From NCBI GenBank assembly GCA_963767925.1, contig CAVYGB010000002.1, positions 768,001-832,000 of the forward strand: a stretch of 64,000 bases of DNA. Reading direction: 5' to 3'. This stretch comes from an uncultured delta proteobacterium. Its GTDB lineage: Bacteria > Myxococcota_A > Polyangia > Fen-1088. Both the position numbers and the translations under genes were made by a program. Under the pieces are notes generated by a model. That model was given only the letters and a program-made list of their open reading frames with translations, did no database searches and had not been told where the DNA came from. This document shows, piece by piece, positions 1 through 64,000 of the stretch; the first letter of the stretch is position 1; each line of letters starts with the position of its first letter.

Positions 1-2019
1 TGGCAGCTCGGGCGGTCGGACGTCACCGACCCGCGCACCGATGCCCGGGCCAACCGGGCCAACCCGCGGCTGCCCATCGGGCGCTTCCTGCTGGAGACGG
101 CGGGCGAGGTCACCGGCGGCGGGGCGCGGCTCGACCTGTGGAACGCCGAGGTCAGCGGCACCCTCACCACCTCCCGCGGCGCCCTCAGCTACCGCAGCTT
201 CGTGCACGCGGAGGAGCCGGTGCTGGTCATCGAGCTCGAGCCGAGCGGCGGTGAACGCGAGGCTCGCTTCGCCTTCCGCCCCGAGGTGGCCATCGTCGAG
301 CGGCTGGTCATGCGCAAAGAGCCGATCGGCCCCGAGCACCTCAACCCCGCCCCCTTCGTGGAGGAGCGGGGCGCCCTGCGCGTGTCGGTGCAGCCGCTGA
401 CCGGCGGCGGCGAGCACGCGGTGGCCTGGCAGGTGGCGCCGGCGGGGCGGCGGCGGCTGCTGGTCCTGGCCATCACCCGCTCGACCGAGGCGGAGGGGGC
501 GCGCAAGGAGGCCGCGGCGGCGGTCGAGCGGGCCCTGAAGCTCGGGGCGGAGCGGCTGCGCCGGTCGCACCGGGCCTTCTGGCACGGCTATTACCCGGCC
601 AGCTTCGTGTCGCTGCCCGACACGCGGCTCGAGAGCTTTTACTGGATCCAGATGTACAAGCTGGCCGCCGCGACCCGCGCCGACCGCCCGGTCATCGACA
701 CGATGGGGCCCTGGTACGGGCGCACGCCCTGGCCGCGCATCTGGTGGAACCTCAACATCCAGCTCACCTACTGGCCGGTGTACACCGCCAACCGGCTGTC
801 GCTCGGCGAGTCGATGCTGGCGGCGATCGATCGCAACAAGGAGACCCTGCACAAGAACGTCCCCGAGGCGCTGCGCGCCGACGCCTACGCCGTCGGCCGC
901 TCGAGCGGGCCGGACGCGCACTCGCCGGTGGGCGGGCCGGGCAGCGGGCCGGGCGAGATGTCGAACCTGGTGTGGGCCATGCACAACTACTGGCTGCACT
1001 ACCGCCACACGATGGACGAGGTGATGCTGCGCGAGCGGCTGTTCCCCCTGCTCCGGGGCAGCGTGAACTACCTGCTGCGGCGCCTGGAGCCCGGCAAGGA
1101 CGGCCGCCTGCACTTGCCCGAGGCGATCTCGCCCGAATACCCGAAGACCGCCGCCGACACGAACTACGACCTGTCGCTGCTGCGCTGGGGGTGCGAGACG
1201 CTGCTGGCGATCGACGCGCGCCTGAAGACCGAGGACCCGCTCGCGCCCCGCTGGCGCGACACCCTGGCCCGACTGACGCCTTACCCGGTGGGGCCGAGCG
1301 GGTACCTGATCGGCAAGGATCAGCCGCTGGCGGTGTCGCACCGGCACTTCTCGCACCTGCTGATGGTCTACCCGCTCAAGCTGGTGACCCCCGCCCGGGC
1401 CGAGGACCGCGCCCTGATCGAGCGGTCCCTGGCCCACTGGATCGGTTTCGAGGGGGCCCTGCAGGGCTACTCCTTCGTGGGTGCCTCGGCGCTGTCGTCG
1501 CTGATGGGCAAGGGGGACGACTCGGCCCGCTTCCTCGACGAGCTGATCGGCCGCTTCGTCAAGCCGAACACCATGTACCTCGAGGCGGGGCCGGTGATCG
1601 AGACGCCGCTGGCCGCCGCCCAGGCGGTGCACGAGATGTTGCTGCAGAACGCGGCCGAGAACACCCTGCGCGTCTTCCCCTCGGTGCCGGAGGCCTGGAA
1701 GGACGTTGTGTTCCACGACCTGCGGGCGGAGGGCGCCTTCCTGGTGAGCGCCACCCGCCGGGGCGGGCGCACCCGGATGGTGAAGTTGACCAGCCTGGCG
1801 GGCGAGCCGGCGACGCTGGAGGTGGCGCTCGAAGATCCCGCGCTGCTGGGGGACGCGGGCGGCGCCGGTGTCGTGCCGGCGGGGCCCGGGCGCTGGCGGA
1901 TCGCGCTGGCCAGAGGCGCCTCCGCCACCCTGCTGGCCAGAGACGCCACCCCCGCCGACCAGACGATCGCCCCGGTCGCCGCCGACCCCGACAAGACCAA
2001 CTTCTTCGGCGTCCGGTAG
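1..2019 (+). CDS. GH95-like glycoside hydrolase (alpha-L-fucosidase-like), 5' end outside the window
   Basis: Frame is open from base 1; motifs WWNLNIQLTYWP and SHRHFSHL; C-terminal FHDLRAEGAFLVSA. Confidence 0.8.
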   Translation, partial: WQLGRSDVTDPRTDARANRANPRLPIGRFLLETAGEVTGGGARLDLWNAEVSGTLTTSRGALSYRSFVHAEEPVLVIELEPSGGEREARFAFRPEVAIVERLVMRKEPIGPEHLNPAPFVEERGALRVSVQPLTGGGEHAVAWQVAPAGRRRLLVLAITRSTEAEGARKEAAAAVERALKLGAERLRRSHRAFWHGYYPASFVSLPDTRLESFYWIQMYKLAAATRADRPVIDTMGPWYGRTPWPRIWWNLNIQLTYWPVYTANRLSLGESMLAAIDRNKETLHKNVPEALRADAYAVGRSSGPDAHSPVGGPGSGPGEMSNLVWAMHNYWLHYRHTMDEVMLRERLFPLLRGSVNYLLRRLEPGKDGRLHLPEAISPEYPKTAADTNYDLSLLRWGCETLLAIDARLKTEDPLAPRWRDTLARLTPYPVGPSGYLIGKDQPLAVSHRHFSHLLMVYPLKLVTPARAEDRALIERSLAHWIGFEGALQGYSFVGASALSSLMGKGDDSARFLDELIGRFVKPNTMYLEAGPVIETPLAAAQAVHEMLLQNAAENTLRVFPSVPEAWKDVVFHDLRAEGAFLVSATRRGGRTRMVKLTSLAGEPATLEVALEDPALLGDAGGAGVVPAGPGRWRIALARGASATLLARDATPADQTIAPVAADPDKTNFFGVR

Positions 2020-2056
2020 CGCCCCCGTCGGCGCAAGGCTGGCAACCCGCTGGCGG

Positions 2057-2186
2057 TTTGCCCTCTCCCCGCGGCCGTCTGCGGCCGGGGGAGAGGGGAG
2101 GGTGAGGGGCGGTGGCCACGCCGGAGGCCCCTCACCCGGCGCGCGGACGCCGCCGACCTCTCCCCACGGCAGACCGCGGGGAGAGG
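2057..2186. repeat. Two oppositely oriented REP-type palindromes
   Basis: CCCTCTCCCC..GGGGAGAGGGGAGGGTGAGGGG (2061-2109) and CCCCTCACCC..CCTCTCCCC..GGGGAGAGG (2128-2186). Confidence 0.75.
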
Positions 2187-2263
2187 TGACGGACCCGGCG
2201 GTGCAGGTGCGGCGGCGGGCGGGGGCGGATGCGGGCGGGCGGCGGGCGCGGTAGGGTGGGGGC

Positions 2264-3832
2264 ATGTCCAGCCACCTCGGAGAGGCGCAGCGAACCGAGG
2301 TCCTCGTCGTCGGGGCGGGGCCGAGCGGGCTGGTGACGGCGCTGTGGCTGCGGCGGCTGGGGATCGCGGTGCGGATCATCGACAAGGTGGATCGCCCGGG
2401 CACCACCTCGCGCGCGCTGGCGGTGCAGGCCCGGACGCTGGAGCTGTACCGCCAGGTCGGCCTGCACCAGGTGGTGCTCGAGCGCGGGCTGGAGTTCGCG
2501 GCGATCAACCTTTGGGTGCGGGGGCAACAGGTCGGCCGGGCCGCCTTCGGCGACATCGGCAAGGGGCTGAGCCGCTTTCCGTTCGTCGTGATGTTGCCCC
2601 AGGACCTGCACGAGGAGCTGCTCATCGAGCGGCTGGCCGCCGAGGGTGTGCCGGTCGAGCGCGCGGTGGAGCTGGTCGGGTTCGAGGAGCGCAGCGGCGG
2701 GGTGCGGGCCCACCTGCGCACCGCCGCCGGGCAGGAGTCGGCCTGCGAGGCGACCTTCGTGGTGGGGTGCGACGGCGCCCACTCGACGGTGCGTCGCTCG
2801 CTCGGCATCGAGTTCCCCGGCGGGACCTACGAGCGGACCTTCTACGTGGCGGACGTCCAGCTCCGCGGCCCGGTGGCCAACCACGAGCTGCACGTCGCCC
2901 TCGACGACGCCGACTTCCTGGCGGTCTTCCCGATCAAGGGCGAGGGAGCCGGCCGCCTGATCGGGACGGTCCGGCGCGAGGCGGAGGAGCTGGGGCGCCC
3001 GCTGACCTGGGACGACGTGAGCGGGCGCGCGGTCGAGCGGCTGCAGATCCGGGTCGACAAGGTCAACTGGTTCTCGACCTACCGGGTGCACCACCGGGTG
3101 GCCGATCGCTTTCGCCAGGGGCGGGCCTTCCTGGTGGGCGACGCCGCCCACATCCACAGCCCCGTCGGCGGGCAAGGGATGAACACCGGCATCGGCGACG
3201 CCGTGAACCTGGCCTGGAAGCTGGCGATGGTGGTGCGGGGGCAGGCCGACTCGCGGCTGCTCGACAGCTACCAGCCGGAACGCATGGCCTTCGCCCAGCG
3301 CCTGGTGGCGACGACCGACCGGGCCTTCACCTTCGTCACGCGCGACGGGGCGCTGGCCCGGCTGGTGCGCCTGGGGGTCATCCCCCGCATCATCCCGAGC
3401 CTCACCAGCCGGGCCGCCGTGCGCCGGTTCATGTTCCAGGCCATCTCCCAGACGGCGGTGACCTACCGCCACAGCGATCTCAGCGCCGGCCGCGCCGGCG
3501 CGGTCCGCGGCGGCGACCGCTTGCCCTGGGTCGCGCTCGCCGACGCTCCCGGCGGAGACAACCACGCCAGCCTCGACTCCGTGAGCTGGCAGGTCCACGT
3601 CTACGGACAGCCCCCGCTCGACCTGCAGTCCGCCGCCGCCCGCCGGGGCGTACCCCTGCACACCTTCCCCTGGACCCCGCCGATGGAAGCCACCGGCCTC
3701 GCCCGCAACGCCGCCTACCTCGTCCGCCCCGACGGCTACATCGCCCTCGCCGATCCCGCCGCCCGCGCCGATCGGCTGGAACGTTATCTGGAAACCCAGG
3801 GCTTACGCCCGTCGCCCGTCACGTCCGGCTAA
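2264..3832 (+). CDS. FAD-dependent monooxygenase (UbiH/PheA-like)
   Basis: VVGAGPSG, GCDGAHS, GDAAHIHSPVGGQGMNTG and C-terminal LVRPDGY. Confidence 0.92.
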   Translation: MSSHLGEAQRTEVLVVGAGPSGLVTALWLRRLGIAVRIIDKVDRPGTTSRALAVQARTLELYRQVGLHQVVLERGLEFAAINLWVRGQQVGRAAFGDIGKGLSRFPFVVMLPQDLHEELLIERLAAEGVPVERAVELVGFEERSGGVRAHLRTAAGQESACEATFVVGCDGAHSTVRRSLGIEFPGGTYERTFYVADVQLRGPVANHELHVALDDADFLAVFPIKGEGAGRLIGTVRREAEELGRPLTWDDVSGRAVERLQIRVDKVNWFSTYRVHHRVADRFRQGRAFLVGDAAHIHSPVGGQGMNTGIGDAVNLAWKLAMVVRGQADSRLLDSYQPERMAFAQRLVATTDRAFTFVTRDGALARLVRLGVIPRIIPSLTSRAAVRRFMFQAISQTAVTYRHSDLSAGRAGAVRGGDRLPWVALADAPGGDNHASLDSVSWQVHVYGQPPLDLQSAAARRGVPLHTFPWTPPMEATGLARNAAYLVRPDGYIALADPAARADRLERYLETQGLRPSPVTSG

Positions 3833-3841
3833 CGGCCTGGA

Positions 3842-3888
3842 GACCCCTCACCCCACCCTCTCCCCGCTGCCGCGGGGCGAGGGCGAAC
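3842..3888 (+). repeat. REP-type palindrome
   Basis: GACCCCTCACCCCACCCTCTCCCCGCTGCCGCGGGGCGAGGGCGAAC, near-identical to 53281-53327. Confidence 0.85.
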
Positions 3889-3926
3889 GGGCAACGGGGG
3901 TGCGGAAATCTTCTCAAAGCCACCGT

Positions 3927-4268
3927 ATCCCCTCGAGGTGTTGATCCCCTCGAGGTGTGATCCCCTCGAGGTGTGATCCCCTCGAGGTGTGATCCCCTCG
4001 AGGTGTGATCCCCTCGAGGTGTGATCCCCTCGAGGTGTTGATCCCCTCGAGGTGTGATCCCCTCGAGGTGTGATCCCCTCGAGGTGTGATCCCCTCGAGG
4101 TGTTGATCCCCTCGAGGTGTGATCCCCTCGAGGTGTGATCCCCTCGAGGTGTGATCCCCTCGAGGTGTGATCCCCTCGAGGTGTGATCCCCTCGAGGTGT
4201 GATCCCCTCGAGGTGTGATCCCCTCGAGGTGTGATCCCCTCGAGGTGTGATCCCCTCGAGGTGTTGAT
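3927..4268. repeat. Tandem array of 21 copies of a 16-bp unit (ATCCCCTCGAGGTGTG), a few with an extra T
   Basis: Directly visible; no unique spacers; the unit contains the palindrome CCTCGAGG. Confidence 0.95.
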
Positions 4269-4286
4269 CGAGGCATCTCGCTGATC

Positions 4287-4332
4287 GTTCGCCCTCGCCC
4301 CGCGGAGCGGGGAGAGGGTGGGGTGAGGGGTC
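4287..4332 (-). repeat. REP-type palindrome, inverted relative to 3842-3888
   Basis: GTTCGCCCTCGCCCCGCGGAGCGGGGAGAGGGTGGGGTGAGGGGTC. Confidence 0.85.
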
Positions 4333-4469
4333 TCCGGGTCAGCGTGATCATTGTCCTTACACGGGCAACCCGATCTGGGCGGGCGGAGCGACAAATCAGT
4401 GGGCGACGGGAATGTACTCGGCAGGGAGGCGCTCTACCTTCGGCGGTGATGCACCTGCGTGGGGACTGG

Positions 4470-4631
4470 ATGGAACCGCGGGCCCTGCGCCACCCTTCCG
4501 CCGCCGCCCTGGCTCTGGCGGTCCTGGTCGCTGCGGTCGGCCTCGCGGGCTGCCGGACCGATGGGGACAATTTGCCGGTGAACGTCCGGGACGGGGGCGG
4601 GTCGATGGCCTCCCCTCCTGCACCACGGTGA
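4470..4631 (+). CDS. Small putative lipoprotein (53 aa)
   Basis: Hydrophobic stretch ending in lipobox LAGC; GGGGA upstream of the ATG. Confidence 0.5.
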   Translation: MEPRALRHPSAAALALAVLVAAVGLAGCRTDGDNLPVNVRDGGGSMASPPAPR

Positions 4632-4740
4632 GCACCGTGACCCCCGCCCTGGTCCCTTGACCGGCCCGCGGACAGAGAACCCGACCCTCGCCGGGCCCCA
4701 CCTCACCGATCGCGGCCCGACCGCGACCCGGCCCGCGCTC

Positions 4741-5439
4741 CTACGAGTCGGTCGAGGGCTTGCCGCTGCGGCCGCCCACCTCGTCGAGGTGCTTGAGCAT
4801 GTCGGCGGGGTCTTCGTAGACCCGGTAGGCGCCCGCCCGCTCCAGCTCCTCCTGGCCGTACCCGCCCGACAGCAGACCGATGCCGAGGGCCCGGGCCCGC
4901 CGGGCAGCCAGCATGTCCCACACGCTGTCGCCCACCACCTGCGAGATCTCGATCGAGACCCCCAGGCGGTCGGCCGCCGCCAGGAACAGGTCGGGGTCCG
5001 GCTTGGCGAACTGCACCTGATCCCGCGTCACGACCGGCGTCTTCTCGAGGTCCACCCCGAGCTGGGCCAGCGCCGGGCCGGCGGTCTCCATCCGGCTGCT
5101 GGTGGCGATGGCCCAGGGGATGCCCGCGCTGGTCAAGGTGGCCAGCAGCGCCCGGGCCCCGGGCAACGGCCGCATCTGCGACTGATAGCGGTTGAAGGCC
5201 TCGGCGTGGGCCTTGCGCACGCGGGCCGAGCGGGCCGGGTCGAGGGCCAGGCCGGTCTCCCGCAACAACATGTTGGTGAGCAAGCCGCCGCTCATCCCGA
5301 TCTTGCGGTGGATGCGCCAGACCGACAGCTCGATCCCCTCGCTCTCCAGCGCCTCCTTCCAGGCCAGCACGTGCTGGTAGACGCTGTCGACAAGGGTGCC
5401 GTCGAGATCGAACAGAAAAGCGGTGCGTGGGTGGGACAT
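4741..5439 (-). CDS. HAD-superfamily hydrolase
   Basis: FDLDGTLVDS, KPDPD and VGDS motifs; GGAGG RBS before the ATG. Confidence 0.92.
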   Translation of the reverse strand: MSHPRTAFLFDLDGTLVDSVYQHVLAWKEALESEGIELSVWRIHRKIGMSGGLLTNMLLRETGLALDPARSARVRKAHAEAFNRYQSQMRPLPGARALLATLTSAGIPWAIATSSRMETAGPALAQLGVDLEKTPVVTRDQVQFAKPDPDLFLAAADRLGVSIEISQVVGDSVWDMLAARRARALGIGLLSGGYGQEELERAGAYRVYEDPADMLKHLDEVGGRSGKPSTDS

Positions 5440-5480
5440 GGATCCTCCGCGGGTGCCGGGCGCGTGCCACTCAGGTGGGG

Positions 5481-6266
5481 TCACACCCGCCGCAACACCA
5501 GGGGGCGCGACTTGCTCCCGCGGAGCAGCGGGCCCAGGGGCGACTCCCGGTAGCCGGGGCGATCGACGGCGGGGTCGATCACGTATTCGAGCGTCCCCAG
5601 CACCTCGATCTCGTCGCCCGGGCGGATCAGCTCCTCGGCGTGCACGAACACGACGATCCCCTTCTCCGGATCGTCGACCCGCGACCAGAGCGGCTCGTCG
5701 TGCACCCGCGGCTCGCCCAGGGTCGAGCCCACCGTCACCCAGAAGGCGCCGCTGACGTCGACGGCGGCGCTCTCGTTGTTGTCGAGCAGCAGGCGGAAGT
5801 CCTGCCCGCGCACCTCGTGCAGGGTCAGGTTCTTGCCATCGAAGCGGCGGACCTGGCCGATGTAGAGGGCCAGGGTGGCGTCCCGGGGGGTCCCCGAGCG
5901 GGGCGGGGCGGTCCCCGCGGCCACCTTGCCCCGCAGGCGGACCCGGTCACCCCGGTGGCAGCTGGCCAGCGAGGTGCGCACGGAGGTCCGCTCGAAGACG
6001 CGGCGATAGCGATCCCGCCGGAGCTCGGCGATGCTGACGGCGAGGAGCGCGCCCAGGCCGAGCCCGATGCCCAGGCCCTCGAGGGCGGGGAAGGCCGCGG
6101 CCAGCGACGGCTCCAGGATGCCGAGGGTCAGGCCGGCGCAGAAGGTGGCGGGCAACACCACCGGCATGCGGGGCGCGGGCCGCACCCGGGTCTGGCGCAG
6201 GAGGCGCCCGTGCTCGGGGTGAGCCAGCGTGGTGAAGACCGAGAGGGTTCGTCGAGCGAGCAGCAT
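5481..6266 (-). CDS. Hypothetical membrane protein
   Basis: Two hydrophobic segments then a soluble domain; normal high-GC codon pattern; start uncertain. Confidence 0.65.
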   Translation of the reverse strand: MLLARRTLSVFTTLAHPEHGRLLRQTRVRPAPRMPVVLPATFCAGLTLGILEPSLAAAFPALEGLGIGLGLGALLAVSIAELRRDRYRRVFERTSVRTSLASCHRGDRVRLRGKVAAGTAPPRSGTPRDATLALYIGQVRRFDGKNLTLHEVRGQDFRLLLDNNESAAVDVSGAFWVTVGSTLGEPRVHDEPLWSRVDDPEKGIVVFVHAEELIRPGDEIEVLGTLEYVIDPAVDRPGYRESPLGPLLRGSKSRPLVLRRV

Positions 6267-6872
6267 GGGATCGCCTGCGCTACTCCGGAAGGCCGCCCTG
6301 GGGTCGGCCCGATCGCCGGACCACCACCGGTTCCAGCACCACCAGGACCGGGAGGCGCAGCCTTGCGAGCAAACGCATCGAGGACAATTGTACGCCCACG
6401 ATCGGCCCGGTGGCACCCCTCTTCGGCGCGGCGGACGGGGGCGTACGTGCGCGTGGTCGCTCCACCGGTACCACCACCGGTCACCACGGGCCGCTACCGG
6501 TCACAGCCGGTCCCTTCGGGGGGCCGCCCGGGACGCGGTATGTCGATTGCAAAGAGCGCAGCGAGAGCAAGAAGAGCGATGAGCTTACCGATGTGGCGCG
6601 GTCGCCACCGCCCGGCGAGGAGGCCGCGGGGAACCGGCGCGTCTGGCCGGGTCGGTCCGGTGTGGGTCCGATGGGTGGCGCCCGCGCCGCCGCGCCGGGA
6701 CGGCGTGTGCGACTTGCACCGCCGGTCGGGTCGCCCGCCCTGTCGAGCCCCGCGAACCTCCAGACGGGTCCGGTACCGTTTCATCACCCCGGGTGGTTTG
6801 AGGCGCAAACCGTGCATCGGAGACGAGCGCCGGGATTTCCGGGGGGACCTGGGCGGGTTAGAAGAGGAGCCC

Positions 6873-7988
6873 ATGATCGTCATTGCCGGGGCGGGAATCG
6901 GGGGGCTCACGCTCGGGTGCGCGCTCGCGCGGGCGGGCCTCCCCTTCGTCATCTTCGAGCGGGCCGCGGAGCTGCGCCCGGCGGGGGCCGGCATCGCCCT
7001 GTCGCAGAACGCGTTCGCGGCGCTCGCCCACCTGGGCCTCGAGCAGCCGGCGCGCGCCGCCGGCAAGGCGCTCGGCCAGGCCGTCATCTGCGACCAGACC
7101 GGGCGCACGCTGATCGCCGCCAAGGGGCCGTCGGTGGGCGGCACGGTGGCGATGGCCCGCTCCGACCTGCAGACCGTGCTGCTCGACTCGCTGGGCGGGC
7201 TGGTCGAGACCGGCCGGGCGGTGCGCGGCTACCGGGCGCGCCCGGGCGGCGTGCTCGTCGAGATGGAGGACGGCGAGGAGATCAAGGCCGACCTGCTGGT
7301 GGGGGCCGACGGGCTGCACTCCACCGTCCGGGCGATCATGCGCGGGCGCGAGCCGCTGCGCTACGCCGGCTACACGAGCTGGCGGGCCATCGTCGAGGGG
7401 GTGCCGCTGCCGAACGAGGAGCACGCCACCGAGAGCTGGGGCATCGGCCAGCGCTTCGGCGTCGCCGCCATCGGCGGCGGGCGGGTCTACTGGTTCGCGG
7501 TGGCCGACGCCCCCGCCGGCCAGGCCGACGGCCCCGACCCGCGCCCCGCCCTGCTGGCCCGCTTCGCCGGCTGGCACGACCCGGTCGAGCGGCTGATCGC
7601 CGCGACGCCCCCGGCCCGCGTCCTGCGCACCGACATCCACGACCGTCCGCCCATCGACCGCTGGATCGAGGGCTACGTGACCTTGCTGGGCGACGCCGCC
7701 CACCCCATGACGCCCAACCTGGGCCAGGGCGGCTGCCAGGCCATCGAGGACGCTGTCGTGCTGGCCAGCGCCCTCGCCCGCTTCGGCGAGGTGCAGCCGG
7801 CCCTGCTGCACTACCAGAAGCGCCGGCTGGCCCGGGCCAACGGCTTCGTCGTCCGCTCCTGGCGGTTCGGGCAGCTCGCTCACCTGCGGGCGGCCCCCAT
7901 GCGCTGGCTGCGCGATCACGCGCTGCGGGCCATGCCCGCGACGCTCACCGCGCGCGCGGCGACCCGCGACCTGCAGTTCCGGCTGTGA
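6873..7988 (+). CDS. FAD-dependent monooxygenase
   Basis: MIVIAGAGIGG, GADGLHS and GDAAHPMTPNLGQGG; GAGGAG RBS. Confidence 0.92.
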   Translation: MIVIAGAGIGGLTLGCALARAGLPFVIFERAAELRPAGAGIALSQNAFAALAHLGLEQPARAAGKALGQAVICDQTGRTLIAAKGPSVGGTVAMARSDLQTVLLDSLGGLVETGRAVRGYRARPGGVLVEMEDGEEIKADLLVGADGLHSTVRAIMRGREPLRYAGYTSWRAIVEGVPLPNEEHATESWGIGQRFGVAAIGGGRVYWFAVADAPAGQADGPDPRPALLARFAGWHDPVERLIAATPPARVLRTDIHDRPPIDRWIEGYVTLLGDAAHPMTPNLGQGGCQAIEDAVVLASALARFGEVQPALLHYQKRRLARANGFVVRSWRFGQLAHLRAAPMRWLRDHALRAMPATLTARAATRDLQFRL

Positions 7989-8964
7989 GGGGGGCGGCGG
8001 CGGTGCGCAGGAAGGCGACCGAGGGCCGCCCCTGCTCGGTGATGGTGCCGGTGCGGGCCTCGAGGCCGATCGCGCCCCGGTAGCGGATGCGCGCGAGGTT
8101 GTCGAAGAAGCCGGCGTAGTCGGCCTCGCTGGCGGCCAGGGGGAAGGCGCGGCCCTTCGGGTTGGCCACCCGCACGTGGTACAGGCGGTTGCGGGTGGTG
8201 AGCAGGACGCTCGAGGGCTCGCCCGCCTGGGTCAGGTGGTAGTAGTCGATGGTGATGCCGAAGGCGGGGTGGTTGACCGCCCTGGTGAGGGCGACGGCCT
8301 CGGCGACGGAGTTGATGGTGCCGGCCTCGGCCGCCCCCAGCGGCTCGATGCCGATGGTCAGCTTGTGCTTGCGGGCCAGGCCCGCCGCGCGCTTGCTGAA
8401 CTCGACGAGCTGGCGGGAGGCCTCCTTCGGGGAGAAGCCCTCGGGGGGCGTGCGCGAGCGGCCGCTGCCGAACACGATCGCCTTGAGCCCGAGGCGCTCG
8501 GCGCGGGCGAAGGCCCGGGTCAGGTATTCGTCCTGCTTGGCCTTGTCGACCTCGGGGCCGACCACCTTCAGCTCCGGGGGCAGGAAGTTGATGGCGGCGA
8601 GGACCGGGAGCCGCAGGGTTTTGAGGCGGGCGAGGAGCTGCTCGAACTCCGCATCGCTGAGGGCGGCGGCGTTGCGCAGGCCGATCTCGGCGAACTCGAA
8701 GCCGGCCGCCTTCACGTCCTCGAGCGCGGGGGCGGCCAGGCCGGCGTAACACCCGATGGGGATGCCGGGGACGGCGGGCGGCAAGGGGGTGGCGGCCGCG
8801 GCGGCCGCCGGCGCGGTGGCGGGCGCGGCGCTTGCTGGGGCAGCGGCGGCGGCGGTGGGCGGGGCGGCGGTGGGCGCAGCGGCAGCGGGCGCGGCGGCAG
8901 CGGGCGCGGCGGCGGCGAGAGACAGGAGCACCCAGGTCCAGGTCGGCAGCGTCCGTTCGGGCAT
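7945..8964 (-). CDS. Sugar-phosphate isomerase/epimerase (xylose-isomerase-like TIM barrel) with signal peptide and Ala/Pro linker
   Basis: VFGSGRSR, IGIEPL, DYYHL, HVRVAN and IGLE motifs; 3' end overlaps the convergent monooxygenase. Confidence 0.8.
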   Translation of the reverse strand: MPERTLPTWTWVLLSLAAAAPAAAAPAAAAPTAAPPTAAAAAPASAAPATAPAAAAAATPLPPAVPGIPIGCYAGLAAPALEDVKAAGFEFAEIGLRNAAALSDAEFEQLLARLKTLRLPVLAAINFLPPELKVVGPEVDKAKQDEYLTRAFARAERLGLKAIVFGSGRSRTPPEGFSPKEASRQLVEFSKRAAGLARKHKLTIGIEPLGAAEAGTINSVAEAVALTRAVNHPAFGITIDYYHLTQAGEPSSVLLTTRNRLYHVRVANPKGRAFPLAASEADYAGFFDNLARIRYRGAIGLEARTGTITEQGRPSVAFLRTAAAPLTAGTAGRGSPRAR

Positions 8965-8987
8965 GGTGGGCGCTACCATACCCCGCC

Positions 8988-9863
8988 TCAGGGGGCGCGG
9001 GCGATGGGCGCCGGCGCGGGGCCGGCGGCGGCGAGCACGTGGGCGGGGGGCAACCGCAGATCCCAGACCACCCCCAGCGCGGCCAGCGCGCGCAGGCAGT
9101 AATAGCTGAAGTCGATCTGCCACCAGTGCCAGCCCTGGTTGGCCGAGGACTGGTAGTGGTGGTGGTTGTTGTGCCAGCCCTCGCCGCAGGTGATCAGCGC
9201 CAGCAGCCAGCTGTTGCGGCTGCCGTCGGTGGTGGCGTAGCGGACGTGTCCGAAGCGGTGGGCGATCGAGTTCACGGTGAAGCTGCCGTGCCACAGCAGG
9301 ATGGTGCCAACGACGCCGCCCCAGACCAGCGCGGGCAGCCCGCCGGCCAGCAGGAGCGCCAGCATGAAGACCGCCGGCGGCACCAGGTAGAACCGGTTGA
9401 GCCAGCGCAGCTCCGGGAAGCCGGCGAGGTCGCGCACCCGGTCCAGGTTGGTGGCCCCGTAGCTGGGCGACAGCACCCAGCCGAGGTGCGACCACCAGAA
9501 GCCGCTCTGGATGGGAGAGTGGAGATCCTGGGGCCCGTCCGAGAAGCGGTGGTGGTCGCGGTGGTGGGCCGACCACCACAACACGCCCTTTTGCAGGCTG
9601 GTCATCGCCATGAAGGCCAGGACGAACTGGAACGGGCGGCTGGTCTTGAACGACCGGTGCGAAAAATAACGGTGGTACCCCGCCGTCACCCAGAACATCC
9701 GGAAGTAATAAGAGCCCAGGGCGAACAGCGGGTAGTACCAGGCAAAGTCGATCAGAAAGACCCCCGCCGCCAGCAGGTGGAACATGATGAACGGCTGCGG
9801 CGGCCACCAGCGGATCTTCTCCGGTGGGGGCACGACGGTCGTTGCCGGGAGGGTCAGGGACAT
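8988..9863 (-). CDS. Acyl-CoA (delta-9-type) fatty acid desaturase
   Basis: His boxes HRYFSH, HRDHH and GEGWHNNHH. Confidence 0.93.
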   Translation of the reverse strand: MSLTLPATTVVPPPEKIRWWPPQPFIMFHLLAAGVFLIDFAWYYPLFALGSYYFRMFWVTAGYHRYFSHRSFKTSRPFQFVLAFMAMTSLQKGVLWWSAHHRDHHRFSDGPQDLHSPIQSGFWWSHLGWVLSPSYGATNLDRVRDLAGFPELRWLNRFYLVPPAVFMLALLLAGGLPALVWGGVVGTILLWHGSFTVNSIAHRFGHVRYATTDGSRNSWLLALITCGEGWHNNHHHYQSSANQGWHWWQIDFSYYCLRALAALGVVWDLRLPPAHVLAAAGPAPAPIARAP

Positions 9864-10176
9864 TCCCTTCATCCTGGGGGCTAAGGGGTGCGAAGCTGTC
9901 ACCGTTCCGTCATGTTCACCGCGCGCCGCGCGTTGGCCGGACACGGACCAGCCGCGTCTCGCGTGGAGGGCGCCCTGGCGAGTTGACCGTCGAGCTCGTC
10001 CCCGGAGTTGCCTGCGGTGGCGAGCATTCGTGACTCGTCCCTGCGGGGCCGGGGTGCCGAGCGACGTCGGCGAATTGCCCGCGCCGGCGGCCCTGAACGC
10101 GTCATCTGGCGGCGCGACGCGGGCGGCGGGCGGAGTCGGGCCGGCGCCACTTGGCCCATGATTCGCCGGGCAATCC

Positions 10177-13314
<3,138 letters not shown>

Positions 13315-13324
13315 GGGAGCCCCG

Positions 13325-14881
13325 GTGAAACACCCCCACGTCTGCCCCGGTCCCTTCGGCCAGCTCTCCGACGCCGCCCCGCCGGGCGCCGGCGGCAGCG
13401 GTGAAGCGATGAGCCGCCGGCACTGGATCACCCAGGTGGCCGGGGGCATGGGCGCCTGGGCCCTGCTGTCGCTGCTCGAGCGCGACGGCCGCGCCGCCGG
13501 CCTGGCCCCGGCCATCTCCGGCGACCCCGCAGCCCTCAACCCGCTGCGCGCCCGCCCGCCGCATTTTCCCGCCCGGGCCAAGAACGTCATCTTCCTGATG
13601 ATGGCCGGCGGGCCCAGCCAGATGGAGACGCTCGACCCCAAGCCGGTGCTCGACAAGCTGGCCGGGCAGCGGCTGCCCGAGAGCTTCGGCAAGATCCCCG
13701 CCCAGTTCACCGACGTCACGAAAGAGGTCCTGCTCGGCTGCAAGATCCGCTTCCGCAACAGCGGCCGGTCGGGCATCCCCATCGCCGACGCCTTCCCCCA
13801 CCTGCAGCGCCACGCCGACAAGCTGGCGGTCCTGCGGAGCTGTTACCACGACGCCTTCAACCACTCGCCCGCCCAGTACGTGCTCACCACCGGCATGTCG
13901 CGGCTCGGGTACCCCAGCCTCGGCGCCTGGATCACCTACGGCCTCGGCTCGGTGTCCGACAACCTCCCGGCGATGGTGGTCATGATGGAGGACGACGGGC
14001 GGGTCAAGGGTGGCACGCCCCTGTGGGGCAACGGGTTCCTCCCCGCCATCCACCAGGGCGCGCCCATCCAGACCGGCGGCACGCCGATCCTCTACGTCAA
14101 CCGCCAGGCCGACACGTCCGAGGAGAGCCAGCGCAACACGCTGGACATGGCCCAGTGGCTCAACCGCCGGCACGCCGCCCAGGTCTCGGCCGCCTCGCGC
14201 GAGCTCGACTCGCGCATCGCCGCCTACGAGCTCGCCTACCGCATGCAGACCGCCGCCCCCGAGGCGGTGGACATCACCAGGGAGAGCGCCGCCACCCGCA
14301 AGCTCTACGGCCTCGAGGGGGAGGCCACCCGCAGCTTCGGCACCCGCTGCCTGATCGCCCGCCGGCTTGTCGAGCGGGGCGTGCGCTTCGTGCAGATCAT
14401 CTCCGGCTCGGGCGACACGAAGGACTGGGACCACCACGACGACGCCTACCAGGGGACCATGCGCCAGGCGGGGAAGGTCGACCAGCCGATCGGGGCCCTG
14501 CTGCAGGACCTCGAGGCCCGGGGCAAGCTCGACGAGACCCTGGTTGTGTGGACGGGCGAGTTCGGGCGCACGCCCACCTCCCAGGGCGGCAAGGGCCGCG
14601 ACCACAACCCCAACGGCTACTCGATGTGGATGGCCGGCGGCGGCATCCAGGGCGGCAAGATCATCGGCGCCACCGACGAGATCGGCCTGCGCGCGGTCGA
14701 GGACAAGCTGCACATGCACGACATCCACGCGACAATCCTGTCGCTGCTGGGCCTCGACCACCGCAAGCTGACCTACCTGTTCCAGGGCCGCGAGATGCGC
14801 CTCACCGACGTGGGCGGCGACAACGACCTCGCCCGCCGCCTGGTGGGTGCGCCCGCGGTGCGAGCCGCCGCGGGCGGCTGA
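13325..14881 (+). CDS. DUF1501 family protein
   Basis: SRR leader, GGPSQMETLDPKP, WDHH, GEFGRTP and GRDHNP; usual partner of PSD1 genes; start may be the later ATG (MSRRH). Confidence 0.92.
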   Translation: MKHPHVCPGPFGQLSDAAPPGAGGSGEAMSRRHWITQVAGGMGAWALLSLLERDGRAAGLAPAISGDPAALNPLRARPPHFPARAKNVIFLMMAGGPSQMETLDPKPVLDKLAGQRLPESFGKIPAQFTDVTKEVLLGCKIRFRNSGRSGIPIADAFPHLQRHADKLAVLRSCYHDAFNHSPAQYVLTTGMSRLGYPSLGAWITYGLGSVSDNLPAMVVMMEDDGRVKGGTPLWGNGFLPAIHQGAPIQTGGTPILYVNRQADTSEESQRNTLDMAQWLNRRHAAQVSAASRELDSRIAAYELAYRMQTAAPEAVDITRESAATRKLYGLEGEATRSFGTRCLIARRLVERGVRFVQIISGSGDTKDWDHHDDAYQGTMRQAGKVDQPIGALLQDLEARGKLDETLVVWTGEFGRTPTSQGGKGRDHNPNGYSMWMAGGGIQGGKIIGATDEIGLRAVEDKLHMHDIHATILSLLGLDHRKLTYLFQGREMRLTDVGGDNDLARRLVGAPAVRAAAGG

Positions 14882-14935
14882 GCGGCCTCAGCGGAAGAGC
14901 GGCGCGTGCGGGCCGCCGCGGGTGGCGGAGCGGCC

Positions 14936-15070
14936 TCAGCGGAAGAGCGCCGCGGCCTTGCTGATGGTCTGGGCCACGCCCCACAGCAGGGGCAGGCCGA
15001 CCGCCAGCCAGGCCAGGGCGAGGATGGCGGCGCCGCGGGCGCGGGTCGGGGCGGCGGAGGGATCAGGCAT
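14936..15070 (-). CDS. 44-aa membrane peptide, probable small accessory subunit of the OFA-family MFS transporter
   Basis: MPDPSAAPTRARGAAILALAWLAVGLPLLWGVAQTISKAAALFR; start overlaps the MFS stop; absent from the ORF track. Confidence 0.7.
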   Translation of the reverse strand: MPDPSAAPTRARGAAILALAWLAVGLPLLWGVAQTISKAAALFR

Positions 15071-16442
15071 GGGCCAGCCGGGCCACGTCGCCGCCCTGGG
15101 CGTCTTCGAGGTGGTGGGGGGAGACCGGGCGCAGCGCCAGGTTGGCGAAGAAGGCGATCACCAGCAGGCCGGCCATGATGTAGAGGGTGACGTTGTAGGC
15201 CTGGGAGGCCGGGATGCCCCTGTCGATCTGGAACTGGCGGATGTAGTTGACCAGCACCGGGCCGAGGATCCCCGCCACCGCCCAGGCGGTGAGGAGCCGG
15301 CCGTGCACGGCGCTGACGTAGCGGGTGCCGAAGACGTCGGCCAGGTAGGCGGGGATGGTGGCGAAGCCGCCGCCGTACATGGTGAGGATGAGACAGAAGC
15401 AACCCACGAAGAGGGGCACGCTGCCGAGCGTGCCGGTCAGCGGGGTCAACGCGTACAGCGCGGGGCCGAGCGCGAAGAAGCAGGCGTAGGTCGCCTTGCG
15501 CCCGATCCGGTCCGACAGCGAGGCCCAGATGAAGCGCCCGCCCATGTTGAACAGGCTGAGCAGCCCCACGAAGCCGGCCGCCGCCGCCGGCGTGATGGAT
15601 CCCTTGAACACCTCCTGGATCATCGCCGAGGCCTGGCCGAGCACCCCGATCCCGGCGGTGACGTTGAAGCAGAGGACGACCCAGAGCAGCCAGAACTGGG
15701 GCGTGCGCGGGGCCTGCCCGGGCGTGACGTTGTGGCGCGTGACCAGCGCGCGCGCATCGACCGCCGGCGGCGCCCAGCCGGCCGGCCGCCAGCCCGGCGC
15801 CGGCACCCGGTACCCGAACGCGCCCCCCGCCATGAACAGCAGGTAGACGATCCCGAGCACCACCCAGGTCTGCACCACCCCCGTCGAGGTCGCCGAGGCG
15901 AAGCGGTTCATCAGGATGACCGACAGCGGGGAGGCCACCAGCGCGCCGCCGCCAAAGCCCATGATGGCCATCCCGGTGGCCATCCCGCGCCGATCCGGGA
16001 ACCAGGCGATCAAGGTGGAGACCGGCGTGATGTAGCCGATGCCCAGGCCACAGCCGCCCAGCACCCCGTAGCCGAAGTAGACCAGCCAGAGCTGGTGGGT
16101 CGCGATCCCCAGCGCCCCCACCAGGAACCCTGCCCCCCAGCACAGCGCCGCCACCAGTCCACTCTTGCGCGGCCCCTGCGCCTGCACCCACTTGCCAAAC
16201 ACCGCCGCCGAGGCCCCGAGAAAGAAGATCGCGATGGTGAAGATCCACCCCAGCTCGGTGAGCTTCCAGTCCTCCGGCAACGACCGGGTGATCCCGAGCT
16301 GCCGGGTCAGCGGCAGGTTGAACACGCTGATCGCATAGGCCTGCCCGATACACAGGTGGGTGGCCAGCGCGCAAGGCGGGATCAACCAGCGGGAGAACCC
16401 CGGCCCCGCGATGGTTCGCTCCTTGCTCAGCAACCCTGCCAA
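15063..16442 (-). CDS. OFA-family MFS transporter (oxalate/formate or lactate type)
   Basis: HLCIGQAYA, WFPDRRGMATG and MYGGGFATIPAYLAD; many TM segments; probable TTG start after GGAGG. Confidence 0.9.
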   Translation of the reverse strand: MAGLLSKERTIAGPGFSRWLIPPCALATHLCIGQAYAISVFNLPLTRQLGITRSLPEDWKLTELGWIFTIAIFFLGASAAVFGKWVQAQGPRKSGLVAALCWGAGFLVGALGIATHQLWLVYFGYGVLGGCGLGIGYITPVSTLIAWFPDRRGMATGMAIMGFGGGALVASPLSVILMNRFASATSTGVVQTWVVLGIVYLLFMAGGAFGYRVPAPGWRPAGWAPPAVDARALVTRHNVTPGQAPRTPQFWLLWVVLCFNVTAGIGVLGQASAMIQEVFKGSITPAAAAGFVGLLSLFNMGGRFIWASLSDRIGRKATYACFFALGPALYALTPLTGTLGSVPLFVGCFCLILTMYGGGFATIPAYLADVFGTRYVSAVHGRLLTAWAVAGILGPVLVNYIRQFQIDRGIPASQAYNVTLYIMAGLLVIAFFANLALRPVSPHHLEDAQGGDVARLAHA

Positions 16443-17166
16443 GAGAAACCTCCGATGAAAGCTCCCAAAAAAACTCCGATGGAAAGCCCCGCCGCGCAGC
16501 GCCCACCGAAGGTGGGGTGGCAGGACGGTTCCACGGAGCACCCGGAGGTGTCAACCCAGGATCACCCGCGGAGCCGCGCCGCGCGCGACGCGGTCGCTTG
16601 ACCTGGTCCCCCGTCGGCTTCGCGGCGTCCTCGATGACGAGGCTGGATGCGCAAGCTTCGCCCCGCCCTGCAGATGGCCGCTCCAGCTGGGTGTGGTCTA
16701 CGTGGACTTTCACGCCTGCCTTGCCTTTCCGCGGAGCACGAACGTCCCCTGCCGCCGCCCGCGACCTATGGGACGAAAGAGAGCAGTTCGTCTTCGTGGT
16801 CGACTGCGTGGAAGGTCCGGCGCCAGCGCTTCTCCCGGTCGAACCGAAGATCGTCCTCGGACAGGAACCGTGTGATCATCAAGTGGCCGTCCCGTTAGCC
16901 ATTAGCGGGGTCATATGCGCGCTGTCGCCGGAGGCCGGACAGAAACGGCCTGTGCGTGCCCCGCAGGAGCTGACCACCGCCCAGCCGGGCCGGCGTGCGG
17001 CCGGCTCTGCATGGGGCTGGCGCATCCGATCCAGAACACCCCTGGCAGCGCCTCCACCGTGTACCTGACAGGGGCGGGACCCATTCCGCGGGGGTGGGGA
17101 TGGGCGTACAGTCCCGGGACCGCGCGGCGCTCGGGGGGGTCAGCCGTCGCGAGAAAAGGGATCTTC

Positions 17167-19962
17167 ATGCGATCGGCAGCGGTGACTCTCGGACTCCTCT
17201 TGCTCGGGCATCTGCCTGGGTCGTTCTTCTCTCCTCTCTTCGGGCCCTCGCGGGCGCTGGCTCAGGGAGGCGCGGCGGGATCGGTGGTCGGTTACGTCTA
17301 CGACCAGTCGGGCCAGCCCTTGCCGGGGGTCAAGGTCGCGCTGCAGTCGCCGACCCAGATCGGCGGCACCCGGGTCGGCTACACCGACGCGAGCGGGTTC
17401 TTCCGCTTCGCCCAGCTCTTCCCCGGCAAGTTCGAGCTGACCTCCAGCGCGCCCAGGATGAAGAGCTACATCGGCAAGGACATCCAGGTGGGGGTCGGCG
17501 CGGCGGTCGAGCTGAACATCGTGATGGAGCTGGAGACGGGCAACATCGAGGAGGTGAAGGTGGTCGAGAAGGCGCCCCTGGTGAGCACCACCACCAGCAA
17601 CGTCAAGGAGGTGTACGACCTCGAGTACCTGGAGGCGCTGCCGATGGTCTCGCGCGACCAGGTCCACACCCAGATGATCAACGAGGTCGCGGGGGCCAAC
17701 AACGGCCGCATGCGCGGGGGCTCGGTCAACCAGACGCTGTTCACCCAGGACGGCTTCGAGCTCAACCAGATCAACGGGGACTATCCGCCGCTGAAGTCCT
17801 CGGCGGCCTACGAGGTCAACACCGCCGGCTACGGCGCCGACGCCCCCAGCTCGCCGGGGGGCATGTTCAACCTGGTGACGAAGTCGGGCTCGAACCGCAC
17901 CGAGTTCGACTTCAACGCCACCGCCGAGGCCGACCAGCTCCGCTTCTTCCACGACAACCGGGACGCGCCCGGGACCGGCATCGGGCCGCTGGGCCAGGGG
18001 GCCAGCTCCTACTACATCCTGGCGCCCACCGTCGGCGGGCCCATCATCCGGGACAAGCTCTGGTACTTCTTCTCCGACGAGACCCACATCATCGGCCGCA
18101 CGCGCACCACCAATCCGGAGGGGATCCTCGGCGACCGGCTGCCCTACAGCAAGTTCTTCCACAAGGGGACCTTGAAGGTCACCTGGCAGATGACCGCGCG
18201 GAGCAAGCTCTCGAGCGTCACCAACCTGGGCTTCCCGATCACCGAGGGGAACATGCGCCCCGAGCTCGGCGTCAACCAGGAGGCGCAGCGGTTCCGGCTG
18301 GGCCGCCGCCTGTTCAGCGGCCTCATCTGGGAGTCCTTGCTGCGCGACAACCTCGTGCTGCGGGCCCAGGCCGGCTTCCGCTCGATCTTCAGCCACGTCT
18401 ACCCCGGGAGCTGCCGGGACGACGCCGACGGCTGCGACCACGTCCCCTCGGTCACCAACCTGTTCCCGCGCCAGTTCTGGGCGGGCAACGACAACCAGCA
18501 CACGCGCGACGACCTGTTTTCGGTGCAGACGCTGACCGCCCTCGACTGGTACCCGCGGGGGCGGCTGCTGGGCGAGCACAGCCTCAGCTTCAAGCACCGC
18601 TACTACACCGAGACCAACACCCAGTACCGGTCGGTGCCGGGCGACCAGGTGACCGAGCTGAACGGCAACGAGCCCTCGGCCCAGACCACCTTCTTCGCCA
18701 ACGACCCGCGCTACGAGCCGGCGCGCACCGGCTGGTTCATCACCGAGGCCAGCCACTTCCGCAGCATCGCGACCGTGAGCGATTCCTGGAAGCCGGTGCG
18801 CAGCCTGACCCTGATCCCCTCGCTGTCGCACGCCTGGGCCGCGGGCGGCAACAGCCGGGGCGACACGGTCAACAACACAACCTGGATCCCCGGGCTGGCC
18901 GGCGCCTGGGACGCCACCGGGGACGGACGCACGGTGGTGCGCAGCAGCCTCAGCACCTACGTCGACGTCGACCTGCTGGAAGCGGCCCGCCACACCGTGG
19001 GCACCCAGCCCCAGCGCCGCTGCCGCTGGAGCCCGGCCGACCAGGCCTACACCCAGGAGTGCACCTTCAGCGGCGGCGTCACCAGCAACACCTTCGGCTC
19101 GCCCTGCGGCCCCACCGGCATCCGCCCCGACGGCACGAGCTGCCGGCAGAGGCTGACCCTGCCCCGCACCTTCGAGGCGGTGTTCGGGGGCGAGCGGGAG
19201 CTGGTGCAGGGACTGGCGATGTCGCTCGACCTCATCTACCGGAAGTTCGAGAACCAGTTCGACCGGCGCGAGACAAACCGGATCTGGAACGGGGGCGGCA
19301 CCGAGCTGGCCCGGGTCGGCTCCTTCCGCAACGGCCGGGCCCAGACCGTCTCCGACCTGTCGACCCCCGACGAGTCGTGGCGCCGGTACCAGGGCGTCAC
19401 CATGGGCCTCAACAAGCGCGAGGGCCGCTTCAAGACCCACCTCGAATACACCCTGTCGCGCCTGACCGGCACCCACCAGGAGGTCGACAACCTCTACGGC
19501 GACATCCCCGCGCGCGACGTCTACCTCGAGGGCTACCTGCCCGAAGATCATCGGCACGAGATCAAGGGGACGCTCGCCTACCAGGCCACGCCCTGGCTGG
19601 CCTTCGGCGCGCGCTACCGCTACCTGTCCGGTCAGCCGTACAGCCGCCTCTTCTTCAACCCGGTCACCAACACCTGGGACCTGTACAAGGCCCCGCTCGG
19701 CATCAACCCCGGCACCGATCTCAACGACCCCAACGACGACCGCGCGCTCCGCCTGCCCGACCTGCAAGACCTCAACGTCCAGGTCCGCCTCAACCTCTTG
19801 CCCCTGGTCGGCCACAAGGTCGACTTCTACGTCGACGTCCTCAACGCCCTGGCCCTGCGCACCGCCACCAGCTACGGCCAGCAAGAGCTGCGCGACTTCG
19901 GCGTCGAGAACGGCTGGCTCCCCCCCTTCCGCATCCGCCTGGGCGTGAACTACCGCTATTGA
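17167..19962 (+). CDS. TonB-dependent receptor-like outer-membrane protein with carboxypeptidase-regulatory-like N-domain (Oar-like)
   Basis: Signal peptide, GYVYDQSGQPLPGV, NLVTKSGSN, GGPIIRDKLWYF and aromatic C-terminus (VNYRY). Confidence 0.85.
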   Translation: MRSAAVTLGLLLLGHLPGSFFSPLFGPSRALAQGGAAGSVVGYVYDQSGQPLPGVKVALQSPTQIGGTRVGYTDASGFFRFAQLFPGKFELTSSAPRMKSYIGKDIQVGVGAAVELNIVMELETGNIEEVKVVEKAPLVSTTTSNVKEVYDLEYLEALPMVSRDQVHTQMINEVAGANNGRMRGGSVNQTLFTQDGFELNQINGDYPPLKSSAAYEVNTAGYGADAPSSPGGMFNLVTKSGSNRTEFDFNATAEADQLRFFHDNRDAPGTGIGPLGQGASSYYILAPTVGGPIIRDKLWYFFSDETHIIGRTRTTNPEGILGDRLPYSKFFHKGTLKVTWQMTARSKLSSVTNLGFPITEGNMRPELGVNQEAQRFRLGRRLFSGLIWESLLRDNLVLRAQAGFRSIFSHVYPGSCRDDADGCDHVPSVTNLFPRQFWAGNDNQHTRDDLFSVQTLTALDWYPRGRLLGEHSLSFKHRYYTETNTQYRSVPGDQVTELNGNEPSAQTTFFANDPRYEPARTGWFITEASHFRSIATVSDSWKPVRSLTLIPSLSHAWAAGGNSRGDTVNNTTWIPGLAGAWDATGDGRTVVRSSLSTYVDVDLLEAARHTVGTQPQRRCRWSPADQAYTQECTFSGGVTSNTFGSPCGPTGIRPDGTSCRQRLTLPRTFEAVFGGERELVQGLAMSLDLIYRKFENQFDRRETNRIWNGGGTELARVGSFRNGRAQTVSDLSTPDESWRRYQGVTMGLNKREGRFKTHLEYTLSRLTGTHQEVDNLYGDIPARDVYLEGYLPEDHRHEIKGTLAYQATPWLAFGARYRYLSGQPYSRLFFNPVTNTWDLYKAPLGINPGTDLNDPNDDRALRLPDLQDLNVQVRLNLLPLVGHKVDFYVDVLNALALRTATSYGQQELRDFGVENGWLPPFRIRLGVNYRY

Positions 19963-20057
19963 TTCAGGGAACGATGGATCGCCCCCGCCCTCGTGCGGGC
20001 GGGGGTTTTCCATTCGAAGCAGGACCTTCGCGTGCCCGTCCCCGTCCCCGGGAACGG

Positions 20058-20624
20058 TCAGCGGGCGCGCATGCGGTTGTTCTTCGGCAAGTGCTCGACC
20101 TCGGCCAGCTTCAGCGCCTCCAGGACGGGCGGCAAATACACCCCGAAGCGCCCGCGCAGCCCCTTCTTCAGCCCGTACCAGCCCCCGACGGGGTTCTTCG
20201 CCGACCGGCCCCACGCTTCGACGGTTCCGGCGAGGGCGGGCTTCTGCTCGTCCGCCCCGCCGAGGGCCATCCAGTCGCCGTGAGCGACGAGCATCGCCCG
20301 CAAGTCATCGATGCAGCTCAGGTGGTAGCGAAGCTCGGTCTTGCCGACCCGGACCACCAGCGCCGGCGGATCGGCCCCCGGGTCGCGGAACGCCAGGAAC
20401 TCGGAGGCGCCCGGCGGCGTCTTCAGCACCCACGGCCTCTCCCGCGTCCCCCCCTTCCCCGCCCCCCCGTCGCTCGCCTTGACGCCACTCGCGCCCCTGG
20501 CGGCCTTCGCCGGCAGCGGGACCTTGACCGACTTGGAGGCCTTCACGGCCTTCGCGCCCGGCGGCCTTCCGGAACCCTTCCCCGGCCTCAGGAGCTTCGT
20601 GGGTCTTGCAACCTTCGCAACCAT
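20058..20624 (-). CDS. Conserved hypothetical protein (DUF6855-like) with Lys/Ala-rich N-terminal extension
   Basis: PWVLKTPPG, GTVEAWGRS.NPVGGWYGL and NNRMRA match the family as recalled. Confidence 0.75.
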   Translation of the reverse strand: MVAKVARPTKLLRPGKGSGRPPGAKAVKASKSVKVPLPAKAARGASGVKASDGGAGKGGTRERPWVLKTPPGASEFLAFRDPGADPPALVVRVGKTELRYHLSCIDDLRAMLVAHGDWMALGGADEQKPALAGTVEAWGRSAKNPVGGWYGLKKGLRGRFGVYLPPVLEALKLAEVEHLPKNNRMRAR

Positions 20625-20769
20625 GAGCCATCCCCTCCGTGTGACGAGCGCGCGCGAAGCGGTCAGTTGAACGTGGCGGTGACGAGCAGCGGGACGGGGG
20701 GGGCGGTGCGATCCGGGATCAGCGGCAGGTGAGAGGTTGTGAGGCGGTGAAGCTAGGAGCGGCTGACGG

Positions 20770-20990
20770 CCGGGCTGGCCTGGACGTCCACGTCGGGGTG
20801 GTGGCGCGTGAGGGCGACGCGGGCTCGGAGCGGAGCGCGCTGGCGATGAGCCAGGCCTTCCTGGCGCTGGGGAACGTCTCGTGCAGGGGCTGCCCGGTCA
20901 AGGCATGCAGATCGCCTATCAGGACGGGGCGGCCTTCGCGGCCCTGCTCGAGCGGCGGGGCATCGACGTGGTCTACCTCTGCCGGGGCTC
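20770..20990 (+). pseudogene. Frameshifted fragment, possibly YfiR-like
   Basis: VHVGVVAREGDAGSERSA and AYQDGAAFAALLERRGIDVVYLC lie in different frames. Confidence 0.35.
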
Positions 20991-21124
20991 GAGGGCGACC
21001 TCGCCGGGATCCTCGAGGTCACCCGGAGGCGCGACGTCCTCTCGATGGCGGCAAGGAGGAGCACGTCAGCGCGGGCGCCTCGATCGGCGCCTTCCCCGTC
21101 GACGGCGACCTGGCGGGACCAGGC

Positions 21125-21368
21125 CACCGAGGCTCCATTCGTCCGCGACGAACAGATCGTAGCCCACGCCGGCCATCCCCCCGAAGCCCAGGCCCACCTT
21201 GCCCGGGCGCTCTCCGCTGCCGTCGAGGTAGCCTGCAGCGAACAGCAAGCCGGCCTGCAGGTGCAGGCCGCCGGCCGGATCGAGGTAATAGTCGACGAAG
21301 GGCCCGGTACCGGAGACGTGTTGTCCGCCGGCGTCGACCCCGTCGTAGTCAGGCCCGGGCGCGACCAT
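21125..21368 (-). pseudogene. Outer-membrane beta-barrel protein fragment
   Basis: GPFVDYYLDPAGGLHLQAGL...GVGYDLFVADEWSLG with no signal peptide or proper end. Confidence 0.5.
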
Positions 21369-21449
21369 GGGGAACGTCCTCCACCCGTCGACCGACCCGG
21401 GCCGCAGGGTCCACCTCGATCGCCAGCTCGCTGGCGATGTTCGCGCCCT

Positions 21450-21872
21450 AGCACGACGGCCGCGTCGTCCGCATCGCCGACCGCTACCAGGGCAAGCGGC
21501 TCACCAGCCCCAACGACGTCGTGGTGAAGACCGACGGCTCGATCTGGTTCACCGATCCGCCTACGGCCCGCCCGACTACGACGGCGACAAGGCCGAGCAG
21601 CGACCTCGGCAGAAGGCCGTCTTCGTCGCGCCGGAGGTAACAAAATGTACCGATATTCGACCCCCCCGGCCCGCGTTCGGTCGACGAGAATCTTCCCGCC
21701 GCTCCGGCCGAAGCCAGCAGGTCGCGCTCCGCCTCGCCGCGACGGCACCTGCCGGCGGCGCGCTCTTCGCCGCCAGCAGGCCGGGCGCTTCGACGGGTTC
21801 CGCCTGCCGACGCAGGGCCGCATCGCCTCCACCGGCGAGGGCGTCCACTGCTCGAACTCGACGGCACGCTGA
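21450..21872 (+). pseudogene. SMP-30/gluconolactonase fragment
   Basis: DGRVVRIADRYQGKRLTSPNDVVVKTDGSIWFTDPP, then frameshifted FDGFR and GEGVHC. Confidence 0.75.
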
Positions 21873-22200
21873 TCGGCATCCGGACCCGAGGTCCTCTCCA
21901 GCGTCGTCCGTGACTCCACCGCACCCGGCCGCCCATCGGCCACGAAGGTGACCACCACCTCGGTCGGATGCTGCGCATCGGTCCCCGGATAGAAGTCGAG
22001 CACCAGCCGCCCCGGCGCCTCCCACACCCGCACCCACGGCCCAGCTCCTGCTCGCGTCCGTCCGAGGCCCGCTCCCAGACCACCGCCCCTCGGGCACGAG
22101 CCGGATCACGTCGCTGCGCGGATCCTGGAGGGCGGCGCCGCGACTCCGGCCATCCCCACTCCGAAGGGCCCGCTCCGTCGGAACAGCGCGAACGCCCGGC
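21873..22200 (-). pseudogene. SRPBCC/AHSA1-domain gene remnant
   Basis: VWERASDGREQELG and RVWEAPGRLVLDFYPG..PTEVVVTF split across frames. Confidence 0.6.
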
Positions 22201-22289
22201 CTGTATCACACGGCAGCCACACCGACTTCGCCTGGAGTGCTCGGGCTCAGCTTCCGTTCGCCAAGCTCCGCGACGGGAGCTGGGCCGAG

Positions 22290-22557
22290 ACGCGTCGATC
22301 CACATCCCAGAACTCGTCGAGAAAGGCCCGCACCGAAGCGAACCCTTGCACCCGGACCGCATAGACCACTCCGCACCCCCTCCGCCCGCGCCCTCGGCCA
22401 GCCCCGCCTCGTCGAGCAACCGCAGGTGCCTCGACACCGCCGGCCGACTCACCGGCAACTTCGCCGCCAGGTCCGCCACCGAAAGCGGCGCCACCCGGCA
22501 ACTTCGGCATCTCGCCGCCGCACCGGACTCCCCAGCGCATCGAGCGCGATGCCCCAT
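22290..22557 (-). pseudogene. ArsR/SmtB family regulator, frameshifted
   Basis: ALDALGSPVRR, SVADLAAKLPVSRPAVSRHLRLLDEAGL and YAVRVQGFASVRAFLDEFW lie in three frames. Confidence 0.75.
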
Positions 22558-22739
22558 GGTAACCCCAGGGTTACGCGAATCTGGAGTCCCCGGGAGCGAG
22601 GCTGCGGGGCGTGCGGCGGAGGCGGCACGACTGCGGCTGCGTGGCGGTCCTTGCCGGAGATGTGGTCACTCCGCGCGAGTGAGCGCGCCCGGGCGGGCCA
22701 CCCGACGGCGCCCACCGGGTAACGGCCCCCACGTGCGCC

Positions 22740-22945
22740 GCCGCCCCAAGGTGAAGCTGCTCCCCTATGACGGAATGGCCACCCCCCGCCACTTCACCCG
22801 CCTCGAGAAGGCCATCGACCGCGCCCGCTTCGAGGTCCCCATCGCCGCCGTCTACCCCCTCGCCCGCGCCGCCGCCGCCCACGCCCGCGCCGAGAAGGGC
22901 GGCGTCCTGGGCCGCATCGTCCTCCGCATCAGCGGCCCCGCCTGA
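22740..22945 (+). pseudogene. C-terminal fragment of a zinc-binding/quinone oxidoreductase
   Basis: IAAVYPLARAAAAHARAEKGGVLGRIVLRI with no N-terminal domains. Confidence 0.65.
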
Positions 22946-23200
22946 CCCCGTGAGAGGCGGGCGACCACATCGACGACGTCAATCTGGATGCGAACGCAAG
23001 TGAACGGGTAGTCGGGCGGTAGTCGGGCTGGCTTTCTCGCCTGCATGTCCCGCCTCATCGATAACCGGTTTGGTGGCAGGATCGTTCGTCACGACCTCTA
23101 CGACCTTTGCGTCGCGCGACGTCCGGAATGATGACGTGGCAGACGGAAACGCGGCCCTACCGGCCATTGCGGCGGATGGTCGGGCCCACTCCGGGCGGGT

Positions 23201-25078
23201 TCACTCGATGGTGGGGGGGCGGGCGGTGTTGACGATGGCGAGGGCGGCGCCGGCCGGGTAGGCGTAGGAGACGTAGGTGGTGCCTGCGACCTGGCGGTTG
23301 CCCCAGCCCCAGACGGTGAGGGCGAAGGGGGCGGTGCTGGCGATGCGGTGGCGGCCGTTGCTGCAGCCGGGGATCACGGACTGGAAGCGGCCCCTCACCA
23401 GGTCGACGCGGGTGTACTGGTAGCGGCCCAGGGCGGTCCAGCCGGTCAGCGGCGCGCCGGCGCAGGCGAGGGTGACGTCGGCGAGCTGGCCGTCGGGGCC
23501 GGGCTTGCGCACCACCACCAGGCTGGTCTCGGGGTAGGTCGGGTCGGTGAGGAAGGTGTAGGCGTCGAGGTACTGCTCGGTGGGGACGACGTTGACCCAC
23601 TCGGGATCGCCGGCGCCCTTCTCCTCGGCGGTCTGATCGGCGGTCACGAAGTCGGCGCCGGCCATGAAGGCGGCCAGATAGAACGGATGGTCGGCGTCCT
23701 GGCTGCGCACGACGAAGGGATCGGCGGTCCAGAAGACCTCCGTCTGGCCGGCGGCCAGCGCGGTGGGCGCGGGGGCGGGGAACTTCGCCAGCGGCGCGGG
23801 CGGGCGCGGCTCGTAGCTGAGGACGGTGCCGTCGACGGCGCCGATGATCTGCCAGGGGACCGCCTCCTCGCGGGTGCTGACCCGGCTGCGGTGGGGGACG
23901 GCGGCGTATTCGCGGCCCCAGGCGGAGAAGGCGGGGATCTGCTGGTGGCCGCTGTCGCAGGCCTGGGTGGCGACGTCCATGTCGAAGCAGGCGGTGCCGC
24001 CGATCAGGGCGACCGGCTTGCTCGAGTAGACGAGGCTGCCCGACAGGCCGCCGCCCGCGGTCGGCGAGGGCACGTCCTCTTGCACCACCTGGAGGAACTG
24101 GCCCGCGGAGAGCTGGACGCGCAGGACCTGGCCGGGGCTGGTGGCGGCGAGCCCCTGTCCGCCGACAACGGTCAGCGAGGGCCGCAGCATCACCTCGGTG
24201 TCGTCCTGGCCGGCCACCACCAGCAAGTAGGTCGGCGCGTTGGAGCCGTCGCGGCCGGTTCGCGGGCCGTAAGGTGGGGTGGCGGCGACGTGGTCCTTGC
24301 CCCAGGCCTCCTGCGGCAGCAGCAAGCTGGCCGAGGTTACCGCGGAGTTGGCGCCGCCGTACGGGTTGATGTCGTAGGCCACCACCGGGCGATCGCTGGT
24401 GAGGTGGAAGGCCTGGCCGATCGCCGAGCTCCAGGTGGGGAGGATGTCGCTTCCGCCGCGGCCCACCTCGGCCGTCTCGGCCAGCGCGGGCTCGACGCCG
24501 AAGGGGCACGAGGTGCGCTGCAGACCGACCGGCAGGGGCGGCGGCGCGGGGACGCCGGGCAACATCGGAGGTGGCGTCGCCGCCGGCGGGGCGCTGGCCG
24601 GTTGCCCCGACAGGAAGAGCACGGCGACGTCCCCGGGCGCCAGCCCCTCCGCCTCGTCGAACGGCCCGTAGGTCAGGCCGGCGCCCTGGCCGCGCGGCAC
24701 CCGCGCCACGCGGCCGAGCGGAAGGTCGCCGCCCGCGCGGGTCAGCCGCAGCTTGGCCGGACGGGTGCCCGGGTTCACAACCAGCAGCGCGTAGCAGGTG
24801 CCGGGGTAGATCGGCATCTGCGCGGCGAAGAAGCTGCAGCCGCCGTTGCCCATCTGACCGCCCACCCGGTCGCAGACGATCTCGGGCGCGCTCGACGCCG
24901 CGGGACCATCCGCACCTGCGGATGACCCGGCGCCCCCGTCGGGGAGCGTGAAGGTCGGCAGGGGCGGGTCGGCGGAGGCGCCGCCGTCCCCCGCTGGACC
25001 CCCGATGATGCGAAGGGGCGAGCAGCTCAGCGACAGGGCACTGCAAAACACCGACAGCAGCCCCGCGCGGCCAGTCAT
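23201..25078 (-). CDS. IgGFc-binding-domain protein, probable lipoprotein
   Basis: SASLLLPQEAWG, HQQIP..WGREY, GDPE..VVPTEQYL..Y.F.TDPTYP and SYAYPAG; N-terminal LSLSC. Confidence 0.85.
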   Translation of the reverse strand: MTGRAGLLSVFCSALSLSCSPLRIIGGPAGDGGASADPPLPTFTLPDGGAGSSAGADGPAASSAPEIVCDRVGGQMGNGGCSFFAAQMPIYPGTCYALLVVNPGTRPAKLRLTRAGGDLPLGRVARVPRGQGAGLTYGPFDEAEGLAPGDVAVLFLSGQPASAPPAATPPPMLPGVPAPPPLPVGLQRTSCPFGVEPALAETAEVGRGGSDILPTWSSAIGQAFHLTSDRPVVAYDINPYGGANSAVTSASLLLPQEAWGKDHVAATPPYGPRTGRDGSNAPTYLLVVAGQDDTEVMLRPSLTVVGGQGLAATSPGQVLRVQLSAGQFLQVVQEDVPSPTAGGGLSGSLVYSSKPVALIGGTACFDMDVATQACDSGHQQIPAFSAWGREYAAVPHRSRVSTREEAVPWQIIGAVDGTVLSYEPRPPAPLAKFPAPAPTALAAGQTEVFWTADPFVVRSQDADHPFYLAAFMAGADFVTADQTAEEKGAGDPEWVNVVPTEQYLDAYTFLTDPTYPETSLVVVRKPGPDGQLADVTLACAGAPLTGWTALGRYQYTRVDLVRGRFQSVIPGCSNGRHRIASTAPFALTVWGWGNRQVAGTTYVSYAYPAGAALAIVNTARPPTIE

Positions 25079-25423
25079 GCGGGCATCTTCCGCCAGAAGC
25101 CGCCGGGGTGGAAACCCAATCTGGTGACCATCGTTCTCCGCGCGGACGGACGCAAAACGGCGCCCACCCTGAGTCGAAAGGGAAAAGGAAACCCCGAGAA
25201 GATCCAGGCGGACGGGGGGCGAGACGCGTACTGGGGGCAAAAACGACGGAAGCAGGGTAGGCCCGTCGCGGTGGCCGCGGTCGTTCGCGCTGGTCACGTC
25301 GCGCTGGCCGAGTCTCCGCCACGGCGCCAGCCGGCAAAAGGTCCGCGCCGGCCCGTGATCGCCCCGCCTCTCGTGAAAGACACCGTCAGGTCTCGAGACG
25401 CCGCGCCCGGGGCGGGCGCCGGC

Positions 25424-25990
25424 TCACGTGAAGACGTCGTCGACGGGAACCTGCAACTCCGGAAATGCCGAGGAGACGATGACCTCTCCCCGCCGGAAGG
25501 GGGTCACGCGGGTGTACACCCCATCCACGATCTCGGAGTGAGCTTCGACGCGTTCGCGGGCCGTGTCGACGATCCAGTACTCAGAGATTCCGTGCTCGGC
25601 GTACAAGGCCCCCTTGTCCCGCCGATCGGCTGCGAGAGAGCTCTCGGCGATCTCGACGACGAGGAGAGCGCGAGTCGGGTGCTCTTCCTTGTACGAACCG
25701 GGCGGCACGGCGGCCAGGTCGGGCTCCGGCTCCGAGTCCTCCCCGAGGGCGAGCGGGAGCTGAACGCGAACGTCGGCCAGACCGGGGATGCCGAGGGCCG
25801 CCATCAGGAGCTTGGAGAGCTTCTGGACGGCGGCCGCATGGCGAGGTCCTTGCGGACTCATGCGGACGATAAGACCACGAAGCAGCTCGACTTTCTCGTT
25901 CGCCAGGCGGCCAGACTGGACGAGCTGGTCGTATTCGACTCGGTGCAACGGTCGAATCCGATCCGGCAGTCCCGCAAACGCCTTGGACAC
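25424..25990 (-). CDS. Uma2 family (PD-(D/E)XK-like) endonuclease
   Basis: KVELLRG..MSPQGPRH, SEPEPDLA, LLVVEIAESSL..DR..K..LYA and EYWIVD. Confidence 0.92.
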   Translation of the reverse strand: MSKAFAGLPDRIRPLHRVEYDQLVQSGRLANEKVELLRGLIVRMSPQGPRHAAAVQKLSKLLMAALGIPGLADVRVQLPLALGEDSEPEPDLAAVPPGSYKEEHPTRALLVVEIAESSLAADRRDKGALYAEHGISEYWIVDTARERVEAHSEIVDGVYTRVTPFRRGEVIVSSAFPELQVPVDDVFT

Positions 25991-26096
25991 GCGGAGAAGC
26001 GTAACACGCTCGCCCTCGTGGCGTGCCCGGGCGATGGCCTCCCCGTCTAGCCAGGCCCGAGCGCAGCGAGGGAACCCGACGATTTCGAAAACAGCC

Positions 26097-26249
26097 CTAG
26101 TGCACCGCTCGCGAAATAGCGCCGACGATCCTGCGCCCCCGCTTCGTTGCTCCTCCCCGGAATATGCCGGATATTCGTCGTCGTCGCGCCTCGCGGGGCC
26201 GCAGGCTTGTCGGCGGATCCTTGACGCTATTTCGAGAGCGGTGCACTAG
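26097..26249. mobile_element. 153-bp MITE-like element with 25-bp terminal inverted repeats
   Basis: CTAGTGCACCGCTCGCGAAATAGCG ... CGCTATTTCGAGAGCGGTGCACTAG (1 mismatch); lower-GC interior. Confidence 0.65.
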
Positions 26250-26701
26250 CGGGCTTCCTGGAGGCGGGGGGCGGCGGGAGTGAGGGTGTGGAGGGTTTCG
26301 AGGAGGGACGCGCGATCGGCGGGGCGGAAGCGGAAGAGGCTGTGGGAGATGCGCTGGCCGGATCGCAAGGTGATCGTCAGTCCCGGCCAGCCGGCGGTGG
26401 CGGTGGCGCCGGCGATCTCCTCGAGGCGGTAGGCGCGCCGGCGCGTGGGCTGACCCAGCAGCAGGAGGCTCTGACCGTCGAGGGAGATGGAGGGACGCGG
26501 GATCAGCAGCGCGACGAGGGCGGCACCCGTGGCCACCACCAGCCACAGGAGCAGCGCGCGGGGGAGGACCTCCCAGCCGCTTTCGGCTGCGCGGCGGACG
26601 ATGCGGGTCGCGCCGAGCGCGAACAGGAACAGGCTCGCTGTCCCCACGACCGTCAGCACGTGCCGGGCCATCGAAGCGCGCGCCTCGAACGACTTGCTCA
26701 T
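26246..26701 (-). CDS. Hypothetical membrane protein
   Basis: Two TM segments plus a small soluble domain; the stop codon lies inside the MITE terminus. Confidence 0.6.
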   Translation of the reverse strand: MSKSFEARASMARHVLTVVGTASLFLFALGATRIVRRAAESGWEVLPRALLLWLVVATGAALVALLIPRPSISLDGQSLLLLGQPTRRRAYRLEEIAGATATAGWPGLTITLRSGQRISHSLFRFRPADRASLLETLHTLTPAAPRLQEAR

Positions 26702-26964
26702 GCGACCCTTGTAACACACGCTCTCCGGCCCGCTCGACGGACTCCCGCGTCCTGCGTGCGCCGACGCACCGACGGCGCGGGTGGTGCCTCGTGGATGCGG
26801 GCTCGGCAGTCCTGAGTGTCGCAGTTGGTGACACCGCGAGGGCGGCGCGACGTTCAGTCGAGGACGGCGACGTCACATCGTCGGCGGTCTGCGCCGGGTG
26901 CGATCGGGAGGGTGGCTCCTCGTCGAGAATCTCGGCGGGTGTGGCATAGTCGCGCGGCTCGCTC

Positions 26965-28821
26965 GTGGAAACCGCTCCTTCACCCGAACCTGGCGCCCGG
27001 TTGGCGGCGGCCGCCCCGTATCCGGGGGCGCGAAGGTTCCGGGGGGTGCGGTGGGGGATCGTGGCGGTGGGGCTGTTGCTTGTGTTGCCGGCGCTGGGGG
27101 CGGGGTTCTTCGGGGACGACTACATGCAGATCGCCCAGATCGAGCGGTGGTCGCTGGTGCCGACCTCGCCGCTCGACCTGTACGTGTTCGTGCCGCGGGA
27201 GGCGGCGGCGGTGCAGGCGTTGCGGGACGGGGGGACGCTTCCCTGGTTCGCGGCGCCCGATCTGAAGATCGCCTTCCTGCGCCCGCTGAGCAGCGGGTTG
27301 ATGTGGCTGGATCATGCGCTGTTCGGGCGCTGGGCCCTGCCCTACCACGTGCACACGCTGCTCTGGTTCGCTGGCTTGCTGGCGGCAGCGGCGGCGCTGC
27401 TGCGGCGGCTGGTGCCCGGCACGCTGGCCGTGCTGGCGCTGGCCGTGTTCTGCCTCGACGAGTCGCACGTGATGGCGGCGGCCTGGGTGGCGGCCCGCAA
27501 CGCGACGGTCTCCTGTGCCTTCGTGTTCGCGGGCACCGTGGCCCATCTGCGCTGGCGGACCGAGGGCTGGCGGCCGGGCGCGCTGCTGGCGCCGCTGGCG
27601 CTGGCCCTGGGGCTGGCGGGCGGGGAGATGGGGCTGGCGGCGATGGCCTACCTCTTCGCCTGGGAGCTGCTGGAGCGCCGGCCCGGCTGGCGGCGGGCGC
27701 TGCTGCCGGCCCTCGGCCTGGGCCTCGCTTACGTCATCCTGCACCGGCTGACCGGGTCGGGGGCGCGGGCGGGGGGCGGCTACCTCGATCCCTTCGGCGA
27801 CCCGCTGGGCTTCCTGGCCGCCGTGCCGGAGCGGGTGCTGCTCCTGCTCGGCAATCTGCTCGTCGCCTCGCCGGTCGACCTGGCCCTGTTCGACCCCGGG
27901 ATCCGGCCGGCGCTGATCGCGGCTGGCGCGGGCGCCGCGCTGCTGGTGGGGCTCTGGCTGCGGGCGGCCCTGCGGCGTTTGCCCGCCGGAGAGGCGCGCG
28001 CGCTGCGGGTCGCGGCGCTCGGCGCCGGCGGGGCGCTGCTGGTCAGCGTGCCGGCGCTGGTGGGCGAGCGGGTGCTGCTGGCGGCCAGCCTCGGCGGGGC
28101 GGTTGTTATCGCGGCGCTGCTGCGGGATGCCTGGCGCTGCCTGCGCGCCTGGCGGATGGCGGCGCTGGCGGCGGCCGGGCTGCTGGCGCTGGGGATCCCC
28201 AACCTGGTGCTCGCCGGGCCGCTGCGGCTGGGCAAGGTGCTCTTCGCGCGCAAGATGTTCGGCGACTACCGGCGGCTGGCTGCCCAGGCCGAGATCGCGG
28301 CGCCGGTGCCGGCGCGGGTGGTGGTGGTTGCGCTGCCGGATCTGGTGGCCTTGCACCTGCCGGTCCTGCGGGTGATCGACCAGCAGGTACCGCCCGCGAC
28401 GCTGCGAAAGTTCCTGCACGACCGCAAGGTCGACGACCTGCCCCTGCCCGACCGGGTCGGCTACCTCGGCTCGAGCGTGCTGTCCCTCTCCGCGGCCCGG
28501 CACCGCCTGCGCCGGACCGGACCGGCGACCCTCGAGCTCTCCACCCCCGCGGGCACCTTGCTCGACGGCGCCTGGGCCCAGAGCCTGCGCGCGCCGTCCC
28601 TGCCCCTGGCGCGCGGGCAGGTGATCCCGCTTTCGTACCTCACCGCCACCGTGCTCGAAGATCGCGGGGGACGGCCCACCCGGGTCGAGTTTCGCTTCGA
28701 CCGCCCGGTCGACGACCCGTCGCTCGTGTTCCTGGCGCTGTCGAAAGGGGGCCTGCGCCGGCTGCCCCTGCCTCCGGTCGGCCGGGAGATCGACGTGCCC
28801 CAGGATCCGGTCCTGTTCTGA
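26965..28821 (+). CDS. Polytopic membrane protein, GT-C/PMT-like
   Basis: GFFGDDY after the first TM; FLRPLSS and PYHVH; many TM helices. Confidence 0.7.
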   Translation: METAPSPEPGARLAAAAPYPGARRFRGVRWGIVAVGLLLVLPALGAGFFGDDYMQIAQIERWSLVPTSPLDLYVFVPREAAAVQALRDGGTLPWFAAPDLKIAFLRPLSSGLMWLDHALFGRWALPYHVHTLLWFAGLLAAAAALLRRLVPGTLAVLALAVFCLDESHVMAAAWVAARNATVSCAFVFAGTVAHLRWRTEGWRPGALLAPLALALGLAGGEMGLAAMAYLFAWELLERRPGWRRALLPALGLGLAYVILHRLTGSGARAGGGYLDPFGDPLGFLAAVPERVLLLLGNLLVASPVDLALFDPGIRPALIAAGAGAALLVGLWLRAALRRLPAGEARALRVAALGAGGALLVSVPALVGERVLLAASLGGAVVIAALLRDAWRCLRAWRMAALAAAGLLALGIPNLVLAGPLRLGKVLFARKMFGDYRRLAAQAEIAAPVPARVVVVALPDLVALHLPVLRVIDQQVPPATLRKFLHDRKVDDLPLPDRVGYLGSSVLSLSAARHRLRRTGPATLELSTPAGTLLDGAWAQSLRAPSLPLARGQVIPLSYLTATVLEDRGGRPTRVEFRFDRPVDDPSLVFLALSKGGLRRLPLPPVGREIDVPQDPVLF

Positions 28822-28906
28822 CCGGGACCCTCCCGCTATCGGTTCGCGGAGCCAGGGCGCGCCGGTCGAGGTGGCGGTTTTCCGGCGGAGGGAGCAGGCT
28901 GGGGCC

Positions 28907-29638
28907 ATGTCCAGCTCCACCCGCGCTACCGATGGATCCGGGACCGTCTTGCTGGCCGGGGCCACCGGGCTGGTGGGCGGCCATTGCCTGAGCCTGGCCA
29001 GCGACGCCTACGATGCCGTCGTCGCGGTCACCCGACGGCCTCTCGCAACCCCCTCGCCGCGCGTGCGCGATCTGGTCACCGAGCTCGACCAGCTCCCCGG
29101 CCACCCGCCGGTGCCGGCGCGGGCGGGGCTGTGCGCGCTCGGGACCACCATGGCCCGGGCCGGCTCGCGGGAGGCCTTTCGCCGCGTCGACCACGACGGG
29201 GTGCTGGCCTTCGCCCGCTGGGCGCGGGCGGGCGGGGCCCGGACCTTCGTGCTGGTCAGCTCGGCCGGCGCCGCGCCGACCTCGCGCACCTTCTACCTGC
29301 AGGTCAAGGGTGAGACCGAGGCCGCCCTGCAGGCGATCGGCTTCCCCCGGCTCGTCATCTTGCGCCCGGGCCTGCTGCTCGGCGCGCGCGGCGAGCGGCG
29401 CCTCGGCGAGGCGATCGGGCAGGCCCTGTTCCGCCGGGCGAATTTCCTCCTGGTCGGTCCCCTGCGCGGCTACCGGGCCATCGCCGCCGAGACGGTCGCC
29501 GCCGCGATGCTGGCCGCCGCCAGCGCCGACCAGCCCGGCCGCTTCATCTGGCACAACCAGGAGATCGAGGCCGCCGCCCGCGCGCTCCCCCCGCCCTCGC
29601 AGCAGCCCGCGGTCAGCCAGCCCGGCGCCAGCGCCTGA
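28907..29638 (+). CDS. NAD(P)-binding oxidoreductase (YraR/TIP30-like)
   Basis: LAGATGLVG, CALGTT..AGSREAFRRVD, YLQVKG and RPGLLLG. Confidence 0.88.
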   Translation: MSSSTRATDGSGTVLLAGATGLVGGHCLSLASDAYDAVVAVTRRPLATPSPRVRDLVTELDQLPGHPPVPARAGLCALGTTMARAGSREAFRRVDHDGVLAFARWARAGGARTFVLVSSAGAAPTSRTFYLQVKGETEAALQAIGFPRLVILRPGLLLGARGERRLGEAIGQALFRRANFLLVGPLRGYRAIAAETVAAAMLAAASADQPGRFIWHNQEIEAAARALPPPSQQPAVSQPGASA

Positions 29639-29712
29639 CCGGACGCAGACCAGCGAGCGGCCGTTCGCTCGAGCGCAGCGGCGGGTGCGGGGCGCCCTAC
29701 AGGTGGCGACCG

Positions 29713-29756
29713 CCCCTCACCCTGCCCTCTCCCCACGGCGCACCGCGGGGAGAGGG
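29713..29756 (+). repeat. REP-type palindrome
   Basis: CCCCTCACCCTGCCCTCTCCCCACGGCGCACCGCGGGGAGAGGG between convergent genes. Confidence 0.8.
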
Positions 29757-30003
29757 TTGAGAAAGGCTGCGACCTGCTGACCGATTGGTGCCGGGCCACC
29801 GCCTGCTGCGCGGGCCCCTTCACAGGTGGCGGGTGGGCTCGGGGACCTGGGGCCAGGCGTCGTTGCGGCCGTCGCGGGTAATGGACCCTTCCGCGTGCGA
29901 GCGCGGCCGCCCCGCGGGGTCGACCCGGCTAAAACGGCAAACGCGGCTGCGCCGGGTGGGCGCAGCCGCGTTCTCTCGTGGCAGGTGGGGCCGGCGGTCG
30001 GTC

Positions 30004-31467
30004 TCACAGGCCGAGGGCGTGGAGATCCTGCTCGGCGCAGGGCAGGGTCGGCAGGCCGAACAGCCCGGCGCCGGCGGGCGCCTTGAGCACGGTGGCCGGC
30101 GTGCCGGCGGTGAAGGCGTGGATGGTCAGCTTGGGGGCGCGGCCCTGCCCCGACTCGTAGACCAGGTGATCGTCGTCGAGCCACTGGGTCTCGTACGAGG
30201 CGACCGCCGAGCCGACCTGCACCGACTGCTTGCGCCCGGCGTCCCACACGAACAGGGCGTTGCTGGCCGGGTGGCAGGCGTCGGCGCTGCCGGTGTAAAC
30301 GAACCGCTTGCGGCCCGGGGACCAGCCGAACGAGCCGGGGCGGATGGCCTCCCGGGCGCGCACCGGCTTGTCCCCGTCGACGCCGGCCAGGTGCAGGCCG
30401 TCCTCGCTCAGCGAGACGCCATCGGGGTCGGGGCGGTGGTGCTCGGCGCCGAGCGCGTCCACGCTGGTGGTGGCCACCGTGTCGGCGCACCCCTCCTCGA
30501 TCGGCACCAGCCCGGTGCGGGTGGCGTCGAGGGTGAAGGCCCGGGCCACGCCGGCGCCCGCCACCACCACGTTCCACACCGGCTCGCCCTGGGGCGAGAA
30601 GCACATGTCCAGCGCCGCCACGTCGGCGTCGACGGTCAGCGGGCCCACCGGCTCGAGGCTGTCGAGCCCGATCACGGTGACCTCGGGCCGCACGAAGGCG
30701 GCGCCCCCCTCGACCTTCTTGAGCGTCCGCGCCGACAGGACGATGAGCTGGCGGTAGTCGTAGTCGGGGTGGACCGCGACGACCTGCCCGTCGAGATCGC
30801 TCAGCGGGCGGATGCGCCCGCTGGTCGGATCGAAGTGGTAGACCTCCTGGTAGAGGTCGAGCTTGGCCTCGCCGGTCTCACCCGTCAGATCGGGCTCGGC
30901 GGGCAGGTGGGTGCGGGCCACGAAGGCCACTCCCTTGTTCAGCCCGCTGGTGTACGCCTTGCGCAGCTCGGCCCGGATGGCCTGCATCTGCGACCACTCG
31001 GGCGAGGCGCGCAGCGGGGCCATCTCCTTGCCCTTGTCGAGGCGGCGGGCGTAGCCCGCGTAGTCGCGGGCCAGCAGCTCGCGCCACAGGGCCGGCGCCG
31101 CCGCGAGATCGCCCTCCAGCACGGCCGCCCGCAGCTCGGCGAAGCGAGCGGCCGGCTTGTCGGGGTAGGCGGCGACGACGCTCTGGAAAGCCTCGCGGGC
31201 CACGCCGTACTGGCGAGCGCGCAGGGCCTTGTAGCCGTCGTCGACCGCCTTGATCCCGTCGGCGCTCATGCGCACGAAGGGGTCGGCCATGCCGATCGCC
31301 GGTGGCGCGGGCGGCACCGGGGCGGGGACGGGCGCCTCGACGGCGGGCGCCGGGGGGGCCTCGGGCGCGGGCGCCCGCGGGCTGGGTGGCGGGGTTGTCG
31401 ACTCGCAGGCGACGGCGCCGGCGAGCAAGCTGATGAGGAAGAAGCGGTTGATGAACGTGGTGGTCAT
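30004..31467 (-). CDS. Hypothetical lipoprotein (TPR-like helix region plus propeller-like C-terminus)
   Basis: Signal peptide ending AVAC, Pro-rich linker, and WSPG / FSPQG motifs. Confidence 0.7.
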   Translation of the reverse strand: MTTTFINRFFLISLLAGAVACESTTPPPSPRAPAPEAPPAPAVEAPVPAPVPPAPPAIGMADPFVRMSADGIKAVDDGYKALRARQYGVAREAFQSVVAAYPDKPAARFAELRAAVLEGDLAAAPALWRELLARDYAGYARRLDKGKEMAPLRASPEWSQMQAIRAELRKAYTSGLNKGVAFVARTHLPAEPDLTGETGEAKLDLYQEVYHFDPTSGRIRPLSDLDGQVVAVHPDYDYRQLIVLSARTLKKVEGGAAFVRPEVTVIGLDSLEPVGPLTVDADVAALDMCFSPQGEPVWNVVVAGAGVARAFTLDATRTGLVPIEEGCADTVATTSVDALGAEHHRPDPDGVSLSEDGLHLAGVDGDKPVRAREAIRPGSFGWSPGRKRFVYTGSADACHPASNALFVWDAGRKQSVQVGSAVASYETQWLDDDHLVYESGQGRAPKLTIHAFTAGTPATVLKAPAGAGLFGLPTLPCAEQDLHALGL

Positions 31468-31589
31468 GGCTGCGGAGTCCTTTCTCGGGCGTTGCGCCCG
31501 CGAACAGGCATTTGCAGCCGGCGTGCCGGCAGCCAACTCCGCGTGCTGCCGGGGCGATCCGCCGCCAGCGCCGCCCCGGGCGGGCGAAT

Positions 31590-32111
31590 CTACTTTTCGT
31601 TTATACGATTGGTAGACGACGGCCGGGCCCGCGACAGGTGAAAGGGACCCTCCAGGCGCAGGGCGATCGCCGCCGCCACCAGGAGGATCGCGTTGCGCCC
31701 GAAGGTCTTCCAGGTGACCGCGCCGCTGCCGGCGCCGAAGCAGGCGCAGTCGATGTCGAGGCCGCGCACGAGCGCCCAGACCACCGCTCCCGTGAACATC
31801 ACCAGCAGCAGCGCGATGGCGGCCGCGCCCGCCGCCCGCCAGGGGCGCGGCCCCAGCAGCAGCGCCAGCCCGGCGACGATCTCCGCCGCGGGCAGGGCGA
31901 TGGCCAGGTAAGGCGCCGCCTGGACGAAGAGCTGGTAGCTGGAGATCTCCTGGGCCAGCCCGGCCGGATCGCGCAGCTTGCTCGCCCCCGCGGCGATGAA
32001 CAGGACGCCCAGCCCCACCCGGGGCAACCAGGCCACCACCGCCCGGGCGGTCACCCGCCCCGCCCGCGCGCTCCCCGGTACGTTCTCCGATCCGCTGGCG
32101 GGCCCACTCAC
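31590..32111 (-). CDS. MauE/DoxX family membrane protein
   Basis: LFIAAGASKLRDP, GLDIDCACFG and RNAILL; GTGA overlap with the upstream gene. Confidence 0.88.
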   Translation of the reverse strand: MSGPASGSENVPGSARAGRVTARAVVAWLPRVGLGVLFIAAGASKLRDPAGLAQEISSYQLFVQAAPYLAIALPAAEIVAGLALLLGPRPWRAAGAAAIALLLVMFTGAVVWALVRGLDIDCACFGAGSGAVTWKTFGRNAILLVAAAIALRLEGPFHLSRARPSSTNRINEK

Positions 32112-32641
32112 GGGCGGTTCCTCGCCTGCTCGCCGCAGTCGGGGCAGGGACCCGAGGAGCAGGCCAGGCCGGCCTGGTCCCACCCGGCGAAGCCGCCCTG
32201 GATGACGACCAGGCGCCGGTCCGACCCGGGCAGCCGGCGGCGCAGCGACTCGGCCACCGGCGTGGCCTCCTCCGTGCTGTCGCCGTACAGGATGACGGTG
32301 CGGGCGGCCGCTACCCGGGCCAGCGTGTCGCTGGCGGTGTCCTGGCTGGCCGCGCAGGGCAGGTGGATCGCCTGCGCCACGTGCCCGCGGGCGAACCGCT
32401 CGGACGAGCGCACGTCGGCGATCAGCACGCCCGGGTCGCCGCAGAGCTGGACCGCCTGATCGGCCGGCAGCACCTGGATCCCGCTCGAGAGCGGCCCGGC
32501 GGTGCAGGTTGTCGCGGCCGCGAAGGTGGCGGGATGGATCCCGGCCGGCCGCAGCCCGTTGACCGCCACACCCAGCCCCCCGCCGACTGCCAGGAGCAGC
32601 CCGGTGCGCGCGAGCAGGGGAACCAGGCCGTTTCGCACCAA
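32108..32641 (-). CDS. Membrane-anchored rhodanese-like domain protein
   Basis: DVRSSERFARGHVAQAIHLP and IQGGFAGW; N-terminal TM; start is 32641 or 32638. Confidence 0.85.
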   Translation of the reverse strand: MVRNGLVPLLARTGLLLAVGGGLGVAVNGLRPAGIHPATFAAATTCTAGPLSSGIQVLPADQAVQLCGDPGVLIADVRSSERFARGHVAQAIHLPCAASQDTASDTLARVAAARTVILYGDSTEEATPVAESLRRRLPGSDRRLVVIQGGFAGWDQAGLACSSGPCPDCGEQARNRP

Positions 32642-32827
32642 GGGAGGTTAGCACGCAGGCCGGCGCCGGCCCGGCGCCCACCTGCCCCGGCGTCCCCCGA
32701 CATCCGGTGCGGCCCGGGCAGCGGATCGGGCCTGTTCCACGCGCGATTGGCCGCCCTCGGAGCCCGCCCCCCTGCACCCTCCAGCGGCGGCTGGTAAGAT
32801 GCCCCGGCACCTGCCAGCACGAGCACC

Positions 32828-33145
32828 ATGGCCGAGCCGCACCTCGAAAAACACGTCTTCATCTGCGTCAACCAGCGCGAGCCCGGCAACCCCAAGGGAG
32901 ACTGCGCCTCCAAGGGCGCCGAGGAGGTGCGCGAGGCCTTCAAGCGCCTCCTGCACAGCAAGGGGCTCAAGGGTCGCATCCGGGCCAACGCCGCCGGCTG
33001 CCTCGACCAGTGCGCCCGCGGCGTCACGGTCGTGGTTTACCCGGAGCAGGTCTGGTATGGCGGCGTGCGCGTCGAGGACGTGCCCGAGATCGTCGAGCAG
33101 CACCTGATCGGCGACGTGCCGGTCGACCGCCTGCGCATGAAATGA
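32828..33145 (+). CDS. Thioredoxin-like [2Fe-2S] ferredoxin
   Basis: HVFIC..C, GCLDQC and VVYPEQVWY. Confidence 0.92.
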   Translation: MAEPHLEKHVFICVNQREPGNPKGDCASKGAEEVREAFKRLLHSKGLKGRIRANAAGCLDQCARGVTVVVYPEQVWYGGVRVEDVPEIVEQHLIGDVPVDRLRMK

Positions 33146-34155
33146 GCAGCCCGGATCCTCCGCCGCGCGCCGAGGCCGCCGCCCCCGCCACCTGGACCGT
33201 CCTCGACGTCCTCAAGTGGACGTCGGCGCGGTTCGCCGAGCGGGGCTTGCCGAGCCCCCGCCTCGACGCCGAGCTGCTGGCCGGGCACGCCTTCGAGCTG
33301 ACCCGGGTCGCCCTCTACACCCAGTTCGATCGCCCGCTGTTGCCCGAGGAGCTGGCGCGCTTTCGCGAGCTGGTCAAGCGGCGGCAGGCAGGCGAGCCGG
33401 TCGCCTACCTAACCGGCCGCAAGCACTTCTGGAGCCTCGAGCTCGACGTCGACCGCCGGGTGCTGGTCCCCCGCCCCGACACCGAGACCGCGGTGGAGGC
33501 CGCCCTCGACCTGTGCCGCCCCCGCCCAGCCCCCCCCGACGACCTCCCGGAAAGCGCCGCCGCCGAGGCGCCCACCACCGGAGACGACCTCCCGCACGCG
33601 GCCGCCGAGGCGCCAACCCCCGCCGCCCCTCCGGTCGCGGCCCTGCGCATCGCCGACATCGGCACCGGATCGGGGGCCATCGCGCTGGTCCTCAAGAAAG
33701 AGCTCCCCCATGCCGACGTCTGGGCCGTGGACACCTCGGCCGATGCCCTGGACGTCGCGCGCGGCAACGCCGCCCGCCTGGGCCTGCCCGTCACCTTCGT
33801 GCAGGGCGACCTGCTGGCGCCGCTGGCGGACCGGCCGCCCTTCGATCTGATCGTCGCCAACCTGCCCTACATCCCGAGCGGCGACATCGCCGCCCTCGCG
33901 CCCGAGGTCCGCAGCGAGCCGCTGCTGGCGCTCGACGGCGGCGCAGATGGCCTGCTGCTGGTGCGCCGGCTCGTCGCCAGCGCCGGCGCCCGGCTGCGCC
34001 CGGGGGGCGCGCTGGTCCTCGAGGTCGGCCAGGGACAGGCCGACGCCGTCGCCGAGCTGGCCCGCGGGCACGGCTTCGCGGACGTGCGCATCCGGGCCGA
34101 TCTCGCCGGCGTCGCCCGGGTGGTCCAGGCCCGCCGGGATCCGGAGGCCCCGTGA
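33142..34155 (+). CDS. prmC: Release factor glutamine N5-methyltransferase
   Basis: PRLDAELL, GEPVAYL, LVPRPDTE, DIGTGSGAIA, ANLPYI and EP..ALDGG. Confidence 0.93.
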   Translation: MSSPDPPPRAEAAAPATWTVLDVLKWTSARFAERGLPSPRLDAELLAGHAFELTRVALYTQFDRPLLPEELARFRELVKRRQAGEPVAYLTGRKHFWSLELDVDRRVLVPRPDTETAVEAALDLCRPRPAPPDDLPESAAAEAPTTGDDLPHAAAEAPTPAAPPVAALRIADIGTGSGAIALVLKKELPHADVWAVDTSADALDVARGNAARLGLPVTFVQGDLLAPLADRPPFDLIVANLPYIPSGDIAALAPEVRSEPLLALDGGADGLLLVRRLVASAGARLRPGGALVLEVGQGQADAVAELARGHGFADVRIRADLAGVARVVQARRDPEAP

Positions 34156-34622
34156 CCCGCGCGCTGGGGGCGCTGGTGCTGGCCGCGACCGTCGCCGCCA
34201 CCGCCGGCTGCATGGGGACCAGCCAGCGGCGCGAGGACACCCTGGTCCGCCTGGCGCGCATGTTCAACGACGACTGGCGCTGGGCCCGCTGGGACGCGAT
34301 GACCACCGCGATGACCAGCGAGGACGCCGCCACCTTCCGCCAGCGGGTGCAAAACATCGAGGACGAGCTGGTCCTGACCGACTACGAGGTGACGTCGGTG
34401 ACCTTCGCCACCGGCTCGGAGACCGCCACCGTGGTCACCAAGTTCGAGTGGTACTACAAGCGGGACCCCCGGGTTCGCGCCACGACGGTCGAGCAGCGGT
34501 GGGAGCACCGCAGCGGCGACTGGCGGGTGGTCGGCCTGCGGCGCACCCGGGGCGAGCGCTTCGGCCTCGTCACCGAGCCCATCGCGTCAACCGACGCCGG
34601 CCCACCTCCCGCCGCCGAATAA
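34152..34622 (+). CDS. Hypothetical lipoprotein
   Basis: GTGA overlap with prmC; lipobox TAGC. Confidence 0.75.
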   Translation: MTRALGALVLAATVAATAGCMGTSQRREDTLVRLARMFNDDWRWARWDAMTTAMTSEDAATFRQRVQNIEDELVLTDYEVTSVTFATGSETATVVTKFEWYYKRDPRVRATTVEQRWEHRSGDWRVVGLRRTRGERFGLVTEPIASTDAGPPPAAE

Positions 34623-34678
34623 AACCGGGGCAGGCCCCGGCCCCCCGGTGCATCTTTCCGGAGATTCTTTCGCCCCCG

Positions 34679-34710
34679 GGAACCAACCGGACCCCTCGGT
34701 CGGACATCAC
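34679..34710 (+). promoter_or_regulatory. Possible ECF-type autoregulatory promoter
   Basis: GGAACC about 50 bp upstream of the ECF start, followed by ACATC. Confidence 0.3.
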
Positions 34711-34730
34711 CGGGTACAGGGACGTCTCTT

Positions 34731-35447
34731 TTGGCCGCACCGGACTTCGCCCAGCTCGCCCTCCCCTTCATGGGCGCCCTCTACCGCACGGCGTGTCGGT
34801 TGACGGCGCGTGGGGCCGAGGCCGAGGACCTCGTGCAGGAGACCTACCTCGAGGGGTTCCGCTGCTACCCCAGCCTGAAGGACCCCACGCGTTGCCGCCC
34901 CTGGCTGTTTCGCATCCTGCACAACCTGTGGAGCGAGCGGCGCGCGCGCGAGCGCAGCCGCGCCCTGGTGCGGGCCCTCGTCACCCAGACCGACGGAGAC
35001 CTGGAGCGGGAGATGACCGAGAGCGGTTACTCCGACGAGGTCGAGCGCGCGCTGGCCGCCCTGCCCGACGAGTTCCGGACCGCGGTCCTGCTGGTGACGG
35101 TCGAGGAGATGACCTACGACGAGGTCGCCGAGGTGATGGGCTGCCCGATCGGGACGGTCCGCTCGCGCGTGGCCCGCGGCCGCGCCCTGCTGGCGAACAA
35201 CCTCGCCCGCGCCGAGGTGGTCAAGCAGCTGGGCAAGGCGGCGCCGGCGCCGGATGGCCCCGCCGGGCTAACGGCCCAGGAAGTTTCGGAGCCGCGCTCG
35301 CAAGAGCTGGCGCAGGAGCGGTCGGAGCTGGCCGGGCAGGAGGCGCCGGACGAACGGTCGGCGAGCCCGTCCATCCTGGCGGCCCAGGCGCTGGGCTCGG
35401 CGGCGCCGCCGGTCAAGCAGCGGGGCCAGCGGGGCCAGCGACCATGA
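34731..35447 (+). CDS. ECF RNA polymerase sigma factor
   Basis: AEDLVQETYL, WLFRILHN and YDEVAEVMGCPIGTVRSRVARGR; TTG start. Confidence 0.92.
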   Translation: MAAPDFAQLALPFMGALYRTACRLTARGAEAEDLVQETYLEGFRCYPSLKDPTRCRPWLFRILHNLWSERRARERSRALVRALVTQTDGDLEREMTESGYSDEVERALAALPDEFRTAVLLVTVEEMTYDEVAEVMGCPIGTVRSRVARGRALLANNLARAEVVKQLGKAAPAPDGPAGLTAQEVSEPRSQELAQERSELAGQEAPDERSASPSILAAQALGSAAPPVKQRGQRGQRP

Positions 35448-35478
35448 GCCACGGACACTGCAAGAGAAAGGAAAGCAT

Positions 35479-36393
35479 GTGATGCGCTGCCAGGATGCTT
35501 GGGTGGAGATGAGCGCCGCGCTCGACGGGGAGCTCGACCCCGCGGGTGCCTCCTCGCTGCGGGAGCACCTGGACGGCTGTCCGGCTTGCCAGATCCGGCG
35601 CGATCAGATCGCCGCCTTCGATCAGCGCCTGCGCGCCCCCGCCCGGCGCGCCCTCCGGGTGCCCGAAGCCCTGCAAGCCCGCATCGCCGGCAAGCTCGCC
35701 AGCCAGCTCCCCGTCCCCCGCCCCCCCCGCCGTCGCGCCTCCCCCCTCGCCTTCGCGGTGGCCTTCACCGGCGCCGCCGCCGCCGCCGCCCTGGCGGTAG
35801 CCGGCCCCTCCAGCGACGACGCCACCACCAGCGACGAAGCCTCCAACGAGGCCGCCGCCCGCTCCCTCCTGGCCGGCCCATCCACGCCCCCCCACCCCCA
35901 CACCCCCCAGGCTCGCAGCCAGTCGACGAGCGCCGCCGCGGATCGCGCCATCACCAGTGACCCGTCCGCTCGTGCCGACAGCGCCCCTCTCGCACGTGCC
36001 GCCGCCCGCTCCATCAGCGCCTCCACCGCCGAGCGCACCTCCCTCGCTCGCGCCGCCGATCGCTCCAGCGCCCCCGCCGATCGCTCGACCGAGAACGATG
36101 CGCTCGACCGCCCGCAGAGCGAGGACCCGACTGCTCCCCCGCGCTTTACCGACGGGCCCGGAACCCGCGAGACCTGCCAGCTCGCCGTGACCGGCCACTC
36201 CCCCGTCGCCGTCGCCTGCGGCGCCGGCGGCCTGCGCGAGGCCCGCCGCGTGATGCGCGGCCTCGTCGACGGCGCGCGCAACCGCGGCCTCCGCTTCCGC
36301 TGCCGCGACTGCCACCGCAACGAGATCGACTTCGCCCTCGACGACAGCGCCCGCGAACGCTTCGCCACCCTGGTCGCCGCCGCCGGCGCCTGA
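35479..36393 (+). CDS. zf-HC2 anti-sigma factor with C-terminal CxxCH domain
   Basis: SAALDGEL..HLDGCPAC, one TM segment, Ser/Ala linker, then CRDCH. Confidence 0.8.
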   Translation: MMRCQDAWVEMSAALDGELDPAGASSLREHLDGCPACQIRRDQIAAFDQRLRAPARRALRVPEALQARIAGKLASQLPVPRPPRRRASPLAFAVAFTGAAAAAALAVAGPSSDDATTSDEASNEAAARSLLAGPSTPPHPHTPQARSQSTSAAADRAITSDPSARADSAPLARAAARSISASTAERTSLARAADRSSAPADRSTENDALDRPQSEDPTAPPRFTDGPGTRETCQLAVTGHSPVAVACGAGGLREARRVMRGLVDGARNRGLRFRCRDCHRNEIDFALDDSARERFATLVAAAGA

Positions 36394-36571
36394 CCCCACG
36401 TTCGCTCCGCCCGCGGGGAGGTGAGGGGGCCGTGGCCGGCCCGGCAGGAGATGGCCTCATGTTGCGGGGCAGGCACCCCGCTGCCTGTTTGCCCGCGCCC
36501 CGCGGTCCGCCGCGGCGAGAGGGTATTGCTGCTGGGGTGAGGGGCGGTCGCCTCGCCGGGATTCCCGTCGC

Positions 36572-36600
36572 TTGACGGGAAGTAAGTGATCGCTTACTTA
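36572..36600 (+). promoter_or_regulatory. Promoter with overlapping palindromic TetR operator
   Basis: TTGACG-17 bp-TACTTA; palindrome AAGTAAG-tgatcg-CTTACTT at 36580-36599. Confidence 0.65.
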
Positions 36601-36607
36601 CATACAT

Positions 36608-37402
36608 ATGGCCCCCGAGAGGCGGACCGCCGAGGAACGGCGGGAACAGATCCTCGCGGCGTCGCTCGAGCTGTTCGCGCGGCAGGGGCTCCATGGCGTC
36701 ACGACCCGCATGATCGCCGAGGCGGCGGGTATGTCGGAGGCGCTGCTGTACCGACATTTCCGCAGCAAGGACGAGCTGTACGCGGAGCTGCAGAGCTGGT
36801 GCCTGCGCGGCACCCTCGGCGCCGCCGAGAAGCTGATCCAGCTCCCGGTCAACACGGCGACCCTGGTGCTCGCCGTGTACTTCAGCGTCCATCAGATCCT
36901 CGGCGGACCCGATCGCAGCCAGTCCTTCTCCTACATCCAGCGGATCATGCTCAACAGCCTGATCGGCGACGGGAAGTTCGCGCGTGGCTTCTGCCAGGTG
37001 AACTTCGCCCGCTTCTTGCCGAAGCTGCGCGCCCTGCTCGACGCCGCCCACGCGGCCGGTGACATCGAGGGTCCCCGCTCCGCCCACCCCGACCTGGGGT
37101 TCTGGCTGGTTCACCACACCGCGGTCATGGCCAGCAACATCTACCTGCCCGACCCGCCGGTGATCGACCACGGCGTCGACCGGGCGGCCCTGGTCGTGGA
37201 GATAGCCCGCTTCGTCCTGCGCGGGCTGGGGCTCAAGGCCGCCGCCCTCGCCCGCCACTTCCACCCGCCCACCCTGGCCAGCGCCATCCAGCACGCCCTG
37301 GCCGCCGCCCCGCCCGACCCGCTGCCCCCCGCCACCCCCACCTCCCCGAAGAGTCCCCGGCCCGGAAGACCCCGATCAACAAGCAAAGGTAACCGCCGAT
37401 GA
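36608..37402 (+). CDS. TetR/AcrR family regulator
   Basis: RREQIL..LFARQG..TTRMIAEAAGMSEALLYRHFRSKDEL. Confidence 0.93.
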   Translation: MAPERRTAEERREQILAASLELFARQGLHGVTTRMIAEAAGMSEALLYRHFRSKDELYAELQSWCLRGTLGAAEKLIQLPVNTATLVLAVYFSVHQILGGPDRSQSFSYIQRIMLNSLIGDGKFARGFCQVNFARFLPKLRALLDAAHAAGDIEGPRSAHPDLGFWLVHHTAVMASNIYLPDPPVIDHGVDRAALVVEIARFVLRGLGLKAAALARHFHPPTLASAIQHALAAAPPDPLPPATPTSPKSPRPGRPRSTSKGNRR

Positions 37403-38199
37403 GACGCACCATGCACCGAACCCCGCCCTTCGCCGCTGCCCTCGCCCTCCTGATCGGCCTGGCCGCCGGCCCCGCGACCGGCGCCGCCGATCCCGTCGCC
37501 GCCGGCCTCGAGATCGCCCGCAAGGCCGACGCCGCCAACCAGGGCTTCGTCGGGGAGAAGGGGACCATGACCCTCGAGCTCATCAACGCCCACGGCGAGG
37601 TGACGAAGCGAAAGATGAACATGGAGGTGCTCGAGGGGACCGACGACGGCGACAAGAGCCGCTCGGTCTTCGAGTGGCCCGCCGACGTCAAGGGCACCAA
37701 GCTGCTCACCTGGACCCACAAGAAGGGGGACGACGACCGCTGGCTGTACCTGCCCGCCGTCAAGCGCATCAAGCGCATCAGCTCGAGCAACAAGTCCGGG
37801 TCCTTCATGGGCAGCGAGTTCGCCTACGAGGACTTCTCCAGCCAGGAGCTGGAAAAATACACCTACAAGCTGCTCGACGAGCCCAAGCAGGGCGGCCGCG
37901 ACACCTGGCGCATGGAACGCATCCCGGTCGAGAAGGACAGCGGCTACGCCCGCCAGATCGTCTGGACGGACAAGGAGTACCTGAACCCCCTGCGCATCGA
38001 GTACTTCGACCGCAAGAACGAGCTGCTCAAGGTGGCGACCTTCGAGGGCTACAAGAAGTTCGGCAAGTTCTGGCGTTTCGGGATCATCCGCATGGACAAC
38101 CTGCAGACCAAGAAGAAGTCCGTCCTGACCTGGGAGAACCGGGAGCTGGGCAACAAGCCCCCCGCCGAGAACTTCGACAGCGGCCGCCTCGAGGACTGA
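37399..38199 (+). CDS. Outer-membrane lipoprotein-sorting (LolA-like) protein
   Basis: PADVKGT, DDRWLYLPAVKRIKRI and FMGSEFAYED. Confidence 0.9.
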   Translation: MRRTMHRTPPFAAALALLIGLAAGPATGAADPVAAGLEIARKADAANQGFVGEKGTMTLELINAHGEVTKRKMNMEVLEGTDDGDKSRSVFEWPADVKGTKLLTWTHKKGDDDRWLYLPAVKRIKRISSSNKSGSFMGSEFAYEDFSSQELEKYTYKLLDEPKQGGRDTWRMERIPVEKDSGYARQIVWTDKEYLNPLRIEYFDRKNELLKVATFEGYKKFGKFWRFGIIRMDNLQTKKKSVLTWENRELGNKPPAENFDSGRLED

Positions 38200-38201
38200 T
38201 C

Positions 38202-39521
38202 GTGCGCCGCCGCCGACCGTGCGCCGGGGCCGCCTTCGCGCTGGCCCTGGCCGCCACCCCCTCCCCCGCCGCCGCCGACTGGTCCAGCCGGGGCGAGCTG
38301 GCCCTCGAGGGACGCCAGTTCGACGACGACGAGCGCGAGGTGACGCCCGACCGGGGGCTGGCCCTGTTCGGCCGCCTCGAGCTGCGCCACAGCCACGGCC
38401 GCCTCGAGGAGAAGACCCGCTTTTACGGCCGCCTCGATCGCTACGACGAGCAGCGCTCGGTGCTGGTGTTCGAGGAGGCCTGGGCCCAGCTCGCCCTCGA
38501 GCGGGTGCGCCTGCGCGCGGGCGTCGACCTGGTCAACTGGACCGCCACCGAGGCCTTCCACCCCGCCGACGTGATCAACGCCCGCAACCTCGACAGCGAC
38601 CTCGAGAACTACGAGAAGGTGGGCGAGCCGATGGCCGCCCTGCAGGTGCGCCTGCACGAGAACACCTCCGTGCAGGTGATGTACCTGCCCCACCGCACGG
38701 CGCCGATCTTCTCCTCGCCCGGCTCACGCCTCAGCTTCGCCCCCGGGCTCGACCTGCGCGGCAGCCGGCGCATGTTCGACCGGGAGGGCCGCCTCAGCGG
38801 CTCGCGCTGGGGCCCCCAGGCGGCGATCGCCCTGCGCCAGGTGCTGGGCAACGCCGACCTCACCGTGCACGCGCTCGAGCACCTCGATCGCAGCCAGCCC
38901 CTGGTCCGCCTCGACCCCCAGACCTTCTCGCCGCTGCTGGTCTTCCAGACCGTGCGCCAGCTCGGCGGCACCTACCAGCAGGCGGTCGGTCCGGTGGTGC
39001 TGAAGCTGGAGGGCGCCTACCGCCGCTTCGTGGCTCCCGTCGATGCCTTGCCCGGCCTGCCGCTGAGCGCGGCCGGCGGCCTCCTCGCTGATCAGGAGGT
39101 GGGTCTGCCCCCCGACGATCGCGGCCAGCCCGACCACGGCCTGCTGGCGGTCGGCATGGAGTACGGCGTGCCCCACGAGGGCGGCAGCGAATCGACCTTC
39201 CTGCTCGAGGGGCAAATCCTGCTCGGCGTCGAGGATCCCGCCCTGCGCGCGGCCCTGACCATCTTCCAGCGCGACGTCCTGGTCGGCTACCGCTTCGCCC
39301 TCAACGACGAGTCGAGCAAGGAGCTGCTGGTGGGGGCGATCTTCGACACCGAACGTTCGGGCGAGAGCCTGGTGATGCTGAACTACCAGCAGCGCCTGGG
39401 CGAGACCTGGACGCTGCGGGCCGGCCTGCGCCTGTTCAACGCCAGGGCCAGCGCCCCCGGTCCCATGGCCACCCTGCGCACCTCCGATCACGTCCGCCTG
39501 GCCTTGACCCGTCACTTCTGA
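38202..39521 (+). CDS. Putative outer-membrane beta-barrel protein
   Basis: Signal peptide, HPADVIN and C-terminal Phe; lies between the LolA-like and MMPL genes. Confidence 0.72.
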   Translation: MRRRRPCAGAAFALALAATPSPAAADWSSRGELALEGRQFDDDEREVTPDRGLALFGRLELRHSHGRLEEKTRFYGRLDRYDEQRSVLVFEEAWAQLALERVRLRAGVDLVNWTATEAFHPADVINARNLDSDLENYEKVGEPMAALQVRLHENTSVQVMYLPHRTAPIFSSPGSRLSFAPGLDLRGSRRMFDREGRLSGSRWGPQAAIALRQVLGNADLTVHALEHLDRSQPLVRLDPQTFSPLLVFQTVRQLGGTYQQAVGPVVLKLEGAYRRFVAPVDALPGLPLSAAGGLLADQEVGLPPDDRGQPDHGLLAVGMEYGVPHEGGSESTFLLEGQILLGVEDPALRAALTIFQRDVLVGYRFALNDESSKELLVGAIFDTERSGESLVMLNYQQRLGETWTLRAGLRLFNARASAPGPMATLRTSDHVRLALTRHF

Positions 39522-39566
39522 GGTCGATCCCCGTCCCGCTCAACCTCTCACGCCCGAGGCCGATCG

Positions 39567-41897
39567 ATGTCCACCTCCGCGCCCTTGCAGGTCACCGCCG
39601 TCAACCGCCGCTTCGTGGGGTTCATCGCCAGCAAGCCCTGGGTCGCCATCGCCCTCGGGCTGGCCCTCGTCGCGGGGCTGGCGGGGGGCCTGCGCCACCT
39701 GCACGCCGACTTTACCCACAAGGGCTTCTTCTGGGCCGACGATCCCAAGCTGCTGCGCCTCGACGCCTTCGAGCGGCGCTTCGGCAACGACGACGTGGTG
39801 CTGCTGGCGGTGGAGAGCCCCTCGGGCATCTTCGACCTCGAGTCGGCGACCCTCATCCAGGAGATGACCCGCAAGATGTGGCAGGTCCCGGAGGTCATCC
39901 GGGTCGACTCGATCGCCAACTTCAACTGGGTGCACGGCCAGGGCGACGATATCCTCGTCGAGCCCCTGCTGCCCGCGACGCTGACGCCCGAGATCCTGGC
40001 CCAGCGCAAGCAAGTGGCGCTCAGCCACGAGTCGCTGCCCAACTACCTCGTCAGCCGCGACGGCAAGGTCACCGTGATCATGGGGCGGATCAAGCCCGGC
40101 CTGGAGGCGCCGCCCGACGCCCCCCGCATCACCCGGGCCGTCCGCCAGATCGCCCGCGAGAGCGAGGGGGGTGACCACATCATCCACGTCTCGGGCGGGC
40201 CACCGATGACCTTCGCCTTCGAGGAGATCACGACCGCCGACATCCAGCGCCTGGTGCCGATGGCCCTGGGGATCGCCGCCCTCTTCCTCACGTTGCTGCT
40301 GCGCTCGCTGGCCGGGGTGTTGCTGCCCTTCGTGGCGGTGTTCGGAGCCGTGCTGGCCTCGTTCGGGTTCGCGGGCTGGGGTGGGCTGGTGCAGACCGCC
40401 ATGAGCACCGCCGTGCCGAGCATCCTCATCGCGGTCGGCATCGCCGACACCGTGCACATCCTGGTGACCTTCCTGGAGGAGCTGCGGCGCGGGCGCCCGC
40501 GCAAGGAGGCGGCCCACCACGCCCTCACGAAGAACCTGCTCGCCACCTTCCTGACCTGCCTGACCACCGCCATCGGCTTTTTCAGCTTCATGACCGCCAA
40601 CCTCAAGCCGGTCGGCATCCTCGGCATGATGGCCGGGATCGGCGCGCTGGTGGCCTGGGTGGTGGCCCAGCTCGTGGTGGGCGGGCTGCTGTTCGTGTTG
40701 CCGATCAAGGCCAAGCCGCTGCCCCCCGAGCGCTTCGAGGCCACCGACCGGCGGGCCACCCGCCTGGTGGACTTCATCGCCCGCCACCGGGTCGGCGTCA
40801 TCGTGACGACGGTGGCGCTGTCGGCGATCTCGCTGGCCCTGGCCCTCGGCATCGACGTCAACTCCGACCCGGTGAAATATTTCCGCAAGGACATCCCCGT
40901 GCGGGCGGCCAACGAGTTCATGGAGCGCACCATGGGCAACGCCCGCAGCTTCGAGCTCGTCGTGTCGGCCGGTGAGGAGGACGGGATCAAGGACCCGGTC
41001 TTCCTCGGCAAGGTCGACACCTTCCAGAGCTGGCTCGAGAAGCAGCCCCACATCACCCGCGCCGTCTCCATCCTCGACGTCCTCAAGAGCACCCACAAAT
41101 CGCTCCACGGCGACAGGCCGGAGGCTTACCGGCTGGCCGGCGACAAGCAGACCATCGCCCAGGAGCTGCTGCTGTACACGATGGGCTTGCCCCAGGGGAT
41201 GGACGTCAACGACCGCATCACGGTCAAGAACGACGCCCTCCGCATCACCGTCCTCAACACCATCCTCACCTCACGCGAGGCGGTGGCCACCATCGACCGC
41301 ATCGTGGCCCAGGGCAAGACGCTGGGGCTCGCCGTCGAGGCGACCGGAAAATACTACCTCTACCAGCAGACCAACGAATACGTGGTGCAGTCGTTCCTCA
41401 CCTCGCTGTGGAGCGCGACCCTGCTGATCGGGATCATCATGATGGTGTTCCTGCGTTCGGTGCGGCTGGGGTTGATCTCGATGTTCCCCAACATCGTGCC
41501 CCTGTTCGCGGGGGGCGCCCTGCTGCGCCTGCTGGGGCAGCCGCTCGACATGGGGACGGTGCTGGTGGCGAGCGTCTGCCTCGGCATCTCCATCGACGAC
41601 ACCAGCCACGTGCTGGCCAACTTCGCCTATTACCGGCGGCAGGGCGTGCCGCCCAACCAGGCCATGCGCCAGGTGCTGGCCGTGACCGGCCCGTCGCTGC
41701 TGTCGACGAACGGCATCCTGATCGCGTCGTTCGCCACCTTCGCCACCGCCACCTTCGTGCCGAACATCTACTTCGGCATCTTGACCGCCTTCATCCTCAC
41801 CATGGCGCTGGTGGCGGACGTGTTTTTCACCCCTGCCCTCCTGCTCGAAGACCCCCGCAAGGAAGCGGCCGCCCGGAGCGAGCGCGCCGTGGCCTGA
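39567..41897 (+). CDS. MMPL/RND family transporter
   Basis: Two TM repeats with GIADTVH and GISIDDTSH; TTAIGF. Confidence 0.92.
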   Translation: MSTSAPLQVTAVNRRFVGFIASKPWVAIALGLALVAGLAGGLRHLHADFTHKGFFWADDPKLLRLDAFERRFGNDDVVLLAVESPSGIFDLESATLIQEMTRKMWQVPEVIRVDSIANFNWVHGQGDDILVEPLLPATLTPEILAQRKQVALSHESLPNYLVSRDGKVTVIMGRIKPGLEAPPDAPRITRAVRQIARESEGGDHIIHVSGGPPMTFAFEEITTADIQRLVPMALGIAALFLTLLLRSLAGVLLPFVAVFGAVLASFGFAGWGGLVQTAMSTAVPSILIAVGIADTVHILVTFLEELRRGRPRKEAAHHALTKNLLATFLTCLTTAIGFFSFMTANLKPVGILGMMAGIGALVAWVVAQLVVGGLLFVLPIKAKPLPPERFEATDRRATRLVDFIARHRVGVIVTTVALSAISLALALGIDVNSDPVKYFRKDIPVRAANEFMERTMGNARSFELVVSAGEEDGIKDPVFLGKVDTFQSWLEKQPHITRAVSILDVLKSTHKSLHGDRPEAYRLAGDKQTIAQELLLYTMGLPQGMDVNDRITVKNDALRITVLNTILTSREAVATIDRIVAQGKTLGLAVEATGKYYLYQQTNEYVVQSFLTSLWSATLLIGIIMMVFLRSVRLGLISMFPNIVPLFAGGALLRLLGQPLDMGTVLVASVCLGISIDDTSHVLANFAYYRRQGVPPNQAMRQVLAVTGPSLLSTNGILIASFATFATATFVPNIYFGILTAFILTMALVADVFFTPALLLEDPRKEAAARSERAVA

Positions 41898-42187
41898 CGC
41901 CCCGGCGGGCGACCGGCCGAGTCGAATCCGGCCGCGGGAAGAGCGAAAAGGGCCAGGGCGGGCGGGAACCGGTGGGCGCGACGGTTCCCGGTGGCGGCGG
42001 GCGCACGGAGCGGCGGCGATGCCGGTGCCGGCGATTGGCGGAGCCGGCGCGGGAGGGTCCGGTGCAGGCCCCACGCGCGGAGCGGCGGGCGCCGGGAGCC
42101 ACGGGGGGTGAACGCCGCAACGTCGAAGAAACCTCGAAGCAGCACCGGCGCGAAGATCCAGTAGTAGACTGCCCTCGGTTGAACACC

Positions 42188-43093
42188 ATGAGGCTGGCTG
42201 GACGCGCGCTCGCCTGCTTGCTCGGGATCGGGGCCCTGGCCTGCGCGCCCGACAGCGGCGTGACCCGCTGGGGGCTGCCCCGCGCTCCCATCACGCTCGA
42301 CCGGGAGGCGGGCCGCCCGCCGGAGCCGTCGGCGCCCGCGGCGAGCCCTGGGGGCACGGCCGGCACGCCGCCCGGCGCGATGATCGATCCGCTCTCCCCC
42401 GCCGCGGCGGCGCCGGCACCCGACGCGGCGGCGCCGGCACCCGATCCGGCGCCGCCGCCACCGGGCGACGACGCGGGCGCTCCACCGCTCGGCGGCGAGC
42501 CGACCGACGCCCCGCCCTCGCCGGGCGCGGAATCCGGGGACGCCGGCGCCGGTGGAGAGCCCGCCGACGCCCCGGTCGACGCCAGCGATCCCTGCCAGCC
42601 GGGCGGCTGCAAGCGGGTGTTCGTGAGCTCGAGCGCGATGCCCAACGGCGGCTTCGGCAGCGTCAGCACCGCCGACGCCCTCTGCCAGCGCCTGGCCACC
42701 GCCGCCGCCCTCGGCGGGATGTGGCGGGCCTGGGTTTCCGACGAGCGCCGCCCCGCCGCCAGCCGCTTGACGCCGTCGCCGCGCCCGTACCGCCTGCTCG
42801 ACGGCACCCAGGTGGCCGCGAGCTGGGCCGCCCTCACCAGCGGCACGATTGACAACCCCATCGACCGCCACGAAGACGGCGCGCCCGTCCCCGGCGGCGG
42901 CCACGAGATCTGGACCGGCACCACCGCCGCCGGCGGCGCCTCCGGCATCACGTGCGGCAACTGGACCAACAACTCCCCCGGCCTGCCCAATGGCCACGTC
43001 GGCCACACCAGCCGCCGCGACGTGGGCTGGACCCAGGCCCTCGCCCAGCGCTGCAACCAGACGGCAGCCCACCTCTACTGCTTCGAGCAGTAG
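42188..43093 (+). CDS. Lipoprotein with DUF1554/endostatin-like C-terminal domain
   Basis: Lipobox ALAC, Pro-rich linker, KRVFVSS, ADALC, WRAWVSD, WTGT and LYCFEQ. Confidence 0.8.
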   Translation: MRLAGRALACLLGIGALACAPDSGVTRWGLPRAPITLDREAGRPPEPSAPAASPGGTAGTPPGAMIDPLSPAAAAPAPDAAAPAPDPAPPPPGDDAGAPPLGGEPTDAPPSPGAESGDAGAGGEPADAPVDASDPCQPGGCKRVFVSSSAMPNGGFGSVSTADALCQRLATAAALGGMWRAWVSDERRPAASRLTPSPRPYRLLDGTQVAASWAALTSGTIDNPIDRHEDGAPVPGGGHEIWTGTTAAGGASGITCGNWTNNSPGLPNGHVGHTSRRDVGWTQALAQRCNQTAAHLYCFEQ

Positions 43094-43227
43094 ATCCTTC
43101 CTGGTCGAGCACGATCACGCTCCTCATCCGCCGCTGCTCGGCTTCATCACCATCACTCCCTGAAGGCCCAGCGACGACCCGCCCGAACCCCGTCGAATTC
43201 CCGGCGCGGCCCTGGTAGAAGGCGGAC

Positions 43228-44448
43228 ATGGCGATCGACGTCGAGGTGGTGCGGGGAAAGTTCCGGGCGCTGGCCAGCCCGTCGGCCTTTCTGGATGGTC
43301 CCGCCGGGAGCCAGGTGCCCGAGTCGGTGATCGCGGCGATGGTCGCCTACCTGCGCGACACGAACGCGAACTCGGGCGGTGAGTTCGGGCGCTCGCGCGC
43401 GACCGACGCCCTGGTGGTGTCGGCCCGGCAGGCGGTCGCCGCCCTGCTGGGGGCGCCCGATCCGGCGGCCATCGCCTTCGGCCCCAGCATGACCGCCCTG
43501 ACCTTCGTGCTGTCGCGCGCGCTGGCCCGGACCTGGTCGGCCGGCGACGAGGTGGTCGTGACCCGCCTCGACCACGACGCCAACGTGTGGCCCTGGGTGC
43601 TGGCCGCGCGCGACGCGGGCGCCACCGTCCGCTACGTCCCCTTCCAGCCGGCCGACTGCCGGCTCGACCTCGACGCCCTGGCCACCGCCATCACCCCCCG
43701 CACCCGCCTCGTCGCGGTGGGCGCCGCCTCGAACGCCGTCGGCACCGTCAACCCGCTGCCCGCCATCGCCAGCCTGGCCCACCAGCAAGGCGCCCAGGTC
43801 TTCGTCGACGCCGTACACCTGGCGCCCCACCGGCGCCTGGACGTCTCGGCCTGGGACTGCGACTACCTGGCCTGCTCCGCCTACAAGTTCTTCGGCCCCC
43901 ACGTCGGCATCCTGTGGGGCCGCGCCGCCCTCCTCAACGCCCTCCCCGCCTACACCGTCCGCCCGGCAGACCACGGCGTCGGCGATCGCTACATGAACGG
44001 CACCGCCAGCTTCGAGGGCATCGCCGGCACCCTCGCCGCCGTCGACTACCTCTGCGACCTGGGCGGCGGCGCCGCCACCCCCGCCGACCGCCCCGCCGCC
44101 CTCGACCGGGCCTTCGCCGCCATCCGCACCCACGAGGACACCCTCTGCCGCCGCCTCCTCGCCGGCCTGGCCGAGCTCCCCGAGATCCGCGTCCACGGCA
44201 TCACCGACCCCACCCGCCTCGCCGACCGCGTCGCCACCCTCTCGATCACCCACGCCCGCGTCCCCGCCCCCGCGATCGCCCGGCACCTTGCCGCCCGCGA
44301 CATCCAGGTCTGGGCAGGGAACTTCTACGCCGTCGAAGTCACCAAGGCCCTCGCCCTCGGCGAAGACGGCCTCCTCCGCATCGGCCTGCTCCACTACAAC
44401 ACCCCCGCCGAAGTCGACCGCCTCCTGCAAACCCTCCGCGCCCTCTGA
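43228..44448 (+). CDS. Cysteine desulfurase-like class V PLP enzyme
   Basis: FLDGPAGSQVP, LDHDANV.PW, ASNAVGT, DAVH and CSAYKFFGPH. Confidence 0.92.
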   Translation: MAIDVEVVRGKFRALASPSAFLDGPAGSQVPESVIAAMVAYLRDTNANSGGEFGRSRATDALVVSARQAVAALLGAPDPAAIAFGPSMTALTFVLSRALARTWSAGDEVVVTRLDHDANVWPWVLAARDAGATVRYVPFQPADCRLDLDALATAITPRTRLVAVGAASNAVGTVNPLPAIASLAHQQGAQVFVDAVHLAPHRRLDVSAWDCDYLACSAYKFFGPHVGILWGRAALLNALPAYTVRPADHGVGDRYMNGTASFEGIAGTLAAVDYLCDLGGGAATPADRPAALDRAFAAIRTHEDTLCRRLLAGLAELPEIRVHGITDPTRLADRVATLSITHARVPAPAIARHLAARDIQVWAGNFYAVEVTKALALGEDGLLRIGLLHYNTPAEVDRLLQTLRAL

Positions 44449-44564
44449 TCCGGACGGCTTCGCAGCGGCGAGAAACCGCAGAGGACGGCAGGTTTGCGGC
44501 GGTCAGCGGGCAGCGTTGGCGGTGCGGGGGTTGAAGCCGGCGCAGGAACGCGGAGGACGGCGGG

Positions 44565-45779
44565 TCACCGGCAGCGGTTGGTGGCGGGGATGTAAAAGCC
44601 GGTGGGGGAGGCTTCGTTGGCGGCCTGGATGTGGTCGTAGGCGCAGCGCCCGGTGGCGGCGCGGTACTGGCAGCGGAAGCGGACCACGCGGTCGCCGCAA
44701 GCGGCCACCCGGTCGGTGCAGCTATAGGTGAAAAAGAGGGTGAAGCCGGAGGGGTTGTTGCAGGCCCCGGGCGAGAAGATGTCGCACATGTTCCGGAAGG
44801 TCATCACCGAGTCGCAGGAACCCTGGCCGGGAAAGAAGTAGGTGGAGCCGTCGAACTCCGGCGTCTCGCGACCGTTGCAGTCCCAGTCGAAGCTGCCGTT
44901 GGCCGCCGGGCGATCACGCAGCTCGAGGACCGGGCTGCCGGCAGCGGGGCGGCACTCGGCGGCGCCGGGGCCGCTGCAAGCCACCTTCCCCGTGCTCGCG
45001 CAGGCGCCGACGCCGCCCTTGCAATCGGCCCCCAGGGGAACCGCGTTGTTCGCGCCGTCCCTCCAGGTGAACCCCTCGTCGACCTGGCCGTCGCAGCTAT
45101 CGTCCAGCCCGTTGCACGTCTCCATGGCGGGCGAGACGTTGGGGCGGCAAGCCAGCGATCCGCCAGCGCACACCCGGGTCCCCTCCGCACAGATCCCGGG
45201 CCGACCGCTGCCGCAAGCCGCGCCGCCACCCGGGTTGCCCTCGTCGGTGGCGCCATCGCAGTTGTTGTCCTTGCCGTCGCAGACCTCGGCCCCGGGCCCC
45301 GCCGCCCCCAGGCACCGCCCGCGCACACCCTCCCGACACTCCCGGACACCGAGCCGACAGCCCCCTCGCCCCGCCGTCCGGTCATCGAGGCCATCGATAG
45401 CCCGCCCCTCCGGCGTCTCCGCGCAAGGCGGAGGACTCGCCGAATCGCACGCCGGCGGCGGCGGTGGAGGTGGCGGCGGGGGTGGAAGTGGCGCGGAATC
45501 CGGGTCGATGGTCGCGTCCATCGGGCCAGCGTCGAGCGCAGCGGGGACGCCCGGCCCAGTCGGAGCGTCCGGATCGGCAACCGCGTCACCCGGCGACCCA
45601 TTCGCATCCAGCGAGGTGAGAGGCGGAGCCGAGGGGCCATCGGGAACTTCGACCGGGCCCCTGCCGGTCTCCCGCAGCCCGCTGTCCCGGGTCTCGTCCG
45701 GCGGAGCAGTCTCCGAGCGCGGACTCGCGCAGGCCCCCAGTGCGATCAGCAGCCCCGCCAAGACCCTGTGCTTTTCCAT
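44565..45779 (-). CDS. Cys-rich lipoprotein with MopE-like putative metal-binding repeats
   Basis: Lipobox LGAC; EVCDGKDNNCDGATDEG and ETCNGLDDSCDGQVDEG. Confidence 0.85.
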   Translation of the reverse strand: MEKHRVLAGLLIALGACASPRSETAPPDETRDSGLRETGRGPVEVPDGPSAPPLTSLDANGSPGDAVADPDAPTGPGVPAALDAGPMDATIDPDSAPLPPPPPPPPPPPACDSASPPPCAETPEGRAIDGLDDRTAGRGGCRLGVRECREGVRGRCLGAAGPGAEVCDGKDNNCDGATDEGNPGGGAACGSGRPGICAEGTRVCAGGSLACRPNVSPAMETCNGLDDSCDGQVDEGFTWRDGANNAVPLGADCKGGVGACASTGKVACSGPGAAECRPAAGSPVLELRDRPAANGSFDWDCNGRETPEFDGSTYFFPGQGSCDSVMTFRNMCDIFSPGACNNPSGFTLFFTYSCTDRVAACGDRVVRFRCQYRAATGRCAYDHIQAANEASPTGFYIPATNRCR

Positions 45780-45850
45780 CGTACAGCCCCTCGGCTCGGC
45801 ACGGCGCGAGCCCACCCGCAGGGTAACACGGCAGTTGCCACGTCGGCCCC

Positions 45851-45919
45851 CCCCTCACCCGTTCCCTGTACCTGTCCCCTCTCCCCACGCCCGCAGACGG
45901 CCGCAGGGAGAAGGCAAAC
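45851..45919 (+). repeat. REP-type palindrome, direct repeat of 48266-48320
   Basis: CCCTCACCCGTTCCCT..CCCCACGCCCGCAGACGGCCGCAGGGAGAAGGCAAAC. Confidence 0.7.
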
Positions 45920-45934
45920 ATGCAGCGGACTGCC

Positions 45935-46600
45935 TGCCTCTGCCCTGCCTCCTGCCCCTGCCCCCTGCCTCTCCCTCTGTCTGCCTCTGCCTCCGCCTCC
46001 GCCTCCGCCGCCTCCCTCTGCCTCCGCCGCCTCCCTCTGCCTCCGCCGCCTCCCTCTGCCTCCGCCGCCTCCCTCTGCCTCCGCCGCCTCCCTCCGCCTC
46101 CGCCGCCTCCCTCCGCCTCCGCCGCCTCCCTCCGCCTCCGCCGCCTCCCTCCGCCTCCGCCGCCTCCCTCCGCCTCCGCCGCCTCCCTCCGCCTCCGCCG
46201 CCTCCCTCCGCCTCCGCCGCCTCCCTCCGCCTCCGCCGCCTCCCTCCGCCTCCGCCGCCTCCCTCCGCCTCCGCCGCCTCCCTCCTGCCTCCGCCGCCTC
46301 CCTCCTGCCTCCGCCGCCTCCCTCCTGCCTCCGCCGCCTCCCTCCTGCCTCCGCCGCCTCCCTCCTGCCTCCGCCGCCTCCCTCCTGCCTCCGCCGCCTC
46401 CCTCCTGCCTCCGCCGCCTCCCTCCGCCTCCCTCCGCCTCCCTCCGCCTCCGCCGCCTCCCTCTGCCTCCGCCGCCTCCCTCTGCCTCCGCCGCCTCCCT
46501 CCTGTCTCCGCCGCCTCCCTCCTGCCTCCGCCACCTCCCCGCCTCCCTCCTGCCTCCGCCGCCTCCCTCCTGCCTCTGCCTCCGCCTCGCCTCTGCCTCT
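45935..46600. repeat. Purine-poor minisatellite: blocks of 19/20-bp units related to the hexamer CTCTGC
   Basis: Runs of CTCCGCCGCCTCCCTCTGC, ..CCCTCCGC and ..CCCTCCTGC. Confidence 0.95.
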
Positions 46601-46813
46601 GAAAACGCGAAGCTGAGTAGCAGTTGGGGCGGTGGGCATGTGGGCAAACGCGTCTGCGCGTCTGCGCGTCCGCTCTGCGCGTTTGTCCAAGGGGTGTGGG
46701 CAGTCTGCTGTCCACACCCCGGCATGTCCACGGCCCACCCCGCACCCCAGCGCCCCCCCATCCTCCCGTCCGGCGCCCGCCTTCACCCGAAGGCTGCGCC
46801 CGACCATCTGCCC
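46596..46813 (+). repeat. Left structured arm flanking the RAYT-like gene
   Basis: Imperfect inverted copy of 47838-48029; three GTGGGCA...TGTCCA stems. Confidence 0.85.
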
Positions 46814-46919
46814 GTGAGGCTCTCCCCCCAATTCACCACCGCATCGACGGAGGAGGGCGGACCATGAAACGATCCTACTTGAAACACCAACGCGAACGAT
46901 CTAGTATTGCCTCATTCAA

Positions 46920-47597
46920 ATGAAGAGTCCCCAACGTCGTGCTCAACTCGCCTTGCCCCGGACGTCCGGGTGGGGTGGACGTCGGAAGGGGGCCGGCCGG
47001 CCTCCGATTCCCGGGCGGCGACGGCCGGCGCCGCATCGGGTGCGGGCGCCCCACAAGGGCGCCCACCCGTTGCACGTGACCTTGCGGGCCAGGTCGGGGT
47101 TGATCTCGCTGAGGAGCAAGCGAGTCTTCCAGGTGTTGCGGGATTGCTTTCGCGCCTCGAGCTCGGCGGCCTTCCGGGTTGTGCAGTTCTCGGTGCAGGC
47201 CGATCACGTGCACCTGCTGGTAGAGGCGGACGACAAGGCGACACTATCCTCCGGAGCCCGAGGGCTGGTGATCCGGAGCGCGCTGGCCATCAACCGGGCC
47301 TGCCAGCGCAGCGGACGAATCTGGGGGGACCGGTATCACGCGCGCGAGCTGACGACACCACGGGAGGTACGCACCGCACTCGTGTACGTACTCATGAACC
47401 ACAAGAAGCACGGCCTGCGCGACCGCGGGCACATCGACCCCTGCTCCTCGGCCCCCTGGTTCGACGGCTTCCGCGTCCACGTCGTGCCTCCGACCGACCC
47501 CCCGGTCACCTGCATGCCCCGCACCTGGCTCGCCGCCGTGGGCTGGCGACGCCGCGGCCTGATCGACCCCACCGAGTCCCCCAAGACCATTCAGTGA
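46920..47597 (+). CDS. REP-associated tyrosine transposase (HUH/Y1, RAYT-like)
   Basis: HVTLR, DHVHLLVEA (HUH motif), WGDRYH and YVLMN (probable catalytic Tyr); no tnpB nearby. Confidence 0.85.
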   Translation: MKSPQRRAQLALPRTSGWGGRRKGAGRPPIPGRRRPAPHRVRAPHKGAHPLHVTLRARSGLISLRSKRVFQVLRDCFRASSSAAFRVVQFSVQADHVHLLVEADDKATLSSGARGLVIRSALAINRACQRSGRIWGDRYHARELTTPREVRTALVYVLMNHKKHGLRDRGHIDPCSSAPWFDGFRVHVVPPTDPPVTCMPRTWLAAVGWRRRGLIDPTESPKTIQ

Positions 47598-47754
47598 ACG
47601 CGCCCGGCCTCGCCGCTGGAGGCGGGCTCTACACGGGGGAAGCGGGCGGCCCTCGGGTGGGAACAGGCGCCGGCGGAGATGGTCGGCGTGGCGTGGGCGC
47701 GCGGCGGGCGCGGAGCGGGGGGGCGGCGCGAGATGGTCGGGGCAGTGTCGGCGC

Positions 47755-47881
47755 GCGGCGGGCGCCGGACGAGGGCTGTGCGAGATGGTGGTGGGCGCAG
47801 CGTCGACGGGCGGCGGGCGCCGGACGAGGGCTGTGCGAGATGGTGGTGGGCGCAGCGTCGACGGGCGGCGGGCGCCGGACG
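47755..47881. repeat. About 55-bp tandem duplication at the inner end of the right arm
   Basis: GCGGCGGGCGCCGGACGAGGGCTGTGCGAGATGGTGGTGGGCGCAGCGTCGACGG x2, plus degenerate upstream copies. Confidence 0.85.
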
Positions 47882-48029
47882 GGGAAAGGGGCGGCGCTCG
47901 GGTGGGGGTGGGCCGTGGACATGCCGGGCTATGGACAGCGGACTGCCCACAGCCCTTGGACAAACGCGCAGACGCGTTTGCCCACATACCCACAGCCCCA
48001 GCTGCTACTCAGCTTCGCTTTTCAGAGGC
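47838..48029 (-). repeat. Right structured arm flanking the RAYT-like gene
   Basis: GTGGACATGCCGGGCTATGGACAG..GGACAAACGCGCAGACGCGTTTGCCC..CTACTCAGCTTCGCTTTTCAGAGG, inverted copy of the left arm. Confidence 0.85.
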
Positions 48030-48172
48030 AGAGGCAGAGGCAGAGGCAGAGACAGAGGCAGAGGCAGAGGCAGAGGCAGAGGCAGAGGCAGAGGCAGAGG
48101 CAGAGGCAGAGGCAGAGGCAGAGGCAGAGGGCAGAGGCAGAGGCAGAGGCAGAGACAGAGGCAGAGGGCAGA
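48023..48172. repeat. (CAGAGG)n microsatellite, more than 20 copies
   Basis: Directly visible; abuts the right arm. Confidence 0.95.
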
Positions 48173-48265
48173 CAGTGGCAGTGGTGGGACGGGGCGGGGG
48201 CGGAAGGGAGGTGGGCGGGAGTCCGGGCGGCTGATCAGGGTGAGGTGGGGCCGACTTGGCGACCG

Positions 48266-48320
48266 CCCTCACCCGTTCCCTCGCCCCACGGCCGCAGACG
48301 GCCACGGGGCGAGGGCAAAC
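48266..48320 (+). repeat. REP-type palindrome
   Basis: CCCTCACCCGTTCCCTCGCCCCACGGCCGCAGACGGCCACGGGGCGAGGGCAAAC. Confidence 0.8.
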
Positions 48321-48326
48321 GGGCAG

Positions 48327-48789
48327 CGGGGGGACTGACCGAAACGGCTTGCCGCTCGCGGCGGTCGGGACGAACGGCTTAATCACCCGGTCTGGTGGCG
48401 GGGGGACTGACCGAAACGGCTTGCCGCTCGCGGTGGCAGAGACGAACGGCTTCATCACCCGGTCTGGTGGCGGGGGGACTGACCGAAACGGCTTGCCGCT
48501 CGCGGCGGCAGAGACGAACGGCTTCATCACCCGGTCTGGTGGCGGGGGGACTGACCGAAACGGCTTGCCGCTCGTGGCGGCAGAGACGAACGGCTTCATC
48601 ACCCGGTCTGGTGGCGGGGGACTGACCGAAACGGCTTGCCGCTCGCGGTGGCAGAGACGAACGGCTTCATCACCCGGTCTGGTGGCGGGGGGACTGACCG
48701 AAACGGCTTGCCGCTCGTGGCGGCAGAGACGAACGGCTTCATCACCCGGTCTGGTGGCGGGGGGACTGGCCGAAACGGCTTGCGGCTCG
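48327..48789. repeat. 72-bp tandem repeat, 6 full copies plus a partial one
   Basis: GGGGGACTGACCGAAACGGCTTGCCGCTCGCGGCGGCAGAGACGAACGGCTTCATCACCCGGTCTGGTGGCG. Confidence 0.95.
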
Positions 48790-48797
48790 AGAGGGGG

Positions 48798-49670
48798 TTA
48801 TTCGGGTGCGAGCATGGATTTGGTGTGGGCGATGACGGCTTGGTTGCCGGTGCGGAGGCCCCATTGGGCGCCGAGGGCGGGGAAGGAGGCCCAGCGTTCG
48901 GCGGCGTGGTGTGGGAGGCCGGGCCAGGTGCGGCCTCCGGCGCGTTCGAACAAGGCGATCAGGCGGGCCAGGGACTCGGGGCCGAAGCAGCCGTGGAACA
49001 TGGCCAGGTCGATCGACGGGTCGGTCACCTGGGCTTCGGTCCAGTCGAGGATGCCGGTGACGGCGCCCTCTCCGTCGAGCAGCATGTGGCCGGGGTGCAG
49101 GTCGCCGTGGACCAGGGCCAGGTGGGGCGGCCAGCCCTCCTCGCTGTCGAGCCAGCGGTGCCAGCGCGCCCACAGGGCGTCCGTTGGCTGCAGCACCTCC
49201 CGGGTCTCCTCCATGGCCTTGCGCAGGGTCGCCCGCGATTCGGCCAGGTCGCGCACCGGCACGCCGGCGTTGCGGACGGCGTCGACCGGTACCGCCTGCA
49301 GGGCGGCGAGAGACTCTGCCATCGAGGCCAGGAAGCGCTCGGGCGGGGCCTTCTCGTTCATGTTCCAGATCGGCCCCTCTGCCCCGATGGTGACCGCCGG
49401 GGTGCCCGCCAGCCGCGGGTAGGCGATCAGATCGAGGGCGTGCACCCGCCAGTCGGGGACCGCCACCGGCATGCGCGGCTGGAGCAATCGCAGCACGCGC
49501 GCCTCGACCCGGGCCGACTCCACCACCTCCGGCCGCCGCGGGGTCCGCAGCACCCAGGCCTGGCCCGCCTCGTCGCGGGCGTGGACGACCCGGAAGTCGA
49601 GGCCGGTGCCGTCCACCTCCGGCGCGGCCGCCCCCACCTCGAGCCCGTGGCGTCGGGCCAGGGCGAGCAG
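48798..49670 (-). CDS. mph: Macrolide 2'-phosphotransferase domain, probably the C-terminal part of an HflX fusion
   Basis: LARRHGL, GLDFRV, WVLRTPRR, VPDW, HGDLHPGH and ILDWTEA; no start codon just before the conserved N-terminal segment. Confidence 0.85.
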   Translation of the reverse strand: MLALARRHGLEVGAAAPEVDGTGLDFRVVHARDEAGQAWVLRTPRRPEVVESARVEARVLRLLQPRMPVAVPDWRVHALDLIAYPRLAGTPAVTIGAEGPIWNMNEKAPPERFLASMAESLAALQAVPVDAVRNAGVPVRDLAESRATLRKAMEETREVLQPTDALWARWHRWLDSEEGWPPHLALVHGDLHPGHMLLDGEGAVTGILDWTEAQVTDPSIDLAMFHGCFGPESLARLIALFERAGGRTWPGLPHHAAERWASFPALGAQWGLRTGNQAVIAHTKSMLAPE

Positions 49671-51144
49671 AATCCGCCGCCGTCTCGGTGGGCGGCGCCG
49701 TGGCCAGCACCCGCCGCCAGCGCTGCAGGGTCTCGGGGAAGGCGCGCACCCGGAGCTGGGCGCCCGCTTCGTCGTAGGTCTCGTGCAGCACCCGGGCGCT
49801 GCTCCGCACCTCTCCCAGCAGCCGCCCCTGCGCCGGCGGCACGGTCAGCACGTCGTCGACCATGCGCGTGTCGAAGAAGGCGACGATGCGCGCGCGCAGC
49901 CGCCCGGCGTCCTCGGGGGCCAGCGCGCTGAGGAAGAAGCCCTCCGGCAGCTCGCGGGCCAGCGCCTCCCGCCCGGCGGCGTCGACCCGGTCCACTTTGT
50001 TGAACAGGACCAGGTACGGCACCGCCGCCGCCCCCACCGACCCCAGCGTCTCGCGCACCACCTGGAGCTGCTCGCGCCAGTGCTTGTCGGAGGCGTCGAC
50101 GACGTAGAGGAGCAGGTCGGCCTCCTGCGCCTCCTGCAAGGTCGAGTGGAAGGAGGCCACCACCTCGTGCGGCAGGCTCTGGATGAACCCGACCGTGTCC
50201 GAGACCAGGATGCGCGGGGCGGTGGTGGGGGCCAGCGCCCGCACCGTCGTCCCCAGGGTCACGAACAGCTCGTCCTGCACCTCGACCTCGCTGCCGGTGA
50301 GCGCCCGCAGCAGCGACGACTTGCCGGCGTTGGTGTAGCCGACGAGGGCCACCTGGGGCGCCTCGCCCCGCCGCTCGCGCTGGCTGGCCTCCAGCGTGCG
50401 TAGCCCCTCGAGCTCCCGGCTGAGGGCCGCCACCCGCCCCCGGATCTCCTGCTTGCGCAGCTCGACGTTGGTGTGGCCCCGCTCGCCGCGCCCGCCGCCG
50501 CCGCCCTCCCGGGCGGCCCGGTCCTCGTCCTCGCGCACGCGCGGCGCCTCGTAGCGCAGGCGCGCCAGCTCGACCTCGAGCCGGGCGGTCCGGGTGCGGG
50601 CCCGCGAAGAGAATACGCGCAGGATGATGTCGGTCCGGTCCGCCACCGGCGCGTCCAGGGTCTGCTGGAGCTGGTGGAGCTGGCCGGGCCGCAGCGGGCC
50701 ATCGATCACCACCAGCGGCGGCGGGTTGTCGGGCCCGCGCCGCAGGTCCTGCAGCTGGGTCGCCAGCTCTTCGAGCTGGCCGCTGCCGATCACGCCCGCG
50801 CCACGCGGGGGGCGCTTGACCACCCGCGTGTCGGCCACGCGCAGGCCCAGGCCCCGCACCAGCCGGGTCAGCTCGAGCAACGAGCCGTCGGATCCCCGCC
50901 ACCCCACCAGCACCGCGTCCGCCGGGCGGGCCGGGTCGAGCGCCTGCCTAGCGCGGGCGTCATCGGGAGACGGAGGCAAAGACGGAGAAGGAGGCAAAGA
51001 CGGAGAAGGAGGCAAAGACGGAGAAGGAGGCAAAGACGGAGAAGGAGGCAAAGACGGAGAAGGAGGCAAAGACGGAGAAGGAGGCAAAGACGAAGCGGAC
51101 GAGAAGGCACGGGCAGGATGGCCGGAAAGTGGACGGGTCGGCAT
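49671..51144 (-). CDS. hflX: GTPase HflX domain; the frame has no stop at the domain end
   Basis: IL..F..RART, EVELARLRY, GYTNAGKSS, DTVGFI and NKVD; AAGGAG RBS before ATG 51144. Confidence 0.9.
50965..51092 (-). repeat. In-frame 18-bp tandem repeat x7 (SLPPSP) in the hflX N-terminus
   Basis: GGCAAAGACGGAGAAGGA units on the + strand. Confidence 0.92.
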
Positions 51145-51383
51145 GGAAAGAGCTCCTTCGCTCGCGCGGGCGCAAGCGGGCGGGAAAAAGGCACGAGATC
51201 CTCGGCGGCACGCGGCGAATGAAACAGCCGCGCGGCGGGGCAATAGCCGGGCGCGAAAGAACCAGATACCTCCGCGCTCAGCAGTCTGCGCGGCCCGTCA
51301 GTGAGAGCGGGCCGGCACGAGCGGGGTGTCAGAGCCCTTCACAGGTTGCGAAGGCGGGCTCGACACTGGCGGGGCGGCGCTGT

Positions 51384-51410
51384 TCAGCGCAGCCGGAGGT
51401 AAGCGCGCAT
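51384..51410 (-). promoter_or_regulatory. Leader peptide uORF MRAYLRLR (putative macrolide-sensing attenuator)
   Basis: ATG CGC GCT TAC CTC CGG CTG CGC TGA, 240 bp upstream of hflX; complementary to 51267-51292. Confidence 0.7.
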
Positions 51411-51625
51411 AGTGGGCAAAACGTGACACCGATCGGTCGGTCGCGCAAGCCCGTTGTGGAAAGAGCCCGGCGCCGGGGCCCGGCTCTGCGGGCGCGCAAT
51501 CCGGCGACACCCGACGTGTCTTCCGGCCGCGACGCGGGATTGAACCCACACCGTCAGGTAGTAACCTGCATGTGGATGGCGGCGATGAACGACTCTGTCA
51601 GGTCACCCGCGCGGAAGGAGGCGCC

Positions 51626-51907
51626 ATGAGCGTGTTTCCGCACCGATGCCCCGCTTGCGGCTCACCCGCTTACATGGGGTTCAAGGACGTCGATTGCAGC
51701 AACCCGCATTGCCCCCACGCGGGGCCGACGGCGCAGGCGCGGCGGAAGAAGCCGCGCACCAGCAGCTTCACCTGCTGGAGCGCGGATCGCGGCGGCCCGC
51801 CCTGCACCGGCGTGGTGGTGGTCACCGACGGCAAGGGCACCTGCCCCCGCTGCGGCAGCCACTACGCCACCGGCCGCTCGCCCGGCAGCACCTCCTCGCG
51901 ACCCTGA
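51626..51907 (+). CDS. Small Cys-rich putative zinc-ribbon protein (93 aa)
   Basis: AGGAGG RBS; CPAC, CSNPHC, two further Cys and CPRC. Confidence 0.7.
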   Translation: MSVFPHRCPACGSPAYMGFKDVDCSNPHCPHAGPTAQARRKKPRTSSFTCWSADRGGPPCTGVVVVTDGKGTCPRCGSHYATGRSPGSTSSRP

Positions 51908-51980
51908 CCGCCGCGCGGGCGGGTCCCGCGTGCGCCCGGTAGAACGCCCCCGCGACGGGCAGAGGTTCCCCGGGATCCGA

Positions 51981-52184
51981 CACGTGCACGTCTTTCGAGC
52001 ACGAGCACGAGCACGTCTTTCGTGCACGTGCATCCGTCAGACGTGAACGGAAGACGTGCTCGTGATCCGTCAGACGTGAACGCCACACCTGCTCGTGCTC
52101 GCGCTCGAAAGACGTGCAGGAATCCGTCAGACGTACACGACGCACGTGCTCGTGCTGGTGCTCGTGCACGAAAACACGTGCACG
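51981..52184. repeat. Intergenic GCACGA/GTGCAC-rich structured repeat
   Basis: 29-bp inverted repeat (51985-52013 / 52090-52118) and three ATCCGTCAGACGT copies (52032, 52065, 52122). Confidence 0.8.
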
Positions 52185-52454
52185 CGACCTGCCCGCGCGC
52201 GGCCGGTCCCCTGCACCCAGTAGAACGTTCTCGCGGCCTACCCGCACGGCCGGTCCCACTCCCACCCGCCCAGCACCCCGCCGCAGGGGAGGGTTTCGCG
52301 GGCCCCGACGGAGACGCACCGGGGCCTACGATCAGCCACGCGCGCGTACCTGCGCCCACGGCAGGCGTGGCTCCGACCGCGAGGCGCAACGCGCGCCTGG
52401 CGCCGACTGCGTAATTGCCGCAAGATGAAAGGGGCACGGAAGTTGCGGAGGGGC

Positions 52455-53270
52455 ATGAACACCAGGTACGCGTGGAACGTCGGGCGGATGGCTTCTCTGC
52501 TGGCCCTGGCGCCGTTGATCGCCCTGGCGAGCGGCTGTGCCGAACGGCACGCCGGCAAGCGGGGGACGGGCGCCTCGGCGCGCATCGCCAAGAAGGCGCC
52601 CCAGGCGCTCGGCCGGCTCCCGTCGCGCGCGCCCGAGGCGTTGATGGACGTGCGCCTCACCGATCTCTCGGGTGAGTCGGTCACCATGACCGAGGTGCGC
52701 GGCCAGGTCACCGTCATCGCGATGTGGGCCACCTGGTGCAAGCCCTGCTTGCTCGAGCTGCCGATGCTCGAGCGGGTCAAGCGCCGCTACGCGAACGACC
52801 CGCGCATCTCCGTCGTCGCGGTCAGCATCGACGAGGTGAGCAACGCGGCCGATCTCGCCGAGGTGCAGGCCACCGTCAAGCGCATGGGCCTCACCATGCC
52901 GGTCTACCTCGACCAGACCGGCAAGCTGGCCCGCCACCTCATGGGCGCCGTCCGCTCGGTTCCGCTGCTCGCCATCCTCGATCCCGAGCTGCGCATGTTG
53001 CGCGAGCGGGGCTTCGACACCTCGGTCGACGAGCGGACCTACGTCAGCGCCAAGAGCGCGCTCATCGAGCAGGCCCGCCGGGGCGAGCTGCCGGCGGGGG
53101 AGCCGCCGGCCCCGGGCGACGCGGAGACGGGAGCGGTCGTCACGGCGTTGCGGGCCAACCTGAAGCGGGCTTACCCGGAGCTGAGCGATGATCGGATCGA
53201 GGAGCTGCTCAGCGATCTGGAAGAGCGCATGGAATACGCGAAGCTGCGCCGCCGCGCGCGCGGGCAATAG
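52455..53270 (+). CDS. TlpA-like thiol-disulfide oxidoreductase lipoprotein
   Basis: WATWCKPC..ELP; lipobox ASGC. Confidence 0.9.
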   Translation: MNTRYAWNVGRMASLLALAPLIALASGCAERHAGKRGTGASARIAKKAPQALGRLPSRAPEALMDVRLTDLSGESVTMTEVRGQVTVIAMWATWCKPCLLELPMLERVKRRYANDPRISVVAVSIDEVSNAADLAEVQATVKRMGLTMPVYLDQTGKLARHLMGAVRSVPLLAILDPELRMLRERGFDTSVDERTYVSAKSALIEQARRGELPAGEPPAPGDAETGAVVTALRANLKRAYPELSDDRIEELLSDLEERMEYAKLRRRARGQ

Positions 53271-53280
53271 CGGCGCCGCA

Positions 53281-53666
53281 GACCCCTCACCCCTCCCTCT
53301 CCCCGCTGCCGCGGGGCGAGGGCGAACATTCGCCTCACCTGCCGCGATCGTGGTGCCAGCGGGCCCATCCCGTGCGCTCCCCAATTTTGCCGTCCCCGGC
53401 GAACAGTCGGCCTGGCGCCTCGCCCTCGGGCGAGCAGGGCCGTCCCCAGCGGGCCCATCCCGTGCGCTCCCCAATTTTGCCGTCCCCGGCGAACAGTCGG
53501 CCTGGCGCCTCGCCCTCGGGCGAGCAGCGGTCCTCGCTTTTCTGGCTTCACCCGGCGAACTTCAGCCAAGGCAGCGGCCCCTCGGGCGAGCAGCCTGATC
53601 CAGGGCGTCGCCGGAAAGTTTTGCCTCGCCTCGCCCGTTCGCCTTCGTCCCGCGGAGCGGGGAGAG
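53281..53666. repeat. Inverted REP pair (53281-53327, 53637-53666) enclosing a 90-bp-period duplication (53356-53527)
   Basis: REP copies match 3842-3888 and 4287-4332; two identical ~82-bp blocks lie between them. Confidence 0.85.
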
Positions 53667-53793
53667 TCCTCGTGACGCCGGAGACGGCCTCACCCCCACT
53701 GACGGAAATGGTGAGATCAGTGATCTCGGGCGGTTACGGCGCCATTTCCATAGCAGGGAGGGGTGACGGGGGACCGGGCGAGCCGTTGGGGGG

Positions 53794-55479
<1,686 letters not shown>

Positions 55480-55638
55480 GTACCGTGGGCACTCTAATTT
55501 CGGAAATGTCGCGCGATTGTATTCTAGTGTGGTTTTTTGTCCCGTTCGACGCGTGCCAACTGCTTGATTCTAGTCGTCTTTTAGTAATCTTGCGGCAACT
55601 GGCCGGCAATCGCCAGGCATCGTCGGCGCATTGGCTAG

Positions 55639-56367
55639 TCACAACACGAGCTTGTAACCCATGCCGTAGATGGTCACGATGTGCCGGGGCTGCGAAGCGT
55701 TCTCTTCCAGCTTCTTGCGCAGCTTGACCACGAAGTTGTCCACCGACCGGCTCTGGCTCGCGCCCGACACGCCCCAGATCTTCTCCAGGATCTCCTCGCG
55801 CGGCACCGGCTGTCCGGCGCGCTCGTAGAGGATGCGGACGATCTCCACCTCGTAGAACGAGAGCTGATACGTGCGCTTGTCGCGCACCAGCTCGTGGCGT
55901 CGGGGAAAGATCGTCGCCTCGCCGATCTCGATCGACTCCTCGGGGCCCCCCGGCGTGCGCTGCAGGCGCCGGAACAGGGCCCCGATGCGGGCCACCAGCT
56001 CCCCGACCGAAAACGGCTTGGTGACGTAGTCGTCGGCCCCCACCTCCAGGCCCCGGATCTTGTCCGCCTCCTGCGAGCGCGCGGTCAGCATGATGATGGG
56101 CAGCGTCGGGTGGATCTGCCGGATCTGCTCGCACACCAGAAAGCCGTTCATGTCCGGCAACATCAGGTCGAGGATGACCAGGTCGGGCTTGCGCTCGCGC
56201 ACCGTCGAGACCCCGTCGCGCCCGGTGCCGACGGTGGCCACGTCGAACCCCTCGAACTCGAGGGCGTCCCGCAGGCCGCGGGCGATGTCGGGCTCGTCCT
56301 CGACGATGAGGATGCGGCGCCGGTGAGCGGGCTGGACGGGTGTCGGTTGGGGCGGGGAGCTGCTCAT
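55639..56367 (-). CDS. OmpR/PhoB family response regulator
   Basis: [20 protein letters not shown] and a winged-helix C-terminus. Confidence 0.94.
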
Positions 56368-58013
56368 GACTTGGCTGCTTGCCTGGGGTCCTCTGGCGAA
56401 TCGAGGAGCACCTCCGGGACCGACGGCAAGTAAACCCGGAACAGGCTCCCGACGCCACCACCGCGAACCGGCGGGACGGGACTTTCCACCGATACGTGGC
56501 CCCCATGAGCCTCGGCGATGTGCCTGACCAGGGCCAGCCCGATGCCGCTGCCGCGCACGTTGCGGTCGCGGGCGCTCTGGGCCCGGTAAAAGCGCTCGAA
56601 GATGCGGAGCTGCTCCTCGGTGGGGATGCCGGGGCCCCAGTCGCGCACCGACAGCGCCACCCCGCCCGGCACCCGGTCCAGCGCCACCTCGACCACCCCG
56701 CCCTCGGCCCCGTATTTCACGGCGTTGTCGACCAGGTTGAGGATGACGAGGGTGAGGGCGTTTTCATCCATGCGCACCATCGGCAGGTTGCGCTCGACCC
56801 GCGTGCGCAGCTTGAGCTTCTCTTTTTCCAGGCGGTAGCGGCACACGTCCATGGCCCGCTCCAGCACCACCGCCAGATCCCCCTCGGCGAAGTCGTAGCT
56901 GGCCTTGCCCCGCTCGAGGCGGGCGAAGTCGAGCACGTTGTCGATGAGGTGGGACAGCCGCTCCGACTCGCGGGTGATGATGCCCCCGTATTCGCGGGCG
57001 GTCTCCTCGCCCTTGTGCCGGCCGGTGGCCACCATCTCCCCGAACATGCGGATGAGGGACAGCGGCGTCTTGAGCTCGTGCGAGACGTTGGCGATGAAGT
57101 CGCTCTTCATGCGCGAGGCCCGCCGCTCGGTGATCACCGAGAGCAGCACGATCCCCATGCCGAAGGCGATGATGATCGTCGCCAGCACCACCAGCAGCGG
57201 GCGGATGACCCGCTGGCGGGCCATGTCGGCCTCGATGTCCTGGCGGGCGTCGTCGTTGGGGGCCATCCGCAGGTTGAAGCGGTAGAGCTGGCGGCCGAGC
57301 GGCTCGTCGTAGAGGAAGCGCTCGTTGGTGAGCGGGACGCTGCCCCCGAACACCTTGTCGGGCAGCTCCTTGCCCCACTCGTCGACAAGCGCCACCCGGT
57401 AGAGCTGCCCCAGCCGGCGCATCGTCCGGTCGAGGCCGCTCGAGGTGATGAACCCCACGTTGAGCTTCGCCACCAGGAAGTAGGCCTCCTCGTTGACCGC
57501 CTGGTAGCGGGCGGTCACGAACAGGGTGTCCCGGTTGACGTGGACGTATTTCAGGTTCGCCGTCGGGATGCGCGGCCACTCGAAGTGGCGGGCGTCGACC
57601 TTGAAGTGGTGGCGGAGGACGCCACGCTTGAACTCCGGGGCCACGCACACCTCGTCGCGCCCGGGCCCCTGGTGCAAGATGGCGAACACCTCGACCATCG
57701 CCGGCACCTCCGCCACCCCCTCGCCGGCGCACTTGCTGGCGTCGGCCAGGGCCGGGTTCTCGACCGCCGCGGCCAGGCTGGCGAAGAGCTGGTTGACCTC
57801 CCGGTCCATCTGCTGGGTCAACGAGGCGGCGACGTCGCGCGCCTCCACCCCGGCGGCGGCGTTGAACTGCTTCTGGTACAGGCCCACCAGGTTCTGGGCG
57901 CCGTCGTACCCCAGGTAGGCGAGCGCCAGCGCCGCCGCGATCATCGCGGGAAAAACGAGGGCCAGGACGAGGGAGATGCGCCCGCCCGGGCGTGTGGAAC
58001 GCGCTAAACTCAC
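56364..58013 (-). CDS. Membrane sensor histidine kinase
   Basis: Two TM segments; [23 protein letters not shown] and GSGIGL. Confidence 0.94.
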
Positions 58014-58051
58014 GGCTGTCGCCTGGAACGAAGGCCAGCTCCGATTTCACT

Positions 58052-58510
58052 ATGACCGAGGGCGCCGGCCGGCGTCCACCCCGAGCGCGAATGCCCCCAC
58101 CTGTCCGACACGTCTTCGTGTGCCTCAACGAACGGCCGGCCTCCGGGCGCCCCTCCTGCGGCGTGCGCGGGGGCGCCGCGCTGTTCACAGCGCTGCAACG
58201 TGCCATCGGCGGCCGTCCGGATCTCGCTGGACAGGTCGCGGTGACCGGGACGCGCTGCCTGGGCCCCTGCTTCGACGGCCCCACGCTGGTGGTCTACCCC
58301 GACGCCGTCTGGTACGCGGGGGCCGGCGCGGCCGACGCCGAGGAGATCGTCGAGAGCCACCTGCGCCAGGGCCGCCCGGTCGAACGCCTCCGCTTCAGCT
58401 GGGAGGCCGAGGACGACGACAACGACGAGAACGACGGCGACACCGAGGCCCGTGGCAGCGGAGCGGCGGCGCGCGCGCAGGAACGAGTGGACCGGGGGGA
58501 CGCAAAATGA
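58052..58510 (+). CDS. Thioredoxin-like [2Fe-2S] ferredoxin
   Basis: HVFVC..C, CLGPC and VVYPDAVWY; start may be 58091. Confidence 0.88.
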   Translation: MTEGAGRRPPRARMPPPVRHVFVCLNERPASGRPSCGVRGGAALFTALQRAIGGRPDLAGQVAVTGTRCLGPCFDGPTLVVYPDAVWYAGAGAADAEEIVESHLRQGRPVERLRFSWEAEDDDNDENDGDTEARGSGAAARAQERVDRGDAK

Positions 58511-58569
58511 GCGCCCACCGGCCGCGCGCGCAAATCGAGCGCGCGTGAGACGAGCGTCGATCCGCCCGC

Positions 58570-59046
58570 TCACATCTCCAGCAACATGACGACCGCGTCC
58601 TCGTTGTCGTCGGCGTAGTAGCTGGGGCGCAGGCCCACCGCCTTGAAACCGAAGCGCCGGTAGACCCGCTGGGCCGGCTCGTTCGAGCGCCGCACCTCCA
58701 GCGTGATCAGCCGGCAGCGGTGCTGGCGGGCGAAGTCGAGGATGTGGCTCAGCAGCCGCGACCCGAACCCCATCCGGCGGGCGTCGGGGTGCATGGCCAC
58801 CTTGAGGATGTGGATCTCGTCCGCCACCCGCCAGTAGTTGCAGAAGCCGACCACGCTGCGGCTGACCGCCGCCCGCATGACGTCGAGGAAGGCCCAGGGG
58901 CGCGACAGCTCCTCCATGAACACCTGCCGCGACCAGGGGGCGCGGAAGGAGAGCTGCTCGATCTGCATGACCAAGTCGAGGTCGCTCTCCTTCATCGATT
59001 CGATGAGGTACCGGGGTACCTCGCGCGCTTGCGGCAGGGCACTCAT
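58570..59046 (-). CDS. rimI: Ribosomal protein S18 alanine N-acetyltransferase
   Basis: IE..SF..PWS, RRMGFG, LEVRRSN and R..YY...EDA. Confidence 0.92.
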   Translation of the reverse strand: MSALPQAREVPRYLIESMKESDLDLVMQIEQLSFRAPWSRQVFMEELSRPWAFLDVMRAAVSRSVVGFCNYWRVADEIHILKVAMHPDARRMGFGSRLLSHILDFARQHRCRLITLEVRRSNEPAQRVYRRFGFKAVGLRPSYYADDNEDAVVMLLEM

Positions 59047-59055
59047 CGACCCTTG

Positions 59056-59697
59056 TTACTTTACACCACGGACGCCGGCCCGGGTGATAGCGGCCCACAT
59101 GCGGTCCAGCCCCTCCCCTGTCTCGCCCGAGACCAGGAGCGGCGGAGGAGACCCCGGGGGCAACGCGCGCCGCATCCGGACCTCGAGCTTGCCGCGCTCG
59201 GCGCTCGACAGCTTGTCGGTCTTTGTCACCACAAGGCGGTGGGGGACCTCCAGGGCGGCCAGCCACTCCAGCAGCTGCCGCTCCTCGTCCTCGAGGTCGC
59301 GACGCGCGTCGATCAGCGACAGGAACAGGGCCAAGGTGGTGCGCCCCTTGACGTACCCCTCGACCATCGGCTGCCAGCTCCGGCGCTCGTCCTGCGAGAC
59401 CTGGGCGTAGCCATACCCCGGCAGGTCGACCAGCCGGAGGGCGTGGTCCTGCGGCGGCTCGCCGGGCCAGCGGAGCTGCAGGTCGTAGAACATGATGCCG
59501 CGCGTTCGACCGGGGGTCTTGGAGGTGCGGGCCAGCGCCCGCCGCCCCACCAGCTTGTTGAGCAGGGTCGACTTGCCCACGTTCGAGCGCCCGGCGATCG
59601 CCACTTCGGGCGCCCCGGGTGGGGGCAGCGGGAAGCGGGGGCGGACCTCGGTGACGAAGTCGGCCGACAGGACGGTCGGGATGGGGGCCTTGCTCAC
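59056..59697 (-). CDS. engB: Ribosome biogenesis GTPase YihA/YsxC
   Basis: GRSNVGKS, SKTPGRT, DLPGYGY and TKTDK. Confidence 0.94.
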   Translation of the reverse strand: MSKAPIPTVLSADFVTEVRPRFPLPPPGAPEVAIAGRSNVGKSTLLNKLVGRRALARTSKTPGRTRGIMFYDLQLRWPGEPPQDHALRLVDLPGYGYAQVSQDERRSWQPMVEGYVKGRTTLALFLSLIDARRDLEDEERQLLEWLAALEVPHRLVVTKTDKLSSAERGKLEVRMRRALPPGSPPPLLVSGETGEGLDRMWAAITRAGVRGVK

Positions 59698-59747
59698 CCG
59701 AGCTTCCTAGCAAGAAACCGGACCGGCCGGGGTAGCATCGCCCCCAG

Positions 59748-60377
59748 GTGGTTGGCAAGCTCAAGCTGGTCGGGCTCACCGGCGGCATCGGATCGGGCAA
59801 GTCGACGGTCGGCCGCATGATCGCCGCGCTGGGCGTGCCGGTGATCGACGCCGACCAGCTCGCCCGCGAGGTGGTGGCCCCCGGCCAGCCGGGGCACGCC
59901 GAGGTGGCGGCCCGCTGGCCGGAGGTGATCGGCCCCGACGGGGCGATCGACCGCAAGCGGCTGGGGGCCCTGGTCTTCGCCGACCCGCAGGCCCGGCGCG
60001 CGCTGGAGGCCATCACCCACCCGCGCATCCAGGAGCGCCTGCAGCAGCGGGCCGAGGCGCTCGACCGGGCCGGGCACCATCTGGCCTTCTACGAGGCCTC
60101 GCTGCTGGTCGAGGCCAACCGGCACCGCGACTTCGACGCGCTGGTGGTGGTGACCGCCGACGAGGAGCAGCAGATCGCCCGCACCGTGGCCCGCGACGCC
60201 AGCAGCGCGGAGCAGGCCCGGGCCCGCGTGCGCGCGCAGCTCCCGCTGGACGAGAAACGTCGGGTGGCCACCCACCTCATCGACAACTCCGGCGACCTCG
60301 AGAAAACCCGCCGCCAGACCGAGGCGCTGGTGGAGGCGCTCGGCGGGGCGACGAAAGGCTCGCCAGACCGACCCTGA
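59748..60377 (+). CDS. coaE: Dephospho-CoA kinase
   Basis: GLTGGIGSGKST, IDAD, LEAITHP and IDNSG. Confidence 0.95.
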   Translation: MVGKLKLVGLTGGIGSGKSTVGRMIAALGVPVIDADQLAREVVAPGQPGHAEVAARWPEVIGPDGAIDRKRLGALVFADPQARRALEAITHPRIQERLQQRAEALDRAGHHLAFYEASLLVEANRHRDFDALVVVTADEEQQIARTVARDASSAEQARARVRAQLPLDEKRRVATHLIDNSGDLEKTRRQTEALVEALGGATKGSPDRP

Positions 60378-60390
60378 CGATCGGGGCCGG

Positions 60391-60822
60391 TCAGCTCCGG
60401 GGGGCTTCGCGGGCGGACACCTCGCGCAGCACGATGGCGGCCCGCCGCCCGGGCTCGCGCTCGGCGAGGTCCGAGAGGCTGATGATGCCGTGGAGGGCGC
60501 CCTGCTCGTCCTCGACCACGATGCGCGAGACCCGGTGCTGGATCATCCGCTGCTCCGCCACCGCCAGGTCGTCGCTGGCCCGACAGGAGACCACCGCCCG
60601 GGTCATGATCTCGCCCACCCGGGTGCCGTCGCTGCTCTTGCTCTGGGCGACCGCGCGTACGGTGATGTCCCGGTCGGTGATGATGCCGAGGACCTTGCCG
60701 CGCTCGTCGCAGACCGGGAGAAACCCGATGTTGGATCGGGCCATCTTTTCGGCGGCCCGCTGCAGAGTCTCCTGCTCGCCCGACGTCTGCACCTGCCGCT
60801 TCATGATCTCCTCACACCGCAT
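60391..60822 (-). CDS. CBS-domain pair protein
   Basis: IGFLPV, GIITDRDI and GIISLSDL; GGAGG RBS. Confidence 0.9.
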   Translation of the reverse strand: MRCEEIMKRQVQTSGEQETLQRAAEKMARSNIGFLPVCDERGKVLGIITDRDITVRAVAQSKSSDGTRVGEIMTRAVVSCRASDDLAVAEQRMIQHRVSRIVVEDEQGALHGIISLSDLAEREPGRRAAIVLREVSAREAPRS

Positions 60823-60907
60823 GTGGCACCTCCCGCGGGCAATGTAGCACGCGACTTCCGGGGCGGCCGTCGCCCGGCGGGGAGCGCTGCGGAACGGTGT
60901 CAGCACC

Positions 60908-63292
60908 TCATTCGCAGCCGTCGAGGCCGCGGATCCAGCTCTCCAGCAGGGCCACGCCGGGTTCGTCCACGAGGGTGGTACCCACCAGGGGCATGCGGAT
61001 CTCCCCGGTGGTGCGCAGGAACCGGATCAGCACCGAGGCCTCGGGGTCGCCGGGGGCGATGCGCTTGTCCGCCCCCTCGAAGCTGATGAAGGTGGCGTCA
61101 AGATCGCAGGCCAGCGTCTCGTCGAACGGGGTCGTGTAACGGAAGTCGATGCGGTTCTCGTAGCCGTCCTTGGGCCGGTGGCAGCCGGCGCAGTTGGCGT
61201 GCAGGTACGAACGCGCGCGGGCGTCCAGCGAGGCGTCGCCCATCGGCGCCGGCAAGGCGGGTAGCGCCTCGGGGGGCGCCGGCAGCGGCGCGGCCAGCAG
61301 GCCGGCCTGCTGGAGGTGGACGAGCTGGTTACGGCTCCCGTCCGGATAGGTGAAGGACCGATTGAGCTGCAGGATCTCCGGGCCGAGGGCGAAGCCGGCG
61401 CCAGGCGTGTGGCAGGCCAGGCAGTGGCCGCGGGTGGGGTGGCTCCAGGTGACGCCGCCGACGGTCCTTTTCACCTCGACCGAGGAGGGGGGCACCAGGG
61501 TGGCTTCGGTCTGCTCGGCGTTCCAGCCGTAGGAGTAGCCGGCCCAGACGCCGTCGCTGTGGCGCACGAACAGGCGGGTCTCCACCTTGGTGGCGCCCAG
61601 CGAGAACTCCTTGACCAGGGTGGTGCCGGCGGGAAACTGGAAATCGCCGGTCTCGTCGAGGGCGATCTTGCCCCCCGGGGGCAGGGCCATCCAGCGGCGC
61701 TTGCTCGCCCCGTCGGAGAACAGCGGCGAGTTGACGTCGTAGGGGACGAGCGGGCCGGCGCCGCTGCCGGGCAGACAGCCGGTCTGCGACAGCAGGGCGG
61801 GCAGCGCGCGGGTGGCGGGCGGCGCGGCCGGCGCCACGTGGTGCAGGCGGCCGCCGTCGTAGTCGAGCAGGTACAGCTCCTCGTCGAGGGCCACCCCGAA
61901 CGAGACCAGCCGCAGCCCGGTCTCGAGCAGGGTCTCCGGGCGGGGCGCGCGATCGGCGGGCAGGGCCCAGACCGCGCCCGAGATGAAGTCGGCGTAGACG
62001 TAGCGGTCGCGCAGGCCGGGCAGCTTCTGCCCGCGGTAGACCGGGCCGCCGGTGACCGAGCGGCCCTCGCGGTGCTTGTACTCCACCCAGGGGGGCGTGA
62101 TGCCGGCGGTGTCGCAGGGCTCGTCTACGCACAGGGTGCCCTCGACGGTGTTCCAGCCGTAGTTGCCCCCCTTGACCACCCGGTTGACCTCCTCGCGGCG
62201 CGACGACCCGATCTCGCCGGCCCAGATCACCCCCGGCGCGAGGGGATCGAAGCGCCAGCGCCAGGGGTTGCGGAAGCCCGAGGCCCAGACCTCGCCGCGC
62301 GCGCCGGCCCGGCCCACGAAGGGGTTGTCGGCGGGGATGGCGTAGGGGGTCCCCTCGCCCACCCGGTCGACGTCGAGGCGCAGGATCTTGCCGTTGAGGT
62401 CGCCGAGGTTCTGGGCCTGGCTGAGCTCGTCGTCGTCGACGCCGTCGCCGAAGCCGGCCCACAGGAAGCCATCGGCCCCGAAGTGGATGTCGCAGTTCAG
62501 GTGGACCTTCTCGGGGTCCGGCTGCTCCATCTCGATCAGCACCTGCTCGCTGGCGGGGTCGAAGGTGGCGCCACCGTCGGTGGAGCGGAAGCGCGACAGC
62601 CGCGAGCGCAGCACCGGCCCGGCCAGCGAATACGACAGGAAGAGCTGGCCGTTGCGAGCGAACTGGGGGTGAAAGGCGATGCCGAGGATGCCGGCGTCGC
62701 CTTCGTATTCGACCCGGTCGGACAGATTGAGGGCCACCGTCCAGGCGTTGACGTCAGGCCGGTTGGCGAAGCGCTTGAGGCGGCCGCCCTGCTCGGTGAC
62801 GTACCAGTGCTCCGGCTGACCGGGGGCCTGCACCGCCGCGGTGGGGGCGGAGAAGGCGGGCAGCGCCGGGAAGGGATCGACGAGGTTGTAGGTCTCGTTG
62901 GGGCGGGGAAGGCTGGTGCAGGCGTAGACCGGGGCCGCCGGGGCCGGCCCGGGCTGCGGGCCCGGCGGTGGGGTGCCGGGAACCGCGGCGGGCGGCGCGC
63001 CGGGGGTCGGTGGAGCGCCGGGCACGGGCGGCGCGCCGGGGGTCGGTGGAGCGCCGGGCACGGGCGGCGCGCCGGGCACGGGCGGGGCCGCGGGCGTCGT
63101 GGCGACGTCCGGCTCCGGCGCGTCGGCCGGGCGATCGGCGACAGCCGCGTCGACGGCGGTGGGCGCCGGGCCCGAGCCGGCAGCGCCGTCCGGGCCGCGC
63201 GGCGGGCGCGGGGACCCGTCGGGACCGGCGGAGGGCTCGGACGAGCAGGCGGTGATGAGCAACCCGGCCAGGATCAGGCGCGCACGGGACAT
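60908..63292 (-). CDS. PQQ-dependent sugar dehydrogenase (GSDH-like) lipoprotein fused to a two-CxxCH cytochrome c domain
   Basis: Lipobox ITAC, Pro-rich repeats, GFRNPWR, GGNYGW, SPLFSDGASKRR, CLACH and CAGCH. Confidence 0.88.
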   Translation of the reverse strand: MSRARLILAGLLITACSSEPSAGPDGSPRPPRGPDGAAGSGPAPTAVDAAVADRPADAPEPDVATTPAAPPVPGAPPVPGAPPTPGAPPVPGAPPTPGAPPAAVPGTPPPGPQPGPAPAAPVYACTSLPRPNETYNLVDPFPALPAFSAPTAAVQAPGQPEHWYVTEQGGRLKRFANRPDVNAWTVALNLSDRVEYEGDAGILGIAFHPQFARNGQLFLSYSLAGPVLRSRLSRFRSTDGGATFDPASEQVLIEMEQPDPEKVHLNCDIHFGADGFLWAGFGDGVDDDELSQAQNLGDLNGKILRLDVDRVGEGTPYAIPADNPFVGRAGARGEVWASGFRNPWRWRFDPLAPGVIWAGEIGSSRREEVNRVVKGGNYGWNTVEGTLCVDEPCDTAGITPPWVEYKHREGRSVTGGPVYRGQKLPGLRDRYVYADFISGAVWALPADRAPRPETLLETGLRLVSFGVALDEELYLLDYDGGRLHHVAPAAPPATRALPALLSQTGCLPGSGAGPLVPYDVNSPLFSDGASKRRWMALPPGGKIALDETGDFQFPAGTTLVKEFSLGATKVETRLFVRHSDGVWAGYSYGWNAEQTEATLVPPSSVEVKRTVGGVTWSHPTRGHCLACHTPGAGFALGPEILQLNRSFTYPDGSRNQLVHLQQAGLLAAPLPAPPEALPALPAPMGDASLDARARSYLHANCAGCHRPKDGYENRIDFRYTTPFDETLACDLDATFISFEGADKRIAPGDPEASVLIRFLRTTGEIRMPLVGTTLVDEPGVALLESWIRGLDGCE

Positions 63293-63306
63293 TCGTGTCT
63301 CCCTCC

Positions 63307-64000
63307 TCATTCGAGGCCGACGGTCACCAGCGTGATCGTCCGGCAGCTCATGGAAAAAGTCAGCCAGCCGTCTTTCAGGGTGAACGGCAGAGCCGCGCGG
63401 CCCGCCCCCGGCTGCGAGCCAACCACGCTGAGCACCCGCCGCCCCGAGGGCCCGCGCAGGGCCGGCGACAGCGCCACCTCGAAGCTGGCCGGGCGCGGCG
63501 TCCAGGCGGGCGGGCTCTCCCCCAGCCCGTCCAGGTTGGCCACCGCCAGCAGCAGGCGCTTGTCGCGGGTGCGGCGGATCGAGAACACGGTGGCCAGCGG
63601 CGCACCGCTGACGAGCTGGGGCGTCGCGCCCACCGCCTGGGCCACCTCGGTGCGGGCCCGCTCGCTCTCGCGCCGGAGGTAGGTCGCGCCCGCCCGCTCG
63701 GCGCCGTGCACGACCCGCCCGCTGCCGAAGGGCTTGTGGACCCAGTCGCCCGAGGCGAGGCCGAAGGCGGCCAGCAGGGCGGGGCCGCTGCGGGCCCGCC
63801 CGTCCTCGTCGTAGATGCCGAGGTCGGGGCCGGACGCGACGAGCGTGCCGCCGCCCGCGACCCAGGTCGTGAGCACGCCGATGGCCGCGTCGGACAGGGC
63901 CACCGCGCTCGGCACGATCAGCACCCGGTAGCGGGCCAGCGCCGCCGCCGACAGGCGCCAGGCCGGCAACACGTCGTAGGGCTGGTGGTCGTGGATGAGG
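63307..64000 (-). CDS. C-terminal part of a protein with a beta-galactosidase trimerisation-like domain; 5' end outside the window
   Basis: PYDVL, YRVLIVP..LSD and WVAGGGTLV. Confidence 0.65.
   Translation of the reverse strand, partial: LIHDHQPYDVLPAWRLSAAALARYRVLIVPSAVALSDAAIGVLTTWVAGGGTLVASGPDLGIYDEDGRARSGPALLAAFGLASGDWVHKPFGSGRVVHGAERAGATYLRRESERARTEVAQAVGATPQLVSGAPLATVFSIRRTRDKRLLLAVANLDGLGESPPAWTPRPASFEVALSPALRGPSGRRVLSVVGSQPGAGRAALPFTLKDGWLTFSMSCRTITLVTVGLE

Follow-up and report, generated by a model that had tools for sequence, protein, structure and literature searches.

The minus strand of the window, the 64,000-nucleotide stretch of DNA analysed here, encodes an HflX-type GTPase immediately followed by a Mph-type phosphotransferase, in two reading frames that do not join. 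This raises the question whether the locus holds one fused protein, two neighbouring genes or a damaged gene, and what a joined protein would do. The reading considered probable is a single protein of about 781 aa, which combines a ribosome-binding and ribosome-splitting HflX paralogue with a complete GTP-dependent Mph and is preceded by a short leader ORF ending in Arg-Leu-Arg (RLR); the frame break would be an indel of the assembly.

Reading frames at the domain junction

The coding part of the locus is organized as follows.

48742..49671, minus strand: 310 codons by which the HflX frame runs on out of frame; non-protein sequence, 0 Pfam families
48798..49670, minus strand: Mph-type macrolide 2'-phosphotransferase module, 290 codons and a stop, catalytic motif HGDLHPGH ... 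ILDW intact
49671, minus strand: surplus base, a T on the minus strand and one of the plus-strand AA pair 49671-49672, which at the junction puts the two domains out of frame with each other
49672..51144, minus strand: HflX module, 491 codons, with N-terminal, middle, GTPase and C-terminal domains; type a paralogue with the NTD2 loop REGGGGGRGERGHTNVELRKQE
50966..51092, minus strand: 18-bp tandem repeat (7.1 copies) in the N-terminal extension, encoding (SLPPSP)n and absent from homologues

Exactly one extra base (49671/49672) lies between the HflX frame (51144-49672) and the Mph frame (49670-48798). Read from the ATG at 51144, the HflX frame meets its first stop at 48742; the ORF measures 833 aa from a TTG at 51243 and 851 aa from stop to stop. 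The original prediction of an HflX frame without a stop past the GTPase, running into about 310 aa of non-protein-like sequence, is borne out. Homology to HflX ends at 49672, and the continuation overlies the Mph frame, to which the coding GC3 signal (0.91) belongs. The Mph frame is open from 49844. Homology to Mph begins at 49670, ahead of the first ATG, GTG or TTG in this frame, which is a GTG at 49637. The Mph N-terminus is thus devoid of a start codon of its own, as had been proposed. Independent translation of the Mph from this GTG, named earlier as an outcome that would speak against a fusion, would remove the conserved N-terminal helix LLALARRHGLEV, which aligns with residues 12-23 of the solved MPH(2')-I.

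The closest fused homologue (P0001, 736 aa) was used as tblastn query against the locus. Its residues 2-434 match the HflX frame down to 49672 and its residues 435-735 match the Mph frame from 49670. The two pieces are collinear, with one base in surplus (49671 or equivalently 49672) and zero residues lost in comparison with full-length homologues. On the minus strand, the context of the break is GAT-T-CTG, and when the sequence was aligned to 41 fused proteins with MAFFT, all 41 had a gap in the column of the break. The frame break at the junction is not a chance match. Removal of one A at 49671-49672 restores the expected continuous product of 491 + 290 codons (781 aa).

The HflX and Mph halves

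The HflX half scores 304.3 bits with TIGR03156 (GTPase HflX; cut-off 216.75) over profile positions 17-348 of 351, and the Pfam domains GTP-bdg_N (PF13167), GTP-bdg_M (PF16360) and MMR_HSR1 (PF01926) follow one another in the order of HflX proteins. Its G1, G3 and G4 motifs read GYTNAGKS, DTVGF and NKVD. Query residues 85-483 can be aligned with solved chains of HflX and HflXr, E. coli HflX (5ady) being reached to chain residue 418 of 426, and the scores of 204 bits (mycobacterial HflX), 190 bits (HflXr) and 178 bits (E. coli HflX) do not discriminate HflXr membership. Three HflX genes of this genome exceed the TIGR03156 cut-off; by hand count, the PR..E loop segment has 28 residues in all three, and the longer loop of HflXr is not seen. 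By its sequence, the HflX half is a distinct myxobacterial paralogue (type a), whose loop recurs in 118 of the best 120 stand-alone HflX relatives.

HflXr of Listeria monocytogenes (Lmo0762, PDB 8A57; 189.8 bits) is, like the present protein, an extra HflX-family GTPase beside housekeeping copies, and it is tied to the macrolide response, as is proposed here by analogy. Its CTD contacts uL11, its NTD2 loop reaches the PTC, and this loop is ~2 aa longer than in housekeeping HflX (PMC9638945). In contrast, the type-a loop lacks the 2-aa extension and reads GGGGGRGERGHTNVELRKQE instead of ..RGxGE..E.DRR, the lineage is Myxococcota and a kinase is joined to the C-terminus; the comparison was made by loop and pairwise scores. 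The best-scoring solved HflX is the mycobacterial one (M. smegmatis / M. abscessus; PDB 8VKW, 8VIO), which confers macrolide-lincosamide resistance via splitting of stalled ribosomes (PMC11831132). Compared with it, the loop in the window is 8 residues shorter (phmmer alignment), no mycobacterial N-terminal extension is evident, and a Mph is fused.

The Mph half matches Pfam APH with 124.5 bits. MPH(2')-I (5igh) aligns over nearly its full length (228.8 bits, E 1e-66, query 1-288 versus chain 12-298 of 301), and the solved Mph chains give 182-229 bits over ~280 residues, against at most 42 bits for APH(2'') and Cph. Residues H188, G189, D190, H195, D209 and W210 are invariant in alignment A1, and across the 41 fused proteins the conservation of D190, H195 and D209 (HGDLHPGH...ILDW) is complete or no lower than 90%. 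The counterparts of these three in MphH are the catalytic residues Glu196, His201 and Asp214, and Mph enzymes are GTP-dependent (PMC5760710). The solved enzymes MPH(2')-I/MphA (5IGH), MphH (5UXB), MphB and MPH-E thus resemble the module in full-length alignment, in the HGDLHPGH and DW motifs and in kinase fold. They differ from it in that their N-terminal tail is here replaced by HflX, in that the module belongs to a separate clade, and in that its scores stay below the curated cut-offs: the eight NCBIfam Mph models, which are allele-level 'exception' models, give 176-237 bits against cut-offs of 500-650 (best, Mph(C), 236.9 versus 550). Judged from the sequence, the Mph half is no named Mph, and a macrolide would be its substrate. 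Both halves look active, and they are about equally close to P0001 (68% identity for the HflX half, 66% for the Mph half).

The AF2 model of P0001 (pLDDT 87.6, pTM 0.83) suggests a fixed rather than a floppy domain arrangement. Its HflX half superimposes on HflXr and HflX with a TMt of 0.73-0.75, its Mph half on Mph enzymes with 0.83-0.88, and the bilobal kinase fold matches. When the halves were predicted as two separate chains, runs agreed in at least 97% of contacts, with a partner pLDDT of at least 86. The pair scored 0.46 and the best of 3 controls 0.00, which corresponds to 'weak support', a mark that 116 of the 157 solved complexes and 2 of the 215 mismatched pairs also attain; at scores of 0.60 or below, only 18 of the 157 solved complexes and both of the mismatched pairs reach it.

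This predicted contact between the halves and the fixed arrangement, together with scores under every curated Mph cut-off, would also agree with a different role, in which the kinase-like half is a sensor that binds a macrolide (or another ligand) and gates the HflX GTPase, or in which it phosphorylates a non-macrolide. A divergent fused cluster (P0140) fits such a role as well: it has HGS instead of HGD, lacks the DW motif and has lost the catalytic Asp, yet it has kept the fusion. We nevertheless regard this as unlikely. Complete or near-complete conservation of the catalytic His, Asp/Glu, His and Asp-Trp extends to 41 of 41 aligned fused proteins. Every one of the best solved matches is a macrolide 2'-phosphotransferase that aligns along its entire length, and the same leader is found on stand-alone members of the clade. 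An active macrolide phosphotransferase is the preferred assignment for this half.

The fused family and the origin of the frame break

Homologues spanning both domains, for which a search had been proposed, do exist and share the same junction. Of the 41 homologues of the Mph part that exceed 509 aa, 39 are 717-759 aa long and contain GTP-bdg_N, GTP-bdg_M and MMR_HSR1 plus APH; named sources are Chondromyces apiculatus, Sandaracinus amylolyticus, Lujinxingia and Bradymonadaceae. At the genome level, the fusion is in frame in 11 of 80 loci (Nannocystis, Chondromyces, Vulgatibacter, Lujinxingiaceae, Bradymonadales), and in an even phylum sample, 8 of the 16 genomes with a close Mph have it inside frames of 733-839 aa. 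The motif ..RWR..LP..P-I/V-E-T-x-A-D | LL..AR.HGL is common to the junctions of fused homologues. The possibility that all homologous loci encode separate ORFs, raised earlier as an argument against the fusion, is contradicted by these 39 proteins and 11 loci. From these alignments, the HflX-Mph fusion is a natural, real family in soil myxobacteria.

Its distribution is patchy. A search of 40 relatives did not find the gene, and the neighbours of 9 fused loci share nothing, so that no conserved operon or neighbourhood emerged. An IS200-like transposase adjoins the gene studied here. The Mph part falls in a separate Myxococcota/Bdellovibrionota/Bradymonadia clade (SH-aLRT 99), in which 41 of 53 genes are stand-alone Mph genes. 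The closest stand-alone relative (P0190, 444 aa, 65% identity) ends one residue past the shared junction motif, and may represent a natural split in a relative. A metagenome scan for the P0190 contig returned only relatives of 32-41%.

Stand-alone forms of both halves in other Myxococcota, the type-a loop in nearly all of the best stand-alone HflX relatives and a pair of adjacent genes in Rossellomorea would be in line with two native genes, HflX and then Mph, that simply abut. At this locus, however, HflX has no stop for 930 nt, Mph has no start ahead of its conserved first helix, neither a Shine-Dalgarno sequence nor a spacer is present, and the collinearity with fused homologues holds residue for residue; the probability of two abutting genes is accordingly negligible.

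The single fused protein being preferred, the extra base has to be explained. It is most likely an assembly indel error and not biology, because the assembly carries many other indel-type frame breaks. In the same assembly (13 contigs, completeness 83.8%), rpoB is split over three frame pieces (profile positions 3-311, 309-700 and 703-1238), and a second dnaE-like gene is also split in three. A GC3-phase frameshift scan, which recovers 3 of 5 known shifts, took the place of an earlier scan of insufficient sensitivity (1 of 5 known shifts recovered; 58 candidates). Over 6.43 Mb it counted 299 stop-free frame switches, or 46.5 per Mb, in comparison with 2 in 0.51 Mb (3.9 per Mb) of control loci, a ~12-fold excess over the control genomes. 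The extra base lies outside any long homopolymer, and no k-mer, GATC or homopolymer enrichment was seen at candidate assembly errors. Short contigs from read runs that each share 0.06 of the sequence words, compared at 80% similarity, showed neither an indel at 49671 nor a piece that demonstrably spans this position. A GATC-methylation cause of the indels was rejected, as neither GAATC/GATTC, GATC and CCWGG nor homopolymers are overrepresented up to 100 nt from the 299 candidate shifts. Deletion of the surplus base would produce GATC.

The original prediction had left the choice between a sequencing error and a recent inactivation. The first part is favoured by the split rpoB and the excess of frame switches, and the second is retained as a lesser rival. 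A real inactivating mutation would leave an HflX with a 310-aa nonsense tail and at best a truncated kinase from the GTG at 49637. A patchy gene, missed in the 40 relatives, with a transposase and tandem repeats beside it, could indeed be dispensable, and a few such switches occur in control genomes too. On the other hand, no second lesion is present: all catalytic residues are kept in the 290 Mph codons, the Mph half is as close to P0001 as the HflX half, and the leader ORF and the Shine-Dalgarno sequence are intact. In an assembly in which rpoB itself appears 'broken', a genuine recent inactivation of this gene is improbable.

Programmed +1 frameshifting is far less probable still. At GAU-U-CUG, a rare A-site UCU would let a Leu-tRNA read CUG one base on. 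UCU is presumably rare and CUG common in this 72% G+C genome, the break sits exactly at the domain junction and P0190 stops at the same motif. Nevertheless, the 41 aligned fused proteins and the 11 fused genome loci are all continuous at the break site, neither slippery P-site pairing nor a conserved stimulator is present, and frame breaks abound elsewhere in the assembly.

The leader ORF and the proposed function

The region upstream of the gene contains the following elements.

51420..51448, minus strand: promoter-like element TTGCGC-N17-CACGTT, ending 9 nt ahead of the leader ATG
51384..51410, minus strand: leader ORF of 8 codons, MRAYLRLR-stop, with an Arg-X-Arg arrest motif, 240 nt upstream of the ATG at 51144
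51336..51354, minus strand: hairpin CCUUCGCA-ACC-UGUGAAGG, whose 5' arm is CU-rich and whose 3' arm is GA-rich and SD-like; candidates for attenuator segments 1 and 2
51182..51190, minus strand: CU-rich stretch CUUUUUCCC, possible anti-Shine-Dalgarno segment
51153..51158, minus strand: Shine-Dalgarno sequence AAGGAG, 8 nt ahead of the ATG at 51144; its context GCGAGCGAAGGAG resembles GCGAGCGGAGGAG of Nannocystis

The leader MRAYLRLR-stop is a short same-strand upstream ORF with an Arg/Lys-X-Arg/Lys motif. Under a strict rule, RLR-stop ORFs (4-12 aa) precede 9 of 11 fused loci; in random windows of the genome, they turned up in 3 of 3000 and in 5 of 4000 (~0.1%). Among stand-alone myxobacterial Mph genes they are found at 24 of 41 loci, and in other phyla at 12 of 25 Mph loci, against the 3 in 3000 expected by chance. 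Across 18 aligned leaders, only the R-L-R-stop codons are invariant. RLR/RPR-stop leaders precede stand-alone type-a HflX genes in 3 of 3 Sorangium genomes and at 3 of 8 sampled loci, and occur at none of 32 type b and c (housekeeping) HflX genes. The type-a paralogue, as identified by its loop, carries such leaders even when unfused.

The position of the promoter-like element would make the leader ORF itself leaderless, and the layout TTGCGC-N17-CATTCT-N9-ATG is kept in 5 Nannocystis loci. Scans for consensus promoters and terminators found 0, with no T-rich terminator, and the leader ATG is not preceded by a visible Shine-Dalgarno sequence. In 27 of 33 leaders, hairpins were returned whose 5' arm is rich in pyrimidines, though not always at the same position; they are mostly CU-rich/GA-rich, e.g., GTCTTCC/GGAAGAC or CCTCC/GGAGG. 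The pairing probability of the Shine-Dalgarno sequence is 0.50 in the window, versus 0.45 in shuffles, and 0.72 overall, versus 0.59, with 3 of 35 leaders individually clear. RNAalifold gave no consensus structure for 35 leader 3' ends, and Rfam gave no match for the leader of the window or that of Nannocystis (one chance miRNA match, E 0.03).

Similar leaders are known from Mef(E)L and Msr(A)L (MTASMRLR/K) and from Erm(D)L and Erm(K)L (MTHSMRLR..), which are 8-codon, Arg-Leu-Arg-ending ORFs upstream of resistance genes on the same strand. Induction by macrolides requires Mef(E)L (MTASMRLR, 8 codons), and for erm(K)/erm(D) stalling occurs at MRLR (PMC4335068). The leaders of some relatives read MATASLRLR and MGTASMRLR, close to Mef(E)L. 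Unlike the mef(E) and erm(D) leaders, those described here precede kinase or GTPase genes in Gram-negative bacteria of 70% G+C, with no visible leader Shine-Dalgarno sequence, no T-rich terminator and no Rfam match. By this analogy, the conserved RLR leader lends independent support to the proposed role in macrolide resistance.

An unfused counterpart is found in Rossellomorea sp. BNER (locus L083), in which an HflXr-type gene (494.8 bits to 8a57_D) lies 36 nt upstream of mph on the same strand. This 'Rosetta stone' pair differs from the fusion in encoding two polypeptides, in belonging to a Firmicute and in having a true HflXr-type HflX. A search of 800 nt revealed no RLR leader for this pair, and such an adjacent arrangement occurs in only 1 of 25 non-myxobacterial loci.

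By analogy with these systems, the protein is proposed to be an inducible two-in-one macrolide resistance factor, in which rescue and drug inactivation would act in synergy. A macrolide-bound ribosome would arrest on the leader ORF, and this arrest would remodel the 240-nt leader RNA and thereby switch on the main gene. The HflX half would then dock on drug-stalled ribosomes or 50S subunits and split or recycle them, and the attached kinase would phosphorylate the drug, so that rebinding is prevented. A more far-reaching version, put forward tentatively and as rather less likely than not to hold in full, is a ribosome-tethered 'catch-and-kill' machine. Type a would represent a third independently specialised antibiotic-responsive HflX lineage, beside Firmicute HflXr and actinobacterial HflX, with a rigidly attached GTP-dependent kinase that phosphorylates the drug on release, which would tie rescue and inactivation into one cycle, and an RLR leader for which the drug-bound ribosome is the sensor. 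If so, leader, kinase and GTPase, found as free modules, as a fusion and as a Firmicute operon, would form a previously undescribed modular system for the response to macrolides.

Resistance by target protection or rescue (HflXr, ABC-F proteins) is regarded as a strategy distinct from drug inactivation (Mph, Ere). A fusion of the two that is natural and conserved would show that evolution has coupled rescue with inactivation, and it would offer a direct handle on whether HflX-type factors dislodge macrolides or merely recycle ribosomes. It would also define a myxobacterial HflX paralogue with a distinctive loop, predicted by analogy to reach the PTC, and extend RLR arrest-type leaders to kinase genes in three phyla. 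The fusion had been presented as not known to be a characterised system, and full-text literature searches indeed found no paper that describes it. An erythromycin-esterase-family gene is located 1.1 kb from the Chondromyces fusion. Two cautions on annotation follow: the frame breaks of this assembly are mostly artefacts, and in public records the fused proteins are labelled merely 'GTPase HflX'.

The HflX-Mph fusion and the break in the window

The gene lies in a stretch of 72% G+C and is read in two frames of the minus strand:

51243/51144 to 48742, minus strand: ORF whose first 491 codons from the ATG at 51144 encode an HflX GTPase
49844 (frame opens) to stop 48798-48800, minus strand: Mph-type phosphotransferase frame, 290 residues encoded
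50966-51092: tandem repeat, 18 bp x7.1, 99% matches, encoding (SLPPSP)n within the N-terminal extension of the HflX ORF

The HflX part scores 304.3 bits against TIGR03156 (cut-off 216.75) and contains the Pfam domains GTP-bdg_N, GTP-bdg_M and MMR_HSR1. As the original prediction had described, its frame has no stop after the GTPase and stays open to 48742; the last 310 codons have no Pfam match. The Mph part matches Pfam APH (124.5 bits) and MPH(2')-I (5igh; 228.8 bits, query 1-288 on 12-298 of the 301 residues of the chain). It has no start codon of its own, as also predicted, since the earliest one, GTG 49637, falls inside the region of Mph homology. In a tblastn search, P0001, the closest fused homologue (736 aa), gave two collinear pieces, residues 2-434 in the HflX frame (end 49672) and residues 435-735 in the Mph frame (start 49670). 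Therefore, exactly one base is surplus and nothing is missing, in agreement with the single extra base proposed earlier; the minus strand reads GAT-T-CTG at the break. The (SLPPSP)n repeat is absent from the homologues and could be genuine or an assembly artefact of repeat length.

The fusion is a real architecture. A search with the Mph part among proteins longer than 509 aa found 41, of which 39 (717-759 aa) contain all three HflX domains and APH, while the N-terminal domains are missing from the remaining two (525 and 546 aa). Named sources of the long fused proteins are Chondromyces apiculatus DSM 436, Sandaracinus amylolyticus, Lujinxingia vulgaris and Bradymonadaceae MAGs, and the annotation is 'GTPase HflX' only. 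When the window protein, with an X at the break, was aligned with the 41, the X column was a gap in all of them, and the junction motif was common to all. From species-representative genomes, 80 Mph loci were kept from 239 relatives. In eleven, HflX and Mph form one continuous frame (five Nannocystis, Chondromyces, a Vulgatibacter MAG, Lujinxingiaceae, Bradymonadales and two Myxococcales MAGs); in one (Rossellomorea), HflX is a gene of its own immediately before Mph; and the remaining 68 have no HflX within the locus DNA examined. Separate ORFs are thus not universal, and homologues spanning both domains exist. Among 400 further genomes of the phylum, sampled evenly, 16 have a close Mph, half of them (8/16) in 733-839-aa frames; all eight belong to one family (code f29), and seven were confirmed as fused by the motif.

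Two divergent fused clusters were also seen. P0140 (753 aa) reads HGS..AH without the DW motif, and its kinase is likely inactive; the fusion is kept even where catalysis may be lost; P0067 (746 aa) has an MphH-like HGELYAAH. The neighbourhoods of the fused loci are otherwise unrelated, apart from an erythromycin-esterase-family gene in Chondromyces apiculatus DSM 436 (locus L021:6721-8037, minus strand; PF05139, 155.7 bits), 1.1 kb downstream of the fusion.

A quick IQ-TREE tree of 81 Mph domains places all fused forms within one 53-row clade, made up of Myxococcota, Bdellovibrionota and Bradymonadia and supported by an SH-aLRT of 99. The clade also contains 41 stand-alone forms, among which the fused ones are scattered. 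The fused/stand-alone label changes six times on this tree and well-supported branches force only one change; the tree is therefore compatible with one fusion event and later fissions, without demonstrating it. The 'linker' of the fusions consists of a motif, P-I/L-E/D-S..A-LL, that is also present in the stand-alone myxobacterial Mphs, which have their own ATG ~25 codons upstream. Thus, the fusion replaces only the variable N-terminal tail of the kinase.

The AlphaFold2 model of P0001, made with 41 sequences, has a pLDDT of 87.6 and a pTM of 0.83; the linker is confident, and the model is poor only at residues 1-16 and in the NTD2 loop (151-162). By Foldseek, the N-terminal half resembles ribosome-bound HflXr/HflX and the C-terminal half Mph crystal structures, and no solved chain spans both halves (TMq at most 0.45). 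Folded as two chains, the halves scored 0.46 against 0.00 for the best of three controls (contact agreement at least 97%, partner pLDDT at least 86). This corresponds to the mark 'weak support', which 116/157 solved complexes and 2/215 mismatches reach; at 0.60 or under, the mark holds only 18/157 solved complexes, but both mismatches.

Origin of the surplus base

The original prediction had left a sequencing error and a recent inactivation side by side. The assembly consists of 13 contigs with a completeness of only 83.8%. Its rpoB (contig C8:2030930-2034994, outside the window) is in three frame pieces with contiguous coordinates (profile positions 3-311, 309-700 and 703-1238), and on direct reading of the translation the canonical sequence jumps frames. 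Likewise, a second dnaE-like gene (C8:422425-424991) is in three pieces; rpoC and the main dnaE are each in one piece. A GC3-phase scan, which counted places where coding moves to another frame of the same strand with the upstream frame still open, found 299 across the 6.43 Mb of coding sequence that it scored (46.5 per Mb), versus 2 in 0.51 Mb (3.9 per Mb) in high-G+C loci of other genomes. It recovered 3/5 known shifts: the window break and both rpoB breaks were found, both dnaE-like ones missed. An essential gene cannot stay out of frame for 390 codons, and the excess of switches is therefore an artefact. With the 12-fold excess taken at face value, a given switch would be an error with odds of about twelve to one.

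The break at 49671/49672 is thus probably an assembly artefact. The intact catalytic residues, leader and Shine-Dalgarno (SD) sequence are consistent with this, as is the lack of decay in the kinase half, which is 66% identical to P0001, versus 68% for the HflX half. Three observations speak against certainty: the extra base lies outside any long homopolymer, the candidate errors of the assembly are not associated with any sequence motif, and P0190, the closest stand-alone relative (444 aa, metagenome, 65% identity), ends one residue past the same junction motif (..PPVETAADT). P0190 itself could come from a second broken copy or from the end of a contig, or it could reflect a natural split. 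An artefact remains the probable reading; with so many indel errors, any 'frameshift' claimed for this genome should be checked against reads.

The following features lie downstream of the gene:

48326-48789: tandem repeat, 72 bp x6.5, 96% matches, a dense block directly downstream of the Mph stop
48023-48172 and 47734-47881: tandem repeats, 6 bp x24.7 and 55 bp x2.7, same block
46920-47594, plus strand: IS200-like Y1 transposase domain (PF01797, 32.3 bits), 1.2 kb from the HflX-Mph gene

The repeat block contains long spurious ORFs on both strands. A search of 40 relatives from the same family or class did not turn up the fused gene; with a transposase domain nearby, this may point to a region that is variable or was acquired.

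A special HflX paralogue

Three HflX genes of this genome score over the cut-off. Three types, under our own labels, can be told apart by the NTD2 loop, which reaches the PTC in solved HflX-family complexes (excerpts of PMC9638945):

Type a: GGGG(G)RG(E/G)(R/K)GH(T/S)N.EL.KQ
Type b: GGIGGKGAGES.LELDRRK
Type c: GGIGGRGPGETKLE

Fused HflX is type a or type-a-like without exception, which sets the HflX half apart from the other paralogues. The loop is equally long in all three paralogues of this genome, so the window protein lacks the loop extension that the same excerpts describe for HflXr (PMC9638945). The type-a loop also occurs unfused: among the 120 top-ranking stand-alone relatives, 118 have it (~430-450 aa; sources include Archangium, Pyxidicoccus, Hyalangium and Polyangiaceae). 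In Sorangium cellulosum So ce56, the type-a HflX lies ~780 kb from the Mph gene.

A conserved leader ORF and its possible role

The five Nannocystis fusions are preceded by a nearly invariant ~280-nt leader, which contains an 8-codon ORF (MAMFIRLR, MFAFIRLR, MVAFIRLR or MVFFIRLR). The window has a counterpart, absent from the original prediction and new in this analysis:

51410 (ATG) to 51384 (TGA), minus strand: leader ORF MRAYLRLR, 240 nt before AAGGAG-N8-ATG at 51144
51354-51336, minus strand: CU-rich/GA-rich hairpin, with similar hairpins in most leaders

Across 18 aligned leaders, only the Arg-Leu-Arg-stop codons are invariant. A strict rule (ATG/GTG ORF of 4-12 residues ending RLR-stop, within ~800 nt upstream) gave the following counts.

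RLR-stop ORFs under the strict rule
Fused loci: 9/11
Stand-alone myxobacterial Mph loci: 24/41
Mph loci of other phyla: 12/25
Random windows of this genome: 3/3000; 5/4000
Control-locus windows: 14/1522

A tenth fused locus (L026) has MFLFMRFR, outside this rule. In other phyla, RLR leaders were found in Paenibacillus, Brevibacillus and Cohnella (e.g., MGIAFMRLR, MGTASMRLR), as short ORFs ending (M/I)RLR-stop ~90-180 nt upstream of mph. Such leaders may be common to chromosomal mph genes in general and may have gone largely unremarked.

Stand-alone type-a genes have Arg-X-Arg-stop leaders at the same distance to the G1 motif as in the fusions, in 3/3 Sorangium genomes (MATASLRLR, MAIAYFRPR, MAFAFFRPR) and in 3/8 further sampled loci; sampled and named loci may overlap (L143 and L066 share a peptide), and the sets are not summable. 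Type b and c genes have none in two locus sets (0/18 and 0/14). The chance rate of this looser rule is 185/3000.

RNAalifold found no consensus structure among the leaders, and Rfam no family match to those of the window and Nannocystis. SD pairing probability is in modest excess (mean 0.72 vs 0.59 in shuffles; 0.50 vs 0.45 in the window), with 27/35 leaders above their own shuffle mean and only 3/35 clearly above. In the window, a CU-rich stretch precedes the SD, and scans of the leader gave no T-rich terminator and no consensus promoter. The same intergenic region holds a divergent Cys-rich ORF of 111 aa (51572-51904, plus strand; CPACG..CSNPHCPH..CPRCG), without a Pfam match.

According to excerpts of PMC4335068, induction requires the 8-codon Mef(E)L (MTASMRLR), and the erm(K) and erm(D) leaders stall at MRLR. 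The conserved RLR-stop of the leaders matches the signature of such macrolide-dependent arrest peptides. An inducible HflX-Mph protein combining ribosome rescue with drug inactivation is a well-motivated proposal. The CTD of HflX binds near uL11, at the base of the ribosomal stalk (excerpts of PMC9638945); this would place the kinase at the edge of the intersubunit face and outside the tunnel. Searches of the main text of openly accessible papers found no description of the HflX-Mph fusion, of RLR leaders on mph genes or of type-a HflX. The protein should be of solid interest for workers on ribosome-targeting antibiotics.

An unfused Firmicute counterpart is present in Rossellomorea sp. BNER (locus L083:8630-10873), where an HflXr-type gene ends 36 nt before an mph gene with its own SD on the same strand. 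Its HflX scores 494.8 bits to Listeria HflXr (8a57_D, from the HflXr-50S complex 8A57), and 268 to the next best chain.

Follow-up and report, generated by a model that had tools for sequence, protein, structure and literature searches.

Does the short open reading frame ahead of an hflX-mph locus in an uncultured delta proteobacterium encode a leader peptide through which macrolides control this gene, and if so, how is the arrest of a ribosome passed on to the gene? Our analysis concerns a window of 64,000 nucleotides, which is the whole stretch of DNA that was analysed, from a genome (G000) of 9.3 Mb in 13 contigs that is 84% complete and, going by the named neighbours of its proteins, belongs to Myxococcota. 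An 8-codon upstream open reading frame (uORF) ending in Arg-Leu-Arg (RLR) had been described ahead of hflX-mph in the original prediction, and this reading frame is present. It extends on the minus strand from an ATG at 51410 to a TGA at 51384 (51384–51410) and, in the translation of the window, reads MRAYLRLR-stop, that is, 8 sense codons with R6-L7-R8 at the end. It has no Shine-Dalgarno (SD) sequence upstream, is probably leaderless, and lies 266 nt from the hflX start codon (ATG 51144) on the same strand.

The gene downstream of the uORF combines two domains. Its HflX half (49672–51144, minus strand), comprising the first 468 residues from ATG 51144, matches the GTPase HflX model TIGR03156 with 304 bits (cut-off 216.75) and contains three Pfam HflX domains as well as an 18-nt tandem repeat in 7.1 copies (50966–51092) that encodes SLPPSP repeats. 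The macrolide 2'-phosphotransferase-like half (48798–49670, minus strand) is offset by one base relative to the HflX frame. It has a Pfam APH domain (6.7e-36) and matches Mph(C) (2.4e-69, 234 bits) and Mph(A) (1.2e-62, 212 bits), both below the cut-off of 550, which is that of NCBIfam 'exception' models made for exact alleles. Based on these matches it is a distant Mph-like kinase and a putative macrolide phosphotransferase. The window locus aligns without gaps to a 735-residue fusion protein of a relative (L141), whose residues 34–438 correspond to the HflX frame down to 49672 and residues 439–727 to the next frame from 49670. In relatives a single frame encodes both halves, whereas the frame changes near 49671 in the window; here the HflX frame stays open to 48742, and the first start codon of the Mph frame, GTG 49637, is located about 25 residues into the profile. 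The window thus has the same fusion with a one-base offset that may be either a real mutation or an assembly error, and the gene may be broken in this genome. Of 45 protein clusters with a match to the fusion's Mph half, 42 contain both the HflX and the APH Pfam domains. Their sources are Nannocystis, Chondromyces apiculatus, Sandaracinus amylolyticus and Bradymonadaceae, and they are named, if at all, only 'GTPase HflX'. A full-text literature search, with subscription journals outside its coverage, found no paper describing an HflX-Mph fusion.

Conservation of the uORF upstream of homologues is clearly positive. A short uORF ending in [I/V/L/A/T]-R-[L/F]-R-stop precedes 17 of the 18 HflX-Mph loci that we found in Myxococcota, and an RLR-ending uORF precedes none of 104 control hflX loci (0/29 from relatives, 0/75 metagenomic). 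The 18 fusion loci are that of the window (uORF present), nine from a sample of 401 genomes of the class (9/9), seven from a sample of 401 genomes of the phylum (6/7) and one from 43 genomes of family f40 (1/1). A search of the class sample with the Mph part revealed an mph-like gene in 22 of the 401 genomes, at 27 places, and in none of the 71 genomes of the window's own family. At nine of these places HflX (49–60% identical) and Mph (38–63%) share a single frame of about 735–776 residues, and all nine have the uORF 220–290 nt upstream (MFAFIRLR three times, MVAFIRLR, MAMFIRLR, MVFFIRLR, MLKSLRLR and MDILFYVRLR, the latter two with a GTG start, and MSFAFFIRLR). An R-[L/F]-R-stop uORF is also found upstream of seven of 18 stand-alone mph loci; among the 17 such loci of the class sample it is present at the seven that are closest to the window (47–59% identical), in the versions MVASVRLR, MVASIRFR (three times), MFAFIRLR, MSASIRLR and MTASIRLR. 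The phylum sample, searched with HflX at E ≤ 1e-95, yielded 17 further loci, seven fusions and 10 close hflX-only genes. Six of these fusions have the uORF (MWTLLYARLR, MIDLFHIRLR twice, MIDCFHIRLR, MRLFYYIRLR and MRKFCFYIRLR) and the seventh, L152, has no such uORF; three of the 10 hflX-only loci also have one (MLNHTSTRLR, MATASLRLR, MIFYTRLR). The sole addition from family f40 is a fusion in genome G405 with the uORF MIDSFYIRLR. The fusions stem from about 10 genera, and because kin are not independent these locus counts overstate the number of separate observations.

The 29 control hflX loci of relatives were drawn from 40 genomes of the family and class; they are roughly 40–50% identical to the window HflX and have neither an adjoining mph nor an RLR-ending uORF. 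The metagenomic controls are based on a search that returned 80 hflX loci (34–51% identity), none of them orthologous and none with mph, and a contig search with the in-frame query returned only three loci (39–50% identity). The source genome itself has three HflX-like genes, of which the window copy alone has the uORF and the mph partner; no R-[L/F]-R-stop uORF was found near the two other paralogues (C6 and C10).

Open reading frames of this kind are rare. Just 29 ORFs of 8–11 codons ending in R-[L/F]-R-stop exist on both strands of the whole 9.34-Mb genome, a density of about 8e-4 per 500 nt of one strand. The occurrence of the uORF exceeds chance expectation, and because such mini-ORFs are so rare genome-wide the uORF is not a chance ORF. 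Twelve of the 29 begin with ATG, and a promoter-like motif is located just upstream of only two, one of them being the hflX-mph uORF. Three of the other 28 mini-ORFs were inspected: one sits within long open frames, and the longest ORFs downstream of the three gave no NCBIfam match. ORFs that overlap the leader on either strand had no significant match in a family search; a sub-threshold zinc-finger domain was seen in one plus-strand ORF over the leader (E 0.0029, 17.9 bits, cut-off 25.8).

The pattern of variation among the uORFs points to the peptide as the conserved entity. All 27 have R-[L/F]-R, a stop codon immediately after the second arginine and an in-frame start 5–8 codons upstream; their length stays at 8–11 codons, with 8 codons in 16 of 26. 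The 12-mers encoding R-x-R-stop come in 13 different versions by our count. Arginine is encoded by CGC, CGG, CGT or CGA (the second one by CGC or CGT), leucine by CTG, TTG or TTA, phenylalanine by TTC, and the stop codon is TGA, TAG or TAA. The middle residue of the motif swaps between leucine and phenylalanine while both arginines are constant, and the residues N-terminal to the motif vary freely. Since the arginine, leucine and stop codons vary synonymously, the pattern argues for selection that acts on the uORF peptide and not on RNA alone.

Initiation at the uORF is likely to be of an unusual type. A search for SD-like tetramers in the 13 nt before the start codon was negative for all 26 uORFs, and in 15 of 26 loci a TTGNNN hexamer, a spacer of 16–18 nt and a NANNNT hexamer end 6–10 nt before the start. 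The corresponding element in the window (51420–51448, minus strand) consists of TTGCGC (51448–51443), a 17-nt spacer and CACGTT (51425–51420), and ends 9 nt before the uORF ATG. Its -10-like hexamer is weak, a strict consensus scan of the window called no promoter, and a promoter function is therefore putative. Because an SD sequence is lacking and a promoter-like motif is located 6–10 nt upstream in 15 of 26 loci, translation of the uORF is probably leaderless, with the 5' end of the transcript at the AUG or a few bases from it.

Two precedents had been cited for a function of the uORF, and the literature bears out both. In ErmDL, the leader peptide of ermD in Bacillus, the +x+ motif Arg6-Leu7-Arg8 brings the ribosome to a stall when Leu7 is in its P site and Arg8 in its A site, in the presence of erythromycin or telithromycin, as described in the ErmDL study (PMC8298421). 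The leader rli80 upstream of Listeria monocytogenes hflXr (lmo0762) does contain an RLR uORF, and the respective report places it before this resistance-type hflX paralogue, with housekeeping paralogues that are devoid of it (PMC6310831). The window uORF resembles ErmDL in that it is a short uORF ahead of a macrolide resistance gene with the +x+ motif at positions 6-7-8, and by analogy the ribosome is expected to halt in the same P-site (Leu7) and A-site (Arg8) arrangement. RLR alone is no guarantee of stalling because context matters for +x+; for instance, the variant MDTLNRLR is described as non-stalling (PMC8298421). In this respect the window uORF (MRAYL) and ErmDL (MTHSM) have different N-terminal contexts, and there is no homology between them past the motif. 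While ErmDL extends six more codons past the motif, the stop codon follows immediately after the second arginine in all 27 loci of the Myxococcota set. Other differences are the missing SD sequence and the probably leaderless start of the window uORF, its host, a member of the Myxococcota, and the gene that it would control, which is HflX-Mph rather than a methyltransferase.

The Listeria uORF comprises 14 codons and controls an intrinsic terminator, as documented there by term-seq and mutants (PMC6310831). By contrast, the window uORF has 8 codons, HflX is joined to an Mph domain, and our searches did not find an intrinsic terminator, either in the window (consensus scan) or in 25 leaders (a looser hairpin-plus-U scan). 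The best terminator-like candidate in the window, a bulged 6-bp stem before CUUUUUCC, was rejected as a terminator. As for homology with rli80-type leaders, an Rfam search (E ≤ 1) matched no family inside the window leader; three weak matches to miRNA models fall at 51994–52141. A third example is the uORFC-6-1 motif, described upstream of hflX in Bacillales as an Arg-Leu-Arg uORF in a covariation-supported RNA structure (PMC8632094). It shares with the loci studied here a conserved Arg-Leu-Arg uORF within an RNA structure upstream of hflX; however, going by its description the motif belongs to Firmicutes, whereas the leaders of Myxococcota do not align to each other across lineages. Going by these three reports on ErmDL, rli80 and uORFC-6-1, leaders with RLR are already known ahead of macrolide resistance genes, hflX among them. 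New here are the phylum, the probable leaderless start, the stop codon right after the motif, the terminator not being found and the HflX-Mph target. On the strength of the sequence comparisons we regard a sensor role for the uORF as quite likely.

How a stalled ribosome might be coupled to hflX-mph depends on the leader RNA, which has a G+C content of 69%. All sequence elements named in the original prediction lie where they had been placed. Four segments and a hairpin can be distinguished (all on the minus strand). Segment 1 (51387–51401) is located within the uORF, consists of UACCUCCG (51401–51394) and CUGCGC (51392–51387), and would be covered by a ribosome that has stalled while Leu7 is in its P site. 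It is followed by hairpin P1, GUGUCGAGCCC...GGGCUCUGACAC (51326–51366), which is present in every predicted fold. Segment 2 (51267–51291) is made up of GCGCAG (51291–51286) and the SD-like GCGCGGAGGUA (51277–51267) and has either segment 1 or segment 3 as its predicted partner; within it, CGGAGGUA (51274–51267) complements UACCUCCG, and GCGCAG complements CUGCGC. A second ORF behind the SD-like CGGAGGUA was considered and rejected, as there is no start codon 5–13 nt downstream. Segment 3 (51251–51263) is the anti-SD sequence GGUUCUUUCGCGC, for which two alternatives are predicted, a local hairpin together with segment 2 and an 11-bp helix that takes up the hflX SD. Segment 4 (51151–51161), GCGAAGGAGCU, includes this SD, GAAGGAG (51159–51153), 8 nt before ATG 51144. 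The motif GCGAGCG[G/A]AGGAG is common to the start regions of the window and its relatives, and no alignment was obtained between leaders of different lineages outside the uORF and the SD.

The leader contains four pyrimidine-rich, anti-SD-like elements, namely A0 (within the uORF), A1 (5' arm of P1), A2 (GGUUCUUUCGCGC, segment 3) and A3 (GUGCCUUUUUCC), along with three elements that resemble an SD, S1 (3' arm of P1), S2 (GCGCGGAGGUA) and S3, the real SD. The predicted duplex energies are -24.8 kcal/mol for A1:S1, -23.5 for A0:S2, -19.1 for A2:S3, -18.1 for A2:S2 and -11.7 for A3:S3. The hflX SD region has its best complement in the 5' arm of P1 (GAGCCCGCCUUCGC); in a comparison of the SD with the whole leader the best partner was in P1 (-19.1, z -2.31, p 0.026). 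The attenuator-like pairing that had been postulated does exist and, with -23.5 kcal/mol, is the strongest duplex that the uORF tail forms with the downstream leader, but of 300 dinucleotide-shuffled versions of this leader part 32% pair as well (mean -22.6, sd 2.3, z -0.42). Pairing of the uORF tail in 16 further leaders is likewise at chance level (z -1.6 to +0.9). The 1:2 pairing is thus unremarkable for a leader of such G+C content and unsupported as evidence. The leader as a whole folds better than shuffled versions (z -2.69; 0 of 100 shuffles as good).

The sequence of events that we propose would be as follows. Transcription would begin at the uORF AUG or within a few bases of it, and the first ribosome would load on the leaderless 5' end. 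When the drug is absent, this ribosome would finish the 8-residue peptide and depart at the UGA; segment 1 (UACCUCCG/CUGCGC) would then pair with segment 2 (GCGCAG...CGGAGGUA), which leaves segment 3 (GGUUCUUUCGC) to pair with segment 4, the hflX SD GCGAAGGAGCU, and translation of hflX-mph would be low. A macrolide or ketolide in the exit tunnel would halt the ribosome when MRAYLRL-tRNA occupies the P site and the codon for Arg8 is in the A site, and the stalled ribosome would cover approximately the first 35 nt of the RNA. Segments 2 and 3 would then form their adjacent hairpin, the SD would be free, and a product made of HflX (ribosome splitting) and Mph (drug phosphorylation) would be synthesized. 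What the sequences show directly is the uORF, its conservation, the constraint on its codons and the complementarities; we infer its translation, leaderless initiation, drug-dependent stalling and the direction of the switch. The scheme follows that of ermC-type attenuators, in which occupation of segment 1 by a stalled ribosome allows segment 2 to pull segment 3 off the SD, while cat and cmlA have single-hairpin attenuators. The window leader differs from all of these in that it is far longer (240 nt) and has extra SD-like and anti-SD-like elements.

Folding predictions are compatible with parts of this scheme. The minimum free energy (MFE) structure of the leader (-124.2) contains the 1:2 helix (A0:S2), P1 and the 11-bp 3:4 helix (A2:S3) and has the SD paired, and an alternative fold with the local 2:3 hairpin and a free SD is only 0.4 kcal/mol less stable. 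Masking of the first 35 nt to mimic a stalled ribosome puts the two states 1.4 kcal/mol apart. The MFE structure shifts when the folded sequence is lengthened or shortened by 10 nt at its 3' end. The 2:3 hairpin (leader nt 127–165; -20.1) exceeds shuffled sequences (-12.8 ± 2.5, z -2.92), and the matrix of duplex pairings is compatible with an exchange of 1:2/3:4 for 2:3. Since segments 2 and 3 are adjacent, co-transcriptional folding would favour the 2:3 hairpin once segment 1 is occupied. The original prediction had drug-induced stalling switch the leader RNA; when the leader was folded with the uORF masked, accessibility of the window SD hardly moved at equilibrium (0.57 to 0.62), so that equilibrium folding does not show an SD switch in the window. 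The same treatment of 25 leaders increased SD accessibility in 12, decreased it in three and left it unchanged in 10. Among 14 lineage representatives, anti-SD complementarity in the 70 nt upstream of the SD is above that of shuffled sequences (Stouffer z -2.3, Fisher p 0.02); the window SD has no significant anti-SD within this distance (z +1.09). The short leader L121 resembles cat and cmlA in that its uORF pairs directly with the SD, here that of mph, and masking raised the mean unpaired probability from 0.29 to 0.54 for the stretch from SD to start codon and from 0.31 to 0.56 for the SD alone. In L148 and L149 a common SD hairpin, read by eye, survives two one-sided changes. Based on these models the particular four-segment translational switch drawn for the window is possible but somewhat doubtful.

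A different output of the same drug-sensing arrest peptide would be Rho-dependent transcription attenuation, as at tnaC. TnaC stalls at its own stop codon in response to tryptophan, and attenuation of the tna operon is Rho-dependent; the proposed likeness is that the ribosome would be arrested right where a short leader ORF ends, beside a C-rich stretch. Without a stall, Rho would load on the leader, which is long, C-rich and untranslated, and end transcription ahead of hflX. A ribosome arrested over the last uORF codons would block or refold a Rho loading site that starts just past the stop codon. The 240 nt of untranslated leader RNA, in which no intrinsic terminator was found, fit this model, as does base composition, since C outnumbers G on the sense strand of 24 among 25 leaders; in the window the ratio is 1.34, its richest 78-nt stretch (C/G 1.80) begins 6 nt past the uORF stop, and the coding part is skewed the opposite way. 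Absence of terminators together with C-rich leaders is therefore compatible with Rho-dependent attenuation, and the lack of a clear SD switch in the window by equilibrium folding also speaks for it. However, the strong structure of the leader noted above (z -2.69) is unfavourable to Rho loading, and the SD regions of several lineages lie in significant hairpins (L149, p 0.018; L167, p 0.008). Moreover, in L121, L123 and L154 only 57–63 nt separate the uORF stop from the region immediately ahead of the next gene's start, and these leaders cannot use Rho because they are too short for a Rho site. Altogether, we consider a Rho-dependent output unlikely.

The remaining alternatives concern the signal and the nature of the uORF itself. 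The uORF could sense a cue other than macrolides, such as translation stress, other drugs acting at the exit tunnel or the peptidyl transferase center, or the supply of arginyl- or leucyl-tRNA. Listeria rli80 is reported to respond to lincomycin as well as to erythromycin (PMC6310831), and the three hflX-only loci without mph have the same kind of uORF. Yet the invariant R-x-R with leucine or phenylalanine in the middle corresponds to the macrolide/ketolide motif as described for ErmDL (PMC8298421), and a macrolide phosphotransferase homologue is the partner gene in 24 of the 27 uORF-bearing loci. With two arginine codons, no arginine run and a resistance gene downstream, the uORF bears a poor resemblance to an amino-acid attenuator, and a non-macrolide cue appears improbable. 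It would be even harder to reconcile our data with an untranslated short ORF, in which the conserved CGNYTNCGN-stop acts at the RNA or DNA level, for instance as a hairpin arm or a protein binding site, and is open by accident. To the eye, the Leu-Arg codons and the stop do often appear to lie within a small hairpin with GCGC-type sequence just downstream. But a start codon 5–8 codons upstream and the immediate stop are retained in 27 of 27 loci, there is variation at third positions and in the stop codon, the exchange of leucine for phenylalanine preserves R-x-R, no alignment between lineages exists outside the motif, and only 29 such ORFs occur genome-wide, which makes this reading highly improbable. 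The best explanation overall, and probably the correct one, is that the uORF specifies a macrolide-sensing arrest peptide of the +x+ (Arg-Leu-Arg) kind; an erm-like switch that frees the hflX SD is the best, if somewhat doubtful, model of its coupling to the gene.

RLR arrest leaders are textbook elements of macrolide sensing in Gram-positive bacteria. It is quite possible, if just short of probable, that Myxococcota carry a widespread, undescribed module in which a leaderless arrest peptide of 8–11 codons with RLR-stop switches on an HflX-Mph polypeptide. If this is true, a factor that binds and splits the drug-stalled ribosome carries with it the enzyme that inactivates the released drug. 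The same sensing solution would then be used in a distant phylum, by soil predators living among macrolide producers, and in a stripped-down form of leader with no Shine-Dalgarno sequence and a stop codon immediately after the motif. The short uORFs would represent natural variants of the context before RLR, which is described as decisive for stalling (PMC8298421), and the uORF would mark a set of genes as candidates for macrolide responsiveness from sequence alone. The HflX-Mph fusion would physically link ribosome rescue to drug inactivation, and it predicts that HflX-type resistance acts by dislodging or exposing the drug, beyond ribosome recycling.

In the relatives, hflX and mph, a macrolide 2'-phosphotransferase-like gene, constitute the two halves of a single fused gene (18 loci), and the HflX and Mph domain sets occur together in 42 of 45 protein clusters. 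The hflX-mph locus of the window (48798-51144, minus strand) contains a frame change near position 49671. Since its two halves are offset by one base, the HflX frame continues out of frame to position 48742. Either a genuine mutation or an error in the assembly may account for the frame change.

The 5' part of hflX harbors an 18-nt tandem repeat (50966-51092; 7.1 copies with 99% matches) encoding SLPPSP repeats which the proteins of relatives do not possess. One soil-metagenome contig skips 90 nt of this element, corresponding to five units, and thus the copy number of the repeat seems to be variable. Dense tandem repeats are also present directly downstream of the mph stop codon, where units of 72 nt (6.5 copies; 48326-48789), 6 nt (24.7 copies; 48023-48172) and 19 nt (34 copies; 45932-46601) were detected. 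The long open frames found on both strands of this region arise from these repeats.

A soil-metagenome contig of 151 nt spans the MRAYLRLR-encoding uORF and the putative promoter region (window 51306-51457). It differs from the window by two letters and by one missing base at position 51383, directly after the uORF stop codon. Hence, a near relative of the leader is present in soil. Within the leaders of several lineages (loci L141-L149 and L167) a CCCGGGCGCGG motif, preceded by a Shine-Dalgarno-like GGAAGG or ACGGAG, recurs at a central position. At locus L147, this motif is located upstream of an in-frame GTG, 50 codons ahead of the ATG. The CCCGGGCGCGG motif may indicate either an additional small ORF or the use of an alternative start.

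The same kind of uORF ending in RLR-stop or RFR-stop was also observed at stand-alone mph genes, namely at L121, L123 and L136-L140, the latter five being second mph copies in the genus g126. Each of five g126 genomes encodes both a fusion and a stand-alone mph copy, with a separate leader for each of them. Elsewhere in the genome containing the window (G000), the sole other mini-ORF that combines an R-L-R-stop ending with a promoter-like motif just upstream is MSRRPRLR (G000:C2:1001304, plus strand). Divergently oriented to hflX-mph is an ORF of 98 residues (51646-51942, plus strand), which is preceded by a strong GGAAGGAGG Shine-Dalgarno sequence and encodes a CPxCG-type motif near the N-terminus; a Pfam match to this ORF was not found.

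None of the 71 other genomes searched of the window's family contained an mph-like gene at E<=1e-30, and the closest HflX proteins anywhere share just 65% and 60% identity with that of the window. The hflX-mph locus of G000 may have been acquired by transfer.
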